NCBI GenBank assembly: GCA_035536185.1 | Contig: DATLOM010000018.1 | Coordinates: 135,865 to 199,864 of the forward strand | DNA from: Acidimicrobiales bacterium | GTDB lineage: Bacteria; Actinomycetota; Acidimicrobiia; Acidimicrobiales; GCA-2861595 | DNA: 64,000 nt | Reading direction: 5' to 3' | Shown here: positions 1 to 64,000 of the stretch, piece by piece | How positions within the stretch are numbered: the first letter of the stretch is position 1 | Layout of the letters: each line of letters starts with the position of its first letter | Notes under the pieces: generated by a model | What the model was told of the DNA's origin: nothing | Databases searched by the model: none | Seen by the model: the letters and a program-made list of their open reading frames with translations, nothing else | Made by a program: the position numbers and the translations under genes

Positions 1-735
1 GTAGATCTCGAGGAGAGCCTCTTCCCGTGTGGGGGCCAGCTCCTTCTCCTTGGCCCACTGGCCCTCGAGGAAGTCGAAGTGGCGCACGAACTTGTCGAGC
101 AGGCCGGGCGCCCCCTCCTCGTCGTAGCCGAGGGCGCGCAGCAGCACGAACAGGCTGAGCCGGCGCTTGCGGGCGACGCGGGTGCCGGCGGTGATGTCCT
201 TGCCCGGCTTGGCTTCCACGTCGAACTCGATCCACTCACCCCGATAGGGGTGGATGGTGCCGGTGACGACGGTCTTGGCGTCGCGACCGGGCTGGAAGAT
301 CACGCCGGGGCTGCGCACCAGCTGCGACACGACGACCCGCTCGGTGCCGTTGATGATGAACGTGCCCTTGTTCGTCATCATGGGGAAGTCGCCCATGAAG
401 ACGGTCTGTTCCTTGATCTCACCGGTGGTGGCGTTCATGAACCGGGCCCGCACGAAGATCGGCGCGGAGTAGGTCATGTCCTTCTCCTTGCACTCCTCCA
501 TCGTGAACTTCGGAGGGGGCCGGAGATCCTGGTCGGTGGAGTCGAACTCCAGCTCGAGGCGCAGCTGGCCGGTGAAGTCCTCGATGGGGCTTATGTCCCG
601 GAACGTTTGAACCAGGCCGGAATCAAGGAACCATTCGAACGAGGATCGCTGGATGGCCACCAGATCCGGCAGCGGCAGGACCTCATCGAGGTTGGCGAAA
701 GAGAAACGTTCCCGTACGGCGGGACCAGACGGCAA
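1..735 (-). CDS. rpoB: DNA-directed RNA polymerase beta subunit, N-terminal 245 codons; the rest lies beyond the window edge
   Basis: Hand translation of the minus strand from TTG at 735 (GAGGAG 6 nt upstream) gives LPSGPAVRERFSFANLDEVLPLPDLVAIQRSSFEWFL...FMGDFPMMTNKGTFIINGTERVVVSQLVRSPGV. This is open to position 1 and lies downstream of rplL as in the canonical rplJL-rpoBC order. It is missing from the ORF track because it runs off the window. Confidence 0.9.
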   Translation of the reverse strand, partial: MPSGPAVRERFSFANLDEVLPLPDLVAIQRSSFEWFLDSGLVQTFRDISPIEDFTGQLRLELEFDSTDQDLRPPPKFTMEECKEKDMTYSAPIFVRARFMNATTGEIKEQTVFMGDFPMMTNKGTFIINGTERVVVSQLVRSPGVIFQPGRDAKTVVTGTIHPYRGEWIEFDVEAKPGKDITAGTRVARKRRLSLFVLLRALGYDEEGAPGLLDKFVRHFDFLEGQWAKEKELAPTREEALLEIY

Positions 736-891
736 GACCTACTCCTCGTGGAGATGGGGGGCGGAACGAGCGATGAGCGCGCGCCAGCCACGCTCAGAAC
801 TTCAGGGCGTGCAGCGGGCGGCCACGGCAACCACGCAGTATAAGCGCGGGCAGGCCAAAAAGACAATCCGGGGACAGACTCGGCAAGAGTA

Positions 892-939
892 GGGGCGTCG
901 AGCCCCTTCGTCAAGGGTTTCGTGCCGGGCCTGGCCCGG
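892..939 (-). terminator. Two GC-rich hairpins in the rplL-rpoB spacer (possible attenuator or partial terminator)
   Basis: CCGGGC-CTG-GCCCGG lies at 925-939, just after the rplL stop. GGGGC-GTCGA-GCCCC lies at 892-906. There is no U-tract, and function is inferred only from position. Confidence 0.3.
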
Positions 940-944
940 GGGAG

Positions 945-1328
945 CTACTTGACCTCGACGCTGGCGCCGGCGGCCTCGAGCTGCGCCTTGGCCTTCTCGG
1001 CGTCTTCCTTGGAGGCACGCTCGAGAACGGGCTTGGGGGCGCCGTCCACGAGATCCTTGGCCTCCTTGAGGCCGAGGCTGGTAAGAGCCCGCACCTCCTT
1101 GATGACCTGGATCTTCTTGTCACCGGCCGCGGTGAGGATGACGTCGAACTCGTCCTTCTCCTCCTCGACGGGTGCCGCGTCGCCGCCGCCGCCACCAGCG
1201 GCCGGGGCTGCTGCCACCGGAGCCGCGGCAGTCACGCCGAAACGCTCCTCGAAGTCCTTGAGCAGCTCGCTCAGCTCGAGGACGGTCATGTTGGAAATGG
1301 AATCCAGGATCTCTTCTTTGGTGCCCAT
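945..1328 (-). CDS. rplL: 50S ribosomal protein L7/L12
   Basis: 127 aa. It has an N-terminal dimerisation helix, an Ala/Pro/Gly hinge, and the C-terminal motif [23 protein letters not shown]. Confidence 0.95.
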
Positions 1329-2050
1329 CAGGACGCTCCTTGCTCTTCGGTTCGGTTATCTGGGGGATCGGAAGGGGTGGCCGGCTCGGGCTCGGGGGCG
1401 GCGGCTTCGGGCTCCGGGGCGGGGGCGGGAGCCTCGGGCTCGGTGGCAGCGGCTTCGGGCGCCGGAGCGGGGGCGGGAGCCTCGGGCTCGGGGGACGCCG
1501 CGGCTTCCGCTTCGCCGGCCTCCGGGGCGCCGCCCTTCTGGTCGATCAGAGCCTTGAGGCCGTAGGCGAAGTTGCGGGGCAGGGCTTGGAGCAGGCCGGC
1601 GAACTTGACCATCGGGGCGGCCAGGCCGCCGGCGATGCGGGCCAGCAGCACGTCCCGCGTCGGGAGGTCTGCGAGAGCGGCGGTATCGGGAGCGGAGAGG
1701 ACGCTGGTGCCGAGGAGCCCGCCCTTGACGATCAGCGCCGGGTTGGTCCGGGCGAAGTCCCGCAGCGCCTTGGCCACGGCCACGGCGTCACCGTCGACGA
1801 AGGCGATGGCCGTCGGGCCGAGGAGCAGGGCCTCCAGCTCGTCGAGGCCCAGGTCACGGGCAGCGAAGCGGACGAGGGTGTTCTTGTAGATCTTGTAGTC
1901 GCCGCCCACGTCGTTCAGCGAGCGGCGCAGCGTGGACAGCTCCTTCACGCCCAACCCGCGGTACTCGGTGAGAATGGCCGCGCTGGAGGAGGAGAGGCGC
2001 TCGCGCACCTCGTCCACCACGGCGACCTTCTCTGGCCTCGGATTGTCCAA
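1328..2050 (-). CDS. rplJ: 50S ribosomal protein L10 with a Pro/Glu/Ala-rich C-terminal tail
   Basis: The first ~170 aa are L10-like ([12 protein letters not shown]...). The stop overlaps the rplL ATG by 1 nt (TGATG). The last ~65 aa are a low-complexity PEA repeat. Confidence 0.9.
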
Positions 2051-2210
2051 CTCGCCTTCGCCTCCTCTGTCTTCAGCCCCACCGGCGCACGCAGGAAGCG
2101 AACGCCCTGGACTTCAGGAGGTTCACCTCGTCAGGCGGGCCAAGGCCCTTTCAGCGCACGGGGCGCACCGGATGTCTGCGGCGAAGCGATGGATCGTGCG
2201 GGCAACCGTA

Positions 2211-2942
2211 CTACGACGCGGCCGAAGCCGCCTGGGCGAGCTCGTCCTCGGTGATGCGGATGGTGCTCGGGTCCAGCTTGATGCCGGGCCCCATGGTGGA
2301 GGAGACCGTCACCGAGCGGACGTATTTTCCCTTGGACGCCGCCGGCTTGGCCTTCTGCAGCTCGTCCACCACGGCCCGGATGTTGTCGAGCAAGGCCTGG
2401 GTCTCGAACGAGACCTTGCCCACCGGCACGTGGATGTTGCCGAACTTGTCGGTGCGGTACTCCACCCGACCGCCCTTGAACTCGGTGACGGCCTTGGCCA
2501 CATCGGTGGTGACCGTTCCCGTCTTCGGGTTGGGCATGAGGCCCCGGGGGCCGAGCACCTTGCCGACCTTGCCGACCAGGGCCATGAGGTCCGGGGTGGC
2601 GATGGCGATGTCGAAATCGAAGAAACCCTCCTGCACCCGCTGCACCAGGTCGTCGGCACCGACGATGTCGGCGCCGGCACCACGGGCCGCCTCGGCGGCA
2701 TCGCCGGCGGCGAACACGGCTACCCGGACGGCCTTGCCGGTACCGGCAGGAAGGCTCACGGTGCCCCGGACGATCTGGTCGGCCCGGCGGGGGTCGACGC
2801 CCAGGCGCACAGCCAGCTCGACCGTCTCGTCGAAGCGGGCCGGCGCAAGGCTCTTGAGCAGTTCGACGGCCTGACGGGGGCGGTGCAGGTGGTCCCGGTC
2901 GAAGCGCCGGGTCGCGTCGGTGTACCTCTTGCCGCTGGGCAT
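2211..2942 (-). CDS. rplA: 50S ribosomal protein L1
   Basis: 243 aa containing [26 protein letters not shown] and [15 protein letters not shown], and positioned next to rplK. Confidence 0.95.
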
Positions 2943-2952
2943 CTGTTCTTTC

Positions 2953-3384
2953 CTAGTCCTTGGAGACGTTGATGCCCATGGAGCGGGCCGTGCCCGCCAC
3001 CTGGCGCTTGGCCGCCTCGAGATCGTTGGCGTTGAGGTCGGGCATCTTGGTCTGGGCGATCTCGGTGAGCTGGGCGGCGGTGATGGAGCCCACCGTGGCG
3101 CGACCGGCGGTGGTAGCGCCCTTGTCGATCCCTGCCGCCTGGCGCAGGAGCACCGGGGTGGGGGACGTCTTGAGCACGAAGGTGAAGGACCGGTCCTCGA
3201 ACACGGTGATCTCCACCGGGATGACGCTGCCCCGCTGGCTCTCGGTGGCCGCGTTGTACTGCTTGCAGAACTCCGGTGTGGAGACGCCGTGAGGGCCCAG
3301 GGCCGTACCGACCGGCGGCGCCGGCGTGGCCTGCCCGGCCGGGAGCTGGATCTTCACTATCGCCGCAACGCGCTTCTTTGCCAT
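2953..3384 (-). CDS. rplK: 50S ribosomal protein L11
   Basis: 143 aa containing [24 protein letters not shown] and FCKQYNA. Confidence 0.95.
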
Positions 3385-4080
3385 CTAGAGCTTCGCCACC
3401 TGACTGAACTCGAGCTCGACCGGAGTCTCCCGGCCGAAGATGTTGACGAGCACCTTGAGCTTGAGCTGGTCCTCGTTGATCTCTGCGATCTGCCCGGAGA
3501 AGTCGGCGAAGGGCCCTTCACGAACCCGGACGCTCTCCCCCACCTCGTACTCGAGGCGCGGGCGGGTCTTGCGCACGGTCTCCACACCCTCCTGCTGGAC
3601 CGGAAGGAACGTCTCCACGTCACGGCGGGACAGGGGCACCGGGCTGGATCCCTGGTGGACGAAGCCGGTTACGCCGGGAGTGTTGCGCACGACGTACCAG
3701 GCGTCGTCGTCGAGCTCGCAGCGCACGAGCAGGTACCCGGGGAAGACCTTCTTCTGGACGACGACCTTCTTGCCGTTCTTGAACTCGATGACGTCCTCGA
3801 CGGGGATCACGACCTCGTAGATCCGCTCCTCCATGTTCATGGACGAGATTCGGCTCTCGAGGTTGGACTTCACCTTGTTCTCGTAGCCCGCGTAGGTGTG
3901 CACCACGAACCACTGCCCAGGCCGGTCGTAGGGGCTCTCTACCCTCGTGACGACCGCCTCGTCAGCCGATTCTTCGAGAAGATCCTCGACCTCGATCACC
4001 TCAGCCTCGGCTTCAGGCGCGTCGGGCACGACATCGGGGGCGATGTCGTCAGGATCTTCGGCGAAGGCGGGGTCGGTCAT
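3385..4080 (-). CDS. nusG: Transcription termination/antitermination factor NusG
   Basis: The NGN domain shows [19 protein letters not shown]. The KOW domain shows [21 protein letters not shown]. It has an acidic N-terminal extension. Confidence 0.93.
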
Positions 4081-4376
4081 GTCTTGAAGAGGAAGAGGAC
4101 GCTCTTGGCGAAAGCGAGGTCGAGCACGAAGATGAGGGTTACCAGGAAGACGAGGGCGACGAGAACCACGGTGGAGTAGTTGACGACCTCACCCTTGGTG
4201 GGCCAGGCCACCTTCCGGAGCTCTCCCCGAACCTCCTTGAGGAAGGTAGCAGGCGAGGTGCGCTCGCTGGGCGGCTTGGGGCCGCGGGGCTGCGCCGGCC
4301 TCTTGGTCGCGACGGGAGACCCGTCGGCGCCCACCTGGCCCTGACGCTGCATCATCCGCTTCGTCTGTCGGTTCAT
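4077..4376 (-). CDS. secE: Preprotein translocase subunit SecE
   Basis: 99 aa with a basic N-terminus, [20 protein letters not shown], and a single C-terminal transmembrane segment. It overlaps nusG by 4 nt. Confidence 0.9.
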
Positions 4377-4413
4377 CTGCTACCTCGGGCGGTTCATGGG
4401 AAGAAGGGCCGAG

Positions 4414-4486
4414 CAGGGCAGGAGGGAGTCGAACCCCCAACCGCCGGTTTTGGAGACCGGTGCTCTGCCAGTTGAGCTACTGCCCT
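4414..4486 (-). tRNA. trpT: tRNA-Trp (anticodon CCA)
   Basis: The minus strand folds by hand into a cloverleaf: AGGGCAG-TA-GCTC..GAGC-A-CCGGT-CTCCAAA-ACCGG-CGGTT-GGGGG-TTCGACT-CCCTC-CTGCCCT-G. No CCA is encoded. Confidence 0.85.
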
Positions 4487-4560
4487 AGGGGCTCTGTCCG
4501 CCAGCAGGATAGCACCGGCCCCGCCGCCGCTCCCCAGGAAGAGGCGGCCGCGGCGCGAGG

Positions 4561-4926
4561 TCAACCGGCCAGGCGCATCTTCCGGCGGCCGCGGTTTGCC
4601 ATCACGAGGGCCCCGGCGGCGCCAGCGGCGGCCGTGGCCACCGCTATGCCGCCCAGGTAGGCGCCCCGCCGGCCAGCCAGCAGCGAGCGCATCGCACCTC
4701 GCTCGCCGGCCGCCTCGAGGTTGGCGAGGATGGCCGTGAGCGTGCCGGGAGCCGGCTGGAGAACGTCGGTACGCAGGTGGCGCAGCGCCTTCAGCAGCCT
4801 GCGGTACTGGACCAGCTCGGCCTGGCACCGCAAGCAGGCCTCGACGTGCGACCGAACCTGGGGATCGGCTTTCTCCGTGCCGTCGACGATCTGGGGCAGG
4901 AGGTCGGCGACGCGTTCACACCGCAT
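4561..4926 (-). CDS. Anti-sigma factor (zf-HC2 type, single C-terminal transmembrane segment)
   Basis: It starts at the internal ATG 4926 (MRCERVADLL...). The HxxxCxxC motif is HVEACLRC. The transmembrane segment is AYLGGIAVATAAAGAAGALVMA. It overlaps the 3' end of the sigma gene by 11 nt. Confidence 0.7.
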   Translation of the reverse strand: MRCERVADLLPQIVDGTEKADPQVRSHVEACLRCQAELVQYRRLLKALRHLRTDVLQPAPGTLTAILANLEAAGERGAMRSLLAGRRGAYLGGIAVATAAAGAAGALVMANRGRRKMRLAG

Positions 4927-5503
4927 GAGCGGTCTCCTCGCCGGTGAGCTCGCTCCGGAGGGGGAAGAGACGCTCCCGGAGCTTCTTGCGGGCCCGGTGC
5001 AGGCGGACCTTGGCCGCACCCTCGCTGATCCCGAGCTCGGCGGCGATGGCCTCGTGGGGAAGGTCGTAGATGTCCCGCAGCACCACGACGGCGCGCATCT
5101 CGGGTGACAGGCTCTGGAGGGCGGACTGCAGGATCCGCCGGTCGTCGCCGGCCCCCAGATGAGCGCCGGGGTCGCTGTCGACCGCCCTGGGGTCGGCCGC
5201 CGTCTCCTCGTCGCCGAGCTCGTCGTGGCGGTCCTTGGCCCGCCGTGACAGGTGGGTCACCGCGCAGTTGGCGGTGATCCGGTAGAGCCAGGTGTTGAAC
5301 TTGGCGTCGCCGCGAAAGCGCTTCAGGCCCTTCCAGGCCCGCAGGTAAGCCTCCTGCACCACGTCTTTCGCATCCTCCTCGTTGCCGGTCATCCGGAAGG
5401 CGAGGGTGTAGGCGTCGGCGTGTGTGACACGCACCAACTCCTCGAAGGCCGCCTGGTCGCCCGCTTTGGCCGCGGTGACCAGGTCAGCCAACTCCTGCGC
5501 CAT
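4916..5503 (-). CDS. ECF (sigma-70 family, group 4) RNA polymerase sigma factor
   Basis: The listed ORF is trimmed to ATG 5503 (MAQELADLV...). Region 2 shows DVVQEAYLRAWKGLKRFRGDAKFNTWLYRITAN. Region 4 shows REIAAELGISEGAAKVRLHRARKKL-like sequence. Confidence 0.85.
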   Translation of the reverse strand: MAQELADLVTAAKAGDQAAFEELVRVTHADAYTLAFRMTGNEEDAKDVVQEAYLRAWKGLKRFRGDAKFNTWLYRITANCAVTHLSRRAKDRHDELGDEETAADPRAVDSDPGAHLGAGDDRRILQSALQSLSPEMRAVVVLRDIYDLPHEAIAAELGISEGAAKVRLHRARKKLRERLFPLRSELTGEETAHAV

Positions 5504-5538
5504 CAGCCGGTTCGACTCGGCCGGAGCGGCAACGGTTA

Positions 5539-5703
5539 CTACCTGGTCTCTTTGTGGGAGGTGTGCTTGCGGTCCCACCGGCAGTACTTCTTCATCTCGA
5601 TGCGCTCGCGGTGGTTGGCCTTGTTCTTGGTGGTGATGTAGTTGCGCCGCTTGCACACCTCGCACGCGAGGGTGACCTTGACGCGCTTCTCGTTCCTGGC
5701 CAT
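5539..5703 (-). CDS. rpmG: 50S ribosomal protein L33
   Basis: Hand translation gives [54 protein letters not shown] (54 aa, below the ORF-track size cut-off). This is the typical L33 CxxC...C pattern and position. Confidence 0.9.
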
Positions 5704-5734
5704 CTGGCAACTCTACTTTCTCGTTCCCTGCGAG

Positions 5735-5808
5735 TAGCGGCGGTCGGATTCGAACCGACGACAACACGATTATGAGCCGTGTGCTCTAACCAACTGAGCT
5801 ACGCCGCC
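5735..5808 (-). tRNA. tRNA-Met (anticodon CAT; elongator-type acceptor stem, and a lysidine-modified tRNA-Ile is not excluded)
   Basis: Hand-folded cloverleaf: GGCGGCG-TA-GCTC-AGTTGGTTA-GAGC-A-CACGG-CTCATAA-TCGTG-TTGTC-GTCGG-TTCGAAT-CCGAC-CGCCGCT-A. Confidence 0.8.
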
Positions 5809-5812
5809 GCGG

Positions 5813-5885
5813 AGCCCTCTGTGGGAATTGAACCCACGACACCAGCCTTACCATGGCTGTGCTCTACCGACTGAGCTAAGAGGGC
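5813..5885 (-). tRNA. tRNA-Thr (anticodon GGT)
   Basis: Hand-folded cloverleaf: GCCCTCT-TA-GCTC-AGTCGGTA-GAGC-A-CAGCC-ATGGTAA-GGCTG-GTGTC-GTGGG-TTCAATT-CCCAC-AGAGGGC-T. Confidence 0.85.
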
Positions 5886-5914
5886 GCTGGCTGCACGAGA
5901 CATGATACTGCGCT

Positions 5915-6418
5915 GTGCCCGATTCCTCTCCCCTCGTTCGTCCCGCGGCCTTCGCGGACGCCGAGGCCATCCGCCTCATCTACAACCGGGAGGTCACTTC
6001 CTCGCTGGTCACCTTCGATCTGGTGCCGCGGACCCTGGAGGACCAGCATGCGTGGCTGGACGCCCATGCCGGCGCCCACCCGGCGGTGGTGGCGGTGAAG
6101 CTGGGCGAGGTCGTGGGCTTCGGCTCGCTGTCGCCCTACCGGGAGCGCCCCGCCTACGCCACCACGGTGGAGGACTCGGTGTACGTCCGCGAGGACCAGC
6201 GTGGTGAGGGTGTAGGGCGGCTGCTGCTCGAGGAGCTGGTGCGCCTGGCCCGGGCCCACGGCTTCCACGCCATGATGGCCCGCGTCGTCGGTGGCCACGA
6301 GGCGTCGATCGGCCTCCACCGCGCCTGTGGCTTCGAGCTGGTGGGCGTCGAGCGTGAAGTGGGACGGAAGCTGGGGCGTTGGCTGGACGTGGTGCTGATG
6401 CAGCGCCTTCTCAGCTGA
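5915..6418 (+). CDS. GNAT-family N-acetyltransferase (phosphinothricin-acetyltransferase-like)
   Basis: 167 aa containing IRPA..ADAEAIRLIYN, the acetyl-CoA motif RGEGVGRLLLEELV, and C-terminal HRACGFELVG. Confidence 0.8.
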   Translation: MPDSSPLVRPAAFADAEAIRLIYNREVTSSLVTFDLVPRTLEDQHAWLDAHAGAHPAVVAVKLGEVVGFGSLSPYRERPAYATTVEDSVYVREDQRGEGVGRLLLEELVRLARAHGFHAMMARVVGGHEASIGLHRACGFELVGVEREVGRKLGRWLDVVLMQRLLS

Positions 6419-8108
6419 TCCGGGCGCCCAGGACGGCGATGTCGTCGTTGGTCCGGTGGGGCACCATGTCCGAGATCACCTTCTCGCACAAGCCGTCGAC
6501 CCCCTCGGCTAGCCCTTCCACGGCCGAACCCACGACCTCGATCAGGCGGTCGAGCCCGTCCTGAAGGGCATCGGTCCGCGATTCCACCAGCCCGTCGGTG
6601 AAGAAGACCAGCACCGACCCCGGCTCGACGGCGAAGGTGGACGAAACGAACGCCTGCTCCAGCATCGTCCCCAGCGGCACATTGGGTTCGAGGTGCAGGT
6701 AGCGGGGGTGCCCGGCCGGAGGGACCAGGAGGGGCGGTGGGTGGCCGGCGCTGATCATCTCGACTTGGCGAGTGCCCAGGTCCACCACCACGTACACCGC
6801 GGTGGCCATGGCCGAGCCGGTGAGCTCCTGGAGGAGGCGGTCGAGGCTCGTCATGAGCTCGGCCGGCTTCAGGCCGTGAACGGCGTAGGCCCTGATCGCG
6901 GTACGGAGCTGGCCCATGACCGCCGCCGCCCTGGTCCCGCGCCCGACCACGTCACCCACCACCAGCGCCACCCGGCCGTCGTCGAGGGGGAACACGTCGT
7001 ACCAGTCGCCACCGACCTGGGTGCCGAGGCTGCCGGGCTGGTAACACGCGGCCAGCGCCAGGCCCGGCACCTTCGGCATCTCGTCGGGGAGCAGGCTGCG
7101 CTGCAACGTCTCGGCGATGCGGTGCTCGTGCTCGTAACGCTCGGCGTTCTCGATGGCGACGGCCGCCAGCTGCGCGAGCTGGACGAGCACCACCTCGTCC
7201 TCCTCGGTGAAGTCACCTTCGATCTTGTCCGCCACCTGGATCAGGCCCAGCATGCGTCCGGTGCGGCCCTTGAGGGGCACCGCCAGCCAGCCCTCCAGCA
7301 TCGGGTGCGAGCCGGTCAGGTCGAACAGGCCCCTGGAGACGAAGCTGGCCTCGATCTCCTTCTTGGTCATCCGCACCGGCTCGTCCCGCTCGTACACCAC
7401 GCTGTAGATCCCCGAAAGATCGGCCCGATCCGGGTCGCCGGACCAGCCCTCGTACTTCGGTGAGAACGAGCGGGAACGCTCCAGGTCCCCCGCCTCTCGC
7501 GCCGCGGTGATCACCGTCTCGGACTCGTGGGCGCCGATCACCTCACGGGCCCCGTCGTTGATGACCTGCAGGATCTCGTCGAGCGAGAGCGTCGAGTTGA
7601 TGACGACGGCAGCGTGGGCCAGCTTCCTGAGGTTCCGCGCTTCGGTTTCGAAGCGCTGGTCGAGGCGCCGGGCCAGCAGCTCACTCTGCCGGCGCAGCTC
7701 CTGGGTCTTCTGGTACAGCTCGATGAACACCCTCACCTTGGCCTGGAGCAGGCCGACCTCGAACGGCTTGGTGACGTAGTCCACGGCGCCATGGGAAAAT
7801 CCCTGCATGGCGTGCACGGCGTCCTTGCTGTACGCCGTGAGGAAGATGATCGGGATGTCCCGGTTGCGCTCGCGATCCTTGATCCGAGTCGCCGTCTCGA
7901 ACCCGTCCATCTCCGGCATCTGCACGTCGAGAAGGATGAGGGCGACGTCGTGGACGAGAAGTCGCTTCAGTGCCTCTTCCCCCGAGCCGGCGCACAGCAG
8001 GTTGTGACCCAACGGCTCGAGAACCGCCTCCAGGGCGATGAGGTTCTCGGGCCGGTCGTCCACCAGCAGGATGGTGGCCGGCACCTCGTCGTAGGCGGGA
8101 CGCGTCAT
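6411..8108 (-). CDS. Response-regulator receiver / GAF / PP2C (SpoIIE, RsbU-like) protein phosphatase
   Basis: Trimmed to ATG 8108, which forms an ATGA overlap with the upstream stop. REC shows ILLVDDRPENL...LLDVQMPEMDGFE...TKP. A GAF-like middle region follows. PP2C shows VGGDWYDVF, VVGDVVGRG and FTDGLVE. Confidence 0.85.
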   Translation of the reverse strand: MTRPAYDEVPATILLVDDRPENLIALEAVLEPLGHNLLCAGSGEEALKRLLVHDVALILLDVQMPEMDGFETATRIKDRERNRDIPIIFLTAYSKDAVHAMQGFSHGAVDYVTKPFEVGLLQAKVRVFIELYQKTQELRRQSELLARRLDQRFETEARNLRKLAHAAVVINSTLSLDEILQVINDGAREVIGAHESETVITAAREAGDLERSRSFSPKYEGWSGDPDRADLSGIYSVVYERDEPVRMTKKEIEASFVSRGLFDLTGSHPMLEGWLAVPLKGRTGRMLGLIQVADKIEGDFTEEDEVVLVQLAQLAAVAIENAERYEHEHRIAETLQRSLLPDEMPKVPGLALAACYQPGSLGTQVGGDWYDVFPLDDGRVALVVGDVVGRGTRAAAVMGQLRTAIRAYAVHGLKPAELMTSLDRLLQELTGSAMATAVYVVVDLGTRQVEMISAGHPPPLLVPPAGHPRYLHLEPNVPLGTMLEQAFVSSTFAVEPGSVLVFFTDGLVESRTDALQDGLDRLIEVVGSAVEGLAEGVDGLCEKVISDMVPHRTNDDIAVLGARIS

Positions 8109-9232
8109 CGGCCCGGCGCCGGAAGTGTGAACCGCACGGTCACACCACAATCGTCGTTGCTCTCCATCCATATGCGTCCTCCGGCCCGCTCCACGACCTT
8201 TCGGCACACGGCCAGGCCGAGCCCCGTGCCCGGGTAGGGATCGCCTTCCAGCCGCTCGAACACCTGGAACACCTGCTCGAGCCGATCGTTCGGCACCCCG
8301 CGGCCGTGATCCCGGACCGACACCGTCACCATCCCGTCCTGCTGGCGGGAACTGAGCTCCACCACGGGCGCGACATCTGGCTCGTGGAACTTGATGGCGT
8401 TGCCGACGAGGTTCTGGAAGACCTGGGTCAGGTCGGGCGCGCTGCCCATGGCGTAGCCGAGGGGCGTGCGCCTCAGGTCGACCGGGCGATCCTCGGGCCC
8501 CTGCGACAGGTTCTGCAGCGCCGTGTGGAGTGCGGCGTCCAGATCCACGGGTTCGAGGGGTGCGGGGTCCACACCGGCGCGGGCGTAGACGAGTAGGTCC
8601 GATATGAGCGCGGACATCCGCTCGGCCGTGGAGCTGACCCTCGACATCCACTCGCGGGCCTGGGGATCGTCGTCGCCGAGGCGGTCGGCGAGCAGCTCGA
8701 TGAAGCCGGAGATCACCCTCAGAGGGTCCTGAAGATCATGGGAGGCGATGTAGGCGAACTGCTCGAGGTCCTGGTTGGAGCGCTCGAGCTCTGCCTTCTG
8801 CTGGGCCAGCTGGTGGCGTTGCTCCTGCAGCATCCTGGTGTTCAGGTACAGCTCGAGGAAGACGGCCACCTTGGCCCGCAGAACCTCGGGCTCGACTGGC
8901 TTGAAGATGTAGTCGACGGCGCCGGTGCCGTAGCCACGCAGGCGATTGTCCAGGCCCTGGCTGATCGCGGTGAGGAAGATGATCGGGATGTCGCGCGTCC
9001 GATCCCGCTGCTTGATCTGCTCGGCCGTCTCGAAACCGTCTATGCCCGGCATCTGGACGTCCAGCACGATGACGGCGATGTCGTCGGCCAGCAGGTGGCG
9101 CAGGGCCTCCTCGCCCGAGCTCGCCCGCACCATCCGCTGGCCCAGTGGCTCCAGGACCGCCTCGAGAGCGAGGAGGTTCTCGGGCCGGTCGTCCACCAGC
9201 AGCAGGGCCGGCGCCGGCCCGCCGGGCGTCAT
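8105..9232 (-). CDS. Receiver-histidine kinase fusion (REC-HisKA-HATPase_c)
   Basis: Trimmed to ATG 9232, which forms an ATGA overlap with the cheB stop. REC shows LLLVDDRPENL..VLDVQMPGIDGFE. The H-box is FAYIASHDLQDPLR. The N/G boxes are NLVGNAIKF and GTGLGLAVCRKVVE. Confidence 0.85.
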   Translation of the reverse strand: MTPGGPAPALLLVDDRPENLLALEAVLEPLGQRMVRASSGEEALRHLLADDIAVIVLDVQMPGIDGFETAEQIKQRDRTRDIPIIFLTAISQGLDNRLRGYGTGAVDYIFKPVEPEVLRAKVAVFLELYLNTRMLQEQRHQLAQQKAELERSNQDLEQFAYIASHDLQDPLRVISGFIELLADRLGDDDPQAREWMSRVSSTAERMSALISDLLVYARAGVDPAPLEPVDLDAALHTALQNLSQGPEDRPVDLRRTPLGYAMGSAPDLTQVFQNLVGNAIKFHEPDVAPVVELSSRQQDGMVTVSVRDHGRGVPNDRLEQVFQVFERLEGDPYPGTGLGLAVCRKVVERAGGRIWMESNDDCGVTVRFTLPAPGR

Positions 9233-9798
9233 GACCGCCCCAGGTCGTTGAGCACCTCGGTGATCCGGTCGAGGGGCAACACCTGGTCGACGGCACCCGT
9301 GGCGATGGCAGCCTCGGGCATCTCCCGACGTACGGCGGTGAGGGGATCCTGGGCGAGCGTGACCCCACCCCGTCGCTTCACCTGCCGGATGCCGCGGCAG
9401 CCGTCGTCGTTGGAGCCGGTGAGGATCACCGCCACAGACTCGTCGGCGTACGCATCCGCCGCCGACTCGAACAGCACGTCTATCGACGGGCGGCTGTATT
9501 GCACCGGCGCGTCGATCGACAGCGCGAACCGACCTGGTTCCACGAGCAGGTGGTAGTCGGCCGGCGCCAAGTACACCCGACCGGGCTCGATCGCGTCCTT
9601 GTCCTCGGCCTCGGAGACCGGAAGGCTGCACCGGGCCTGGAGGTAGCTCACCAGAGCACCCTCGGGAGAGTTGGCCGCACGATGCAACGCGACGGCCAGG
9701 GCAAAGCTGCACCCCTCCTCCAGCAGGGCCACCACCTTCCCCAAGGCGTCGAGACCGCCCCACGAGCCGCCCACCACCACCAGCCGGAAAGACGTCAA
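9229..9798 (-). CDS. cheB: Protein-glutamate methylesterase catalytic domain only (CheB without a receiver domain)
   Basis: The sequence shows VVVGGSWGGLDAL...LTGSNDDGCRGIRQVKRRGGVTLAQD. The likely TTG start at 9798 overlaps the cheR TGA. The listed 425-aa ORF is mostly out-of-context run-on over cheR. Confidence 0.75.
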   Translation of the reverse strand: MTSFRLVVVGGSWGGLDALGKVVALLEEGCSFALAVALHRAANSPEGALVSYLQARCSLPVSEAEDKDAIEPGRVYLAPADYHLLVEPGRFALSIDAPVQYSRPSIDVLFESAADAYADESVAVILTGSNDDGCRGIRQVKRRGGVTLAQDPLTAVRREMPEAAIATGAVDQVLPLDRITEVLNDLGRS

Positions 9799-10619
9799 AG
9801 GATCCTCCGGTACACCTTCTCGTGGCCGTCGATCTCGGCGTAGGCGTCGGCGTGGCTGGTGAAGCGGATCGACTCCTTGTGGCCGAGGGCGAGGATGCCC
9901 GAACGGGCGAGGCTCCTGTGGAAGAGCCCGTGAACCTTGTCCTGCAGGGCCCGGTCGAAGTAGATCATCACGTTCCGGCACATGATCAGGTTGAACTCGT
10001 TGAACGAAGCGTCGGACACCAGGTTGTGCTGGGCGAAGACGGCGTTCTCCAGCAGAGTCGGGTCGAAACGGGCGCGGTCGCCGTACACCTTGTAGTAGTC
10101 GGAAAAGGAGCAGCGGCCGCCGTAACGGAGGTAGTTCTGGGTGAACTCCTGCATGCGCTCGAGGGGAAAGAGCCCTTCCTTGGCCCGCTGCACCACGGTG
10201 CCGTTGATGTCGGTGGCATAGATCCTGGTCCTGCCGTCCAGCCCCTCTTCGCGCAGCAGGATGGCCAGAGAGTAGGTCTCCTCGCCCGTCGAGCAACCAG
10301 GATTCCAGATGCGAACGAACGGATAGGTGCGGAGGAGCGGGACGACCTTGTCGCGAAGGGCGGCGTAGAAGGTCGGGTCCCGGAACATCGAGGTCACGTT
10401 TATGGAGAGGTCGAGCAGGAGCCGTTCCATGCAGGCGGAGTCGTGGAGCACCCGTTCCTGCAGGCCCGACAGCGTGGCCAAGCCCTCCTCCATCATGCGC
10501 CGCCACATCCGGCGCTTGATGGAGGCCCGGGCGTATTCACGGAAGTCGTAGCCGTAGTGGTGGTAGATGGCGTCGAGCAGCAACCGGAGCTCGAGCGCCT
10601 CCAGGTCTTCCCCGGGCAC
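9795..10619 (-). CDS. cheR: Protein-glutamate O-methyltransferase CheR
   Basis: 274 aa containing TSMFRDP, RIWNPGCSTGEETYSLAILL and CRNVMIYF. Confidence 0.9.
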   Translation of the reverse strand: MPGEDLEALELRLLLDAIYHHYGYDFREYARASIKRRMWRRMMEEGLATLSGLQERVLHDSACMERLLLDLSINVTSMFRDPTFYAALRDKVVPLLRTYPFVRIWNPGCSTGEETYSLAILLREEGLDGRTRIYATDINGTVVQRAKEGLFPLERMQEFTQNYLRYGGRCSFSDYYKVYGDRARFDPTLLENAVFAQHNLVSDASFNEFNLIMCRNVMIYFDRALQDKVHGLFHRSLARSGILALGHKESIRFTSHADAYAEIDGHEKVYRRIL

Positions 10620-10625
10620 GGGCTG

Positions 10626-17357
<6,732 letters not shown>

Positions 17358-17493
17358 CGCGTAGTCCTTCCGGGCTGATCCTCGTACCTACCGGTCGGTC
17401 GTCGCGTCTGCTCCACGGCGCCGTACCGCGCACCTGGGAAGGGTACCCCTGCCGGTTCCGCCAGGGACCGGCGCGCCAGGGCAGAATGGAGGG

Positions 17494-18297
17494 ATGACGG
17501 CCGACGCCTTCCGGGTGGTCGTCGCCGACGACTCCGTCGACATGAGGGATCTGCTAAGCGCCGCACTGGAGGCGACAGGTCGGTTCGAGGTGATCGCCCG
17601 GTGTGGCGACGGCACCGAAGCCCTCGAGGCCGTAAGGGACCAGCAGCCCGACCTCGCCCTGCTGGACCTGGGGATGCCCAACGTCGGGGGGATCGAGGTC
17701 CTTCCGGACCTGGTGGCCGCCTCGCCGCGCAGCCGGGTCATCGTGGTGTCCGGCTTCCCGAGGGGCCGGCTTGCCCACCTGACGCTTTCCCAGGGTGCGG
17801 TCGGCTACGTGGAGAAGAGCCTGTCGGCCAAGGCCATGGTCGACGACATCGTCTCGGTGGCGGGAATGATCGAGGCGGTTTCGTGGGCGCTGGCCGAGAA
17901 CCGGGCCCATCTCGAGAGGGACCCCCGCAGCAGTGCCGCCGCCCGTCGCTTCGTGGAGGAGACGTTGAGGCGATGGGAGTGCGACGACCTGCTGGACACG
18001 GTGAACCTCCTGGTTTCGGAGCTGGTCACCAACTCCGTCGTCCATGCCGACTCCGCGGCCGAGGTCGCCGTGCTGCTCAAGCCCCACGCCATACGCATCG
18101 AGGTCGCCGATCGGGGCCAGGCCGCTCTGGCGGTGCAGGAAGCCGACGAGACGGCCACTTCCGGGCGGGGCCTCGCCCTGGTGGAGGCCCTCTCCTCGTC
18201 CTGGGGTGTGGTCCCCGGCCACGATGGCAACACGGTGTGGTTCGAGGTACCCCGCCCGGACACCATGCCGCCCCGGCCGAGGATGGTGGCGCCGTAA
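17494..18297 (+). CDS. Receiver domain fused to an RsbW/SpoIIAB-like anti-sigma serine kinase (HATPase_c_2) domain
   Basis: REC shows VVVADDSVDMRDLL...LLDLGMPNVGGIE..VVSGF. The C-terminal part shows ARRFVEETLRRW..LLVSELVTNSVVHA...GRGLALVEALSSSWGV. Confidence 0.75.
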   Translation: MTADAFRVVVADDSVDMRDLLSAALEATGRFEVIARCGDGTEALEAVRDQQPDLALLDLGMPNVGGIEVLPDLVAASPRSRVIVVSGFPRGRLAHLTLSQGAVGYVEKSLSAKAMVDDIVSVAGMIEAVSWALAENRAHLERDPRSSAAARRFVEETLRRWECDDLLDTVNLLVSELVTNSVVHADSAAEVAVLLKPHAIRIEVADRGQAALAVQEADETATSGRGLALVEALSSSWGVVPGHDGNTVWFEVPRPDTMPPRPRMVAP

Positions 18298-18564
18298 CGC
18301 AACGCGCCGACTGAACCATCCCAGCGGCACTCCAAAGCTGGGAGCGGTGTCGGCCCTGGCCGTCGAATCCGGGCCTCGGCCGCGAGCGATGATCGAGACG
18401 CGGTAATGAGCGGCCCTTTCGGGGGCGAGGCCACGTTCAAGGACTGCCGGGCGATGCATAGAGGGCCAAAACAGCCAGACCTGGGACACGTCGCGGTTTG
18501 GATAACGATCGCCACTCGAGCAGGGTCGTCGGGGGCGCCGGGAGGCGCGCAGGCGCCCAATTAG

Positions 18565-18576
18565 GAACATCTGTTC
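18565..18576 (+). promoter_or_regulatory. LexA-type SOS box (GAAC-N4-GTTC) followed directly by a TATACT -10-like hexamer
   Basis: GAACATCTGTTC (with flanking G..GA) lies at 18565-18576. TATACT lies at 18579-18584. This is 45 nt upstream of the HNH gene ATG 18629, which has the RBS GGGAGG. Confidence 0.6.
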
Positions 18577-18628
18577 GATATACTTGGGCACAGGAAAAAC
18601 GCGAAGCCGAGTCGTGGGAGGCAGACGA

Positions 18629-20486
18629 ATGGGTGCACAGATTGACGTTGTCCGGGAGGCGGCAACCGAGGAGGTCCCGCTCGAGTACCTGGAGCGGGAG
18701 ATCTGCCAGCTGGGCAGCAACATCGCGGCGGCGACCTGCCGCTGGCTCATGCTGCTGGCCGAGTTCGACCGGCGCCAGGGCTGGGCGGTGTGGGGCGCCC
18801 GCTCGTGTGCCGAATGGCTCAGCTGGCGCTGTGGTGTCGGGGCCGTCGCCGCTCGTGATCATCTGCGGGTGGCGCACCGCCTCGGTGAGCTGAAGCTGGT
18901 GAGGGCGGGATTCGCCGCCGGCGAGCTGAGCTTCTCCAAGGTGCGCGCCATCAGCCGAGTCGCTACCGCCGAGACCGAGGCGACCCTGGTCGAGCTCGCC
19001 CGCCATGCCACCGCCAACCACATGGAACAGATCGCCCGTGCCTATCGGGGGCTCAAGCGCCGGATGGCCAAGGACGGGAAGGGCAAGGACCAGAAGGACG
19101 CCGGATACCTGCACTGGTACTGGGACGACGACGGGTACCTGGTCATCGTGGGCCGGTTCCCCCCCGAAGAGGGCGCCGTCTTCATACAGGCGCTCAACGC
19201 GGCCAGAAGTGCGCTGGCCGGCGAGCCCGAGAAGGATGAGCCGAGCGCCGACGATTCCGCGGAATCGCTGCCCACATCGCCCTTTCCCACCGATCGTCAC
19301 GATTCCGCGGAATCGTTGACCTCGTCGGGCGATCAGGCTGCTCCCAATGATTCCGCGGAATCGGGGCCCTCGTCGCCCGATCAGGCCGCTCCGGACGATT
19401 CCGCGGAATCGCTGGCCTGGCCGGCCGAACACAGCGGTCGCGATGACCTTGCGGAATCGCAGACCAGGGACCCGCGCGATTCCGCGGAATCCTGGACGCC
19501 GCCGGCCGGTGCCACAGAGGGTCCCGCTGCAGCGACAGGTTCCGGCGATTCCGCGGAATCGCGTTTGGGCAACGCCGGGGGACGATTCCGCGGAATCGCT
19601 GTGGGCCGAGGAGGACGAGGAGTACCTCAACGGGTACTGGATGGTGCCCGAGGATGAAGAGTCCGGCGAGCTCATTTGGGTGGCCGGAGAGGTGCCAGAA
19701 GATGACGATTCCGCGGAAGCGGCCCCTGCGTGCCCCGGAGACAACGACCCAAGCGCACGAGCGCCCGCCGCAACCAGACGCGATTCCGCGGAATCGCGAC
19801 CGACCGCAGCAGATGCCCTCCTGTCCATGGCCGAGACGATGCTCCGCTACGGGCCCCAGGCCCGGGACGGCGGTGACCGCTACCAGGCCGTGGTGATCGT
19901 CGACGCCGAGGTCCTGGCCGGCGACGGACCTGGGCGCTGCGAGATCGACGACGGGCCGGCCATAGCTCCTGAGACCGCAAGGTTCATCACCTGTGACTCC
20001 AGCCTCGTGTTCACCATCCTGGGTGCCGGCGGTGAGCCGCTCAACGTGGGACGAAGCACCAAGACGATCCCCAGGGCCATTCGCCGGGCCCTCAGGCTGC
20101 GCGACGGGAAGTGCCGCTTCCCCGGCTGCACCCAGCGCCGCTTCGTCGACGGCCACCACATCCAGCACTGGTCACAAGGGGGCGAGACGTCGCTCGAGAA
20201 CCTCGTCCTGCTGTGCCGCGTCCACCACCGCAAGGTCCACGAGCAGAAGTTCGCCGTCCGCTACGACGGCGGCACCAAGTTCACCTTCACCCGCCCCGAC
20301 GGCACCCTGATCCCCGAGGCCCCGACCGCAGTCCCCGCGCTCGAGGGCCACGTCGTCAAGGCTAACCGGCAGCTCGGCCTCAGCATCGGCCCCGACACCG
20401 CAAGCAGCCTGTGGGCCGGCGAGCAACTCGACCTCGCCATGGTCATGGATGGCCTTCTCGTCCTGGAGGCCCGCAACCTCAACTAG
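18629..20486 (+). pseudogene. DUF222 / HNH endonuclease (REP13E12-like), interrupted by a +1 frameshift near 19576-19581
   Basis: The N-terminal DUF222-like part (ICQLGSNIAAATCRWLMLLAEFDRRQGW...FSKVRAIS) is in the frame of ORF 18584-19657. The C-terminal HNH part (CRFPGC...DGHHIQHWSQGGETSLENLVLLCRVHHRKVHE) is in the frame of ORF 19347-20486. The frames switch between palindrome copies 7 and 8. Confidence 0.8.
19252..19796. repeat. Ten copies of the perfect palindrome (C)GATTCCGCGGAATC(G) inside the HNH gene
   Basis: Copies start at 19253, 19301, 19349, 19397, 19445 (degenerate), 19478, 19547, 19584, 19707 (degenerate) and 19782. The first five are exactly 48 bp apart. Each is read as DSAES in frame. 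Confidence 0.9.
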
Positions 20487-20733
20487 TGCCCTGTGAAGCG
20501 GCGTCGGCTTCACCCCAGCGCATCTGCGAAGACTCCGCACCGCTGGCAAGGAGCTGGTTGAACAATGCGTCCAAGCGGACGGCGACCTCCATGGTGAGCC
20601 AGATCTCGCCGCAAGATGGACATCCCTCAACGGGAACATCGAGGACGATAGCGGTGCGGCCGTCCTTCTGGGCGAGGCGCGCCCGATGTGTTGGACGCCG
20701 TGCACCGTCGTTGCAGTGTTCGCATCGCATCAT
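20479..20733 (-). CDS. YgiT-type (MqsA N-terminal-like) zinc-finger protein
   Basis: Trimmed to ATG 20733 (RBS GGAGGAAAC). The sequence MMRCEHCNDG...VPVEGCPSCGEIWLT has two CxxC pairs. 84 aa. Confidence 0.65.
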   Translation of the reverse strand: MMRCEHCNDGARRPTHRARLAQKDGRTAIVLDVPVEGCPSCGEIWLTMEVAVRLDALFNQLLASGAESSQMRWGEADAASQGTS

Positions 20734-20797
20734 GTTTCCTCCGTCAGGTACCCGGCTCGACGATCGGACCAGCGCCGATAAAGCGCAAGGGAGGAGA

Positions 20798-21102
20798 TCA
20801 GGCGAGTTGCTTGGTTGATGTGACGTCCCGAAAGCCCAGGCGCGCGTTTGGCTCGTAGTCTCCGTGGAGTACCTCTGGTGCGAGGTCCAAGCCATTCGGC
20901 CACACGGCGGTGCCTGCCTCCTGGTCGACCCGGACCTTGGCGAAGTAGGCGGGGTCATCGAGTGGCTCGAGGAGCGAACCCGAAGCCGCGCCAGGCACGT
21001 ACTGGACATCCCTCACTACGCCTCGTCGAATAGCAGGCGCATCACGTGCGGGCGAATGACAGCGACGCCTACAACTTCAGGGCTGCGACCTGGAGCAGTC
21101 AT
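20798..21102 (-). pseudogene. DUF2442-like protein, apparently split by a frameshift or stop at 21016-21018
   Basis: The C-terminal piece shows LEPLDDPAYFAKVRVDQEAGTAVWPNGLDLAPEVLH, the DUF2442 signature as I recall it. An upstream 28-codon piece (MTAPGRSPEVVGVAVIRPHVMRLLFDEA, ATG 21102) ends in TAG, one base out of frame. Confidence 0.45.
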
Positions 21103-21221
21103 TGGATCGCGATGGTACCCGGCGGTCCGCCGCTGCTCACCCTCTGCCAAGCCCTGACAAGTTCGCTTCGGTGCAGCTGGGCTCAGTCGCAAACGAGCCT
21201 TGTCTGAAAGGCTGGTAATCG

Positions 21222-21281
21222 AAATGGTGGGGCCGCGCAGGGATTTTAAACCTACGTAGGCTGTGCCGACAGATTTGCAGT
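21222..21281 (-). repeat. Degenerate copy of the 3' ~60 nt of tRNA-Tyr (att-like remnant)
   Basis: aaatggtggggccgcgcagggattttaaacctacgtaggctgtgccgacagatttgcagt aligns with 26451-26510 of the intact tRNA-Tyr, with a few substitutions and indels. It has no 5' half. Confidence 0.75.
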
Positions 21282-21459
21282 GGGCGAGGAAGTCTGCGAT
21301 CGCCCACAGCAGGCCCGGTGACCTGGCTCTTATCGGCAGGATCACCCGACCCGCCACGTGTGATTCGTGTGGGATCGGCGACCGCGTCGGCGCACGGCCG
21401 TCTGGTCGCAAAGCGCGATGCGGCAACCGCTTATGGAGCGGCAATACGCGGAAGGACGC

Positions 21460-22353
21460 TCAGCGGCTGAGATGGGCGGTGACGTTGCCGGCGTCATCGA
21501 CCCCGTACACGTCGAGTTGCAGAGTCCGCCGGATCGCCTCTGGTACGCGAAGGGCACCGGCGACGTGACGTTCCGGTACGACGATCGCGTAGCGCACGCC
21601 GTCGCTGTCGTCGCTCATGCGCCGGAGTAGCTGTCCATACCCGGTGTCGATGTCGAGGTTCGGCGCCAAAGTCGAGCCCTTTGCCTCCGCCACCAGGCGC
21701 TCGACCCCTCGGGTCGCGACGACATCGGCCCAGTCGACCTCCGTCTCGACGTCCCATCCCCGCGAGCGCAACCACGTTGAGAAGCCTGCGACGACGACGG
21801 CCTCGCTCGGTCCGGTTGTGGCGTTCCGGCTCGTCCGCCGGCGGGCGCTCTGGAGCAATGGGACCGGGTCGAAAGGGACGAGCGGCGTGGAGCGCCCCAG
21901 GCGTTGTGGATGGCGGGGGTGGCCCTTGCTCGTGGTCCCAAAGCACCACAGCTGGTGGGAGGCGACGAACCGGAGCACCGATGTTACGCGATCCGAGAAA
22001 TGTGATCCCTGCTCGCCCCAGCCAACGACGATGATGTCGGCGTCGCGCAGGTGTCGTGCGATCGTGGCGTCATTGTCCGGCCCGACGGGATCGGGATGCG
22101 ACCGCAAGAGCGCGGGGTCGGTGGTCCGAAGGGCGAACAGGTTGACGATCGTGACCGTTCCGACGGAGTGTTTTGGGATGGACACGGCGAACCGGAGCAC
22201 CGCGGCAACGGTGGGGTCGTCGCTGGTCTCGTCAGCGGTAGAGGGGTTGAGCAAGACGAGCACGGCCTGCGCGCCGTTTCCCAGCGTGCGCGTGAGGTCG
22301 TAACGGTAGATCCCATCGTCACTGATGGTCGCCGTCCGCTCCACGCCCCACAT
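21460..22353 (-). CDS. DUF1643-like N-terminal domain fused to a PD-(D/E)xK-type (restriction-endonuclease-like) C-terminal domain
   Basis: The N-terminus shows VLLNPSTADETSDDPTVAAVLRFA...VNLFALRTTDPALL. The C-terminus shows GWDVETEVDWADVVATRGVERLVAEAKG, which fits the D...E-x-K pattern. Confidence 0.6.
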   Translation of the reverse strand: MWGVERTATISDDGIYRYDLTRTLGNGAQAVLVLLNPSTADETSDDPTVAAVLRFAVSIPKHSVGTVTIVNLFALRTTDPALLRSHPDPVGPDNDATIARHLRDADIIVVGWGEQGSHFSDRVTSVLRFVASHQLWCFGTTSKGHPRHPQRLGRSTPLVPFDPVPLLQSARRRTSRNATTGPSEAVVVAGFSTWLRSRGWDVETEVDWADVVATRGVERLVAEAKGSTLAPNLDIDTGYGQLLRRMSDDSDGVRYAIVVPERHVAGALRVPEAIRRTLQLDVYGVDDAGNVTAHLSR

Positions 22354-22815
22354 TGTTACCGATCCTCAGCTGTCAGTGGCGATAGGTACGGACGAATTCG
22401 AAGCGGCTACGCGAAGCGCCGATGCGCCGATCGGTCCGGCTTCGGGCAGTCGGGGCACACCGGGTCAAGCGGCTGATAGTGGTGTCCCTGACTGGCATCT
22501 CGGGGCGATGCCCCACGTTGTTAGGCATGCACGTTCGGGGACACCCGTCGCCCGCCCTGCCACGCCAGAGCCGTCGTTCGGTCGCGACGATCGCCTTTGG
22601 GCAGCGTCTTGGTCTCGGAAGTCCCAGTCCGACACGATTACGTCATCGACGACGGTGGATGTTCGCTTGCGGATGCCGTCAGCTCCGGCGGTCCGCTGGG
22701 CCTTCTTCGGCGTGTCAAGCGGGCCGCGATCGGGGCGGCGGGCCGCAGCCGGCAAAAACGGTGCCAGGCACCGCTAATCAGTTGGCGTAGGAGGATTACG
22801 CCGTAGTCTCGATCC

Positions 22816-23472
22816 GTGGCGAGGGTCTACGTGTTCGGCGACGAAGCCGGCAATCTCGACTTCAAAGTGGCGAAAGGCGCCAGCAAGTACTTCATCGTAT
22901 GCAGCGTCACGATGCCGGACTGTGGCGCGGGGGATGACCTAATGGAGCTTCGACGGGAGCTCGCGTGGCAAGGAGTAGCCCTGGAGTCGACCTTCCACGC
23001 TACCGAGGACAAGCAGGTCGTGCGGGATGAGGTCTTTCGGCTTCTCGCCGACGTCGACCTCCGGGTGGACGCCACCATCCTCGAAAAGCGGAAGGCTCTG
23101 CCTCGCCTGCAGCAGGACAAGGAGCACTTCTACAAGTTCGCCTGGTACTACCACTTCAAGCATGTCGCCCCAAGGATCGCTTCTAGCAAGGACGAGCTGC
23201 TGGTTGTCATCGCCTCCATCGGAACGAAGAAGCGCCGCAAGGGCATTCGCCTCGGCATCGAGGACGTAATCTGGCAGTCGAGCCGGACAACCACTTGGGA
23301 GGTCGCATTCTGGCCCGCAGAGAGCGACCCATGCCTGCAGATCGCCGACTACTGCACGTGGGCTGTCCAGCGAAAGTGGGAGGCCAACGACGACCGGTCG
23401 TACCAGATCATCAAGCCGAAGATCCGCTCCGAGTACAACCTGTGGAGCGCAGGCACGACCTACTACTACTGA
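22816..23472 (+). CDS. DUF3800-family protein
   Basis: It shows VYVFGDEAGNLDF at the N-terminus and CLQIADYCTWAVQRK near the C-terminus. It uses a GTG start with no clear RBS. Confidence 0.6.
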   Translation: MARVYVFGDEAGNLDFKVAKGASKYFIVCSVTMPDCGAGDDLMELRRELAWQGVALESTFHATEDKQVVRDEVFRLLADVDLRVDATILEKRKALPRLQQDKEHFYKFAWYYHFKHVAPRIASSKDELLVVIASIGTKKRRKGIRLGIEDVIWQSSRTTTWEVAFWPAESDPCLQIADYCTWAVQRKWEANDDRSYQIIKPKIRSEYNLWSAGTTYYY

Positions 23473-23733
23473 GAGAGGTTCCCCAGCCAACTAGCGCTGC
23501 GGCAGAGCCCAGGGGCTCTTTCATCGGCTGAGCAACCTCACGCCCACCCTAGCAACAGCGTGGGACGACGCACGGGGATGGTCAGCTCTGAACGCCTCGT
23601 CGAAGGGCCGGGAACTTCGCCTCCAGCGCCTTCACGGTCAATCTTGCTGAGTGGTGGATCGTCGCAATCAGGAAGCGATAGCGCGCTGGGCGGGCGATCT
23701 AGGTCGACTCGCAGCGTCTTGGAAGGCGACGGG

Positions 23734-24687
23734 TCAGATGGTTCCAGGGCCCGTGGGGTCGATGCGTCCAGCCAGTGTATCGGCAATAGGGCCGTCCTGG
23801 CGCAGCGGATCGACCTCCTTCATCAAGTAGTCCGGCGGGAAGTCAAGGTTTCGCGTGCCGGCAATCTCGTGCACGGGGTACATGCAGTAGATGCCGTCGC
23901 CCAGCAGCTCTCCGGCCTCGTTCCGACGAAGGTTGCCGGTCGATCCCGAAAAGATGAAGCCGGGTTTCGATTCGTACCCATGCTCTGCGTCGTCCGGCCT
24001 CTCATCCTCGGCGGCGGGCGAGATCGAGTACTGCGTATAAAGCTCGATCCCTAAGAACCCTGGAAGCTCGCACTTCGCGTGCGGCAGGAGCACTCGGAGC
24101 TCAAGGACCGCTTTGGCAGGGTGAAAGACCCGGATGACGGGTCGGCCATTCGCGTCCAGTCGGATGAACCGGCGCCAAAGCGGCGGGAAGTAGTAACCCT
24201 CCAGCGATAGGACGTCAGCATCGTCGAGGCGCGTCACGTCCGCGTCGTCAAAGACGACTGTGTCGGCACTCTCAGTCGTCTCAGGCACGAAGTCCTCGAA
24301 CCTCGTGAGGGCCAGCCCGAAGGCGGGCCCGCGGATCGGATCCCAAAACGGCCAGGTCATCACCCCCATCCCGCGGATCGTGCCGTCCGCTTCTCGGCCA
24401 GAGACGAGTCCTGCACCTGAGAACTGCATGAACCCGTCGGGATGGTGGGAGAGCTTGATCTCCTTGTCCTCGGCTGCCGCCCCAGCGAGGTCGACCGCCT
24501 CCTCCAGCGGGACTTCCATCTGCTGCTTTGCGTAGTTCACCGTCATCTTGACGAACTGCGCCTTCTCTTCTGGATGGATTGGTGCCGTGACGTAGTACGA
24601 GCCGTCCGCGCCGTACACGATGCGGGTGAGCCGGTAGAGCTTGCCTTCGTGGCGATATGCAACGCGATACGAACTCCTGCCAGGCAT
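23734..24687 (-). CDS. Hypothetical protein with no family recognised
   Basis: The ORF has coding-like composition. I prefer the internal ATG 24687 (MPGRSSYRVAYRHEGKLY...) over the listed 24888 start, but the start remains uncertain. Confidence 0.4.
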   Translation of the reverse strand: MPGRSSYRVAYRHEGKLYRLTRIVYGADGSYYVTAPIHPEEKAQFVKMTVNYAKQQMEVPLEEAVDLAGAAAEDKEIKLSHHPDGFMQFSGAGLVSGREADGTIRGMGVMTWPFWDPIRGPAFGLALTRFEDFVPETTESADTVVFDDADVTRLDDADVLSLEGYYFPPLWRRFIRLDANGRPVIRVFHPAKAVLELRVLLPHAKCELPGFLGIELYTQYSISPAAEDERPDDAEHGYESKPGFIFSGSTGNLRRNEAGELLGDGIYCMYPVHEIAGTRNLDFPPDYLMKEVDPLRQDGPIADTLAGRIDPTGPGTI

Positions 24688-25167
24688 GGACCCCAGGATC
24701 GCACACCATAAATGGGTTCCGTTGTGGACCCGGCTCACAGAATCGGCGATCTGCTCGCAGGTCGTGACCCGCGGCGGTGTCCCAGAACGCGCTGCGACAC
24801 TCGGTTCTCTACAGATGCCCCCCAACGCCGGATGAAGGTCCCGGGTCGAAACGAAGCCGGTGTGGATGGCCGTGGCTCGGGTCCCCACCGGACGCCCGAG
24901 TCGAGTTGAGCGACTGGACGGCTGACCTGGCTCCGGGTCGTCGGTTGCTGGAGGTGGCCCGCCATGCCTACTTCGCCTTCACCATCACCATCACCATCTA
25001 CACCCTCGTCATGCCGAGCCTCCGCAGCGAAGCGGCCGACCTCATGGACGGGGTGCTCCGACCACCTGCTGAAGCGCCGGATCCTCAAGTGGCTACAAAA
25101 GTGGCTACAAAAGGCCTTGGCCGCGACCCCCCGGGAATGGCCTGAAACGCGAAACTGCTGGTCATCG

Positions 25168-25184
25168 AATGGTGGGCCGGGCAG
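25168..25184. repeat. 17-bp direct repeat AATGGTGGGCCGGGCAG, identical to the tRNA-Tyr 3' end at 26452-26468
   Basis: There is an exact match at both flanks of the IS element. Confidence 0.9.
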
Positions 25185-26451
25185 TGTGGGATCCCATGAC
25201 ATAGGCGACAGCTGTGTCAAGACATAGGAGACACCGAGCAGGAGGGTCTTCCTATGGAGCTAGGGCGGTATCTGGTCGAGGCACATCTTCGGGAGGGTCG
25301 CTCGGTCACTGAGCTGGCCGCAGCCCACGGGATCCACCCCAGCTGGATCTACAAGCTGTTGGGCCGCTACCGAGAACACGGCGAAGCGGGGCTGGCGGCG
25401 CGATCACGCCGGCCACGCTCGTCGCCGACCCAGGTGGCAACCGAGCTCGAGGACGAGATCGTGTTGCTGCGCAAGCAGCTCTTCGAGGAGGGCCTCGACG
25501 CCGGTGCGGTGACCATCCACTGGCACCTGAGCCGACGCCACCCCGAGGTGCCCTCGGTGAGCTCGATCTGGCGGGTCCTCAAACGCCGGGGCTTTGTTGT
25601 TCCACAGCCCAAGAAGCGGCCACGCTCGTCGTTCGTCCGCTTCGAGGCCGAGCTGCCCAATGAGACCTGGCAGTCAGACATGACGCACTGGTCCCTGGCC
25701 CACGGCACCGGGGTGGAGATCGTCAACTTCATCGACGACCACAGCCGGCTGTGCTTGGCCTCTGTGGCGCGGGCGGTGGCCCGGGCCACCGATGTGGCTG
25801 AGATCTTCATCGCCGCAGCTCAGCGCTACGGGACCCCGGCCTCGGTGCTCACCGACAACGGCTGCATCTACACCGCCAAGCACCGGGGCGGCAAGGTCGT
25901 CATGGAGACCCTGCTCGAGACCCTCGGGGTGACCTACAAGCACTCGAGCCCCTATCACCCCCAGACCTGCGGCAAGGTCGAGCGCTTCCACCAGACCGAA
26001 AAGAGGTTCCTGGCCAAACAGCCCGGTGCCGCTGATCTGGCCGAGCTGCAGGCCCAGCTCGATCGCTTCGTGGCCTACTACAACGCCTCCCGGCCTCATC
26101 GGGCCCTGGGGCGGCGAACCCCGGGGGAGGTCTTTGAGGCCAAGGTCAAAGCCCGGCCCCGCCACCACGTCCCCAACACCCACTTCCGGGTCCGCCACGA
26201 CAAGGTCGACAAGACCGGCTGTGTGACCTTGCGCTATGAGAGCCGGCTTCTCCACATCGGCATTGGTCGAGCCCACACCGGCGAGCGGGTTCTGATGCTC
26301 ATCGCCGATCGAGACGTGCGGGTGGTGAGCGAGAACGGCGAACTCATCCGCCAGCTGACCATCGACCCCACCCGTGACTACCAACGCCGCCGGTGAAGCC
26401 GATGTCTACGATGTCTCGCGACATCTGTCTCCGATGTCTCGCGACATCACA
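25185..26451 (+). mobile_element. IS481-family insertion sequence (1267 bp)
   Basis: It carries a single rve/DDE transposase gene. Imperfect ~50-bp terminal inverted repeats both begin with TGTG and share GACAT(A/C)GGAGACA modules (about 28 of 38 matched by eye). It is flanked by the 17-bp direct repeat. Confidence 0.75.
25254..26396 (+). CDS. IS481-family transposase (HTH + integrase-core DDE domain)
   Basis: 380 aa containing ETWQSDMTHW, FIDDHSR, LTDNG and SPYHPQTCGKVERFHQT. Confidence 0.85.
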   Translation: MELGRYLVEAHLREGRSVTELAAAHGIHPSWIYKLLGRYREHGEAGLAARSRRPRSSPTQVATELEDEIVLLRKQLFEEGLDAGAVTIHWHLSRRHPEVPSVSSIWRVLKRRGFVVPQPKKRPRSSFVRFEAELPNETWQSDMTHWSLAHGTGVEIVNFIDDHSRLCLASVARAVARATDVAEIFIAAAQRYGTPASVLTDNGCIYTAKHRGGKVVMETLLETLGVTYKHSSPYHPQTCGKVERFHQTEKRFLAKQPGAADLAELQAQLDRFVAYYNASRPHRALGRRTPGEVFEAKVKARPRHHVPNTHFRVRHDKVDKTGCVTLRYESRLLHIGIGRAHTGERVLMLIADRDVRVVSENGELIRQLTIDPTRDYQRRR

Positions 26452-26453
26452 AA

Positions 26454-26538
<85 letters not shown>

Positions 26539-26566
26539 TGGAGCGGATGAGGATACCGTCTGTGCC

Positions 26567-27055
26567 ATGCCCACCTTCGACGTGGTCTCCGAAGCCGACA
26601 TGCAAGAGGTGCGGAACGCCCTCGATCAGGCCAGCCGGGAGATCTCCACACGGTTCGATTTCAAGGACACCGGCTCCTCAGTGGAGCTGTCGGGCCAGGA
26701 GATCAAGCTCGCCTCGTCCACCGAGGACCGGTTGCGCGCCGTCGTGCAGGTCGTCGAGGAGAAGCTGGTGAAGCGCGGGGTCTCGCTCAAGGCCCTCGAC
26801 CGCGGTGGCGTGGAGGAGGCGGCCAAGGGGACGGTGCGCCAGACCATCACCATCAAGGCCGGGATCTCGCCCGATCACGCCCGGCAGATGAACAAGTTCA
26901 TCAAGGACCTGAAGCTCAAGGGGGTGTCGTCCCAGACCCAGGGGGACCAGGTGCGGGTCTCGGGGAAGAAGCGGGACGATCTTCAGGAGGTGATAGCCGC
27001 CCTCAAGGCTGAGGACTTCGGCATCCCCCTGCAGTTCAGCAACTTCCGCGACTGA
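26567..27055 (+). CDS. yajQ: YajQ-family (UPF0234) nucleotide / c-di-GMP-binding protein
   Basis: Trimmed to ATG 26567. The sequence shows MPTFDVVSEADMQEVRNALDQASREISTRFDFKD...LQFSNFRD. Confidence 0.85.
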   Translation: MPTFDVVSEADMQEVRNALDQASREISTRFDFKDTGSSVELSGQEIKLASSTEDRLRAVVQVVEEKLVKRGVSLKALDRGGVEEAAKGTVRQTITIKAGISPDHARQMNKFIKDLKLKGVSSQTQGDQVRVSGKKRDDLQEVIAALKAEDFGIPLQFSNFRD

Positions 27056-27078
27056 GCCGCGACCTGGCGGGCCTTGGG

Positions 27079-28539
27079 TCAGTCGGGGCCGGAGTGCTTG
27101 TCGCTGCGCATGGATGGCGGCGTGAGGGGGGTGAGCAGGGCCTGGGTCAGCTCTCGAGCCCGTTGCTCCTCCAGTAGGCGGGACTGCTGGCGCCGGGCCA
27201 GGCTGGTCCAGTCGACATCTGTGGCCACGGACAGGGCCTCGGCCTGGGCCAGCCGCCAGGCGCCGCCGGCGGGGCTGGCCGAGGTGGCCCACAGGAGCTG
27301 AGACCGGGGAGGAACGGCGGGGGCCGGGAAGGAACCGGCGCGGCCGTCGGCCATCCGGCGGGTGAGGCCGGTGGCGAGCAGGGCGCGGGGACGGCCCTCC
27401 ATGGCCGCGATCAGCTGGGGGACCTGGAGGCGGGCTTCCTCGAGCCAGGCGTCGAGATAAGGCTTCGGGTTGACCGGCTCCAGCTTGGACCCGATGGGCA
27501 CGGGACGGGGGACGAGGGTCACCCTCCGCTCCTTGCCCTTTCCCGTGACCACTTCCCGAGCGGGGGCGGGGTGGATCTCGAAATGGACGTGGCAGGGGCC
27601 GCCCACGGCGTTGCCGGTGTCGCCGACGTAGCCGATGGTCTCGCCGAGCTTCACCTGCTGGCCCGACTGCTGGCTGGGCACGAAGCGCTGAAGGTGCGCC
27701 AGGTAGTAGTACGTGCCGTCGGGTTGGTACACGTAGGCGGCCAGCCCGCCGGAGCCGCCCTGAGCCAGCTTCAGGGTCCCGTCCGCCGGCGAGCGCGCCG
27801 GCGTGCCGCAGGCGGCGAAGAGGTCGGTACCGACGTGGAGATGGAAGGTCGGCACGAACCGTGGGAAGTACCAGTCGTCGGTGAACGTCGTGCGGCCTCC
27901 CACCGGGAACCGGCCGAAACCGACGTCTACCAGCTCGGCATCGCTGAGACCGAATGACCGCAGGGGCGCCAGCGCCTCCATGAGGCGCCTGGTGTTGTTG
28001 GCGGGCGTGCGGCGGATCGAGTCCATTAGGCGCTGGGCATCCTCGGGAATGACACCGGCAGCCAGGGGCTCACCGGCCGCCGGGGCCCCAGGGGTGCCGG
28101 CGGCGGCGAAGGGGCCGGACGCCAGCTCCGGCGAAGCCGACGAAGACCCGGAGCCGCTGTCGGTCCCCCCCGGCGCCACCGGCCCCGCCGACTCACCGTC
28201 TCCCGGCGAGGAGGACGAATCGGGGTTGGGGGTGTCTCCTTGCGGACCCGGGGCCGGCCCCGGTCCGGGGCGCGGCTCGGGCTCGGGCTCCGGCGGCGGT
28301 GGCTGGGTCGTGGTCGTCGACTCGCTGGGCCTCAGAGGGATCGTCGTGGTGGTGGTGGTCGTGTCCGGTGGGCGAGTGGTGGTGGTGGTAGTAGCGGGCG
28401 CGGTGGTGGGCGTGGGCAGGGGCGGCACCTGGGCCCCGGCCGTCAGGGCCCCAACCAGGGCGGCGGCAGTGGCCAGGGCGGCGGCTAGGGAAGCGGTACG
28501 GGCGCGGGACATGGGAGAGGAAGACAGGAACCCCAACAT
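27079..28539 (-). CDS. Secreted M23-family metallopeptidase with a Pro/Thr/Ser-rich linker
   Basis: It has a signal-like N-terminus. M23 motifs are HVGTDLFA, GYVGDTGNA and HVHFEIH. Confidence 0.8.
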   Translation of the reverse strand: MLGFLSSSPMSRARTASLAAALATAAALVGALTAGAQVPPLPTPTTAPATTTTTTRPPDTTTTTTTIPLRPSESTTTTQPPPPEPEPEPRPGPGPAPGPQGDTPNPDSSSSPGDGESAGPVAPGGTDSGSGSSSASPELASGPFAAAGTPGAPAAGEPLAAGVIPEDAQRLMDSIRRTPANNTRRLMEALAPLRSFGLSDAELVDVGFGRFPVGGRTTFTDDWYFPRFVPTFHLHVGTDLFAACGTPARSPADGTLKLAQGGSGGLAAYVYQPDGTYYYLAHLQRFVPSQQSGQQVKLGETIGYVGDTGNAVGGPCHVHFEIHPAPAREVVTGKGKERRVTLVPRPVPIGSKLEPVNPKPYLDAWLEEARLQVPQLIAAMEGRPRALLATGLTRRMADGRAGSFPAPAVPPRSQLLWATSASPAGGAWRLAQAEALSVATDVDWTSLARRQQSRLLEEQRARELTQALLTPLTPPSMRSDKHSGPD

Positions 28540-28597
28540 GGTGACGTACGAAGCCGGCCGGCGCCAGCCCCCCCGCCGGAGGTCCGTGGTCAGAAGG

Positions 28598-29452
28598 CTA
28601 CGACCGCCACTCCCCGGCCCGGAGGCGCGCGACCCGCTCCTCCATGGGCGGGTGGGTGGTGAACAGCTTGGCGAACTGGACCTTTCGGCCTGTGAGAGGG
28701 TTGACGATGTAGGCCTGCGCTTGCGCCGGGTTCACGTCCATCGGGATGCGATGGGCCGCCATCTCCAGCTTCTGGAGGGCCCGGGCCAGCGGCTCGCCGT
28801 CGCCGATGAGGCGAGCCCCGGTGCGGTCGGCCTCGAACTCGCGGCTGCGGCTGAGAGCCATCTGGAGGAGACCAGCGGCCATGGGGGCCAGCAGGGCGGT
28901 GAGCAGCAGCACGATGGGATTGGTGTCGTCGTCGTCCCGGCCGCCACCGAACATGGCCCCCCACATGGCCATGTTGGCGATGAAGCTGATGCCGGTGGCC
29001 ACCGCGGCGGCAATCGAGCCGATGAGGATGTCACGGTTCCCCACGTGGCTGATCTCGTGGGCCAGCACGCCCCGCAGCTCGTCCCAGTCGAGGATCTGGA
29101 GTATCCCCTGGGTGACGGCGACGGCGGCGTGCTCGGGGTTGCGCCCGGTGGCGAAGGCGTTGGGCTGCATGTCCGGCGTCACGTACAGCCGGGGCATCGG
29201 CATCCCCGCCTGCTGGGTCAGCTCCCGCACGATCCGGAAGTACTCGGGCATCTGCGCCTCGTCGGCCGGCACGGCCCGGGCAGCACGGATGGCCAGCTTG
29301 TCGGAGCGCCAGTAGGAGAAACCGACGATCCCGAAGCCCAGCGCCATTCCCAGCACCGCCCCACCCCGCCCACCGAGGATGGACCCGACGGACACGAGGA
29401 GGCCGCCGATGGCGGCCAGCAGGACGAAGGTCTTGAAGGTGTTCTTGTTCAT
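28598..29452 (-). CDS. htpX: M48-family zinc protease HtpX
   Basis: Trimmed to ATG 29452 (MNKNTFKTF...). It shows HEISHVGNRD, the EFEADR glutamate motif, and four hydrophobic segments. Confidence 0.9.
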   Translation of the reverse strand: MNKNTFKTFVLLAAIGGLLVSVGSILGGRGGAVLGMALGFGIVGFSYWRSDKLAIRAARAVPADEAQMPEYFRIVRELTQQAGMPMPRLYVTPDMQPNAFATGRNPEHAAVAVTQGILQILDWDELRGVLAHEISHVGNRDILIGSIAAAVATGISFIANMAMWGAMFGGGRDDDDTNPIVLLLTALLAPMAAGLLQMALSRSREFEADRTGARLIGDGEPLARALQKLEMAAHRIPMDVNPAQAQAYIVNPLTGRKVQFAKLFTTHPPMEERVARLRAGEWRS

Positions 29453-29492
29453 GGTGATCCATTCAACATCTGGGGTTTTCACTTCGTTCCCG

Positions 29493-29921
29493 TCAGTCGT
29501 AGTACCCCGAGTGGATGTACACGCAGGGCACCCCTTCGGCGTGGAACATCTCCAGGTTACGGCGGTCATCCTCGAAAGCAAGTCGCAGGTCGAACTCCGC
29601 CTCCCGCAGGGCGTGGACGGTGAGCCGCTTGAACTCCCGAGCGGCCCGGTAGTCACCGAAGTTCCGCATGATCAACAGGTCCCACCGCAGCTGGTAGCGC
29701 TCCAACCAGGCCAGCGTCTGGGGCTGGACCCTCACCGGTCGCCCGGTGAGCAGGATGATCCGGAGGTCCGCGTCGAGAAGGGAGAGGAGCGTCGCCACCT
29801 CCTCGATGAGTGGGTCGTCGCCGCAGGCGTCGAAGAAGCCCCGCCAGTCCCGCCGTTCCGACTCGAGGAAGTGCTGGCGGCTCACCGCGTCCGAGAGCAC
29901 CCCGTCGATGTCGAACACCAC
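29493..29921 (-). CDS. HAD-superfamily phosphatase-like protein (start uncertain)
   Basis: Motif I is VVFDIDGVLSD. It also shows LLTGRP and FEDD. A GTG at 29921 or 29918 is the first plausible start downstream of the acs stop. The listed 227-aa ORF overlaps acs. Confidence 0.6.
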   Translation of the reverse strand: MVFDIDGVLSDAVSRQHFLESERRDWRGFFDACGDDPLIEEVATLLSLLDADLRIILLTGRPVRVQPQTLAWLERYQLRWDLLIMRNFGDYRAAREFKRLTVHALREAEFDLRLAFEDDRRNLEMFHAEGVPCVYIHSGYYD

Positions 29922-29985
29922 GGCCGCACCTGGATCGACGGGGCCCCCACGCCACCGCCAGTTGTCGGGTGCCTCGCCGGCCAGC

Positions 29986-31932
29986 TCAGTCTTCCTCGGG
30001 TGTGGCCGCGGCCCGCCTCTTGATCTCCTCGACCACAGACGCGTCGGCCAGCGTGGTGACGTCCCCCAGCTCCCGGCCCTCGGCCACATCCCGCAGCAGG
30101 CGGCGCATGATCTTGCCGCTGCGGGTCTTGGGGAGATCGTCGGTGAAGACGATGGTCCTCGGCCGGGCGATGGCACCGATGCGGGTGACGACGTGCTGGC
30201 GGAGCAGCTGGCCGTGCTCGGGACTGGCCGGATGGCCGCCTTTGAGGGTGACGAAGGCCACTATGGCCTGCCCGCTGATCTCGTCGCTGGCACCGACGAC
30301 GGCGGCCTCGGCCACCGACGGGCTGTCCACCAGGGCCGACTCGACCTCGGTGGTCGACACCCGGTGCCCCGACACGTTCATTACGTCGTCCACCCGCCCC
30401 ATGAACCAGAAGTAGCCCTCTTCGTCGACACGGGCGCCGTCGCCGGCGAAGTAGCGGCCGGGAAAGCGGCTCCAGTAGGTCTGGTGGTAGCGCTCGGGGT
30501 CCCCGTAGATGCCGCGGAGCATCGAGGGCCAGGGTTGAGTGATGGTGAGGTAGCCGCCGCCGGACCCCACCGGCTGGCCGGCGTCGTCCACCACCTCGGC
30601 CACCGTTCCGGGCAGGGGAAAGGTCGCCGACCCGGGCTTCAGGGTGGTGGCCCCGGGAAGGGGCGCGATGAGGATGGCGCCGGTCTCGGTCTGCCACCAC
30701 GTGTCCACCACCGGGCACCGCTCACCGCCCACGTGGCGCCAGTACCACATCCAGGCTTCGGGATTGATGGGCTCGCCCACGCTGCCGAGCAACCGGAGAG
30801 ATGAGAGATCGTGCTTCTCGAGCTCCTCCGTCCCCCACTTCATGAAGGTGCGGATGGCGGTCGGCGCGGTGTAGAGGATGGTGACGCCGTAACGCTCGAT
30901 GATCGACCACCAACGGTCCCGCTCGGGAAAGTCGGGGGTTCCCTCGAAAAGGACGTTGGTGGACCCGTTGGCCAGTGGCCCGTAGACGATGTAGCTGTGC
31001 CCGGTGACCCAGCCGATGTCGGCCGCACACCAGTACACGTCGGTATCGGGATGGAGGTCGAAGACGTAGCGGTGGGTGAAGGCGACCTGGGTCAGATAGC
31101 CGCCGGTGGTGTGCATGATGCCCTTCGGCCTGGCCGTGGTGCCGGAGGTGTACAGCAGGTACAGCAGGTCTTCGGCGCCCATGTGCTCGGCCTCGCATTC
31201 GCCGCCGGCCGACTCCATGAGGCCGTGCCACCAGTGGTCACGATCCTCCACCATGGCGATCTCCTGTGCCGTCCGGCGCACGACCACCACCGCCTCGATG
31301 GTCGGTGTGCCCTGGAGGGCCGCATCGGCATTGGCCTTCAGGGGAACAATGGACCCCCTCCGCCAGCCGCCGTCGGCCGTCACGAGAACCTTCGCCTGCG
31401 CGTCGTTGATGCGGTCACGCAGGGCTTCGGAGGAGAAGCCGCCGAACACCACCGAGTGGGCCGCGCCGATGCGGGTGCAGGCCAGCATGGCGACGGGCAG
31501 TTCCGGGATCATGGGCATGTAGATGGCGACACGGTCACCGCGCCGCACCCCGAGGTCCTTCAGCACGTTGGCGAAACGCTGCACGTCGGCCAGCAGGTCG
31601 GCGTAGGTGACGGTGCGGGTGTCGCCGGGCTCGCCCTCCCAGTGGAAAGCCACCTTGTCCCCCCTGCCGGCGGCCACGTGGCGGTCCACGCAGTTGACCG
31701 AGACGTTGAGCGTGCCCCCGTCGAACCACCGGGCAAACGGGAGCTGCCAGTCGCAGACCGTGCCCCATTCGTCGTACCAGTCGAGAGCCTCGGCCTGGCG
31801 GGCCCAGAAGCCCTGCCAGTCCTCCCTCGCCTCGTCGTAGAGGGACTCGTCGGTGACGAGGGCGTGCTGCTGGAACGACGCCCGGGGCGGGAAGCGCCGG
31901 TCCTCGGAGGAGAAGGACTCGATACCGGACAT
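29986..31932 (-). CDS. acs: Acetyl-CoA synthetase (AMP-forming)
   Basis: Trimmed to ATG 31932. It shows [32 protein letters not shown] and [10 protein letters not shown]. Confidence 0.93.
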
Positions 31933-32017
31933 CGGCGGCGAGCCTAACGACCAGCCCCGGTTCCGAGTGCATAGGGGGTGGAAACCGCCCACTATGTACT
32001 CGAAACGGGGTGGGGGG

Positions 32018-33094
32018 TCAGCCCACGCGCCACTCGAGGACGTGGAAGTCCCCTAGGCCGGTGGGATCGGTGAGGGCGGCGGCCTCGCCGACGCGGCTGC
32101 GGGCTTTGAGGGCCTCGAGGTCGCCCAGGTGCGCTCTCTCGTGCCACACGGTTCGGGCGGCCGCGGTGACCTCGTCGATCCCGTGAGCCCGGAGGAAGTC
32201 CGCCTGCGTTCGTTCGAAAGAGGGCCGCCGCACCCGGGCCAGCTGGTCCAGGGCGACCTCGCAGGTGACATCCTGCCCGCCCGGGTAATCGAGCGGGTGG
32301 CCGCCACGGCTGTGACTCCTGTAGGTGCGAAGCCACTCCGTGGGTGGCCGCCTGGCCAACGAGGGGGTGTTGTCGGCGTAGTCGATCACCACCAGACGGC
32401 CCCGCTCCAGCAGGGAGAGTGCCCGTGACAGCCACCTTTGGGCCTCGAGCTGGAGCGGTACCCGGGCTCCCTCGCCGGCGTCCGGCACCAGCGTCTCCGC
32501 CTCTGCCGAGAGCCCCGTCGGGGCCGGTACCAGCACCTCCACCAGCCGGCCGTCCACCTCGCCGACCCGCACCTCTTGCCAGTCCTCCCGCCACTCGAGG
32601 AGGTGAAAGGGGAGGTTGTCGAGCAGCTCGTTGGCGAGGACCAGGCCGGTGAAGGGCGCCGCCGGGAGCTCGGCCAGCGAGGTGAAGGTCGGGCCGCCGG
32701 CGGCGAGGTGGCCGGCCGAGGCGGGCGCGTCGTCGCAGTCGTCATCGGCACCGGCCGGGCCGAAACCGACGCTCGGTGGCTCCAGGGGAACGGCCGTCGA
32801 CTGCCGTTCCCGCAGGGGCTCGGAGCGCTCGACCATCACGTAATGCATGGCCGGAGCGCATGCCGGCTTCGCGGCCCGGACGGCGGCGGCCAGGGCGCCG
32901 GCACCGGCACCGGCCTCCACCACGACGAACGGGTCAGGCTCTCCCAGCTCGATCCACCACGAGTCCAGCGCGCGTGCGATAACGGCACCGAAGAGCGGCC
33001 CCACCTCGGGGCTGGTGATGAAGTCGCCGCCCCGCCCCGCCGCTCCTCCGGTGCTGAAGAATCCGCCGGCCCGGTCGTACAGGGCCATCTCCAT
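32018..33094 (-). CDS. DUF185 / MidA / NDUFAF7-like SAM-dependent methyltransferase (true start probably upstream of 33094)
   Basis: It shows [18 protein letters not shown] and [15 protein letters not shown]. The 25 sense codons between the nuoN TAA and the first ATG encode ...LEAIHRLGPITFADF, which resembles the family N-terminus. Confidence 0.75.
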
Positions 33095-33169
33095 GAAGTC
33101 GGCAAAGGTGATGGGGCCGAGGCGGTGGATGGCCTCCAGGACCTGGGCTAGCGCGGGCGCCGGCGTGGC

Positions 33170-34678
33170 TTACCGCAAGGTGAGGTGGGCCAGGTCCCCG
33201 AGGCGGGCGATGGCCTGCGGGTAGACGCCGAGGGCGACCACCACGATGGCGGTGAAGGCCAGGGCGGCAGCCAGCGCCGGCGGCACCGGGATCGGTGTGG
33301 TGTCGCCGTCGGGCACGGGCTTCATCCACATCTCCTTGGCGACGGCCGAGTAGTAGAAGAGGGCGATAACCGCGTTGAGGCCGGCCACGACGGCCAAAGT
33401 GACCGACGAAGCGGTGCCGGCGTCGAGCGCCGACTCGAAGATGTAGAGCTTGGCGAACCAGCCGGCCAGCGGAGGGAGGCCGGCCAGCGAGAAGAGAAAG
33501 ATGCTCATCAGCAGGGTCAGCCCCGGGGCATAGGTGAACAGCCCGCCGTAGGACGAGATCTCACCGGAATGGGTCTTGCGGGCGACGGCCATGACGATGG
33601 CGAAGGCGCCGAGGTTCATCGCCGCGTAGATCAGCAGGTACACCAGCACCGCCGTCTGCGCCGTGGCTTCTGCTGCCGGGTTCGAGCCGGCCACCGCGAA
33701 GGGCACGAGGATGTACCCGGCCTGGGCCACCGACGAGTAGGCCAGCAGCCGCACGATGTTCGTCTGGCGCAGCGCCACCAGGTTCCCGACCGTCATGGTG
33801 AGGGCGGCGAGCACCCAGAACAGAGGGCCCCAGACCTCCTCCCGGCCGAAGAAGCCGACGAAGACGAGTTGCAGGAGAGCGACGAAACCGGCCGTCTTGG
33901 AGGCCACCGACAAAAAGGCGGTGACCGGCGTGGGAGCGCCCTCATAGGTGTCCGGAGCCCAGAAGTGAAAGGGAACGGCCGAGACCTTGAAGGCGAAGCC
34001 GACGATGACGAAGAAGATGCCGAGGGTGATGATCGGCTGCTCACCCACCGAACCACCCACCTCACGACCGATGGTGCGAAGCACCGTGGACCCGGTGGCG
34101 CCGAAGATCAGCGACATCCCATAGAGCATGACCGCCGACGCCAGCACGCCCAGGAGGTAGTACTTCAGGCACGCCTCGTTGCTGCGCAGGTCCCGCTTGC
34201 GCCAGCCGGCGAGCAGGTATGCGGGAATGGAGAGGAGCTCGAGAGCGACGAAGATCGTGATGAGGTCGCGTGAGGAGCCCATGACCAACATGCCCAGCAG
34301 GGACGAGAGCAGGAGGAACGAGTACTCGCCCTCGTAGTAGTCGCCCTCCCCGATGTAGTTGGAGGACATGAGAAGGACGATGTACCCGGTGACGAGGAAC
34401 AGCCCCTTGACCAGTAGGGCGAAGTTGTCGACCACGTAGGCGCCGCCCAGCATGGACCGGTCGGCGCCGTCGACGGCCAGCAGGATCACCGGTACCAGGC
34501 TCACGAGCACCCCCACACCTGCGAGCTGGGTGACCAGGTACTTGCGGGTCTCGTCCACGAAGACGTCGACCAGGAGGATGCCGACCAGCACCGCGGTGAG
34601 CACGATCTCCGGCGACAGCGCGAAGTAGTCGAGATCCGGAGCCTTCAGGGTCTGGGCCGCGGCCAGGACGGCGTCCAT
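33170..34678 (-). CDS. nuoN: NADH-quinone oxidoreductase subunit N
   Basis: 502 aa, polytopic. It shows KVSAVPFHFWAPDTYEGAPTPVTAFL. Confidence 0.9.
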   Translation of the reverse strand: MDAVLAAAQTLKAPDLDYFALSPEIVLTAVLVGILLVDVFVDETRKYLVTQLAGVGVLVSLVPVILLAVDGADRSMLGGAYVVDNFALLVKGLFLVTGYIVLLMSSNYIGEGDYYEGEYSFLLLSSLLGMLVMGSSRDLITIFVALELLSIPAYLLAGWRKRDLRSNEACLKYYLLGVLASAVMLYGMSLIFGATGSTVLRTIGREVGGSVGEQPIITLGIFFVIVGFAFKVSAVPFHFWAPDTYEGAPTPVTAFLSVASKTAGFVALLQLVFVGFFGREEVWGPLFWVLAALTMTVGNLVALRQTNIVRLLAYSSVAQAGYILVPFAVAGSNPAAEATAQTAVLVYLLIYAAMNLGAFAIVMAVARKTHSGEISSYGGLFTYAPGLTLLMSIFLFSLAGLPPLAGWFAKLYIFESALDAGTASSVTLAVVAGLNAVIALFYYSAVAKEMWMKPVPDGDTTPIPVPPALAAALAFTAIVVVALGVYPQAIARLGDLAHLTLR

Positions 34679-36208
34679 CTAGCCGCCGATGGCCCGGAAG
34701 GCGCTGGACACCGTCCGGACCGACTCGTCGGTGATGCCGAAGATGAGTCGCGGGTACACCCCGAGGACGAAGATGAGGGCGAGCATCGGAGCCCACGCCA
34801 CCCACTCGAGCGGGTGCACGTCGTGCACGTGGGCCTTGGCGAACTCCTCCTTCGGAGTCCCGAACGCGGTGCGCTGGAACATCCACAGCAGGTACCCGGC
34901 GGCCAGCACCGTGCCCACGGCGGCGATGACCATGTAGGTCCGGAACACACCCTCTGAGAGCCCCTCTGCCGGTTGGTAGGCGGAGAGGATGGCCGGGAAC
35001 TCGCCCCAGAACCCGGCAAGACCGGGAAGCCCGAGCGACGCCATGGCGCAGAAACCGAGGATCCATCCGAGCTTCGGCGCCTGCACCAGCAGTCCGCCGA
35101 GCCGGGCCAGCTCGCGCGTTTGATAGCGCTCCTGGATGGAGCCGGCCACGAAGAACAGCATCCCCGTGATCAGGCCGTGGGCGACCATCCCGAAGATGGC
35201 GGCGTTGATGCCGAAGTCGGTGAGGGTGGCGATACCGAGCATCACGAAGCCCATGTGGGCCACGGACGAGAAGGCGATGAGGCGTTTCATGTCCTTCTGG
35301 GCCAGGCAACCGAGCGCTCCGTAGATGATGCCCACCACCGCCAGACCACCTATGTACGGAGCCCACGAGATGGCGGCGTCCGGGAGTATGGGCAGGGCGA
35401 TGCGGATGAAGCCGTAGGTGCCCAGCTTGAGCAGCACGGCGGCGAGGATCACCGATCCGACGGTGGGCGCTTCGGTGTGGGCGTCGGGCAGCCACGTGTG
35501 GAACGGGAACATCGGGACCTTGATGGCGAAGCCCATGAAGAGCCCACCGAAGATCCACAGCTGGACGTTGTGGGGGATGGCGTCGCCGGCGTTGAGGATG
35601 AGCGTCGGGATGTCGAAGGTGTTGCCGGCCCGGAAGAACAGGGCCAGGAACGACAGGATCATCAGGGCGGACCCGAACAGCGTGTAGAGGAAGAACTTGA
35701 TCGAGGCGTACTGGCGGTTGGCGCCCCCCCAAACGCCGATCATGAAGTACATGGGCAGCAGGACCAGCTCGAAGAAGACGAAGAACAGGATCAGGTCCTG
35801 GGCGATGAAGGTGCCGTTCATGCCGACCTCGAGCACGAGCATCAGCATCAGGAAGGCCTTGGGGTTGTGCGGCTCCGGGAAGTGGTCCCACGAATAGATG
35901 ACGCACAGGACGGTGATGAACATGGACAGCACGAGCAGCGGCAGCGAGATGCCGTCGATGCCGACGTGGTACCGGCTGTTGATCACGTCGATCCAGGAGT
36001 GGTCCACCTCGAACTGCAGTTTCCTGCCTGCCCCGTAATCGAAGCGGGAGAGGATGCCGAAGCCGACGGCGGCGGTGATCAGGGTGGTGGCCAGGGCGAC
36101 CGTCTTCTGAGCCTTCTCCTGGGCCTTGGGCAGGGCGGCGAGCACGACCATGCCGATCACGGGCACGAGGACCGCCAGGCTCAGGGCCCAGGAGTCGAAC
36201 ACGTTCAC
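34679..36208 (-). CDS. nuoM: NADH-quinone oxidoreductase subunit M
   Basis: 509 aa. It shows KVPMFPFHTWLPDAHTEAPTVGSVILA. It abuts nuoN with no gap. Confidence 0.9.
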   Translation of the reverse strand: MNVFDSWALSLAVLVPVIGMVVLAALPKAQEKAQKTVALATTLITAAVGFGILSRFDYGAGRKLQFEVDHSWIDVINSRYHVGIDGISLPLLVLSMFITVLCVIYSWDHFPEPHNPKAFLMLMLVLEVGMNGTFIAQDLILFFVFFELVLLPMYFMIGVWGGANRQYASIKFFLYTLFGSALMILSFLALFFRAGNTFDIPTLILNAGDAIPHNVQLWIFGGLFMGFAIKVPMFPFHTWLPDAHTEAPTVGSVILAAVLLKLGTYGFIRIALPILPDAAISWAPYIGGLAVVGIIYGALGCLAQKDMKRLIAFSSVAHMGFVMLGIATLTDFGINAAIFGMVAHGLITGMLFFVAGSIQERYQTRELARLGGLLVQAPKLGWILGFCAMASLGLPGLAGFWGEFPAILSAYQPAEGLSEGVFRTYMVIAAVGTVLAAGYLLWMFQRTAFGTPKEEFAKAHVHDVHPLEWVAWAPMLALIFVLGVYPRLIFGITDESVRTVSSAFRAIGG

Positions 36209-36235
36209 AGGTGCTTCCCTTCGTTGAAGTGGAGA

Positions 36236-38422
36236 TCAGGTGAAGAGGACAAGGGCTCCGCCGAGTAGAGCGACAGCACCGAACAGGAAGGCGGCATACT
36301 GCTGCACGCGACCGGTCTGGAGCACGCGGAGAACCGACCCACCCTCTTCGGCGGTGAGTCCGACGCCGTTCACGAGGCCGTCGACACCCTTCTGGTCGAG
36401 GACGTCGTAGGTGAAGTTGCCGGCCTTGCGGGCACCGATGCCCGCGGCGTTGACGACGGCGTCGATCACCCGCTGGTTCACGATGTAGGCGCCGCGGGCG
36501 ATCGGTCCCTTGATGGAGCCGACGATCCCATCGGTGTACAGACGGTCGAGGTAGTACTTGTTCTCGAGGAGGCGGTAGCCGGCCAGGGCCGCACCATTGC
36601 GCTCCGTGAGCCGGTGCGGTCCCAGGTTGCGCCAGTAATAGAGGTAGCTGGCGGTGATGCCGGCGAGACCGAAGGCCATCCCCATCACCGCGGTGCTGAT
36701 GGAGAACTCGTGGTGAGCGACGCCGGCCAGGAGCACCGCTTCGTTCTCGGTCCACTCGGAGAAGAGCTCGATGCCCGGGGCGTTGAGCAGACCGGCGACG
36801 GCGGAGAGCACGGCCAGCACGATCAGGGGAACGGTGATGGCCGGCGGTGACTCGTGAGGGTGGCCGTGGCCCCGGTACTCGCCGAAGAAGGTGAGGTAGA
36901 CGCACCGGGTCATGTAGGCCGCGGTCATGAACGCACCCACCAGGCCCACGACGAGGAAGAGCTCGTAGCCGTTCTCGCCGGCCCCCAGCAGTATCTCGTC
37001 CTTCGACCAGAACCCGGCCAGGGGGAAGATGCCGGCCAGGGCGAGGGTACCGACCATGAACGTCTTGTAGGTGGTCGGCATGGCCTTGCGCATCCCTCCC
37101 ATGTCCTTCTTCATGTCGAAGCTGTGGACGGCGTGGCTGACGGAGCCGGCACCGAGGAAGAGGAGCCCCTTGAAGAAGGCGTGGGTGAACAGGTGGAAGA
37201 TGCCGGCCGTCCACGCCCCTACTCCAAGGGCCATCACCATGTACCCGAGCTGGCTGACGGTGGAGTAGGCGAGGACCTTCTTGATGTCGCTCTGCACGAA
37301 GGCGAGGAGAGCGGCGATGATGACGGTGATGCCGCCGATGAGGGCGATGGGATTGATCCCTCCTCCGCCGATGTCGAAGGCCGACCAGAACACGCCGTAC
37401 ATGCGGGCGACCAGGTAGACGCCGGCCACGACCATGGTCGCGGCATGGATCAGGGCCGAGACCGGTGTGGGGCCGGCCATGGCGTCGGGTAGCCAGGTGT
37501 GGAGCGGGAACTGGGCGCTCTTGCCGATGACGGCACAGAAGAGGGCGGCGGCGGCGGCCAGCAGGACGGTGTGGCTGATGTCGCCGGCGAGGGCGGCGCG
37601 GTTCGTGGTGGCGATGTCGAAGGTGGTGCCGGCGGCGAAGAACAGGATGGAGATGCCGACCAGTAGGCCGATGTCACCCGTGCGGGTGGTGAAGAAGGCC
37701 TTGAGGGCGGCATCGGAGTTGTTCTTCTCCTCCCACCAGTGCCCGATGAGCATGAACGAGCACAGGCCCATCATCTCCCAGCCGAAGAGGAGCTGAAGGG
37801 TGTTGCCGGCGGTGACCATGATGAGCATGCCGGCGGTGAAGAGGCTGAGGGCGGCGAAGAAGTGGGTGTAGCGGCGGTCGTCGTGCATGTAGCTGGTGGA
37901 GAACACATGGACGGCCAGTGAGATCAGGGTCACAACGAAGAGCATGACGACGGCCAATCCGTCCATGTGTATGCCGGCGTTGATCCTCACGGGGCCGTTC
38001 TCGAACCAGGTGCCCTCGCGCACCACCGGCTTGCGGATGGGCTCGGCCTCGTGGCCTCCTTCCTCGCCACCGTGGCCGCCGCCTTCCTCCTCGGCGGCCG
38101 ACGCAGCCGGGGTGGCATCGTGTTCGGCCGCCTCGCCCTGCCCCGACTCCTCCGCCCCGTGCCCGGCTTCCTCCTCTGGTTCGTGGTGCTCCTCCCCGGA
38201 GCCCTGGGGCTCACCATGCCCGGCGGCGGCCGCCGGCTCCACGGTGAGATCAGCCGGACGCCCCACCCACTCCACGGCACAGATGGAGGAGAGGACAAAG
38301 GCGATGGCGATGGCGGCCAGCCCGATCTCGTGGCCCTTGCGGGGCAGCCGCTTGCCGAAGAAGAGGATGAGGGCGAAGGAGAGGACCATCACCGCAGGGA
38401 TGACCCAGGCGTAGGCGAGCAC
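36236..38422 (-). CDS. nuoL: NADH-quinone oxidoreductase subunit L, with a ~75-aa His/Glu/Gly-rich insertion after TM1
   Basis: 728 aa. It shows GDIGLLVGI and SAQFPLHTWLPDAMAGPTPVSALIHAATMV. The insertion runs GHGEPQGSGEEHHEPEEEAGHGAEE...GGGHGGEEGGHEAE. Confidence 0.9.
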   Translation of the reverse strand: MLAYAWVIPAVMVLSFALILFFGKRLPRKGHEIGLAAIAIAFVLSSICAVEWVGRPADLTVEPAAAAGHGEPQGSGEEHHEPEEEAGHGAEESGQGEAAEHDATPAASAAEEEGGGHGGEEGGHEAEPIRKPVVREGTWFENGPVRINAGIHMDGLAVVMLFVVTLISLAVHVFSTSYMHDDRRYTHFFAALSLFTAGMLIMVTAGNTLQLLFGWEMMGLCSFMLIGHWWEEKNNSDAALKAFFTTRTGDIGLLVGISILFFAAGTTFDIATTNRAALAGDISHTVLLAAAAALFCAVIGKSAQFPLHTWLPDAMAGPTPVSALIHAATMVVAGVYLVARMYGVFWSAFDIGGGGINPIALIGGITVIIAALLAFVQSDIKKVLAYSTVSQLGYMVMALGVGAWTAGIFHLFTHAFFKGLLFLGAGSVSHAVHSFDMKKDMGGMRKAMPTTYKTFMVGTLALAGIFPLAGFWSKDEILLGAGENGYELFLVVGLVGAFMTAAYMTRCVYLTFFGEYRGHGHPHESPPAITVPLIVLAVLSAVAGLLNAPGIELFSEWTENEAVLLAGVAHHEFSISTAVMGMAFGLAGITASYLYYWRNLGPHRLTERNGAALAGYRLLENKYYLDRLYTDGIVGSIKGPIARGAYIVNQRVIDAVVNAAGIGARKAGNFTYDVLDQKGVDGLVNGVGLTAEEGGSVLRVLQTGRVQQYAAFLFGAVALLGGALVLFT

Positions 38423-38424
38423 CG

Positions 38425-38724
38425 TCAGCCCTTCATCAAATCGACTTCGGACAGGTCGATGGACTGGCGGTTGCGGTAGATGAGCAGGACGATGGCCAGC
38501 CCGACCCCGACCTCGGCGGCGGCCACGGCGATGACGAACAGGGCGAAGACCTGCCCGGCCACGGTGTTGTGGAAGGCGCCGAAGGCGACGAGATTGATGT
38601 TCACGGCGTTGAGGATGAGCTCGACGGACATCAGCACGAGCACCCCGTTCTTGCGGGCCAGCACGCCGTACACGCCGACGCTGAACAGGAAGGCGGCCAG
38701 GAGCAGGAACTGGTTCAGGTACAC
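38425..38724 (-). CDS. nuoK: NADH-quinone oxidoreductase subunit K
   Basis: 99 aa with three hydrophobic helices. It shows MSVELILNAVNINLVAF. Confidence 0.88.
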   Translation of the reverse strand: MYLNQFLLLAAFLFSVGVYGVLARKNGVLVLMSVELILNAVNINLVAFGAFHNTVAGQVFALFVIAVAAAEVGVGLAIVLLIYRNRQSIDLSEVDLMKG

Positions 38725-38725
38725 C

Positions 38726-39220
38726 TCAGTCCCTCCTGGCGATCACGACGGCGCCTATCAGGGCGGCGAGGAGGAGGACCGAGATCACCTCGAAGGGGAT
38801 CACGTAGACCTGGAAGATCGAGGTGCCGACCTCGCTGCTCCGCTGCACGGCACCGTCGGCCGGCAGCTTCACGTCGTCGTAGGCATCGGTGAGCACCCCG
38901 GCCAGCACCCCGAGCATGAGCATGGACACCACGAGGGCCAGCCAGCGCTGGTCGTTGTCGAGATCGGACGTGCGCCCGATGGGCGCGCGGGTCAGCATGA
39001 TCCCGAACAGGAACAGCACGACGATGGCCCCGATGTAGACGAGGATCTGCGCGGCGGCGGTGAACTCGGCGGCCAGGAGGATGAACATGGCGGCCACGCC
39101 GGCCAGCACCACCACCAGGTACAGAGCGGCGTGCACGATGTTCTTCGTGGTCACGACACGGATGGCGGCCAGGCCCATGGCCACGGCAATTATCCCGAAG
39201 ATGATGTTCTGGGCCAGCAT
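38726..39220 (-). CDS. nuoJ: NADH-quinone oxidoreductase subunit J
   Basis: 164 aa and hydrophobic. It lies between nuoI and nuoK and shows AAAQILVYIGAIVVLFLF. Confidence 0.85.
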   Translation of the reverse strand: MLAQNIIFGIIAVAMGLAAIRVVTTKNIVHAALYLVVVLAGVAAMFILLAAEFTAAAQILVYIGAIVVLFLFGIMLTRAPIGRTSDLDNDQRWLALVVSMLMLGVLAGVLTDAYDDVKLPADGAVQRSSEVGTSIFQVYVIPFEVISVLLLAALIGAVVIARRD

Positions 39221-39223
39221 CGG

Positions 39224-39709
39224 CTACTTCTTGGCGCCCTTCTTGGCCTCGGCCCCCCGCTCCAGGGCCGGCGGCTCCGGAACGGTCTCCATCCACTCCC
39301 CCAACTTGGTCTTGTCGTGCAGGAGGTCGGCGATCTTCACCTCGGAGTACTCGAACTCAGGGCTCCAGAACAGGGCGTCGAAGGGGCAGACCTCGACGCA
39401 GATCCCGCAGTACATGCACAGCGAGTAGTCGATGTCGAAACGGTCGAGCTTCTGGACGGTGCGCGGTTTGCCCCCTTCCCGCCGGGGCGGTGCCTTGTCC
39501 TTGTAGCCCTCGATGTAGATGCACCAGTCGGGGCACTCCCGGGCGCACAGCATGCAGACCGTGCAGTTCTCCTCCTTCAAGGCGATCACGCCGCGAGCTC
39601 GGGTTGGCGGAGCCTCCTTGACGTGGGGGTACTGCACCGTCACCGCCGGCTTCATCATCGTCTTGAAGGTGACGCCGAGGCCCTTGAGCAGGCCGGGTAT
39701 CTGAGCCAT
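39224..39709 (-). CDS. nuoI: NADH-quinone oxidoreductase subunit I (2x[4Fe-4S] ferredoxin)
   Basis: It shows [12 protein letters not shown] and [12 protein letters not shown]. Confidence 0.92.
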
Positions 39710-40740
39710 CAGAAGACAACTTTCAGGACGCCGGTGGCGGCGATGTTGAGGAGGGAGAGCGGTATGAGCAGCTTCCAGGCGAAGGCCTGGAGCTGATCCT
39801 CCCGCAGCCGCGGGTAGCTGAAGCGGAACCAGAAGATGAAGAAGGCCACGAGCATGATCTTGGCTCCGAGCACGAGCGGCCCGAGAACGTCGGCGAGGGT
39901 CCCCTCCACCCCGGGGACGTACCAGCCGCCCAGGAACAAGGTGGCGCCGATGGCGGAGAAGGCGAAGGCGGTGCCGAACTCGCCCATGAAGAAGAAGAGG
40001 AACCGGAACCCGGTGTACTCGGTCATGTAGCCGGCCACCAGCTCGGACTCGGCGACGGGCATGTCGAACGGCGCCTGGGTGAGCTCGGCCTGAGCGGCGA
40101 TGAGGAAGAGGGCGAAGCCGATGAACTGGGTGAAGATGAAAGGGTTGCCGATGAGGCCGACACCGAAGATCTCGCCGTCGGCCTGCGCCATCACGATGCC
40201 CTGGAGGCTCATGGTGCCGGCCTGGATGACCACTCCCACCACGGCCAGGACCAGGGGCAGCTCATAGGCGATCAGCTGGCCGGCGGCCCGCAGGGCACCG
40301 ATCAGGGAGTACTTGTTGGCCGAGGCCCAGCCGGCCATGAGGATGCCGAGCACCGACAGCGAGGACACGGCCAGGGCGAAGAAGATCCCGGTGTCCAGGT
40401 CCTCGATGATCAGCCGGGGGCCCGCGGGAATGACGATGTAGAGCAGGAAGGTGGACATCAGCACCACGATGGGTGCGGCGGCGAAGACGAAGCGGTCGGA
40501 GCGCTCCGGGAAGATGTCCTCCTTCTGGATGAACTTCAGGCCGTCGGCCACGAGCTGCAGGGAACCGTGCGGCCCGGCTTCCATGGGGCCGAGACGGCTC
40601 TGCATGTGACTCATCATCTTGAGCAGGAACACGTAGCCGAGGATGATGGCGCCGGCGGGGATGAGCCCGAGCACGACGACCACCTTCAGCAGCGTGGTGG
40701 CCCAGTAGGCGCCGAAGTCGACTCCCAGCATCAGGGGCAT
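39709..40740 (-). CDS. nuoH: NADH-quinone oxidoreductase subunit H
   Basis: Trimmed to ATG 40740, which forms a TGATG overlap with the nuoD stop. It shows [25 protein letters not shown]. Confidence 0.9.
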
Positions 40741-41912
40741 CAGCGGTCGATGTCCCCGAGGATGAAGTAGAGCGACGCCAGGATCGTGATCACGTCCGGA
40801 ACGTAGACGCCGCGGAGGAGCCAGGGCACGATGGAGATGTTGTTGAACGAGGCGCTGCGGATCTTGACCCGGAAGGGGCCCCGGCCGCCCTTGCTGACGA
40901 CGTAGTAACCCATCTCGCCCAGCGGGTTCTCGGTGTGGCACCACGCCTCACCGGCCGGCACCTTGATGATGCGGGGAACCTTGGCCTGGATCGAGCCCGA
41001 GGGAAGGCCGTCGAGCAACTGGGTGATGATCTTGGCCGCCTCCCGGGTCTCCTGCAGCCGGACCCAGTAGCGGGCGTAGGAATCACCGTCGGGGTGGGTC
41101 CAGACCTTCCAGTCGCAGTGCTTCCACGCCAGCGGAGAATCCTCGTCCCGGCGCAGGTCCCAGTCCACGCCGCTGGCCCGGATGTTCGCGCCGGAGAGGC
41201 CGTACTCGAGGCCCACGGCGGCGGGAATGACGCCGATCCCGCGGGTACGGGTCTGGAAGATCTCGTTGCCCATGAGCAGGTCCTCCATCTCCTGGCAGAA
41301 GGAGATGACACGGGCCATCACGCCATGGCATTCGTCGACCCAGCCCCGGGGCAGGTCCTCCTTGAGGCCGCCCAGGCGATCGAAGTTCGGGTGGAAGCGG
41401 CCGCCGGTGGCCGCCTCCATGAGGTTCAGCACGTACTCACGGTCCCGGAAGGCGTAGAAGACCGGCGTGATGGCGCCGAGCTGGATGCCCATGTCGCCCA
41501 GGAACAGGCTGACGTTGGCGATGCGGGCCATCTCGAAGAAGATGGTGCGGATCCACTGGGCCCGCGGCGGAGCCTCGATCCCCATGAGCTGCTCGGCGGC
41601 GAGGATGAACGGGACCTCGTTGGCGAAGTGGCCGAGCCAGTCGATGCGGTTGATGAGGGTGGTCACCTGGGGATAGGTGCGCACCTCGCAGAGCTTTTCG
41701 TAGCCCCGGTGCATGTAGCCGCAGATCGGCTCGGCCCACACCACCTGCTCGCCGTCGAGGCGGACGACGATGCGCAAGGTGCCGTGGGTGGCGGGGTGCT
41801 GAGGGCCGAGGTTGAGGGTCATCCCCTCGGTCTCGAGCTCCACGTTCACCCTTGCGTCGGCGGCCTGGCCGGCGATGTAGGCCGACTTCTGCCAATCGGT
41901 GGTGACGGCCAT
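40740..41912 (-). CDS. nuoD: NADH-quinone oxidoreductase subunit D
   Basis: Trimmed to ATG 41912, which forms a TGATG overlap with the nuoC stop. It shows LNLGPQHPATHGTLR and ends ...LASLYFILGDIDR. Confidence 0.92.
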   Translation of the reverse strand: MAVTTDWQKSAYIAGQAADARVNVELETEGMTLNLGPQHPATHGTLRIVVRLDGEQVVWAEPICGYMHRGYEKLCEVRTYPQVTTLINRIDWLGHFANEVPFILAAEQLMGIEAPPRAQWIRTIFFEMARIANVSLFLGDMGIQLGAITPVFYAFRDREYVLNLMEAATGGRFHPNFDRLGGLKEDLPRGWVDECHGVMARVISFCQEMEDLLMGNEIFQTRTRGIGVIPAAVGLEYGLSGANIRASGVDWDLRRDEDSPLAWKHCDWKVWTHPDGDSYARYWVRLQETREAAKIITQLLDGLPSGSIQAKVPRIIKVPAGEAWCHTENPLGEMGYYVVSKGGRGPFRVKIRSASFNNISIVPWLLRGVYVPDVITILASLYFILGDIDR

Positions 41913-42565
41913 CAGGAATCCGCTCCCGCGCCGGCGGCGGCCACGCTGTCGTCGACCTCGGCCTCCTCGCCGGGCATCGGCTCCACGTCCACCAGGCCGG
42001 GCCAGGGCTTTACCTCCCGCGACAGCAGTGGGAAGTCCTTCCGCAGGGGATGGCCCTCGAACTCCCCGGGGAGGTACATGTGACGCAGGCGGGGGTGACC
42101 GTCGAAGTCGAAGCCGTACATCTCCCAGGCCTCGCGCTCGTGCCAGTCGGCACCGCGGTAGACGCCGACCCACGACTCGACTCGAGGATCGGTCTCGTCG
42201 AGGTCCGCCTTCAGCGTGAGCCCCCGCTTCTCGGTCGTCGAGTACAGCCTGGCGAAGACCTGGAACCTCGTGTCCCCACCGGCCGCGCCGGTCTGGATCC
42301 CTGCTGCTGGCTCTGGCTCGGCCTCGTCGCCCTCCATGACGACGCCGCCGCCCTCCGGTTCCCAGACCTTCTCCCCCGACATGGCCGGGTTCACCATCCA
42401 GTCGATGCCGGACAGGAAGCAGAAGTAGTCCATGTCCAGCTCGTCCCGGCAGAGCTCGGCCAGGCGGCGCCACATGGTGCGATCGACGCGCACACAGAGG
42501 TCCGATCCGGTGATCTCAGAGCCCAGGATCCCTCCGCCGAGCTCACGCCTGAGCACCTCCAGCAT
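41912..42565 (-). CDS. nuoC: NADH-quinone oxidoreductase subunit C
   Basis: It starts at ATG 42565 with GAGGAGG 11 nt upstream. It shows ADWHEREAWEMYGFDFDGHP. Confidence 0.85.
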   Translation of the reverse strand: MLEVLRRELGGGILGSEITGSDLCVRVDRTMWRRLAELCRDELDMDYFCFLSGIDWMVNPAMSGEKVWEPEGGGVVMEGDEAEPEPAAGIQTGAAGGDTRFQVFARLYSTTEKRGLTLKADLDETDPRVESWVGVYRGADWHEREAWEMYGFDFDGHPRLRHMYLPGEFEGHPLRKDFPLLSREVKPWPGLVDVEPMPGEEAEVDDSVAAAGAGADS

Positions 42566-42581
42566 CCGCTGAGGTGCCTCC

Positions 42582-43085
42582 TCAGGAGCCGACGACAATG
42601 GGGTCACCCTTCCACCGCTCGGCCATGTCCTCGTGCTGGATCCGCTCCTGCAGCAGGACGATCCCCTCCAACAGAGCCTCGGGTCGGGGCGGGCAACCGG
42701 GTACGTACACGTCGACCGGGATGATCTGGTCGACACCCTTGGTCACTGAGTAGCTGTCCCAGTACGGCCCGCCGCAGTTCGCACAGGATCCCATGGAGAT
42801 GACGTACTTCGGGTCCGGCATCTGCTCCCACAGGCGGCGGATCGGCGGCGCCATCTTGTCGGTCACCGTTCCCGAGATGACGACGAGATCGGCTTGGCGG
42901 GCGCTGGCCGGGAACGGGATGACGCCCAGGCGCATGACGTCGTACCGAGGCGAGCCGAAGGCCGCTCCCATCTCGATGGCGCAGCAGGCGAGGCCCCACT
43001 GGTACACCCACAGGGAGTACTTGCGGCTGAGGTTGAGCAGGTAGGTGAGGGGCTTCGGGATGAGCCCCTTCTCGACTAGACCCAC
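42582..43085 (-). CDS. nuoB: NADH-quinone oxidoreductase subunit B
   Basis: Trimmed to GTG 43085. The cluster N2 ligands are [20 protein letters not shown] and VPGCPP. Confidence 0.9.
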
Positions 43086-43441
43086 CTCAGCACTCCCTTG
43101 CGCCAGGCGTAGATCAGGCCCAGGGCGAGGATGAAGATGAAGATGAGCATCTCCACCAGCCCGAAGACCCCCAGAGCCTCCAGCTGGATGGCCCAGGGGA
43201 AGATGAACACGGCCTCCACGTCGAACATGACGAACAGCAGGGCGAAGATGTAGTAGCGCACCTGGCTCTGGGACCAACCGGTGCCGACGGGGTCGACGCC
43301 GCTCTCGTAGGAGATGTACTTCTGGGGCTGCGGACGGGTCGGGCGCAGGAGGCTGCCGGCCCCCAGCATGGCCCCCACCATGGCCACCGCGGCACAACCG
43401 AAGATGAGGACGCTGAGATAGCCCCGGAGGAACTGCGACAT
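43076..43441 (-). CDS. nuoA: NADH-quinone oxidoreductase subunit A
   Basis: 121 aa with three transmembrane segments. It shows YESGVDPVG and [12 protein letters not shown]. Confidence 0.9.
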
Positions 43442-43736
43442 CGCGGCGGGAGCCTAACCGCATGGTTTCTGGACCTGCCACACCCGACCCCGGCGGCCAC
43501 GCAGTGGCGTCCACCGACACGAGGTCGGTGTGGCGATTTCGTGCATTACCACGCTGAGTGATGGGTCGAGCCGCATCAGTGGGGTTTTGCCCTGCAAACA
43601 ACGTAGTGAAAGTCACCCAAAGAGGGGTTCCATCCCACCACTGGGGGCGCGAAGTTAGGTACAGGTTCCGAAGAGCCATGTCGGGTTGTGGCCCAGGCGT
43701 GGTGCGAGACACTGACCAACACCACTGAGGGCACAC

Positions 43737-45185
43737 GTGACACTGGCGACCAGAGCGAAAAGACAATCACCCGGCTTTCGCTGGAACCCCCCCTTCCGGC
43801 GGGCGGCGGGTGTGGTCGAGGTGGACTTCGAGACGCCACCGAGGGCGCGGGCACGGTCGGGACAGCGGCTTGCCGTCGTTCGGCTGCTCCCGGTCCTGTT
43901 GGACTCGGCCTGCCTGGCCGTTGCGTGGCTGGCCGTCGTCGCCGTGCTGGGAACGCCGAGCTCGATGGAGACGGCGTCGTTCACCGGTTTCGCCATCGCC
44001 TCGATGATCGTCGCCGGCCTCATCCACGCCTTCATGGGGCTGTACGCCGCAGGTCCCGCCGCCCTGGGCATCATCGACGTCACCAACGTCGTACGCGCCT
44101 CGCTGGGCTGGGGCACCCTCGCCGCCGGCGCCGCGTTCCTGATCGAGCCGCCCATCCCGCAGGCATGGGTGGCCCTGTCCTGCCTCTTCGGCTGCGTGCT
44201 CGTCGCCGCCACCAGGCGGGCCCTGTGGCACTGGTGCCCCGACCACGGCAAGAGCCTGTACGGCCGCCCTTCACCGGCCGATCCGGACGTTCGCCTGGGG
44301 TACGACATGGGCCGCCTCCGGAAGCGCTACATGGTGATCGCGGCCATGGGAGGACGGCGGCAGCGTTGCCAGGAGGTGCTCAAGCGGGGCGTCGACCTCG
44401 TCCTGACGCCCGTGATCATCGCCTTCACGTTGCCGGTCATGGCTGTGGCCGCGCTCGTGATCCTCGTGAGCGAGGGCCGGCCCATCCTGTTCCGCCAGCG
44501 CAGGGTCGGGCGCAACGGGGTCCCGTTCACCATCTTCAAGTTCCGCACGATGGTGCCGGATGCCGAGAAGCAGCTGATCGACCTGCGCGAGCTCAACGAG
44601 CGGGACGGTCCCCTGTTCAAGCTGACCCACGATCCGAGGGTCACCCGTACCGGCCGGCTCCTCCGAGAATCGAGCATCGACGAGCTGCCCCAGCTGTTCA
44701 ACGTCCTCGTCGGGACCATGAGCCTCGTCGGGCCCCGGCCGGCGCTGGCGGACGAGACCGAGCTGTTCGAAGCGGACCTGCTGCGCCGGCACCACCTTCG
44801 CCCCGGGATCACCGGGCTCTGGCAGGTGCGCTCGCGGGACGACGCTTCCTTCGAGTCCTACCGGTACCTCGACCTCTGCTACCTGGAGAACTGGTCCGTC
44901 CTGACCGACATGGTCATCCTCTTCGCCACTGTGCCCGCCGTCCTCCGCCGTGGCTGGAGCCTCCTCCTGCGGGCGGCACCGGGCAACTCGTTCTCGGCAG
45001 GACGGCGCCTCATGGTCAGGCTCGGCCGTCGCCCGCAGGATGACGGTGGCGTCCTTGCTCCGGCCGGAGCGTCTCTCTTCCCCGCCGCCACCGCTTCAGC
45101 ACCGGGGGTGCGCGAGGTGATCCTGAGCTCGAGCCTGGACGTGGCCCTTCCTATGAACGAGGCGGGGCTCAGCCAAGGACGGTGA
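43737..45185 (+). CDS. Polyprenyl-phosphate sugar phosphotransferase (WbaP / Bac_transf-type priming enzyme)
   Basis: It has N-terminal transmembrane segments. It shows [54 protein letters not shown] and [10 protein letters not shown]. Confidence 0.85.
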
Positions 45186-47109
45186 CGGCGACGACGGGGC
45201 TGGGCGGCGGGTTGCTGCCGAGGGAGCCGTCGAAAGGCTTGTCGCTGAACACGAAGGCACCGCCGTCGGCCGCCACCAGCAGGTAGCCGTTGCCGTAGCT
45301 GACCATCCCGCTGACCGGCTTGTTCAGGCGGAGGTCGCCGAGCGAGCCCCTGAACGGGGCACTGAAGGCGAACACACCTCCGTCGGAGGCCACCATGTAG
45401 TAGCCGTCACCGTCGGGGTCGGGTACGAGCGACTGGACCGGGGCGTTCAGGCGCTTGCCGCCCATCGACCCGTGGAACGCGGCGGCGCCGAAGGCGAAGG
45501 TGCCCCCGTCGGAAGCGACCATGTAGTAGCCGTCACCGCGGGAGGTGGTGACCGAGTCCCGGATCGGCCCGTTCAGCGGCTTTCCCGCCATGTCGCCGAA
45601 GTGGGTCGCGTCGCCAAAGGTGAGCACCCGGCCTTTGGTGGTGAACATCCAGTAGCCGTTGCCGCTCCTGGTCCTCGACAGCGACGTGACGGACTCGCCG
45701 GCAGAGAGGGGCGTGGCATTTCCGTGCCAACGGGCGGTGCCGAACGCGAAGACCCGGCCGGCGGTGTCGACGACCCAGTACCCGTCCCCCCCGCTGGTGG
45801 CCTCGATGTCCACCGCGTTGGCATCCCTAACCGGGGCGTTGCCAAGGTAGGGGGCGGCGCCGAAGGCGTAGACGGCACCCTTCTGAGCCACCATCCAGTA
45901 GCCCGACCGGCCCGAAGAGGGCCGGGCGCCGATGGATCCCCCGGAGAGCAGTGCGGGCTCGCCGAACGGCGGTGCCAGCGCCACCCGGGGGGTGCCGCCG
46001 CCACCGATGCTGCCGGGGCCGTTGTTCGTGACGTGGTGGAGCTGGTCGAAGAGGCGGTTCATGTCCCGGTTCCAGGCGGTGTCGGACCAGCCTGAGTTCG
46101 AATAGGTCGACATGTTGATGCCGGCGGCGGCCATCTCGGCCTTGACGCCGTGCTCGACGTTGAGCAGGTTCTGGCCCCAGCCGGTGTCGAACCCGGAGTT
46201 GTCCACGACGTAGGAGCCGTAGTTCTGCCACGCCTCGGCCAGCTTGCGGGCGGGGCCGGTCTCCAGACCGAGGGAGTTGATGTCGACCCAGCCCGGGATG
46301 GAGAGCAGCGATCCCATCTTGAGGATCGGGGTGTAGCCGCGGGCGTTGACGCCGTAGTTCTGTCCGGTGTTGTTCGAGTCGGCGGCGTAGGCCGGCCACT
46401 GGTAGGCGTTGCGGTCCGCTTCACGGGTGCCCCACCGGCTCATGTCGACGGTCAACTTGGTGACGTGGCGGATCGGGGCGACACCGGTCAGCTCCCCTCG
46501 GCGGATGCTGCCGCCGACGCCGCTCAGACCGGAGCCGCCGTGGCCGCCGAAGAACGACGACGGCCGGCCGTTGCCGTAGAGGTCGAGGGTGCTGCGAAGG
46601 CCGTCGCCGGTGAGGCTGGCCGGGCCTCCGGCGTCGCACCGGGACAGGTAGTTGAACTCCCGGATGGTCCGCCCGTCGGCCAGCAGGGCTCCGCCGGCCA
46701 GGTTGGGCATCTTGCCCTCCCAGCTCCCGTCACCGGGGGCCACCACGTAGTCATCGGGGATGGGAAGGGAGACGCCGCTGCTGGCGTCGCCACTCTGGTG
46801 GCAACGGGCCGGCCAGGCGTGGGTGTGCACCGGCCGCAGCGGGCTGGACGGCGCCATGACGATCGGGTTGGAGTCGGTTCCGTACCCGTTTGGCGGCTGG
46901 AAGAAGTTCGGATCGGCGAAGGTCGCCCCCGAGCCCACGGGCATGTTCCAGATGCTGTCGGATGAGAACGGCCAGGCGTAGGGGTTCCGGGCGGTGGGAT
47001 CGGCCGCCGCTGCGGTCGGGGAGAGGCTCAGCCCGACGAGGCCGGAGATGAGGGTGAGGGCGGCGGCGAGCAGCGCGATGCCGGCATGCCGGCGGGGGGG
47101 CGATTGCAT
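45169..47109 (-). CDS. Secreted protein: uncharacterised ~370-aa domain (paralogue 1) plus six C-terminal ~41-aa beta-propeller-like repeats
   Basis: It has a signal peptide and the conserved block NPYAWPFSSDSIWNMPVGSGATF...GGGGTPRVALAPP. The repeats have the form (D/N)GY(W/Y)xVxxDGGxFAFGxAxFxGS. Confidence 0.7.
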   Translation of the reverse strand: MQSPPRRHAGIALLAAALTLISGLVGLSLSPTAAAADPTARNPYAWPFSSDSIWNMPVGSGATFADPNFFQPPNGYGTDSNPIVMAPSSPLRPVHTHAWPARCHQSGDASSGVSLPIPDDYVVAPGDGSWEGKMPNLAGGALLADGRTIREFNYLSRCDAGGPASLTGDGLRSTLDLYGNGRPSSFFGGHGGSGLSGVGGSIRRGELTGVAPIRHVTKLTVDMSRWGTREADRNAYQWPAYAADSNNTGQNYGVNARGYTPILKMGSLLSIPGWVDINSLGLETGPARKLAEAWQNYGSYVVDNSGFDTGWGQNLLNVEHGVKAEMAAAGINMSTYSNSGWSDTAWNRDMNRLFDQLHHVTNNGPGSIGGGGTPRVALAPPFGEPALLSGGSIGARPSSGRSGYWMVAQKGAVYAFGAAPYLGNAPVRDANAVDIEATSGGDGYWVVDTAGRVFAFGTARWHGNATPLSAGESVTSLSRTRSGNGYWMFTTKGRVLTFGDATHFGDMAGKPLNGPIRDSVTTSRGDGYYMVASDGGTFAFGAAAFHGSMGGKRLNAPVQSLVPDPDGDGYYMVASDGGVFAFSAPFRGSLGDLRLNKPVSGMVSYGNGYLLVAADGGAFVFSDKPFDGSLGSNPPPSPVVAVTVLG

Positions 47110-47133
47110 GGTCTTGGCTCCAGCGGGACCAGG

Positions 47134-47220
47134 ACCGGTCGGTTTCGGTAGTCCGGCTAGGTCAATGACCCCCGTGACTTTGCGCCTCCGCCTCGCGACG
47201 GATTTGCCGGTTCGACCGAT
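47134..47220 (-). ncRNA. Candidate c-di-GMP-I (GEMM-I) riboswitch aptamer, copy A
   Basis: The minus strand reads AUCGGUCGAACCGGCAAAUCCGUC-GCGA-GGCGGAGGCGCAAAGUCACGGGGGUCAUUGACCUAGCCGGACUACCGAAACCGACCGGU. It contains GGCAAA, a GNRA-capped hairpin, CGCAAAG, a second hairpin, and an 8-bp closing helix. It ends 24 nt upstream of ATG 47109. Confidence 0.6.
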
Positions 47221-47308
47221 CTAACGGACGTTTCTTCAGCCTTGATCGACAGGTGCAGCGAGGGGCTTTAGCGGGCGATCCCGGACGTGGTTCGTCCATC
47301 GGAGGTGT

Positions 47309-48985
47309 TCATCGGCTCGACTGCTTCTTGAGCCTGGGCGCCTTCGTGGTCGTGGTGGTGGCCGGCATCGTGGTCGTGGTCGTGGTCGTCGTCGTGGCGA
47401 TCGTCGGAATCGTCGTGGTCGTGGTCGTGGTCGTGGTGGTGGTCGTCACCACCGCGTCCGCTCGGGTGAAGCCGGCCTCGGCGTAGAAAACGTTCCCGTT
47501 GGTCAGGGTCATCCGGGCACCGATCCGGTGGGTGCCCAGCGACAGTTGCCTCAGCGGGGTCGCCAGACTGGTGCTCTGCTCGAAGTCGTAAGGCGTGGCC
47601 GCCTCCGATCGGGTATCGACGCCGTCGAGCGTGAAGCTCACCGCGGTTACGCCCGGATCGTTCACGAAGACATAGGTCTGGCTGTCGACGGCGGTGTCCC
47701 GGAGGGCTCGCCCGTTGCTGCGGTCGGCGTTGTCGCTGACCCTGATCAGGTCGACCATGTCGACGGGAGCAGTGGTTGTCGGAGCCGGCGTGGTCGTCGT
47801 GGTCGTGGTCACGTCCGGTGCCGGGCTCGACGCTGTGGCGAACGGCGGCGCCAGGGCCACCCGGGGGGTGCCGCCGCCGCCCACGGTGGCCGCGCTGTTG
47901 TTGGTGACGTGGCGGAGCTGGTCGAAGAGGCGGTTCATGTCCCGGTTCCAGGCCGTGTTGGCCCAACCCGAGCTCGCGTAGGTCGACATGTCGATGCCGG
48001 CGGCGGCCATCTCGGCCTTGACGCCGTGCTCGACGTTCAGCAGGTTCTGCCCCCAGCCGGTGTCGAAGCCGGAGTTGTCCACGATGTAGGAGCCGTAGTC
48101 CTGCCAGGCCTGGGCCAGCTTGCGGGCCGGTCCGGTCTCCAGGCCGATGGCGTTGACATCCACCCAACCCGGGATGGACAGCAGCGACCCCATCTTGAGG
48201 ATCGGGGTGTAGCCGCTGGCGTTGACGCCGTAGGTCTGGCCGGTGTTCTCGGAGTCGGCGGCATAGGCGGGCCACTGGTAGGCGTTGCGGCCCCCTTCAC
48301 GGGTGCCCCACCGGCTCATGTCGACGGTCAACTTGGTGGCGTGGCGGATCGGCTCGGCACCGGTGAGCTCACCCCGGCGGATGCTGCCCCCGACCCCGCT
48401 CAGCCCTGAGCCGCCGTGGCCGCCGAAGAACGAGGACGGCCGGCCGTTGCCGTAGAGGTCGAGGGTGCTGCGCAGCCCGTCGCCCGTGAGGCTGATCGGA
48501 CCTCCGGCGCTGCAGCGGGAGAGGTAGTTGAACTCACGGATGGTGCGCCCGTCGCCCAGCAGGATCCCACCCGCCAGGTTGGGCATGTTGCCCTCCCAGC
48601 TGCCGTCGCCGGGGGCCACGATGTAGCCGTCGGGGATCGGGAGTGACACTCCGCTGTAGGTGTCGCCACTCTGGTAACAGCGGGCCGGCCAGGCGTGGGT
48701 GTGGACCGGCCGCAGCGGGCTGGACGGCGCCATGACGATCGGGTTCGAGTCGGTGCCGTACCCGTTGGGCGGCTGGAAGAAGTTCGGGTCCGAGAAGGTC
48801 GCTCCCGAACCGACCGGCATGTTCCAGATGCTGTCGGATGAGAACGGCCAGGTGTACGGGTTGCGACTGGTAGCCTCGGCGGCAGCTCCCGTCTGGGAGA
48901 GGTTCAACCCGACCAGCCCCGAAGCAAGGGTGAGGAGGGCAGCGAACACCGGAACGCCCGAACGGCGGCGGGTGGGCGATTGCAT
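47309..48985 (-). CDS. Secreted protein: the same ~370-aa domain (paralogue 2), then a poly-Thr linker, a ~110-aa domain and a poly-Thr tail
   Basis: It has a signal peptide and the block NPYTWPFSSDSIWNMPVGSGATF...GGGGTPRVALAPP, followed by TTTTTTTPAPTTT. The C-terminus is TTTTTTTTTTTTIPTIATTTTTTTTTMPATTTTTKAPRLKKQSSR. Confidence 0.7.
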   Translation of the reverse strand: MQSPTRRRSGVPVFAALLTLASGLVGLNLSQTGAAAEATSRNPYTWPFSSDSIWNMPVGSGATFSDPNFFQPPNGYGTDSNPIVMAPSSPLRPVHTHAWPARCYQSGDTYSGVSLPIPDGYIVAPGDGSWEGNMPNLAGGILLGDGRTIREFNYLSRCSAGGPISLTGDGLRSTLDLYGNGRPSSFFGGHGGSGLSGVGGSIRRGELTGAEPIRHATKLTVDMSRWGTREGGRNAYQWPAYAADSENTGQTYGVNASGYTPILKMGSLLSIPGWVDVNAIGLETGPARKLAQAWQDYGSYIVDNSGFDTGWGQNLLNVEHGVKAEMAAAGIDMSTYASSGWANTAWNRDMNRLFDQLRHVTNNSAATVGGGGTPRVALAPPFATASSPAPDVTTTTTTTPAPTTTAPVDMVDLIRVSDNADRSNGRALRDTAVDSQTYVFVNDPGVTAVSFTLDGVDTRSEAATPYDFEQSTSLATPLRQLSLGTHRIGARMTLTNGNVFYAEAGFTRADAVVTTTTTTTTTTTTIPTIATTTTTTTTTMPATTTTTKAPRLKKQSSR

Positions 48986-49009
48986 GGTCTTGGCTCCAAA
49001 GGGACCAGG

Positions 49010-49096
49010 ACCGGTCGGTTTCGGTAGTCCGGCTGGGTACGAGACCTCCGTGACTTTGCGTCTCCGCCTCGCGACGGATTTGCCGGTTCGACCGAT
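49010..49096 (-). ncRNA. Candidate c-di-GMP-I (GEMM-I) riboswitch aptamer, copy B
   Basis: It is near-identical to copy A. It has GACGCAAAG instead of GGCGCAAAG and a different apical sequence in hairpin 2. It sits at the same 24-nt distance from ATG 48985. Confidence 0.6.
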
Positions 49097-49202
49097 CTAA
49101 GCGGGCGGGACCTCGTCTCCATCGGCCGGCGCTCGGTGGTGCTTGAGCGCGACGTTCCCGCTGAGCCAACGTGCGTAAGGGCCCCCGTAGCGGAACGGAA
49201 GA

Positions 49203-50705
49203 TCAGGGATGCGTCGCGGGCTCCGGCACCGATGTCGTGGCGATACGCACCTGCCACGCCGGATTGCGGCTGAGGGCCCATGCAAGGGGCACGCACAGGT
49301 ACCACTGCACCACCGGCTGGGCCAGCAGGTTCTCCGACGAGCACTGGACGACGAACGCGGCAAATGCGGCGGCGGCGCCGACGACCACGCCTCGATTGAT
49401 CCCCGCCGGCAGGGCCCGCAGCGCCCGCCTCAGCTCGAAGGTCACGGCCAGGAAGAAGGCCACAAGAGCGAGTAGCCCGGCGGCCCCGGTCTCGACGACT
49501 GCCTGGACGAAAACGTTGTGGGGAGGAAGCTTGTATGCGGTACGGCGCTCCACGACGTTGAGCCCGATACCTGTGATCGGCCCGTCCGACGTGAAGGGCA
49601 GTACGTCCTGCCAGTACTGGATCCGCCATGACAACGAGTCGGGGTCGCCGATCACCGAACCGGAGTCGCCGCCGAGGTCAGCCAGGCGGCTGGCCGCCGA
49701 CGGAACGGCCAGCAGGACGACGGCAGTGCCCGCGATCACGAGCCAGATGAGGCGCCGGTCCTGGAGCCATCCGATGAGCATCACGCCGACGAAGGCCGCC
49801 GCCCAAGCTCCCCTGGCATAGGTGAAGAACAGCAGGAACCCCGACGCGCCGGCCACGGTCACGATCCCGACGCGGACGAAGCGGCGGACGTGGGGCAACA
49901 GAGCCACCGCCACCGGGAAGAGCATGGTGAGATAGGCGGCGAACACGTTGGGATGGACGAAGGTCCCCTGAATGCGGCCGACGTCGAGGGCCGGACCGTA
50001 GAGCGGGACCTCGGGGACGTTGCCTTGAAGCTGAAGGGCGGCCGTGAAGGCGGGAACGATCATCGAAGCGAAGGTGGCCACGAGGAGACCGGGGAGCCGA
50101 TCGGGCCGGTCGCGCAGCGCCTGCTCGAGGACGATGAGCATGACCGCGGTCGACACCACCCTCAGGGCCGCCTGGAAGCTGACAGTCGGGGCGTCCGAGG
50201 TGACCGAGCTCAGGACGCAGACCCCGGCCAGCGCCACGAAGGCGAGGCTCGAGCGGGAGGAGACGATGGGCAGGCCCGAACGCCAGCGCCGGTAGAGCCA
50301 GACGGCCGAAGCACACAGGATCACCATGCCGAGGACCGTCGACGGTTCGGCGGGGAGAGCAGCCTCTCCGGACTTGAAGTAGTCGAGCCCCGGCCGGCTG
50401 GCGAAGACGATCACGACCGCGGCCCAGAACCGGCTGGCCGCCCAGCGGACGGTCGTGTACCCGACGACCACAGCCAGTATGCCGAAGAGGGGCAGCCCCA
50501 GGCCCGGACGGGAGGCCGAGACGGCGCCGGTGACGACGGACGCGACCACGACGGCTACGGCGAGCATTGGGAGGAACAGACCTGACCGCTCGGCCGCTGC
50601 AGGCGAAGACCCGTTGTCACTCCGGGAGTCGCTATGGCCGCCCGCACCACCGCTTCGGGAGGCTCTGAACGCCTGCGTGGTGGGCGCCCCGCCTGTCGGG
50701 CTCAC
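49203..50705 (-). CDS. O-antigen ligase / Wzy-like polymerase family membrane protein (start uncertain)
   Basis: It has about 10 or more hydrophobic segments. The motif FLLFFTYARGAWAAAFVGV is typical of Wzy_C proteins. Confidence 0.6.
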   Translation of the reverse strand: MSPTGGAPTTQAFRASRSGGAGGHSDSRSDNGSSPAAAERSGLFLPMLAVAVVVASVVTGAVSASRPGLGLPLFGILAVVVGYTTVRWAASRFWAAVVIVFASRPGLDYFKSGEAALPAEPSTVLGMVILCASAVWLYRRWRSGLPIVSSRSSLAFVALAGVCVLSSVTSDAPTVSFQAALRVVSTAVMLIVLEQALRDRPDRLPGLLVATFASMIVPAFTAALQLQGNVPEVPLYGPALDVGRIQGTFVHPNVFAAYLTMLFPVAVALLPHVRRFVRVGIVTVAGASGFLLFFTYARGAWAAAFVGVMLIGWLQDRRLIWLVIAGTAVVLLAVPSAASRLADLGGDSGSVIGDPDSLSWRIQYWQDVLPFTSDGPITGIGLNVVERRTAYKLPPHNVFVQAVVETGAAGLLALVAFFLAVTFELRRALRALPAGINRGVVVGAAAAFAAFVVQCSSENLLAQPVVQWYLCVPLAWALSRNPAWQVRIATTSVPEPATHP

Positions 50706-50748
50706 AGGAAAACGGCCCGGTCAGCGGGCGGCGTCGGCCGCCGACCCA

Positions 50749-51735
50749 TCACGCCTCATCCGCGACCCTCACCGGCTGAGAAGCGACGTCACGGCCCCCG
50801 GGGGGCCACCCGACCACATCGGCCTGCCTTGCCTGGACAGCTTCCGCCCGGCGGCGCTTGCGCCAGTCCAGGAGGGCGAAACCGCCGAGGGTGCCCACCA
50901 CTGTCACCAGCGTCGATCCGACCACCCCCCGAGCGATGGCGGACGTTCGGGAGACGGGCGAAGCTCCCCCGTCCTTCACCAACCCCGGAGTCTCCACGGC
51001 CGCAAGCCTGGCCGTAGCCAGCTGCCGGTCGCTCTCGGCTTTGGCGATGGTCTCCTCTGACCGGTCGAGACGGTTGAGCAGCACGTCACGCCGGGAGCGC
51101 AGGGCGCTCATCTCGGCCAGCTGCGCGACGACCGCGTCCGCCTGGGCACTCGTGGCCGGGTCCGCCCGCAGCGCGGCGAGCCTCCGCCTCTGGTTCTCGT
51201 ACTCGGCGTCGAGGTCGGCGAAGCCGGTGGACTCGTCCAGCGCCGCCAGCTCGTCACGCGTCGCTTGCAGATTGCTGGAAGCCTCCTTCACCTGCGAGTC
51301 CGCGAGGGCCCGGTCCTGCTCGGCCAGAGCTCTGAGGGTGGCCAGGGCCGCCTCTCTCGGAACTCGAGCGGCGATCTCGGGGTCCTCGGAACCTTTGAAG
51401 ACGATGGAGACGATTGTGCCCTGGTTCGCCCGGGAGGAGACGGTGCCGAGCGCTATGTCGAGGGCGGGCACCCCTGTCGACTTGGAAACGGCGTCGGTCG
51501 TCTCGGAAAAGGTGAGGCTGGACTGGAAGGTCGACACGAACGGGTCCATCTCGATCCCGGCCCGCCCGGGATAGAGCTTGGAGAGGAAGACCACCGCCCT
51601 GCCCTCGTACAAGGGAGGAGGGCTGACGATCGTCCCCACGGTCAGCCCGATGCTCAAGGCCGTGACGGCAACGAGGAGAACCCGGCGACGAACCGTGAGG
51701 TTCACCAGAGGAGGGGCTGGAGCCGTGGGGATCAT
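50749..51735 (-). CDS. Wzz-like polysaccharide co-polymerase (chain-length determinant)
   Basis: It has N- and C-terminal transmembrane segments flanking a long coiled-coil region (ALADSQVKEASSNLQATRDELAALD...). There is no kinase domain. Confidence 0.55.
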   Translation of the reverse strand: MIPTAPAPPLVNLTVRRRVLLVAVTALSIGLTVGTIVSPPPLYEGRAVVFLSKLYPGRAGIEMDPFVSTFQSSLTFSETTDAVSKSTGVPALDIALGTVSSRANQGTIVSIVFKGSEDPEIAARVPREAALATLRALAEQDRALADSQVKEASSNLQATRDELAALDESTGFADLDAEYENQRRRLAALRADPATSAQADAVVAQLAEMSALRSRRDVLLNRLDRSEETIAKAESDRQLATARLAAVETPGLVKDGGASPVSRTSAIARGVVGSTLVTVVGTLGGFALLDWRKRRRAEAVQARQADVVGWPPGGRDVASQPVRVADEA

Positions 51736-52005
51736 CGCCGCTCGACCTCGTCCGCTTGGCTCACGTTGTGCACCTGCTCCAACCTTTCAGCACCACCTGG
51801 CGAAGAGCTCGTGCGCCGTCACGCTGCGGCTGACGAACGCGGTACGTCTACCGCCATCAAGCAAGGTACCAGACCTCCCAGTCATCTTTTCTTCGCCTCG
51901 CCGCGCAAAACCGCAAGGTTGTCCTCGAGCCTCGAACCTCGGAGGGCACCACTAGGGTTGCCTGGTGGCTCGGGATCGGCATCAACGGAGGCGGAAGCCG
52001 CGCTG

Positions 52006-53109
52006 ATGCGGATCGCGCTGGTGGGCACCCGCGGCGTGCCGGCCCGCTATGGAGGGTTCGAAACCGCCGCCGAGGAGATCGGGCGGCGCCTGGTCGAGCG
52101 GGGTCACGAGGTGGTCGTCTACTGCCGCAACGCGGATCCGGAACAAGTCGAGTACCTGGGAATGGAGCTCGTTCACCTGCGGTCGCTGCGGCTGAAGTTC
52201 AGTGAGACCCTCACTCATACCGCGATGTCGCTGATGCATCTTCGGAGCCGGCCGGTGGACGTCGCCGTCGTCTTCAATGCCGCGAACGCCCCACTTCTAC
52301 CCATAGTTCGCCGGCGCGGGATCCCGGTGGCGGTTCACGTCGACGGCCTCGAGTCGTTGCGAGCCAAATGGGGCGGGATCGGCCGTGCCTATTACAAGAA
52401 GGCCGAGAAGGTGGCCGTCAGGTGGGCCGACGAGCTGATCGCCGATGCTCGAGGGATCCAGGAGCACTACGCCCTCACCTACGGCGTGTCCAGCCGGCTC
52501 ATCGCTTACGGCGCGCCCCTCCTGTACGACCGTCCCGATCATCGGCTGGAAGAGCTGGGCCTGAGGAGCGCCAGGTACCACCTAGTCGTCGCCCGCTTCG
52601 AGCCGGAGAACTGCATCGACGTCATAGTCGACGGCTACCAGCAGAGTGAGGCGGAGCTCCCGCTGATCGTCGTCGGGTCGGCCCCGTACGGGAACCGGTA
52701 CCGGCAGCGGGTGGAATCACGGGCGGCGAACGACGAGAGGGTCCGCCTCCTCGGGCCGGTCTGGGACCAGGAGCTACTCGACCAGCTGTACGCCCACGCC
52801 TCCAGCTACGTGCATGGTCATTCGGTCGGAGGTACGAACCCGTCGCTGCTGCGAGCCATGGGTGCCGGCGCTCCCGTCATCGCCATCGACGTCCGGTTCA
52901 CGCGGGAGGTGCTCGAGGACACCGGCGTGTTCTTCCGGGGCCCATCCGACCTCGCCGGCCTGATCAGCGGTGCGGAGGCCGATCCGAAGGCCGCGAGAGA
53001 ACGCGGCCGGCGAGGCCGGGAACGCGCCGCCTCGGCCTACGTGTGGGAGGACGTGGTGGACGACTACGAGCGGATGTGCCAGCGGCTGCACGAGGATGCG
53101 CAGAGCTAG
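52006..53109 (+). CDS. GT4-family glycosyltransferase with a DUF1972-type N-terminus
   Basis: Trimmed to ATG 52006. It shows MRIALVGTRGVPARYGGFETAAEEIGRRLVERGHEVVVYC and the C-terminal motif GHSVGGTNPSLLRAMGAG. Confidence 0.8.
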   Translation: MRIALVGTRGVPARYGGFETAAEEIGRRLVERGHEVVVYCRNADPEQVEYLGMELVHLRSLRLKFSETLTHTAMSLMHLRSRPVDVAVVFNAANAPLLPIVRRRGIPVAVHVDGLESLRAKWGGIGRAYYKKAEKVAVRWADELIADARGIQEHYALTYGVSSRLIAYGAPLLYDRPDHRLEELGLRSARYHLVVARFEPENCIDVIVDGYQQSEAELPLIVVGSAPYGNRYRQRVESRAANDERVRLLGPVWDQELLDQLYAHASSYVHGHSVGGTNPSLLRAMGAGAPVIAIDVRFTREVLEDTGVFFRGPSDLAGLISGAEADPKAARERGRRGRERAASAYVWEDVVDDYERMCQRLHEDAQS

Positions 53110-53124
53110 CCAAGCCACTCCGGC

Positions 53125-54366
53125 TCAGGCAGCCGCGGTCACCAACTCGGCCGCCTCGGCGTAGAGCCGGTCGAGGCCCTGTAGGTGCCCCGGGATCGAG
53201 TAGTCCCGCTCTACCTTGACTCGTCCGGCTCGGCCCATCGCCGCGGCCCGGTCGGTGTCGGAAAGAAGAGCGTTGAGCGCGGTAGCCAGGGCGCGAGGGT
53301 CCTCGGGCGGAACGAGAAGACCGTCCACCCCGGGTTCGATCAGCTCCCGGACGCCGCCGCGATCCGAGCCGACCACGGCGACACCGGACGCGAAAGCCTC
53401 GAGAATGATCATCGGCTGGTTCTCGTAGAACCGGGACGGGATGGCAAGCACGGCCGCAGCATCGAGATGCTGTTGCAGTTCGACCTTGGAGAGGCGACCG
53501 AGAAAGCGGACCCGCCCGGGGGCCACCCGCGAGGCCAGCTCCTCCAGCTTCTCCTGCTCGGGCCCCTCCCCGGCGATGTCCAGGATCGTGGAAGCATCCA
53601 TCCACTGGAGCGCTTCGACGACGAGATCGACGCCCTTCTCAACGGAGAGCCGTCCGGCGAAGAGAAGCCCCTTCTTGAGGGTGGCGGTTCGCCCCCGCCC
53701 TGATGCCTGGGCGAAATGTGGCAGCACGCGCAGTTTGTCGGGGAACACGCCGGCTTCCGTCATCTTCGCCGCAATGAACCGGCTCGGGCAGATGAACAGC
53801 TGGATGGGCGCGTAGGCCCTGAAGTAGGTGTGAAGGGTGAGCTCGCCGGCGAGGAGGGCGCTTTCGACGAGCGACCCGTTCTTGCACCGCCGCAGGACGG
53901 CGTTCTGGAACTTGCCGCCGAGGCATGCCTCGCACACCTTGCCCTTGTCGAGGAAGTGGTAGGTGGGGCAGGCGAGCTTGAAATCGTGAAGGGTCATGAC
54001 ACTGGGCACACGGTGCTGGGCCAACGGTCGCAGGATCGACGGCGAGAGCTGGTGGTGGATGATGTGGAGGTGGGCCACATCCGGCTTGAACTCCCGGATC
54101 ACCTTTTCCATCCCGGCTGCCGACGACGAGCTCCATACCATCCGGGCGGCCGCTTTCAACTTTCCGGCCACACCGGCAGGAGCCGGATTGAGCTCCAAGT
54201 AGGTGGGGAAATGCTGTTCCAGGGGCGCCGGCTCGTTGTCCGGGTGCTGCATCGAGAAGAAGGTCACGTCGTGACCGGCCTGTCGTTGCAGTGCCGCCAG
54301 CTCCAGCATGTACGCCTCCGAGCCGCCCCTGCGGTGGAGGAACTTGTTCACGTGGAGTATCCGCAT
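53125..54366 (-). CDS. GT4-family glycosyltransferase
   Basis: It shows MRILHVNKFLHRRGGSEAYM, FAGRLSVEKG, and an E-x7-E region (ENQPMIILEAFASG). Confidence 0.8.
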   Translation of the reverse strand: MRILHVNKFLHRRGGSEAYMLELAALQRQAGHDVTFFSMQHPDNEPAPLEQHFPTYLELNPAPAGVAGKLKAAARMVWSSSSAAGMEKVIREFKPDVAHLHIIHHQLSPSILRPLAQHRVPSVMTLHDFKLACPTYHFLDKGKVCEACLGGKFQNAVLRRCKNGSLVESALLAGELTLHTYFRAYAPIQLFICPSRFIAAKMTEAGVFPDKLRVLPHFAQASGRGRTATLKKGLLFAGRLSVEKGVDLVVEALQWMDASTILDIAGEGPEQEKLEELASRVAPGRVRFLGRLSKVELQQHLDAAAVLAIPSRFYENQPMIILEAFASGVAVVGSDRGGVRELIEPGVDGLLVPPEDPRALATALNALLSDTDRAAAMGRAGRVKVERDYSIPGHLQGLDRLYAEAAELVTAAA

Positions 54367-54429
54367 CAGTTGGGCGAACGTCCTCTCGAGGCGTCAAGGC
54401 CGATACTACAGCCGCAGAGGCGGCCGTCC

Positions 54430-55386
54430 TCAGCCGAGGCGCACCTCGCGGGACGCCCGGTTGTCCCGGCGCTCGACCATCTGTGCGGGCGCCACCGCGC
54501 ACATCAGGGCCCGGAGTGTCACGCTTCCCGCCGGGTCGAGGCCGCCCCGCACGCTCCGATCCTGCAGCGCGGCCCGCAGCATCGCCCACCGGGCGGCACC
54601 GGCTCGACCGACCCGGGCATGGGCATATCCTTCGAGCAGCCGGACCCGCGCCCGACGCCGCCGAAGTGCCTGCTCGACAATAGGGCGCTCCTCCGCGGTC
54701 ACCTGATCGAGAAGCTCTTCCAGGATGACGATGTCCCAGGCCAGGTAGCGCTCGCCGGACGAGAGGCTGTCCGGTCGGTTCCGGAAGGCGACCGTGCAGG
54801 TGCCCGGCACGGCCACCCTGCACCCGTTGCGGATCATGCGTATCCAGAGGTCCCAGTCCTCGTCGCAGCGCAGATCGCGGAAACCGCCGACGGCGTCGTA
54901 GCTCGCCCGCTCCATGACAACGTTGGAGAAGAGAAAGTTGCGGCGCAGGATCTCCCGGGGTTGATCCTGCTCTGCCGGAATGGCGGCGATCAGGTTCCAG
55001 GGGGTCTTCGCGACCCGACGCTCCGGCACCCAGCGGAAGCCGGCGGCTGCGACTATTCCGCCATGCCGGGCGTGACATTCCAGCATGACCTCGAGGTGGT
55101 CGGGCAACAAGTAGTCATCGGCGTCGAGCAGGGCCAGGAGCTCGCCTGAGGACCGGGCGATACCATCCCGGCGCGCCACTCCGAGACCTTCGTTCTCGGG
55201 CTTGGTCACCAGTACGAGTGGGAGGTGGTCCGACCACCGCCTCGCGATCTCCCCCGTCTCGTCGGTGGAGCCGTCGTCGATGACGACCACCTCGTCCGCC
55301 GGACGCGACTGCGCCGCAACGGAAGCCAGGGCGGCATCGAGGAAGCGACCGGCATTGAACGCAGGAATGATCATCGACACAGTCAT
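54430..55386 (-). CDS. GT2-family glycosyltransferase (paralogue of 58758-59771)
   Basis: Trimmed to ATG 55386. It shows MIIPAFNAGRFLDAALASV, VVVIDDGSTDET, LLDADD and EDWDLWIRM. Confidence 0.8.
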   Translation of the reverse strand: MTVSMIIPAFNAGRFLDAALASVAAQSRPADEVVVIDDGSTDETGEIARRWSDHLPLVLVTKPENEGLGVARRDGIARSSGELLALLDADDYLLPDHLEVMLECHARHGGIVAAAGFRWVPERRVAKTPWNLIAAIPAEQDQPREILRRNFLFSNVVMERASYDAVGGFRDLRCDEDWDLWIRMIRNGCRVAVPGTCTVAFRNRPDSLSSGERYLAWDIVILEELLDQVTAEERPIVEQALRRRRARVRLLEGYAHARVGRAGAARWAMLRAALQDRSVRGGLDPAGSVTLRALMCAVAPAQMVERRDNRASREVRLG

Positions 55387-55583
55387 CTGTCCCGCCTTCT
55401 TCGAGAGACGGCGAATGCTAGATGCCGTCCCCGACAGTCCTCCCGACCAGGATCGTGCCGCCGCTACCGCTACCGTGCCCCATCGTGGCGGAAACCCAGA
55501 CGGTCGACACCCTGGAGCGCCAGGAGCGCCCGGAGACTCCGAGCTCAGGCGGCCGGGAGCGGGTACCGCGGCGGGAGCCGGTG

Positions 55584-56870
55584 ATGATCTACATGCTGGC
55601 CTGTCTCGTCCTGCTGGCCGGTGGCTTGTGGGCGGCGGCCCACCACCGTGAGCAAGAGCAGCCCTCGCCGGTGCCGGCGCCGGCGCCGGAGCGGCAAGGC
55701 TCTGCGGCCGAGGGGCCCGGAGCGGTATCGCCTCCCGCCATGGCCGAGTCACCGGAGACTCCGCCCTCGGTCGTCACTCAGGCGCCGAAGCCGAAGCCAC
55801 CTCCCACACCCCCGACAACCGCTCCGATCCGGTCGAGGAACGCCCAGCAGTGGCCCTTCTCCTCCGACAGCATCTGGAACATGCCGATCGGTTCAGGTGC
55901 GACCTTTGCCGACCCGAACTTCTTCCAGCCGCCCAACGGTTACGGCTCCGACGCCAACCCGATCGTCATGTCGCCCTCCAGCCCGCTGCGCCCGATCCAC
56001 ACCCACGCCTGGCCCGCCCGCTGCCACAAGAGCGGCGACGCCTACAGCGGTGTCTCGGTCCCCATCCCCGACGACTATGTGGTGGCCCCCGACGACGGCA
56101 ACTGGGATGGCAAGACGCCCAACCTCTCGGGGGGCGTGCTGCTGGCTGACGGGAGGACCGTCCGGGAGCTCAACTACTTCTCCCGCTGTGAAGCCGGTGG
56201 GCCGGCGAGCGTCACCACCGACGGGATGCGCAGCACCCACGACCTCTACGGCAACGGGCGCCCGGATTCGTTCCTCGGGGGCCACGGCGGATCGGGGCTG
56301 AGTGGTGTCGGCGGCAGCATCCGCCGGGGGGAGCTGATCGGTGCCGCCCCGATCCGCCACGTCACCAAGCTGACCGTCGACATGAGCCGGTGGGGCACCC
56401 GTGAAGGGGGCCGCAACGCCCATCAGTGGCCCGCCTACGTCGCCGACTCCGACACCACCAGCCAGACCTACGGGCTCAACGCCCGCGGCTACACGCCGAT
56501 CCTCAAGATGGGATCACTGCTGGCCATCCCTGGGCCGGTCGACCTCGACTCGCTCGGCCTGGAGACCCGTCCCGCCCGCAAGCTGGCCGAGGCCTGGCAG
56601 AACTACGGCTCCTACGTCGTGGACAACTCCGGGTTCGACACCGGCTGGGGCCAGAACCTGCTCAACGTCGAGCACGGCGTCAAGGCCGAGATGGCCGCCG
56701 CCGGCATCAACATGTCGACCTATTCGAGCTCAGGCTGGTCCGACACCGCCTGGAACCGGGACATGAACCGCCTCTTCGACCAGCTCCACCACGTCACCAA
56801 CAACGGCCCCGGCAGCATCGGTGGCGGCGGCACCCCCCGGGTGGCGCTGGCACCGCCGTTGGTCCCGTAG
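55584..56870 (+). CDS. Membrane-anchored protein carrying the same ~370-aa domain (paralogue 3)
   Basis: The likely start is ATG 55584 (MIYMLACLVLLAGGLWAAA, a transmembrane anchor). A Pro-rich linker follows, then QQWPFSSDSIWNMPIGSGATF...GGGGTPRVALAPP. Confidence 0.7.
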   Translation: MIYMLACLVLLAGGLWAAAHHREQEQPSPVPAPAPERQGSAAEGPGAVSPPAMAESPETPPSVVTQAPKPKPPPTPPTTAPIRSRNAQQWPFSSDSIWNMPIGSGATFADPNFFQPPNGYGSDANPIVMSPSSPLRPIHTHAWPARCHKSGDAYSGVSVPIPDDYVVAPDDGNWDGKTPNLSGGVLLADGRTVRELNYFSRCEAGGPASVTTDGMRSTHDLYGNGRPDSFLGGHGGSGLSGVGGSIRRGELIGAAPIRHVTKLTVDMSRWGTREGGRNAHQWPAYVADSDTTSQTYGLNARGYTPILKMGSLLAIPGPVDLDSLGLETRPARKLAEAWQNYGSYVVDNSGFDTGWGQNLLNVEHGVKAEMAAAGINMSTYSSSGWSDTAWNRDMNRLFDQLHHVTNNGPGSIGGGGTPRVALAPPLVP

Positions 56871-57030
56871 CTGGCCCGTCTTCGACAGAAAAAACCCTCA
56901 ACCTGATTCATCGAGCAGGCGGAAGGGTTATATACTAGACGTTGCGTGGTGTTCGGACCGCGTAGAGTGATGGGATTGGCGCCCCGCCCGGGGCCGCTCA
57001 GCGTGCGCTTGAGCCAAGGAAGGGGCCGAC

Positions 57031-58746
57031 ATGGCGAAACCGAGAGTTGCAGCTATCGGCATCGACGCAGCCGAGTGGGCCGCAGTGGAGTCGCTGGTCG
57101 AGGAGGGCGCGCTGCCCAACATCGAGAAGCATCTGGATGCCAGCTCCATGCTCGAGATGCACGGAGATGCTCCTTACCGGGCCGAGGCGAGCTGGACCGA
57201 GTTCCTGACGGGCCGGAAGGCGGCGGACAACAGGTACTGGTCGACGGCGCAGTTCGACCCGGGTACCTACGAGATGTGGGAGGTGGGCGCCTACCGAGGA
57301 GTCCCCTTCTACGGGCGGCCCGACATCAAGTCCATCGTGTTCGACACGCCCCACGCCCACCTGGCGCCCGAGGCTCGGGGAGTGCAGATCACCGGATGGG
57401 GCGCCCACTCTCCGCAGTTCCCCACGGCCTCGTCACCCCGGGCTCTCGTCGCCGAAGTCGACAGGCGCTTCGGCGTTCACCGCGCGATCAAATCGGACAG
57501 CCTCGTCGGGTGGCACAACGACACGTACGGCCGCAACCTGACCGAAGCCATGCTCGACGGCCTCGACAAGAAAGCCGACATCAGCGCCTGGCTGCTCGAT
57601 GAGTACCCCGACTGGGACCTGTTCGTGACGGTGCTGTCCGAGACCCATGTGGCCGGCCACCAGTTCCTGCACGGGGTGCTCGAAAAGCATCCCCTGCACG
57701 GTTCTCGGTTCTCGCCTGCCGCCGACGCGCACTTCCGGGCCACCTACAGCAAGGTCGACGAGGTGATCGGCCGGCTGACCGCCAGCCTGGGTGACGACAC
57801 CACGGTCGTGCTGTTCGCCGTGCACGGTATGGCGTGGAACGGTGCCGACACGGCCTGCGTCTGGTTGCCCGAGCTCCTCCACCGGATGAGCTTCGGGAAG
57901 CCGTTCATCGACTTTCCCGCCTGGACGCCTGGAATGCCCCTGGTCGACCTCGAGCCGGAGATGGCGCCGGTGGAGTACCTGTTGAGGTACACAACCGAGC
58001 CGGTGGGCAGCATGTACAAGTCGAAGCCGTCCGCTCTCAAGAACCGGATCGCCTGGGGGATGAGGCGGATGACGCCACCCGGCCCGCTGACAACCATCGA
58101 AGGGATGTGGAGGCGTGCCTCAGGGGTGAAGTCACGCCATGTGTGGTGGGAGATGGATGTCCGCGAGCCGGGGTCGCCCACCACGGACCTCGCCATGGCC
58201 AGCGCCCGCCAGCCCTGCGACTATCACGTCGCCTCGTGGTTCTGCGCCCACTGGCCGAAGATGAGGTACTTCGTACTCCCGTCATTCTCCGACACCCACA
58301 TCCGGATCAACCTGAAGGGCCGGGAGCAGAACGGCCTTGTCGACCCCCGCGAGTACGGCAAGGTGCTCGACGAGGTCGAGGAGATGCTGCGGGGGCTCAC
58401 GAATGCCCGCACCGGTACACCCGTCGTGGCCGAGACGTACCGCGTGAGGGCTGACGACCCCATGAACCCCGACGGGCCTACGGCGGACCTGGTCATCACC
58501 TTCGCCGACGTCGCCGATGTCGTCCACTCCCCCGATGTCGGCGTGGTCGGGCCGTGCCCCTTCCTCCGCTCGGGGGAGCACACCAACAACGGGTGGGCCG
58601 CCTTCCGCACCCCCAGTGGCGCCTCCGGAGCGTTGGGAGAGGGCCGCCCGCTCGACCTCGCGCCCACCCTGCTCGACCTCTTGGGACGGCCGCAGTCACC
58701 TCTCAACACCGGTCGCTCGGTCGCGCCGCTACTCCAGAGTCGCTGA
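57031..58746 (+). CDS. Alkaline-phosphatase-superfamily (type I phosphodiesterase / nucleotide pyrophosphatase-like) protein
   Basis: It shows VAAIGIDAA at the N-terminus, plus SETHVAGHQF and FAVHGM. The family assignment is tentative. Confidence 0.45.
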   Translation: MAKPRVAAIGIDAAEWAAVESLVEEGALPNIEKHLDASSMLEMHGDAPYRAEASWTEFLTGRKAADNRYWSTAQFDPGTYEMWEVGAYRGVPFYGRPDIKSIVFDTPHAHLAPEARGVQITGWGAHSPQFPTASSPRALVAEVDRRFGVHRAIKSDSLVGWHNDTYGRNLTEAMLDGLDKKADISAWLLDEYPDWDLFVTVLSETHVAGHQFLHGVLEKHPLHGSRFSPAADAHFRATYSKVDEVIGRLTASLGDDTTVVLFAVHGMAWNGADTACVWLPELLHRMSFGKPFIDFPAWTPGMPLVDLEPEMAPVEYLLRYTTEPVGSMYKSKPSALKNRIAWGMRRMTPPGPLTTIEGMWRRASGVKSRHVWWEMDVREPGSPTTDLAMASARQPCDYHVASWFCAHWPKMRYFVLPSFSDTHIRINLKGREQNGLVDPREYGKVLDEVEEMLRGLTNARTGTPVVAETYRVRADDPMNPDGPTADLVITFADVADVVHSPDVGVVGPCPFLRSGEHTNNGWAAFRTPSGASGALGEGRPLDLAPTLLDLLGRPQSPLNTGRSVAPLLQSR

Positions 58747-58757
58747 GGCTCGTACCG

Positions 58758-59771
58758 ATGGCGGAGGAGCCCCCGCTCCCAGGCAGCACCGGAGGAGGAC
58801 GAGGCGGCGGCGAGACGATCAGCGTGATCGTGCCGGCCTACAACGCCGCTGAGTTCCTCGATGCCACCCTCGCCTCCGTCGTCGCCCAGTCGCGGGCGCC
58901 CGACGAGGTGGTGGTCCTCGACGATGCCTCCACCGACGACACTGCCGTCGTGGCCAAGCGATGGGCGGACCTTTTGCCCCTGGTGCTGGTCGAACGAAGG
59001 CAGAACGAGGGCCTCGGGGCGGCTCGCCAGCTGGCCATCGAGCACTCCAGCGGCTCGCTGATCGCCCTCCTCGATTCCGACGACTACTGGTTGCCGGACC
59101 ACCTCGCCGTGTTGCAGGCCGCGTGGGAGCGTGCCGGGGGCGTGGTCACAGCCGACAAGATCGACTGGGTCCCGGGCCGGCGCCTCAGCCGCACCAGCTG
59201 GGCCGAGAGTGTCGCCATCCCGGCGCCGGAGCTCCAGGCCCAGGCGATCATCTCCGGGAACTTCGGCTTGTACTGCTCGCTGTTCAGCCGAGCCGACTAC
59301 GAAGCGGCCGGCGGCTTTCGGCCGCTGCGGAAGAGCGAGGACTGGGACCTCTGGATCCGGATGGTCCGAAGTGGCAGCCCCCTACGGGTCGCTCCCACGC
59401 CGACGGTCATCTACCGAAAGCGTCCGGACAGCCTCTCGGCCAACAACGGCTGCATCGGGGCGGAGATCGCCATCCTCGAGGGTCTCTGCCAAGAGGTGGG
59501 CCCGGATGAGCAGCCCATCGTCCACCGGGCGCTGCGGCTGTACCGGGCGCGCCATGAGTACCTCGCAGCCTTTGCCGACGTCGCCGACGGTTCGGTAAGT
59601 CGCGCCCGATGGCGCTGGTTGCGGGCTGCTGCCCGGGACCGCCGGGTCGGCCGCGGCCCAGGGGGCTACCCGAGTGTCGCTCTACGGGCCGTCGCCTGCA
59701 GCGTCGCCCCCCGCAGGGCGCTGGCCATTCAGCGCTCGCGGCAATCCGACGTGAAGCTGCTCGCGAAGTAG
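58758..59771 (+). CDS. GT2-family glycosyltransferase (paralogue of 54430-55386)
   Basis: Trimmed to ATG 58758. It shows ISVIVPAYNAAEFLDATLASV, VVVLDDASTDDT, LLDSDD and EDWDLWIRM. Confidence 0.8.
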   Translation: MAEEPPLPGSTGGGRGGGETISVIVPAYNAAEFLDATLASVVAQSRAPDEVVVLDDASTDDTAVVAKRWADLLPLVLVERRQNEGLGAARQLAIEHSSGSLIALLDSDDYWLPDHLAVLQAAWERAGGVVTADKIDWVPGRRLSRTSWAESVAIPAPELQAQAIISGNFGLYCSLFSRADYEAAGGFRPLRKSEDWDLWIRMVRSGSPLRVAPTPTVIYRKRPDSLSANNGCIGAEIAILEGLCQEVGPDEQPIVHRALRLYRARHEYLAAFADVADGSVSRARWRWLRAAARDRRVGRGPGGYPSVALRAVACSVAPRRALAIQRSRQSDVKLLAK

Positions 59772-59775
59772 CCGG

Positions 59776-61155
59776 TTGACCGTCGGCATGAAGCCTTCGG
59801 CTGAGGCTGCCGAAGGGCTGCGCCGGCCATCGGTAGCGCAGTCGATGCTGGTCACCGTCGGCGCCAGCGCGGTCACTCTGGTGGTGACCCTCTTCACCGG
59901 CGTCCTCACCGCCCGGCTGCTCAACCCCGCCGGCCGGGGTGAGGTCGCGGCCGTCGTGGGATGGGCCACCACGGTTGCCCTCCTCGCGTCGCTCGGGTCC
60001 AAGGAGTCCGTCACCTACCTCCAGTCGAAGGAGCCGGCTCACGCCCGCTCCCTGCTCACCACTTCGATCGTTTACATCTGCCTGCTGGGATCGGCAGGCG
60101 TGGCCGTGGCCGAGCTGCTGGTGCCGATCGGGTTCGCATCCCAGCGGGGCGAGGTCGTCGATCTGGTGCGGGTATTTCTCCTCATGACGGTGCCGATCAT
60201 GATGTGGGAGGGCCTCATCGGGGTTCTGAACGGCCATCAGCTGTTCGTGGCCGCCAGCGCCGCTCGTGTCGGCCAGCTCACCGCCTTCGCAGTCGGCCTC
60301 TTCGCGCTGTGGCAGCTGGACCGGGTCCACGTGCTCTCGGTACTGCTGGCGCAGGCTCTCAGCCACGTGGGCACCGCCGCTGTGCTGATCGTCTTTCTCG
60401 GGCACCGGGTCGGTTTCGGCCGCTTCTCACCGGCCCTGGCCCGCCGGATGCTCACGGACGGCCTGAAGCTGCACATGGGCAGCCTGGGCAGCATCGGCAA
60501 CGCCCGGATGGACATCCTGGTGATGCCGGCGATCCTGGCTCCGAGGGAGATCGGGCTGTACGCGGTGGCGGTGAGCGGCGCCTCCATCGTCGTCTCGCTC
60601 TTCGGCGGCCTCCGCGCCGTCGTCTATCCCATCGCCGCCCGCCGCGGGGCGGACAGCGGCATGCCGCTGGTCGAGACGACCCTGCGCTTCACCATGACGG
60701 GGGCGTTCCTCGTCGGTGCCGTCCTGGCGCTGGGCGCGCCGTTCCTCGTGCGCCTTCTCTACGGCGACGACTTCGCCGGCGCCGTCCGGTCCCTGCAGAT
60801 CCTGATCCCCGGTCTCGTGCTGTGGTCGGGGGCGGCGATCCTCGGCGGCGGGATGAATGCCCTCGGCAAGCCGCTCCTCACCAGCCTGGCCCAGTTCGCC
60901 GGCCTCGCCGTCACCGTGGTGGGGCTGCTGGTGACCTTGCCCACGCTCGGGATCGTCGGTGCCGCACTCACCTCCACGCTGGCCTACGGGACCGTCTTTG
61001 GGATCCTCTTGGTCCTCCTGTCCCGGCAACCCGGCTTCTCGGCCCGCCGCGCCCTGTCGCCGCGGCGCTTCGTCCATGACGCGGTGAGGCTTCTGGCCAT
61101 GGCCAACGGCGCCGCCCGGCGGAGGCGGCACGAGCACGAGCACGAGCACGAGTGA
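59776..61155 (+). CDS. Wzx-like polysaccharide flippase (MOP superfamily)
   Basis: 459 aa with about 12 or more hydrophobic helices. Its N-terminus is typical of polysaccharide biosynthesis proteins. The C-terminus is RRRRHEHEHEHE. Confidence 0.6.
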   Translation: MTVGMKPSAEAAEGLRRPSVAQSMLVTVGASAVTLVVTLFTGVLTARLLNPAGRGEVAAVVGWATTVALLASLGSKESVTYLQSKEPAHARSLLTTSIVYICLLGSAGVAVAELLVPIGFASQRGEVVDLVRVFLLMTVPIMMWEGLIGVLNGHQLFVAASAARVGQLTAFAVGLFALWQLDRVHVLSVLLAQALSHVGTAAVLIVFLGHRVGFGRFSPALARRMLTDGLKLHMGSLGSIGNARMDILVMPAILAPREIGLYAVAVSGASIVVSLFGGLRAVVYPIAARRGADSGMPLVETTLRFTMTGAFLVGAVLALGAPFLVRLLYGDDFAGAVRSLQILIPGLVLWSGAAILGGGMNALGKPLLTSLAQFAGLAVTVVGLLVTLPTLGIVGAALTSTLAYGTVFGILLVLLSRQPGFSARRALSPRRFVHDAVRLLAMANGAARRRRHEHEHEHE

Positions 61156-61198
61156 CCCCGAGACTCGCCGGGTCAGCCGCCCGGATCAGCTGCCCGGA

Positions 61199-62344
61199 TC
61201 AGCTGGTGGACATAGCCCGAGGAGCGCGCAGGCGGCGCTCCATCGGTCGCTCCACAGTAGAGAACAGGGTCGCGCTCGCCGCTACGGAAACAGCCAGCAG
61301 CGTCAGGATGCCGGCCACGATGAACGCCGGCCCCCTCCCGCGCAGATCGACGGCCCCGTCGGCGACCTCGAGCACCATCGCGTGAAGCAGGTAGAAGGCG
61401 AAGGACCACTCACCGAGGCGGACGAGGGCGCGGTGACGGGCGAATGACCGTCGACCGGCGATGTCGGCCTGGGCGGCGGCCACGATAAGCAGGGCGAAGG
61501 GCACCAGGGTGACGGCGGCGACCTGGAAGGCCGGCGGTACGGCCCGGCAGGCCAACCAGACCGCCACGGCCAGAGCCAGAGCCGGAGCGAGCCGAAAACG
61601 ACCCGTCGCTCCCGCACGAACCTCGAGAGCCAGGAGGATGCCGAGGACGAACTCGGGGAGCCGGGCTACTGGGAACACGTACACGAGCCAGTGCCGGGCC
61701 GCGGGGGCGGCGGCGTAACCGGCACCGGCGGCCAGGAGGGTGCCTGAGACACTCAGGCCCATCAAAGCCCGACGCCAGCGCTGGCCAAAGTGAGCTAGAA
61801 CGGGCAAAAGGAACGGGAACGTGGCGTAGAAGAACGCCTCGACCGCCAGTGTCCAGGCGACAGCGTTCACCGCGAAGTGCACATCTGGTGACGGGTGCCA
61901 GGACTGCAGGAGCGTGAGACTCAAGACGGCGGGTACCAACCCGACGGAGTGGCCGGCGGCAAGCAGGACGACCAGCGCGAGCAGCCAGGCCACCGCGTGG
62001 TTGGGCACGATCCTGGCCACCCGCCGGCGGTAGAAGGCCGCCGGCCGATCACCCGGCCGGGCAGACCAGGTGAGGACGAAGCCGCTTAGCACGAAGAAGA
62101 AGGAGACGCCGGCGAAGCCGGTCTGGGCTGTCCCGTTCACAGGGTTCTCCGGGTCGAGAAACGCGTCGCCGGCATGGTTGGCGAAGACGGCCAGCGCGGC
62201 CAGGAACCGCAGCCCCGTCAAGGACGGCAGCCGGACTACCTCCTGCCCACGATCAGGCAGGATGGGCGATTCCTCGGGCCGAGACGTCGGCGCCAATGCT
62301 TCGGGCGGCAGACTCGCTGGGGAGGTGATGCGCGAACGGAACAT
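61199..62344 (-). CDS. Acyltransferase family 3 (O-acyl/acetyltransferase) membrane protein (start uncertain)
   Basis: It shows LPSLTGLRFLAALAVFANH and about 10 transmembrane segments. The listed start overlaps the upstream methyltransferase by 92 nt. Confidence 0.65.
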   Translation of the reverse strand: MFRSRITSPASLPPEALAPTSRPEESPILPDRGQEVVRLPSLTGLRFLAALAVFANHAGDAFLDPENPVNGTAQTGFAGVSFFFVLSGFVLTWSARPGDRPAAFYRRRVARIVPNHAVAWLLALVVLLAAGHSVGLVPAVLSLTLLQSWHPSPDVHFAVNAVAWTLAVEAFFYATFPFLLPVLAHFGQRWRRALMGLSVSGTLLAAGAGYAAAPAARHWLVYVFPVARLPEFVLGILLALEVRAGATGRFRLAPALALAVAVWLACRAVPPAFQVAAVTLVPFALLIVAAAQADIAGRRSFARHRALVRLGEWSFAFYLLHAMVLEVADGAVDLRGRGPAFIVAGILTLLAVSVAASATLFSTVERPMERRLRAPRAMSTS

Positions 62345-63065
62345 CGGCGGGCTCGCAGATGAAGGTCTGGACGAAGGCCTCGGGAAGATGGCGGATGACC
62401 CGGAACCCCGCCACGGCGAGCAGGGACGCGAGGCAACTCGGCGTCAGGCCCCAAAACCAGTTGCCATAACCCTGCTCGGGCTCGAAGCCGTCGGTGATGC
62501 CCACCTGACGATCGAGGCCCAGTGAGGAGAGGTTCCACCGGCGGCGGGCGCGAGGGGCGAGCATGGGATAGAAGACGGCAGCATTGGGCATGCCGTTCAT
62601 CTCCGGGATCGTCGACGTGCGCAGGATCAGTGTCTGGCCGCACACGCGGCGCAAGGCGACCAGGACGTCGAAGGGGCTGGGGTGGTGGTACAGCACGCCG
62701 GCGCACAGGACGACGTCGGCCACGCCAAGGCGCTGGATGGTGTCGCCGTCGGTGATGTCGCCGAGGACGAATGAAACTGCGGACCCACGTCGCTCCTTGG
62801 CGGCCTCGAATTCGGGAGTCGGGCCGAACACGTCCAGGCCGGTCACAGTGGTCGCTCCGGCATCCTCGGCGACGAAGGAGAATTCGCCATTGACTCCCCA
62901 CATGCAACCGACGTCGAGGAAGCTCTTGCCTGGGGCGTACTGGCGGACGTGCTCAGGGAGCCGGTCGTAGCTGCCCACGTCGTCGCCCCGGTAAGCCCGC
63001 CAGCGCCGCCATGCCAGGTTCGCCTTGCGATTCCTGAGCATCCACACCTTGGTGCGATAGAGCAT
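62253..63065 (-). CDS. Class I SAM-dependent methyltransferase
   Basis: Trimmed to ATG 63065, which forms a TGATG overlap with the upstream stop. Motif I is FLDVGCMWGVNG. It also shows VVLCAGVLYHHPSP. Confidence 0.6.
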   Translation of the reverse strand: MLYRTKVWMLRNRKANLAWRRWRAYRGDDVGSYDRLPEHVRQYAPGKSFLDVGCMWGVNGEFSFVAEDAGATTVTGLDVFGPTPEFEAAKERRGSAVSFVLGDITDGDTIQRLGVADVVLCAGVLYHHPSPFDVLVALRRVCGQTLILRTSTIPEMNGMPNAAVFYPMLAPRARRRWNLSSLGLDRQVGITDGFEPEQGYGNWFWGLTPSCLASLLAVAGFRVIRHLPEAFVQTFICEPADVPFAHHLPSESAARSIGADVSARGIAHPA

Positions 63066-64000
63066 CAAGTCTCCGTCCTCTCGTTTGTCGCCGCCGACTG
63101 CGGCCCGGCCCCAGCTTGCCTGGCCAGCCGCCTGGACTGGTGGAAAGCCAGAGGGCCGAGGATGTTCCCGGCGATCTCCAGCAGGTTGAGCTTGATCGGG
63201 TAAGGAGAGGGGCCTTTCGCCGACTGACGCAGCCGCTGGAAGTGGCTCTTGGGGAGCTTCCAGGCGAGGTAGTGCAAGGAGCGCAGGTCGCGGTCGTCGA
63301 TCAGCGTGGTGAGGTGGTAGGCGACGTGGCCCTTGCTGTACCCGTACAGCTGACGCTGAAGGCCCGCCATGTCGGAGCGGTGGCGGTGCCACACCCAGGC
63401 GTCGGGCTCGTACGCGATGGTGTGCCCGGCCTTCAAGACCTTGTAGAAGAGGTAGGTGTCCTCGCCCACGGCGGCCGGTATGCCTGCTCCGAGTGCCTCG
63501 TGCAGCAGCCCGATCTCGGGATCCTGGAACACCCAGGAGCGAAAGGCGGTGTTGGCCGTTCCGCCGATCTCCCAGGTCGGCACGGCCGACCTCCGGCCCT
63601 CGAACCAGGCGGGGGTGAACTCCTTGCGCCGGAACCCCCGGCCGAGACCTCCATAGGCTTCGAACAGGCGCTGCGCGGAGCCCTCGAGCTCCAACGGGAG
63701 AATGTTTCCCGTCACGCCGGCCACATCGGGTCGACCGAAGGGAGCCAAGAGGCGCTCCACCCAGTGGGCAGGTGCACGGACGTCGTCGTCGGTCATGAGA
63801 ATGATGTCACCCGTCGCCGCCCGGATGCCGGCGTTCCTGGCGAACGAAGAGCCTCTTCGGGCCTCCTCGACCAAGCGGACGGAAGGAAATTCGGCGACAA
63901 CCGGCGGGGTCAATCCCGATGCGGGATTGTTGTCGACGACCACCACCTCCACGTCTCGGTCCACCTGCTGTCCAGTGAGGCAGCCCAGGCACATCCGGAG
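63065..64000 (-). CDS. GT2-family glycosyltransferase, 5' end beyond the window
   Basis: It shows VVVVDNNPASG, ILMTDDDV and GEDTYLFYK. The typical N-terminal beta-strand is missing, so the ORF probably continues past 64000. Confidence 0.75.
   Translation of the reverse strand, partial: LRMCLGCLTGQQVDRDVEVVVVDNNPASGLTPPVVAEFPSVRLVEEARRGSSFARNAGIRAATGDIILMTDDDVRAPAHWVERLLAPFGRPDVAGVTGNILPLELEGSAQRLFEAYGGLGRGFRRKEFTPAWFEGRRSAVPTWEIGGTANTAFRSWVFQDPEIGLLHEALGAGIPAAVGEDTYLFYKVLKAGHTIAYEPDAWVWHRHRSDMAGLQRQLYGYSKGHVAYHLTTLIDDRDLRSLHYLAWKLPKSHFQRLRQSAKGPSPYPIKLNLLEIAGNILGPLAFHQSRRLARQAGAGPQSAATNERTET

Follow-up and report, generated by a model that had tools for sequence, protein, structure and literature searches.

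Two leaders of the c-di-GMP-I riboswitch family precede tandem paralogous genes in an Acidimicrobiales exopolysaccharide cluster

Genes and leaders at the locus

The window, by which is meant the whole 64-kb stretch of Acidimicrobiales DNA that was analysed, contains a Wzy-type exopolysaccharide gene cluster. Three genes of this cluster, here called A, B and C, encode the same domain, and two of them are preceded by closely similar leaders. The features at the locus were as follows.

43737-58746: Wzy-type exopolysaccharide gene cluster, holding genes A, B and C
43737-45185: priming sugar transferase (Bac_transf), by family match
45169-47109, minus strand: gene A, 646 aa (GenBank HVE45823.1), with the N-terminal domain of gene B and a different C-terminus
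47110-47224, minus strand: leader A, the twin of leader B, before the ATG at 47109; its Rfam aptamer lies at 47144-47218 (55.4 bits)
47309-48985, minus strand: gene B, 558 aa, with a signal peptide, an uncharacterised domain of about 340 aa, Thr-rich linkers and a small C-terminal domain
48986-49100, minus strand: leader B, a 115-nt block conserved with leader A, with nine differences
49203-50705: Wzy_C polymerase/ligase, by family match, co-oriented with genes B and A
55584-56870, plus strand: paralogue C (HVE45830.1), with the same domain, an N-terminal membrane anchor and no riboswitch
47831-48871 (minus strand), 45955-46995 (minus strand) and about 55860-56870 (plus strand): the domain of about 340 aa in genes B, A and C, respectively

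Two GT4 glycosyltransferases and a type I phosphodiesterase-family gene also were present in the cluster. No family match was obtained for the cluster ORFs at 50749-51735 (minus strand) and 53716-55149 (plus strand), or for an ORF at 53639-55078 that overlaps the latter on the opposite strand.

Leader B extends from 3 nt before the outermost pair of its closing helix to the base preceding the start codon. Its minus-strand sequence, from 49100 to 48986, is UUAGAUCGGUCGAACCGGCAAAUCCGUCGCGAGGCGGAGACGCAAAGUCACGGAGGUCUCGUACCCAGCCGGACUACCGAAACCGACCGGUCCUGGUCCCUUUGGAGCCAAGACC, and the AUG at 48985 comes next. An earlier note on this DNA had described the leaders upstream of ATG 48985 and ATG 47109 as nearly identical, and alignment bore this out: the two were co-linear without gaps over exactly 115 nt and matched at 106 of these positions (92.2%). 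The conserved block had been drawn as far as 49096; its actual limit was 49100, and 5' of this point (position -115) the homology ended abruptly and the sequences could not be aligned. The parts that were said to be shared were all found, namely the closing helix (GAUCGGUCG / CGACCGGUC), GGCAAA, the GCGA-capped hairpin, the ACCGAA tail and the hairpin over GGAG.

Of the nine differences, one was in a junction, four were in the loop of the second aptamer hairpin (P3) and two in the loop of the platform hairpin; the remaining two were the partners in a single non-Watson-Crick pair. As had been reported, the junction string was GACGCAAAG in copy B and GGCGCAAAG in copy A, and the apex of hairpin 2 differed between the copies (GGAGGUCUCGUACCCAG in B, GGGGGUCAUUGACCUAG in A). 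The loop of the sequestering hairpin, for which three changed nucleotides had been counted, differed at two (CUUU versus CGCU), and apart from these two loop bases the expression platforms of the copies were identical.

The aptamer and its expression platform

The whole window was scanned against Rfam 15 at gathering thresholds. The matches consisted of four tRNAs and two members of RF01051 (c-di-GMP-I/GEMM-I), both of the latter on the minus strand. The tRNA genes also all lie on the minus strand (4414-4486, 5735-5808, 5813-5885 and 26457-26538); two of them are adjacent, 4 nt apart.

Both aptamers covered RF01051 model positions 1-87 of 87, and both leaders, for which the earlier note had proposed an Rfam search, exceeded the gathering score of 35. 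The view that leader B is a structured, riboswitch-like RNA resembling Vc2 was borne out by this end-to-end match to the covariance model, at 53.0 bits (E = 1.6e-7 for the 64-kb window); as a calibration, four metagenome GEMM-I loci scored 53.6-59.7 bits with the same Rfam tool. RF01051 was the top-scoring family in clan CL00126, so the curated sequence variants of the clan fit no better. The third paralogue, which had been said to have no comparable leader, indeed had none at the gathering threshold or at E <= 10, and no degenerate remnant of a riboswitch was found upstream of it.

Aptamer B lies in the sense orientation in the 5' UTR, its 3' end 34 nt upstream of the AUG. A full-model family match above threshold identifies the leader as a genuine regulatory RNA of a known kind. 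Judged on sequence, leader B very probably contains a functional c-di-GMP-I riboswitch that regulates gene B (probability about 0.8). Its elements, all on the minus strand, were assigned as follows.

49020-49094: c-di-GMP-I (GEMM-I) aptamer of leader B, by RF01051 match
49089-49097: 5' strand of P1, GAUCGGUCG, leader positions 4-12; read from the sequence, formed in constrained folds
49084: G aligned with Vc2 G20 (Rfam alignment column 11); G in both copies
49063-49078: first aptamer hairpin (P2 in Vc2 nomenclature), UCCGUC-GCGA-GGCGGA, from the Rfam alignment
49060 and 49033: C of GAC and G of the AG bulge, an interhelical pair like Vc2 C44-G83, in both copies
49057: A aligned with Vc2 A47, the first A of GCAAAG, from the Rfam alignment
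49026-49055: second aptamer hairpin (P3), AGUC-A-CGG-A-GGU / ACC-C-AG-CCG-GACU, from the Rfam alignment and pair counts
49023-49024: CC of the ACCGAA tail, from the Rfam alignment; one C is the equivalent of Vc2 C92, and which of the two depends on the Vc2 numbering that we assume
49009-49017: 3' strand of P1, CGACCGGUC, leader positions 84-92
48986-49012: sequestering hairpin, GGUC-C-UGGUCC-CUUU-GGA-G-CCA-A-GACC, from MFE folds
48994-48997: Shine-Dalgarno sequence GGAG, 8 nt before the AUG, read from the sequence

P1 is a 9-bp closing helix, and GGUC, the last four bases of its 3' strand, is also the 5' base of the sequestering hairpin. P2 has a 6-bp stem and a GNRA-type tetraloop; in the pair counts described below it was 100% paired, with three pairs changed on both sides. 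P3 of leader B is short and has the conserved AG bulge; one of its pairs is G.U in copy A and an A.C mismatch here. This pair, at leader positions 54/66 (49047/49035 in copy B, 47171/47159 in copy A), is changed on both sides and is Watson-Crick in neither copy. A protonated A.C wobble is isosteric with G.U, and the pair may be a conserved non-canonical one. The GCGA tetraloop is present and the canonical receptor motif was not recognised in the short P3; docking of GCGA onto GG/CC pairs is conceivable. The conserved junction strings in the Rfam alignment were GGCAAA, GACGCAAAG (GGCGCAAAG in copy A), the AG bulge and ACCGAA.

With Vc2 (tfoY) and Vc1 (gbpA) of Vibrio cholerae, leader B shares P1, the GNRA-capped hairpin, the second hairpin with its AG bulge, the strings GGCAAA, GACGCAAAG and ACCGAA, the equivalents of G20, A47, C92 and C44-G83, and a location in the 5' UTR of a gene whose product is secreted or at the cell surface. 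It differs from them in its much shorter second hairpin (3-bp apical stem, 5-nt loop), in which the 11-nt tetraloop receptor was unrecognised, and in having a GCGA rather than a GAAA tetraloop. Its host, a MAG of the Acidimicrobiales (Actinomycetota), the uncharacterised family of the downstream gene and the presence of two near-identical copies ahead of tandem paralogues also set it apart.

The sequestering hairpin covers the Shine-Dalgarno sequence, and its 3' end is the base preceding the AUG. No intrinsic terminator (a G+C-rich stem followed by a U-tract) was found in the leader. A promoter scan, which is uninformative for a high-GC actinobacterium, found nothing. Folding of the whole leader by MFE did not recover the aptamer and gave stabilities similar to those of shuffled sequences (z = -0.26, -0.47); it was dropped as a test because tertiary, ligand-stabilised folds are not captured by this method.

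The mechanism that we propose is as follows. The aptamer, with its 9-bp P1, 6-bp GCGA-capped hairpin and short second hairpin with an AG bulge, would fold around c-di-GMP, and control would most likely be exerted at translation initiation, the hairpin directly past P1 burying GGAG. GGUC provides both the outer four pairs of P1 and the 5' base of this hairpin, and a ligand-stabilised P1 would be expected to weaken the sequestering hairpin and turn translation ON. The twin riboswitch would control gene A in the same manner. The lack of a U-tract terminator, together with a GGAG hairpin that shares four nucleotides with outer P1, favours translational control, which is the likely mode of action of leader B.

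Energy calculations were made for the parts of this switch. The full sequestering hairpin alone had a free energy of -13.1 kcal/mol, and with GGUC taken by P1 this became -5.5 kcal/mol in copy B and -6.5 kcal/mol in copy A. The P1 duplex had an energy of -13.9 kcal/mol with 9 bp and -6.2 kcal/mol with 5 bp. For copy B the sums were -19.4 kcal/mol for the long P1 with the weak hairpin and -19.3 kcal/mol for the short P1 with the strong hairpin; the two states thus are balanced, as would be expected of a switch that is tipped by its ligand. When the aptamer was enforced, opening the ribosome binding site (RBS; the Shine-Dalgarno/AUG region) cost less in the ensemble calculation: 6.3 instead of 7.0 kcal/mol for copy B, and 6.5 instead of 8.1 kcal/mol for copy A. 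The effect on accessibility is small (0.7-1.6 kcal/mol). The ON direction is favoured weakly, because this effect is small, only the far end of P1 takes part in the overlap and the P3 3' strand can pair in other ways; on balance it appears somewhat the better bet.

An OFF switch is a tenable if rather doubtful alternative. Here the ligand would lock the aptamer, the downstream hairpin would form undisturbed and the ribosome would be blocked; in the ligand-free state the 3' half of the aptamer would pair with the anti-Shine-Dalgarno strand and free the RBS, so that the secreted enzymes would be made when c-di-GMP falls, for example in matrix dispersal. Consistent with this view, CUAGCCGGACUACCG (the 3' strand of P3 together with the tail) was paired with the platform sequence GGUCCUGGUCCCGCUGG in the unconstrained MFE fold of copy A, and the full sequestering hairpin could form beside a ligand-bound aptamer whose P1 is 5 bp long, the two being sterically compatible and possibly stacked. 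Both ON and OFF members of the class are documented, Cd1 being an OFF switch (PMC4744006). Against it, the alternative folds kept both G residues of GGAG about 97% paired, and so offered no clear anti-sequestor, enforcing the aptamer lowered rather than raised the cost of opening the RBS, and the overlap of P1 with the hairpin favours ON.

It is improbable that the riboswitch acts on transcription, through Rho-dependent termination, or on mRNA stability, and not directly on ribosome binding. The wzy gene and genes B and A point the same way, and just 102 and 84 nt separate the leaders from the genes before them, which makes polarity effects conceivable, and a stem-loop without a U-tract (GGACGAACCACGUCC) lies past the gene B stop codon. 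However, the leader has no intrinsic terminator, and its conserved hairpin is placed precisely on the Shine-Dalgarno sequence and reaches to the AUG. The stem-loop (GGACG-AACCA-CGUCC; 47283-47297, minus strand), which directly follows the stop codon, might separate the B and A transcripts.

The expression platform distinguishes leader B from other riboswitches of the same aptamer class in Gram-positive bacteria, Cd1 of Clostridioides difficile and Bc1/Bc2 of the Bacillus cereus group, which control surface, adhesion or motility genes. The c-di-GMP-I riboswitches of the B. cereus group use intrinsic terminators, of which Bc1 has two (PMC11218506). Unlike Cd1 and Bc1/Bc2, which have intrinsic terminators, leader B has no U-tract terminator and its platform is the hairpin over the Shine-Dalgarno sequence.

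Predicted ligand and conservation of the leader

In Vc2, G20 contacts one guanine of the ligand and C92 pairs with the second (PMC4744006, PMC5888326), and the interhelical Watson-Crick pair C44-G83 has been described as universally conserved (PMC4744006). Equivalents of G20, A47, C92 and C44-G83 are all present in leader B, so that c-di-GMP is the predicted ligand of its aptamer. The 3'3'-cGAMP riboswitches of Geobacter (GEMM-Ib) share the fold and the Rfam clan of leader B. An A at the G20-equivalent position marks such cGAMP-sensing variants, whereas both copies in the window carry G, which argues for c-di-GMP over 3'3'-cGAMP.

Binding of another ligand, either 3'3'-cGAMP as in Geobacter GEMM-Ib or a different dinucleotide, is very unlikely. 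GEMM-I variants with altered specificity are known (Kellenberger 2015 and Nelson 2015, as cited in PMC10118264), and the short P3 and GCGA loop depart from the Vc2 arrangement; the identity of the G20-aligned base in both copies and the top score of RF01051 within its clan speak against it. In the ORFs of the 64-kb window, a search with a crude GG[DE]EF regular expression found no GGDEF gene.

The earlier note had rated the leader as merely about as well conserved as coding DNA. It was in fact better conserved: its identity of 92.2% compared with 87.4% overall for the DNA of genes A and B over 382 co-linear codons, and with 67% at four-fold degenerate sites, 32.7% of which differed. The first 120 nt of coding sequence next to the leaders were 72.5% identical. 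At the rate of the four-fold sites, 115 neutral bases should have accumulated about 38 differences, against the nine that were observed (P(<=9) = 2e-10). All nine avoided Watson-Crick pairs: they were at unpaired bases or in the one G.U / A.C pair (P = 1.3e-4; P = 0.008 when their placement was counted as five events). Furthermore, the limits of the block coincide with those of the RNA structure: its 5' end lies 3 nt outside the outermost P1 pair, and its 3' end is at the start codon.

A very recent duplication, with the coding regions equally identical, had been named as the explanation that would undo the case for a functional RNA. With synonymous sites 33% diverged, and flanking coding sequence at 72.5% identity against 92% for the leader, the leader is an island of conservation that recent duplication does not explain. 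A leader without function, merely carried along by a recent tandem duplication or by a gene-conversion tract, might be suggested by the adjacency of the two paralogues and the 95.7% identity attained by some 115-nt windows of the coding region. This alternative is already largely refuted by the 33% divergence of neutral sites, the far greater divergence of both flanks, the avoidance of Watson-Crick paired positions and the full-length, above-threshold match to a curated riboswitch family.

Related leaders were sought in other DNA. Rfam scans detected no riboswitch at the loci of the closest protein relatives (57-73% identity; L005, L006, L009 and L034-L036) or at four genome loci (L001-L004). 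A pattern scan of metagenome DNA with lineage-specific junction strings (CCGGCAAA...GRCGCAAAG...CTACCGAAAC) yielded 23 loci. All of them belonged to a different GEMM-I lineage, and none was related to leader B. This lineage, with 16 distinct sequences from the 23 loci, was used as an outgroup for pair counts only.

The alignment for the pair counts contained the two window copies and ten distinct metagenomic GEMM-I members, and it covered two junction pairs and both hairpins. Standard pairs made up 95.2% of the pair-by-sequence cells, compared with 29-48% when the 3' partners were slid by 1-3 columns. Compensatory changes on both sides were seen in 7 of the 19 aptamer pairs in comparison with the second GEMM-I lineage, and the observed covariation score was reached by none of 500 shuffles. 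At six of the seven covarying pairs the change distinguishes the window lineage from the other one (U-A versus C-G, C-G versus G-C and C-G versus A-U, for instance); as only two lineages were compared, the independent covariation events are few. As read from this alignment, the pattern is what the RF01051 family structure predicts.

The metagenomic loci (L011-L033; for example L016 7799-7880 and L033 9515-9594) form a separate, tightly conserved GEMM-I lineage of 23 loci. In these the ATG lies only 5 nt downstream of the aptamer and begins a conserved ORF that encodes about 186 aa and has an N-terminus like a signal peptide, and a stretch of about 80 nt past the ATG is conserved at the DNA level.

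The regulated proteins and their biological context

The N-terminal domains of proteins A and B were 86% identical over 382 aa. The Thr-rich linkers of gene B are encoded by ACGACC-type repeats. The C-terminal 260 aa or so of protein A (45169-45960, minus strand) had no Pfam match and contained about six GYW/YxVxxDGGxFxFG...G... repeats, which look like beta-propeller blades. The exact gene B product was absent from a collection of 15 billion proteins, in which A and C were both found; the source record may give gene B a different start or list it as a pseudogene.

The domain of about 340 aa had no match in Pfam, NCBIfam or PDB sequences. Its family comprised 4,051 representatives at 50% identity with E <= 0.001, of which 1,389 had E <= 1e-30; the best database match to the query domain (P0001) was paralogue C itself. 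An AlphaFold2 model of the domain, built from a 49-sequence alignment, had a pLDDT of 94.5 and a pTM of 0.93. A Foldseek search with this model gave no match in the PDB at E <= 0.001. Among predicted structures it matched phage proteins (E down to 3e-20, TM 0.69), one of them a minor tail protein of a Gordonia phage and another bearing a name that refers to parallel beta-helix repeats.

By tblastn, the domain was homologous to minor tail proteins in 36 Gordonia phage records, one of which had been annotated by its depositor as a glycosylhydrolase. Other homologues were fused to CBM6, CBM13-like, CBM60, dockerin or DUF4082 domains, and the closest ones lay in polysaccharide gene clusters, between glycosyltransferase, flippase, acetyltransferase and deacetylase genes. 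These findings point to a probable extracellular glycan-cleaving domain. Neither the homologous loci found nor paralogue C carried a riboswitch; in the data available, riboswitch control is therefore specific to the two secreted, C-terminally extended copies.

Riboswitches for c-di-GMP typically precede adhesion, biofilm, surface and motility genes (PMC11477304). As the class is known ahead of surface and biofilm genes, a copy before a gene for a secreted enzyme of a polysaccharide cluster is expected biology. A functional analogy is offered by Streptomyces rpfA, which encodes a cell-wall hydrolase and has a c-di-AMP (ydaO) riboswitch upstream (St-Onge et al. 2015, as cited in PMC10118264): in both cases an actinobacterial cyclic-dinucleotide riboswitch is associated with a secreted protein that is a glycan-cleaving enzyme or, here, a probable one, whereas the RNA fold, the ligand and the enzyme family are all different. 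As an RNA, leader B changes nothing that is known about its riboswitch class. Its unusual points are modest: the order to which the host belongs, a very short P3, the occurrence of two copies on tandem paralogues and a regulated family that is uncharacterised.

A broader evolutionary reading can be offered tentatively, and we consider it possible rather than probable. An ancestral membrane-anchored enzyme of a polysaccharide cluster, of the paralogue C type for which none of the relatives found had a riboswitch, would have been duplicated, and a secreted derivative would have captured a c-di-GMP riboswitch and then been duplicated again. The resulting pair would be translational ON switches that work by isoenergetic competition between P1 and the hairpin, and would control an undescribed polysaccharide-depolymerase fold that is shared with actinophage tail proteins.

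In the literature available to the analysis, no paper was found that combined Acidimicrobi*, c-di-GMP and riboswitch. Leader B and its twin add a clean, duplicated c-di-GMP-I example for the Acidimicrobiales, a poorly studied, uncultured actinobacterial order. The riboswitch marks the unmodelled family of the 340-aa domain, with about 4,000 representatives, as part of a c-di-GMP, biofilm and matrix regulon, and suggests as a hypothesis for the function of this domain the cleavage of exopolysaccharide or of an envelope glycan. The two riboswitches would tie secreted matrix-remodelling enzymes to the level of c-di-GMP, and the broader reading, if true, would provide the first handle on c-di-GMP-driven matrix remodelling in the Acidimicrobiia.
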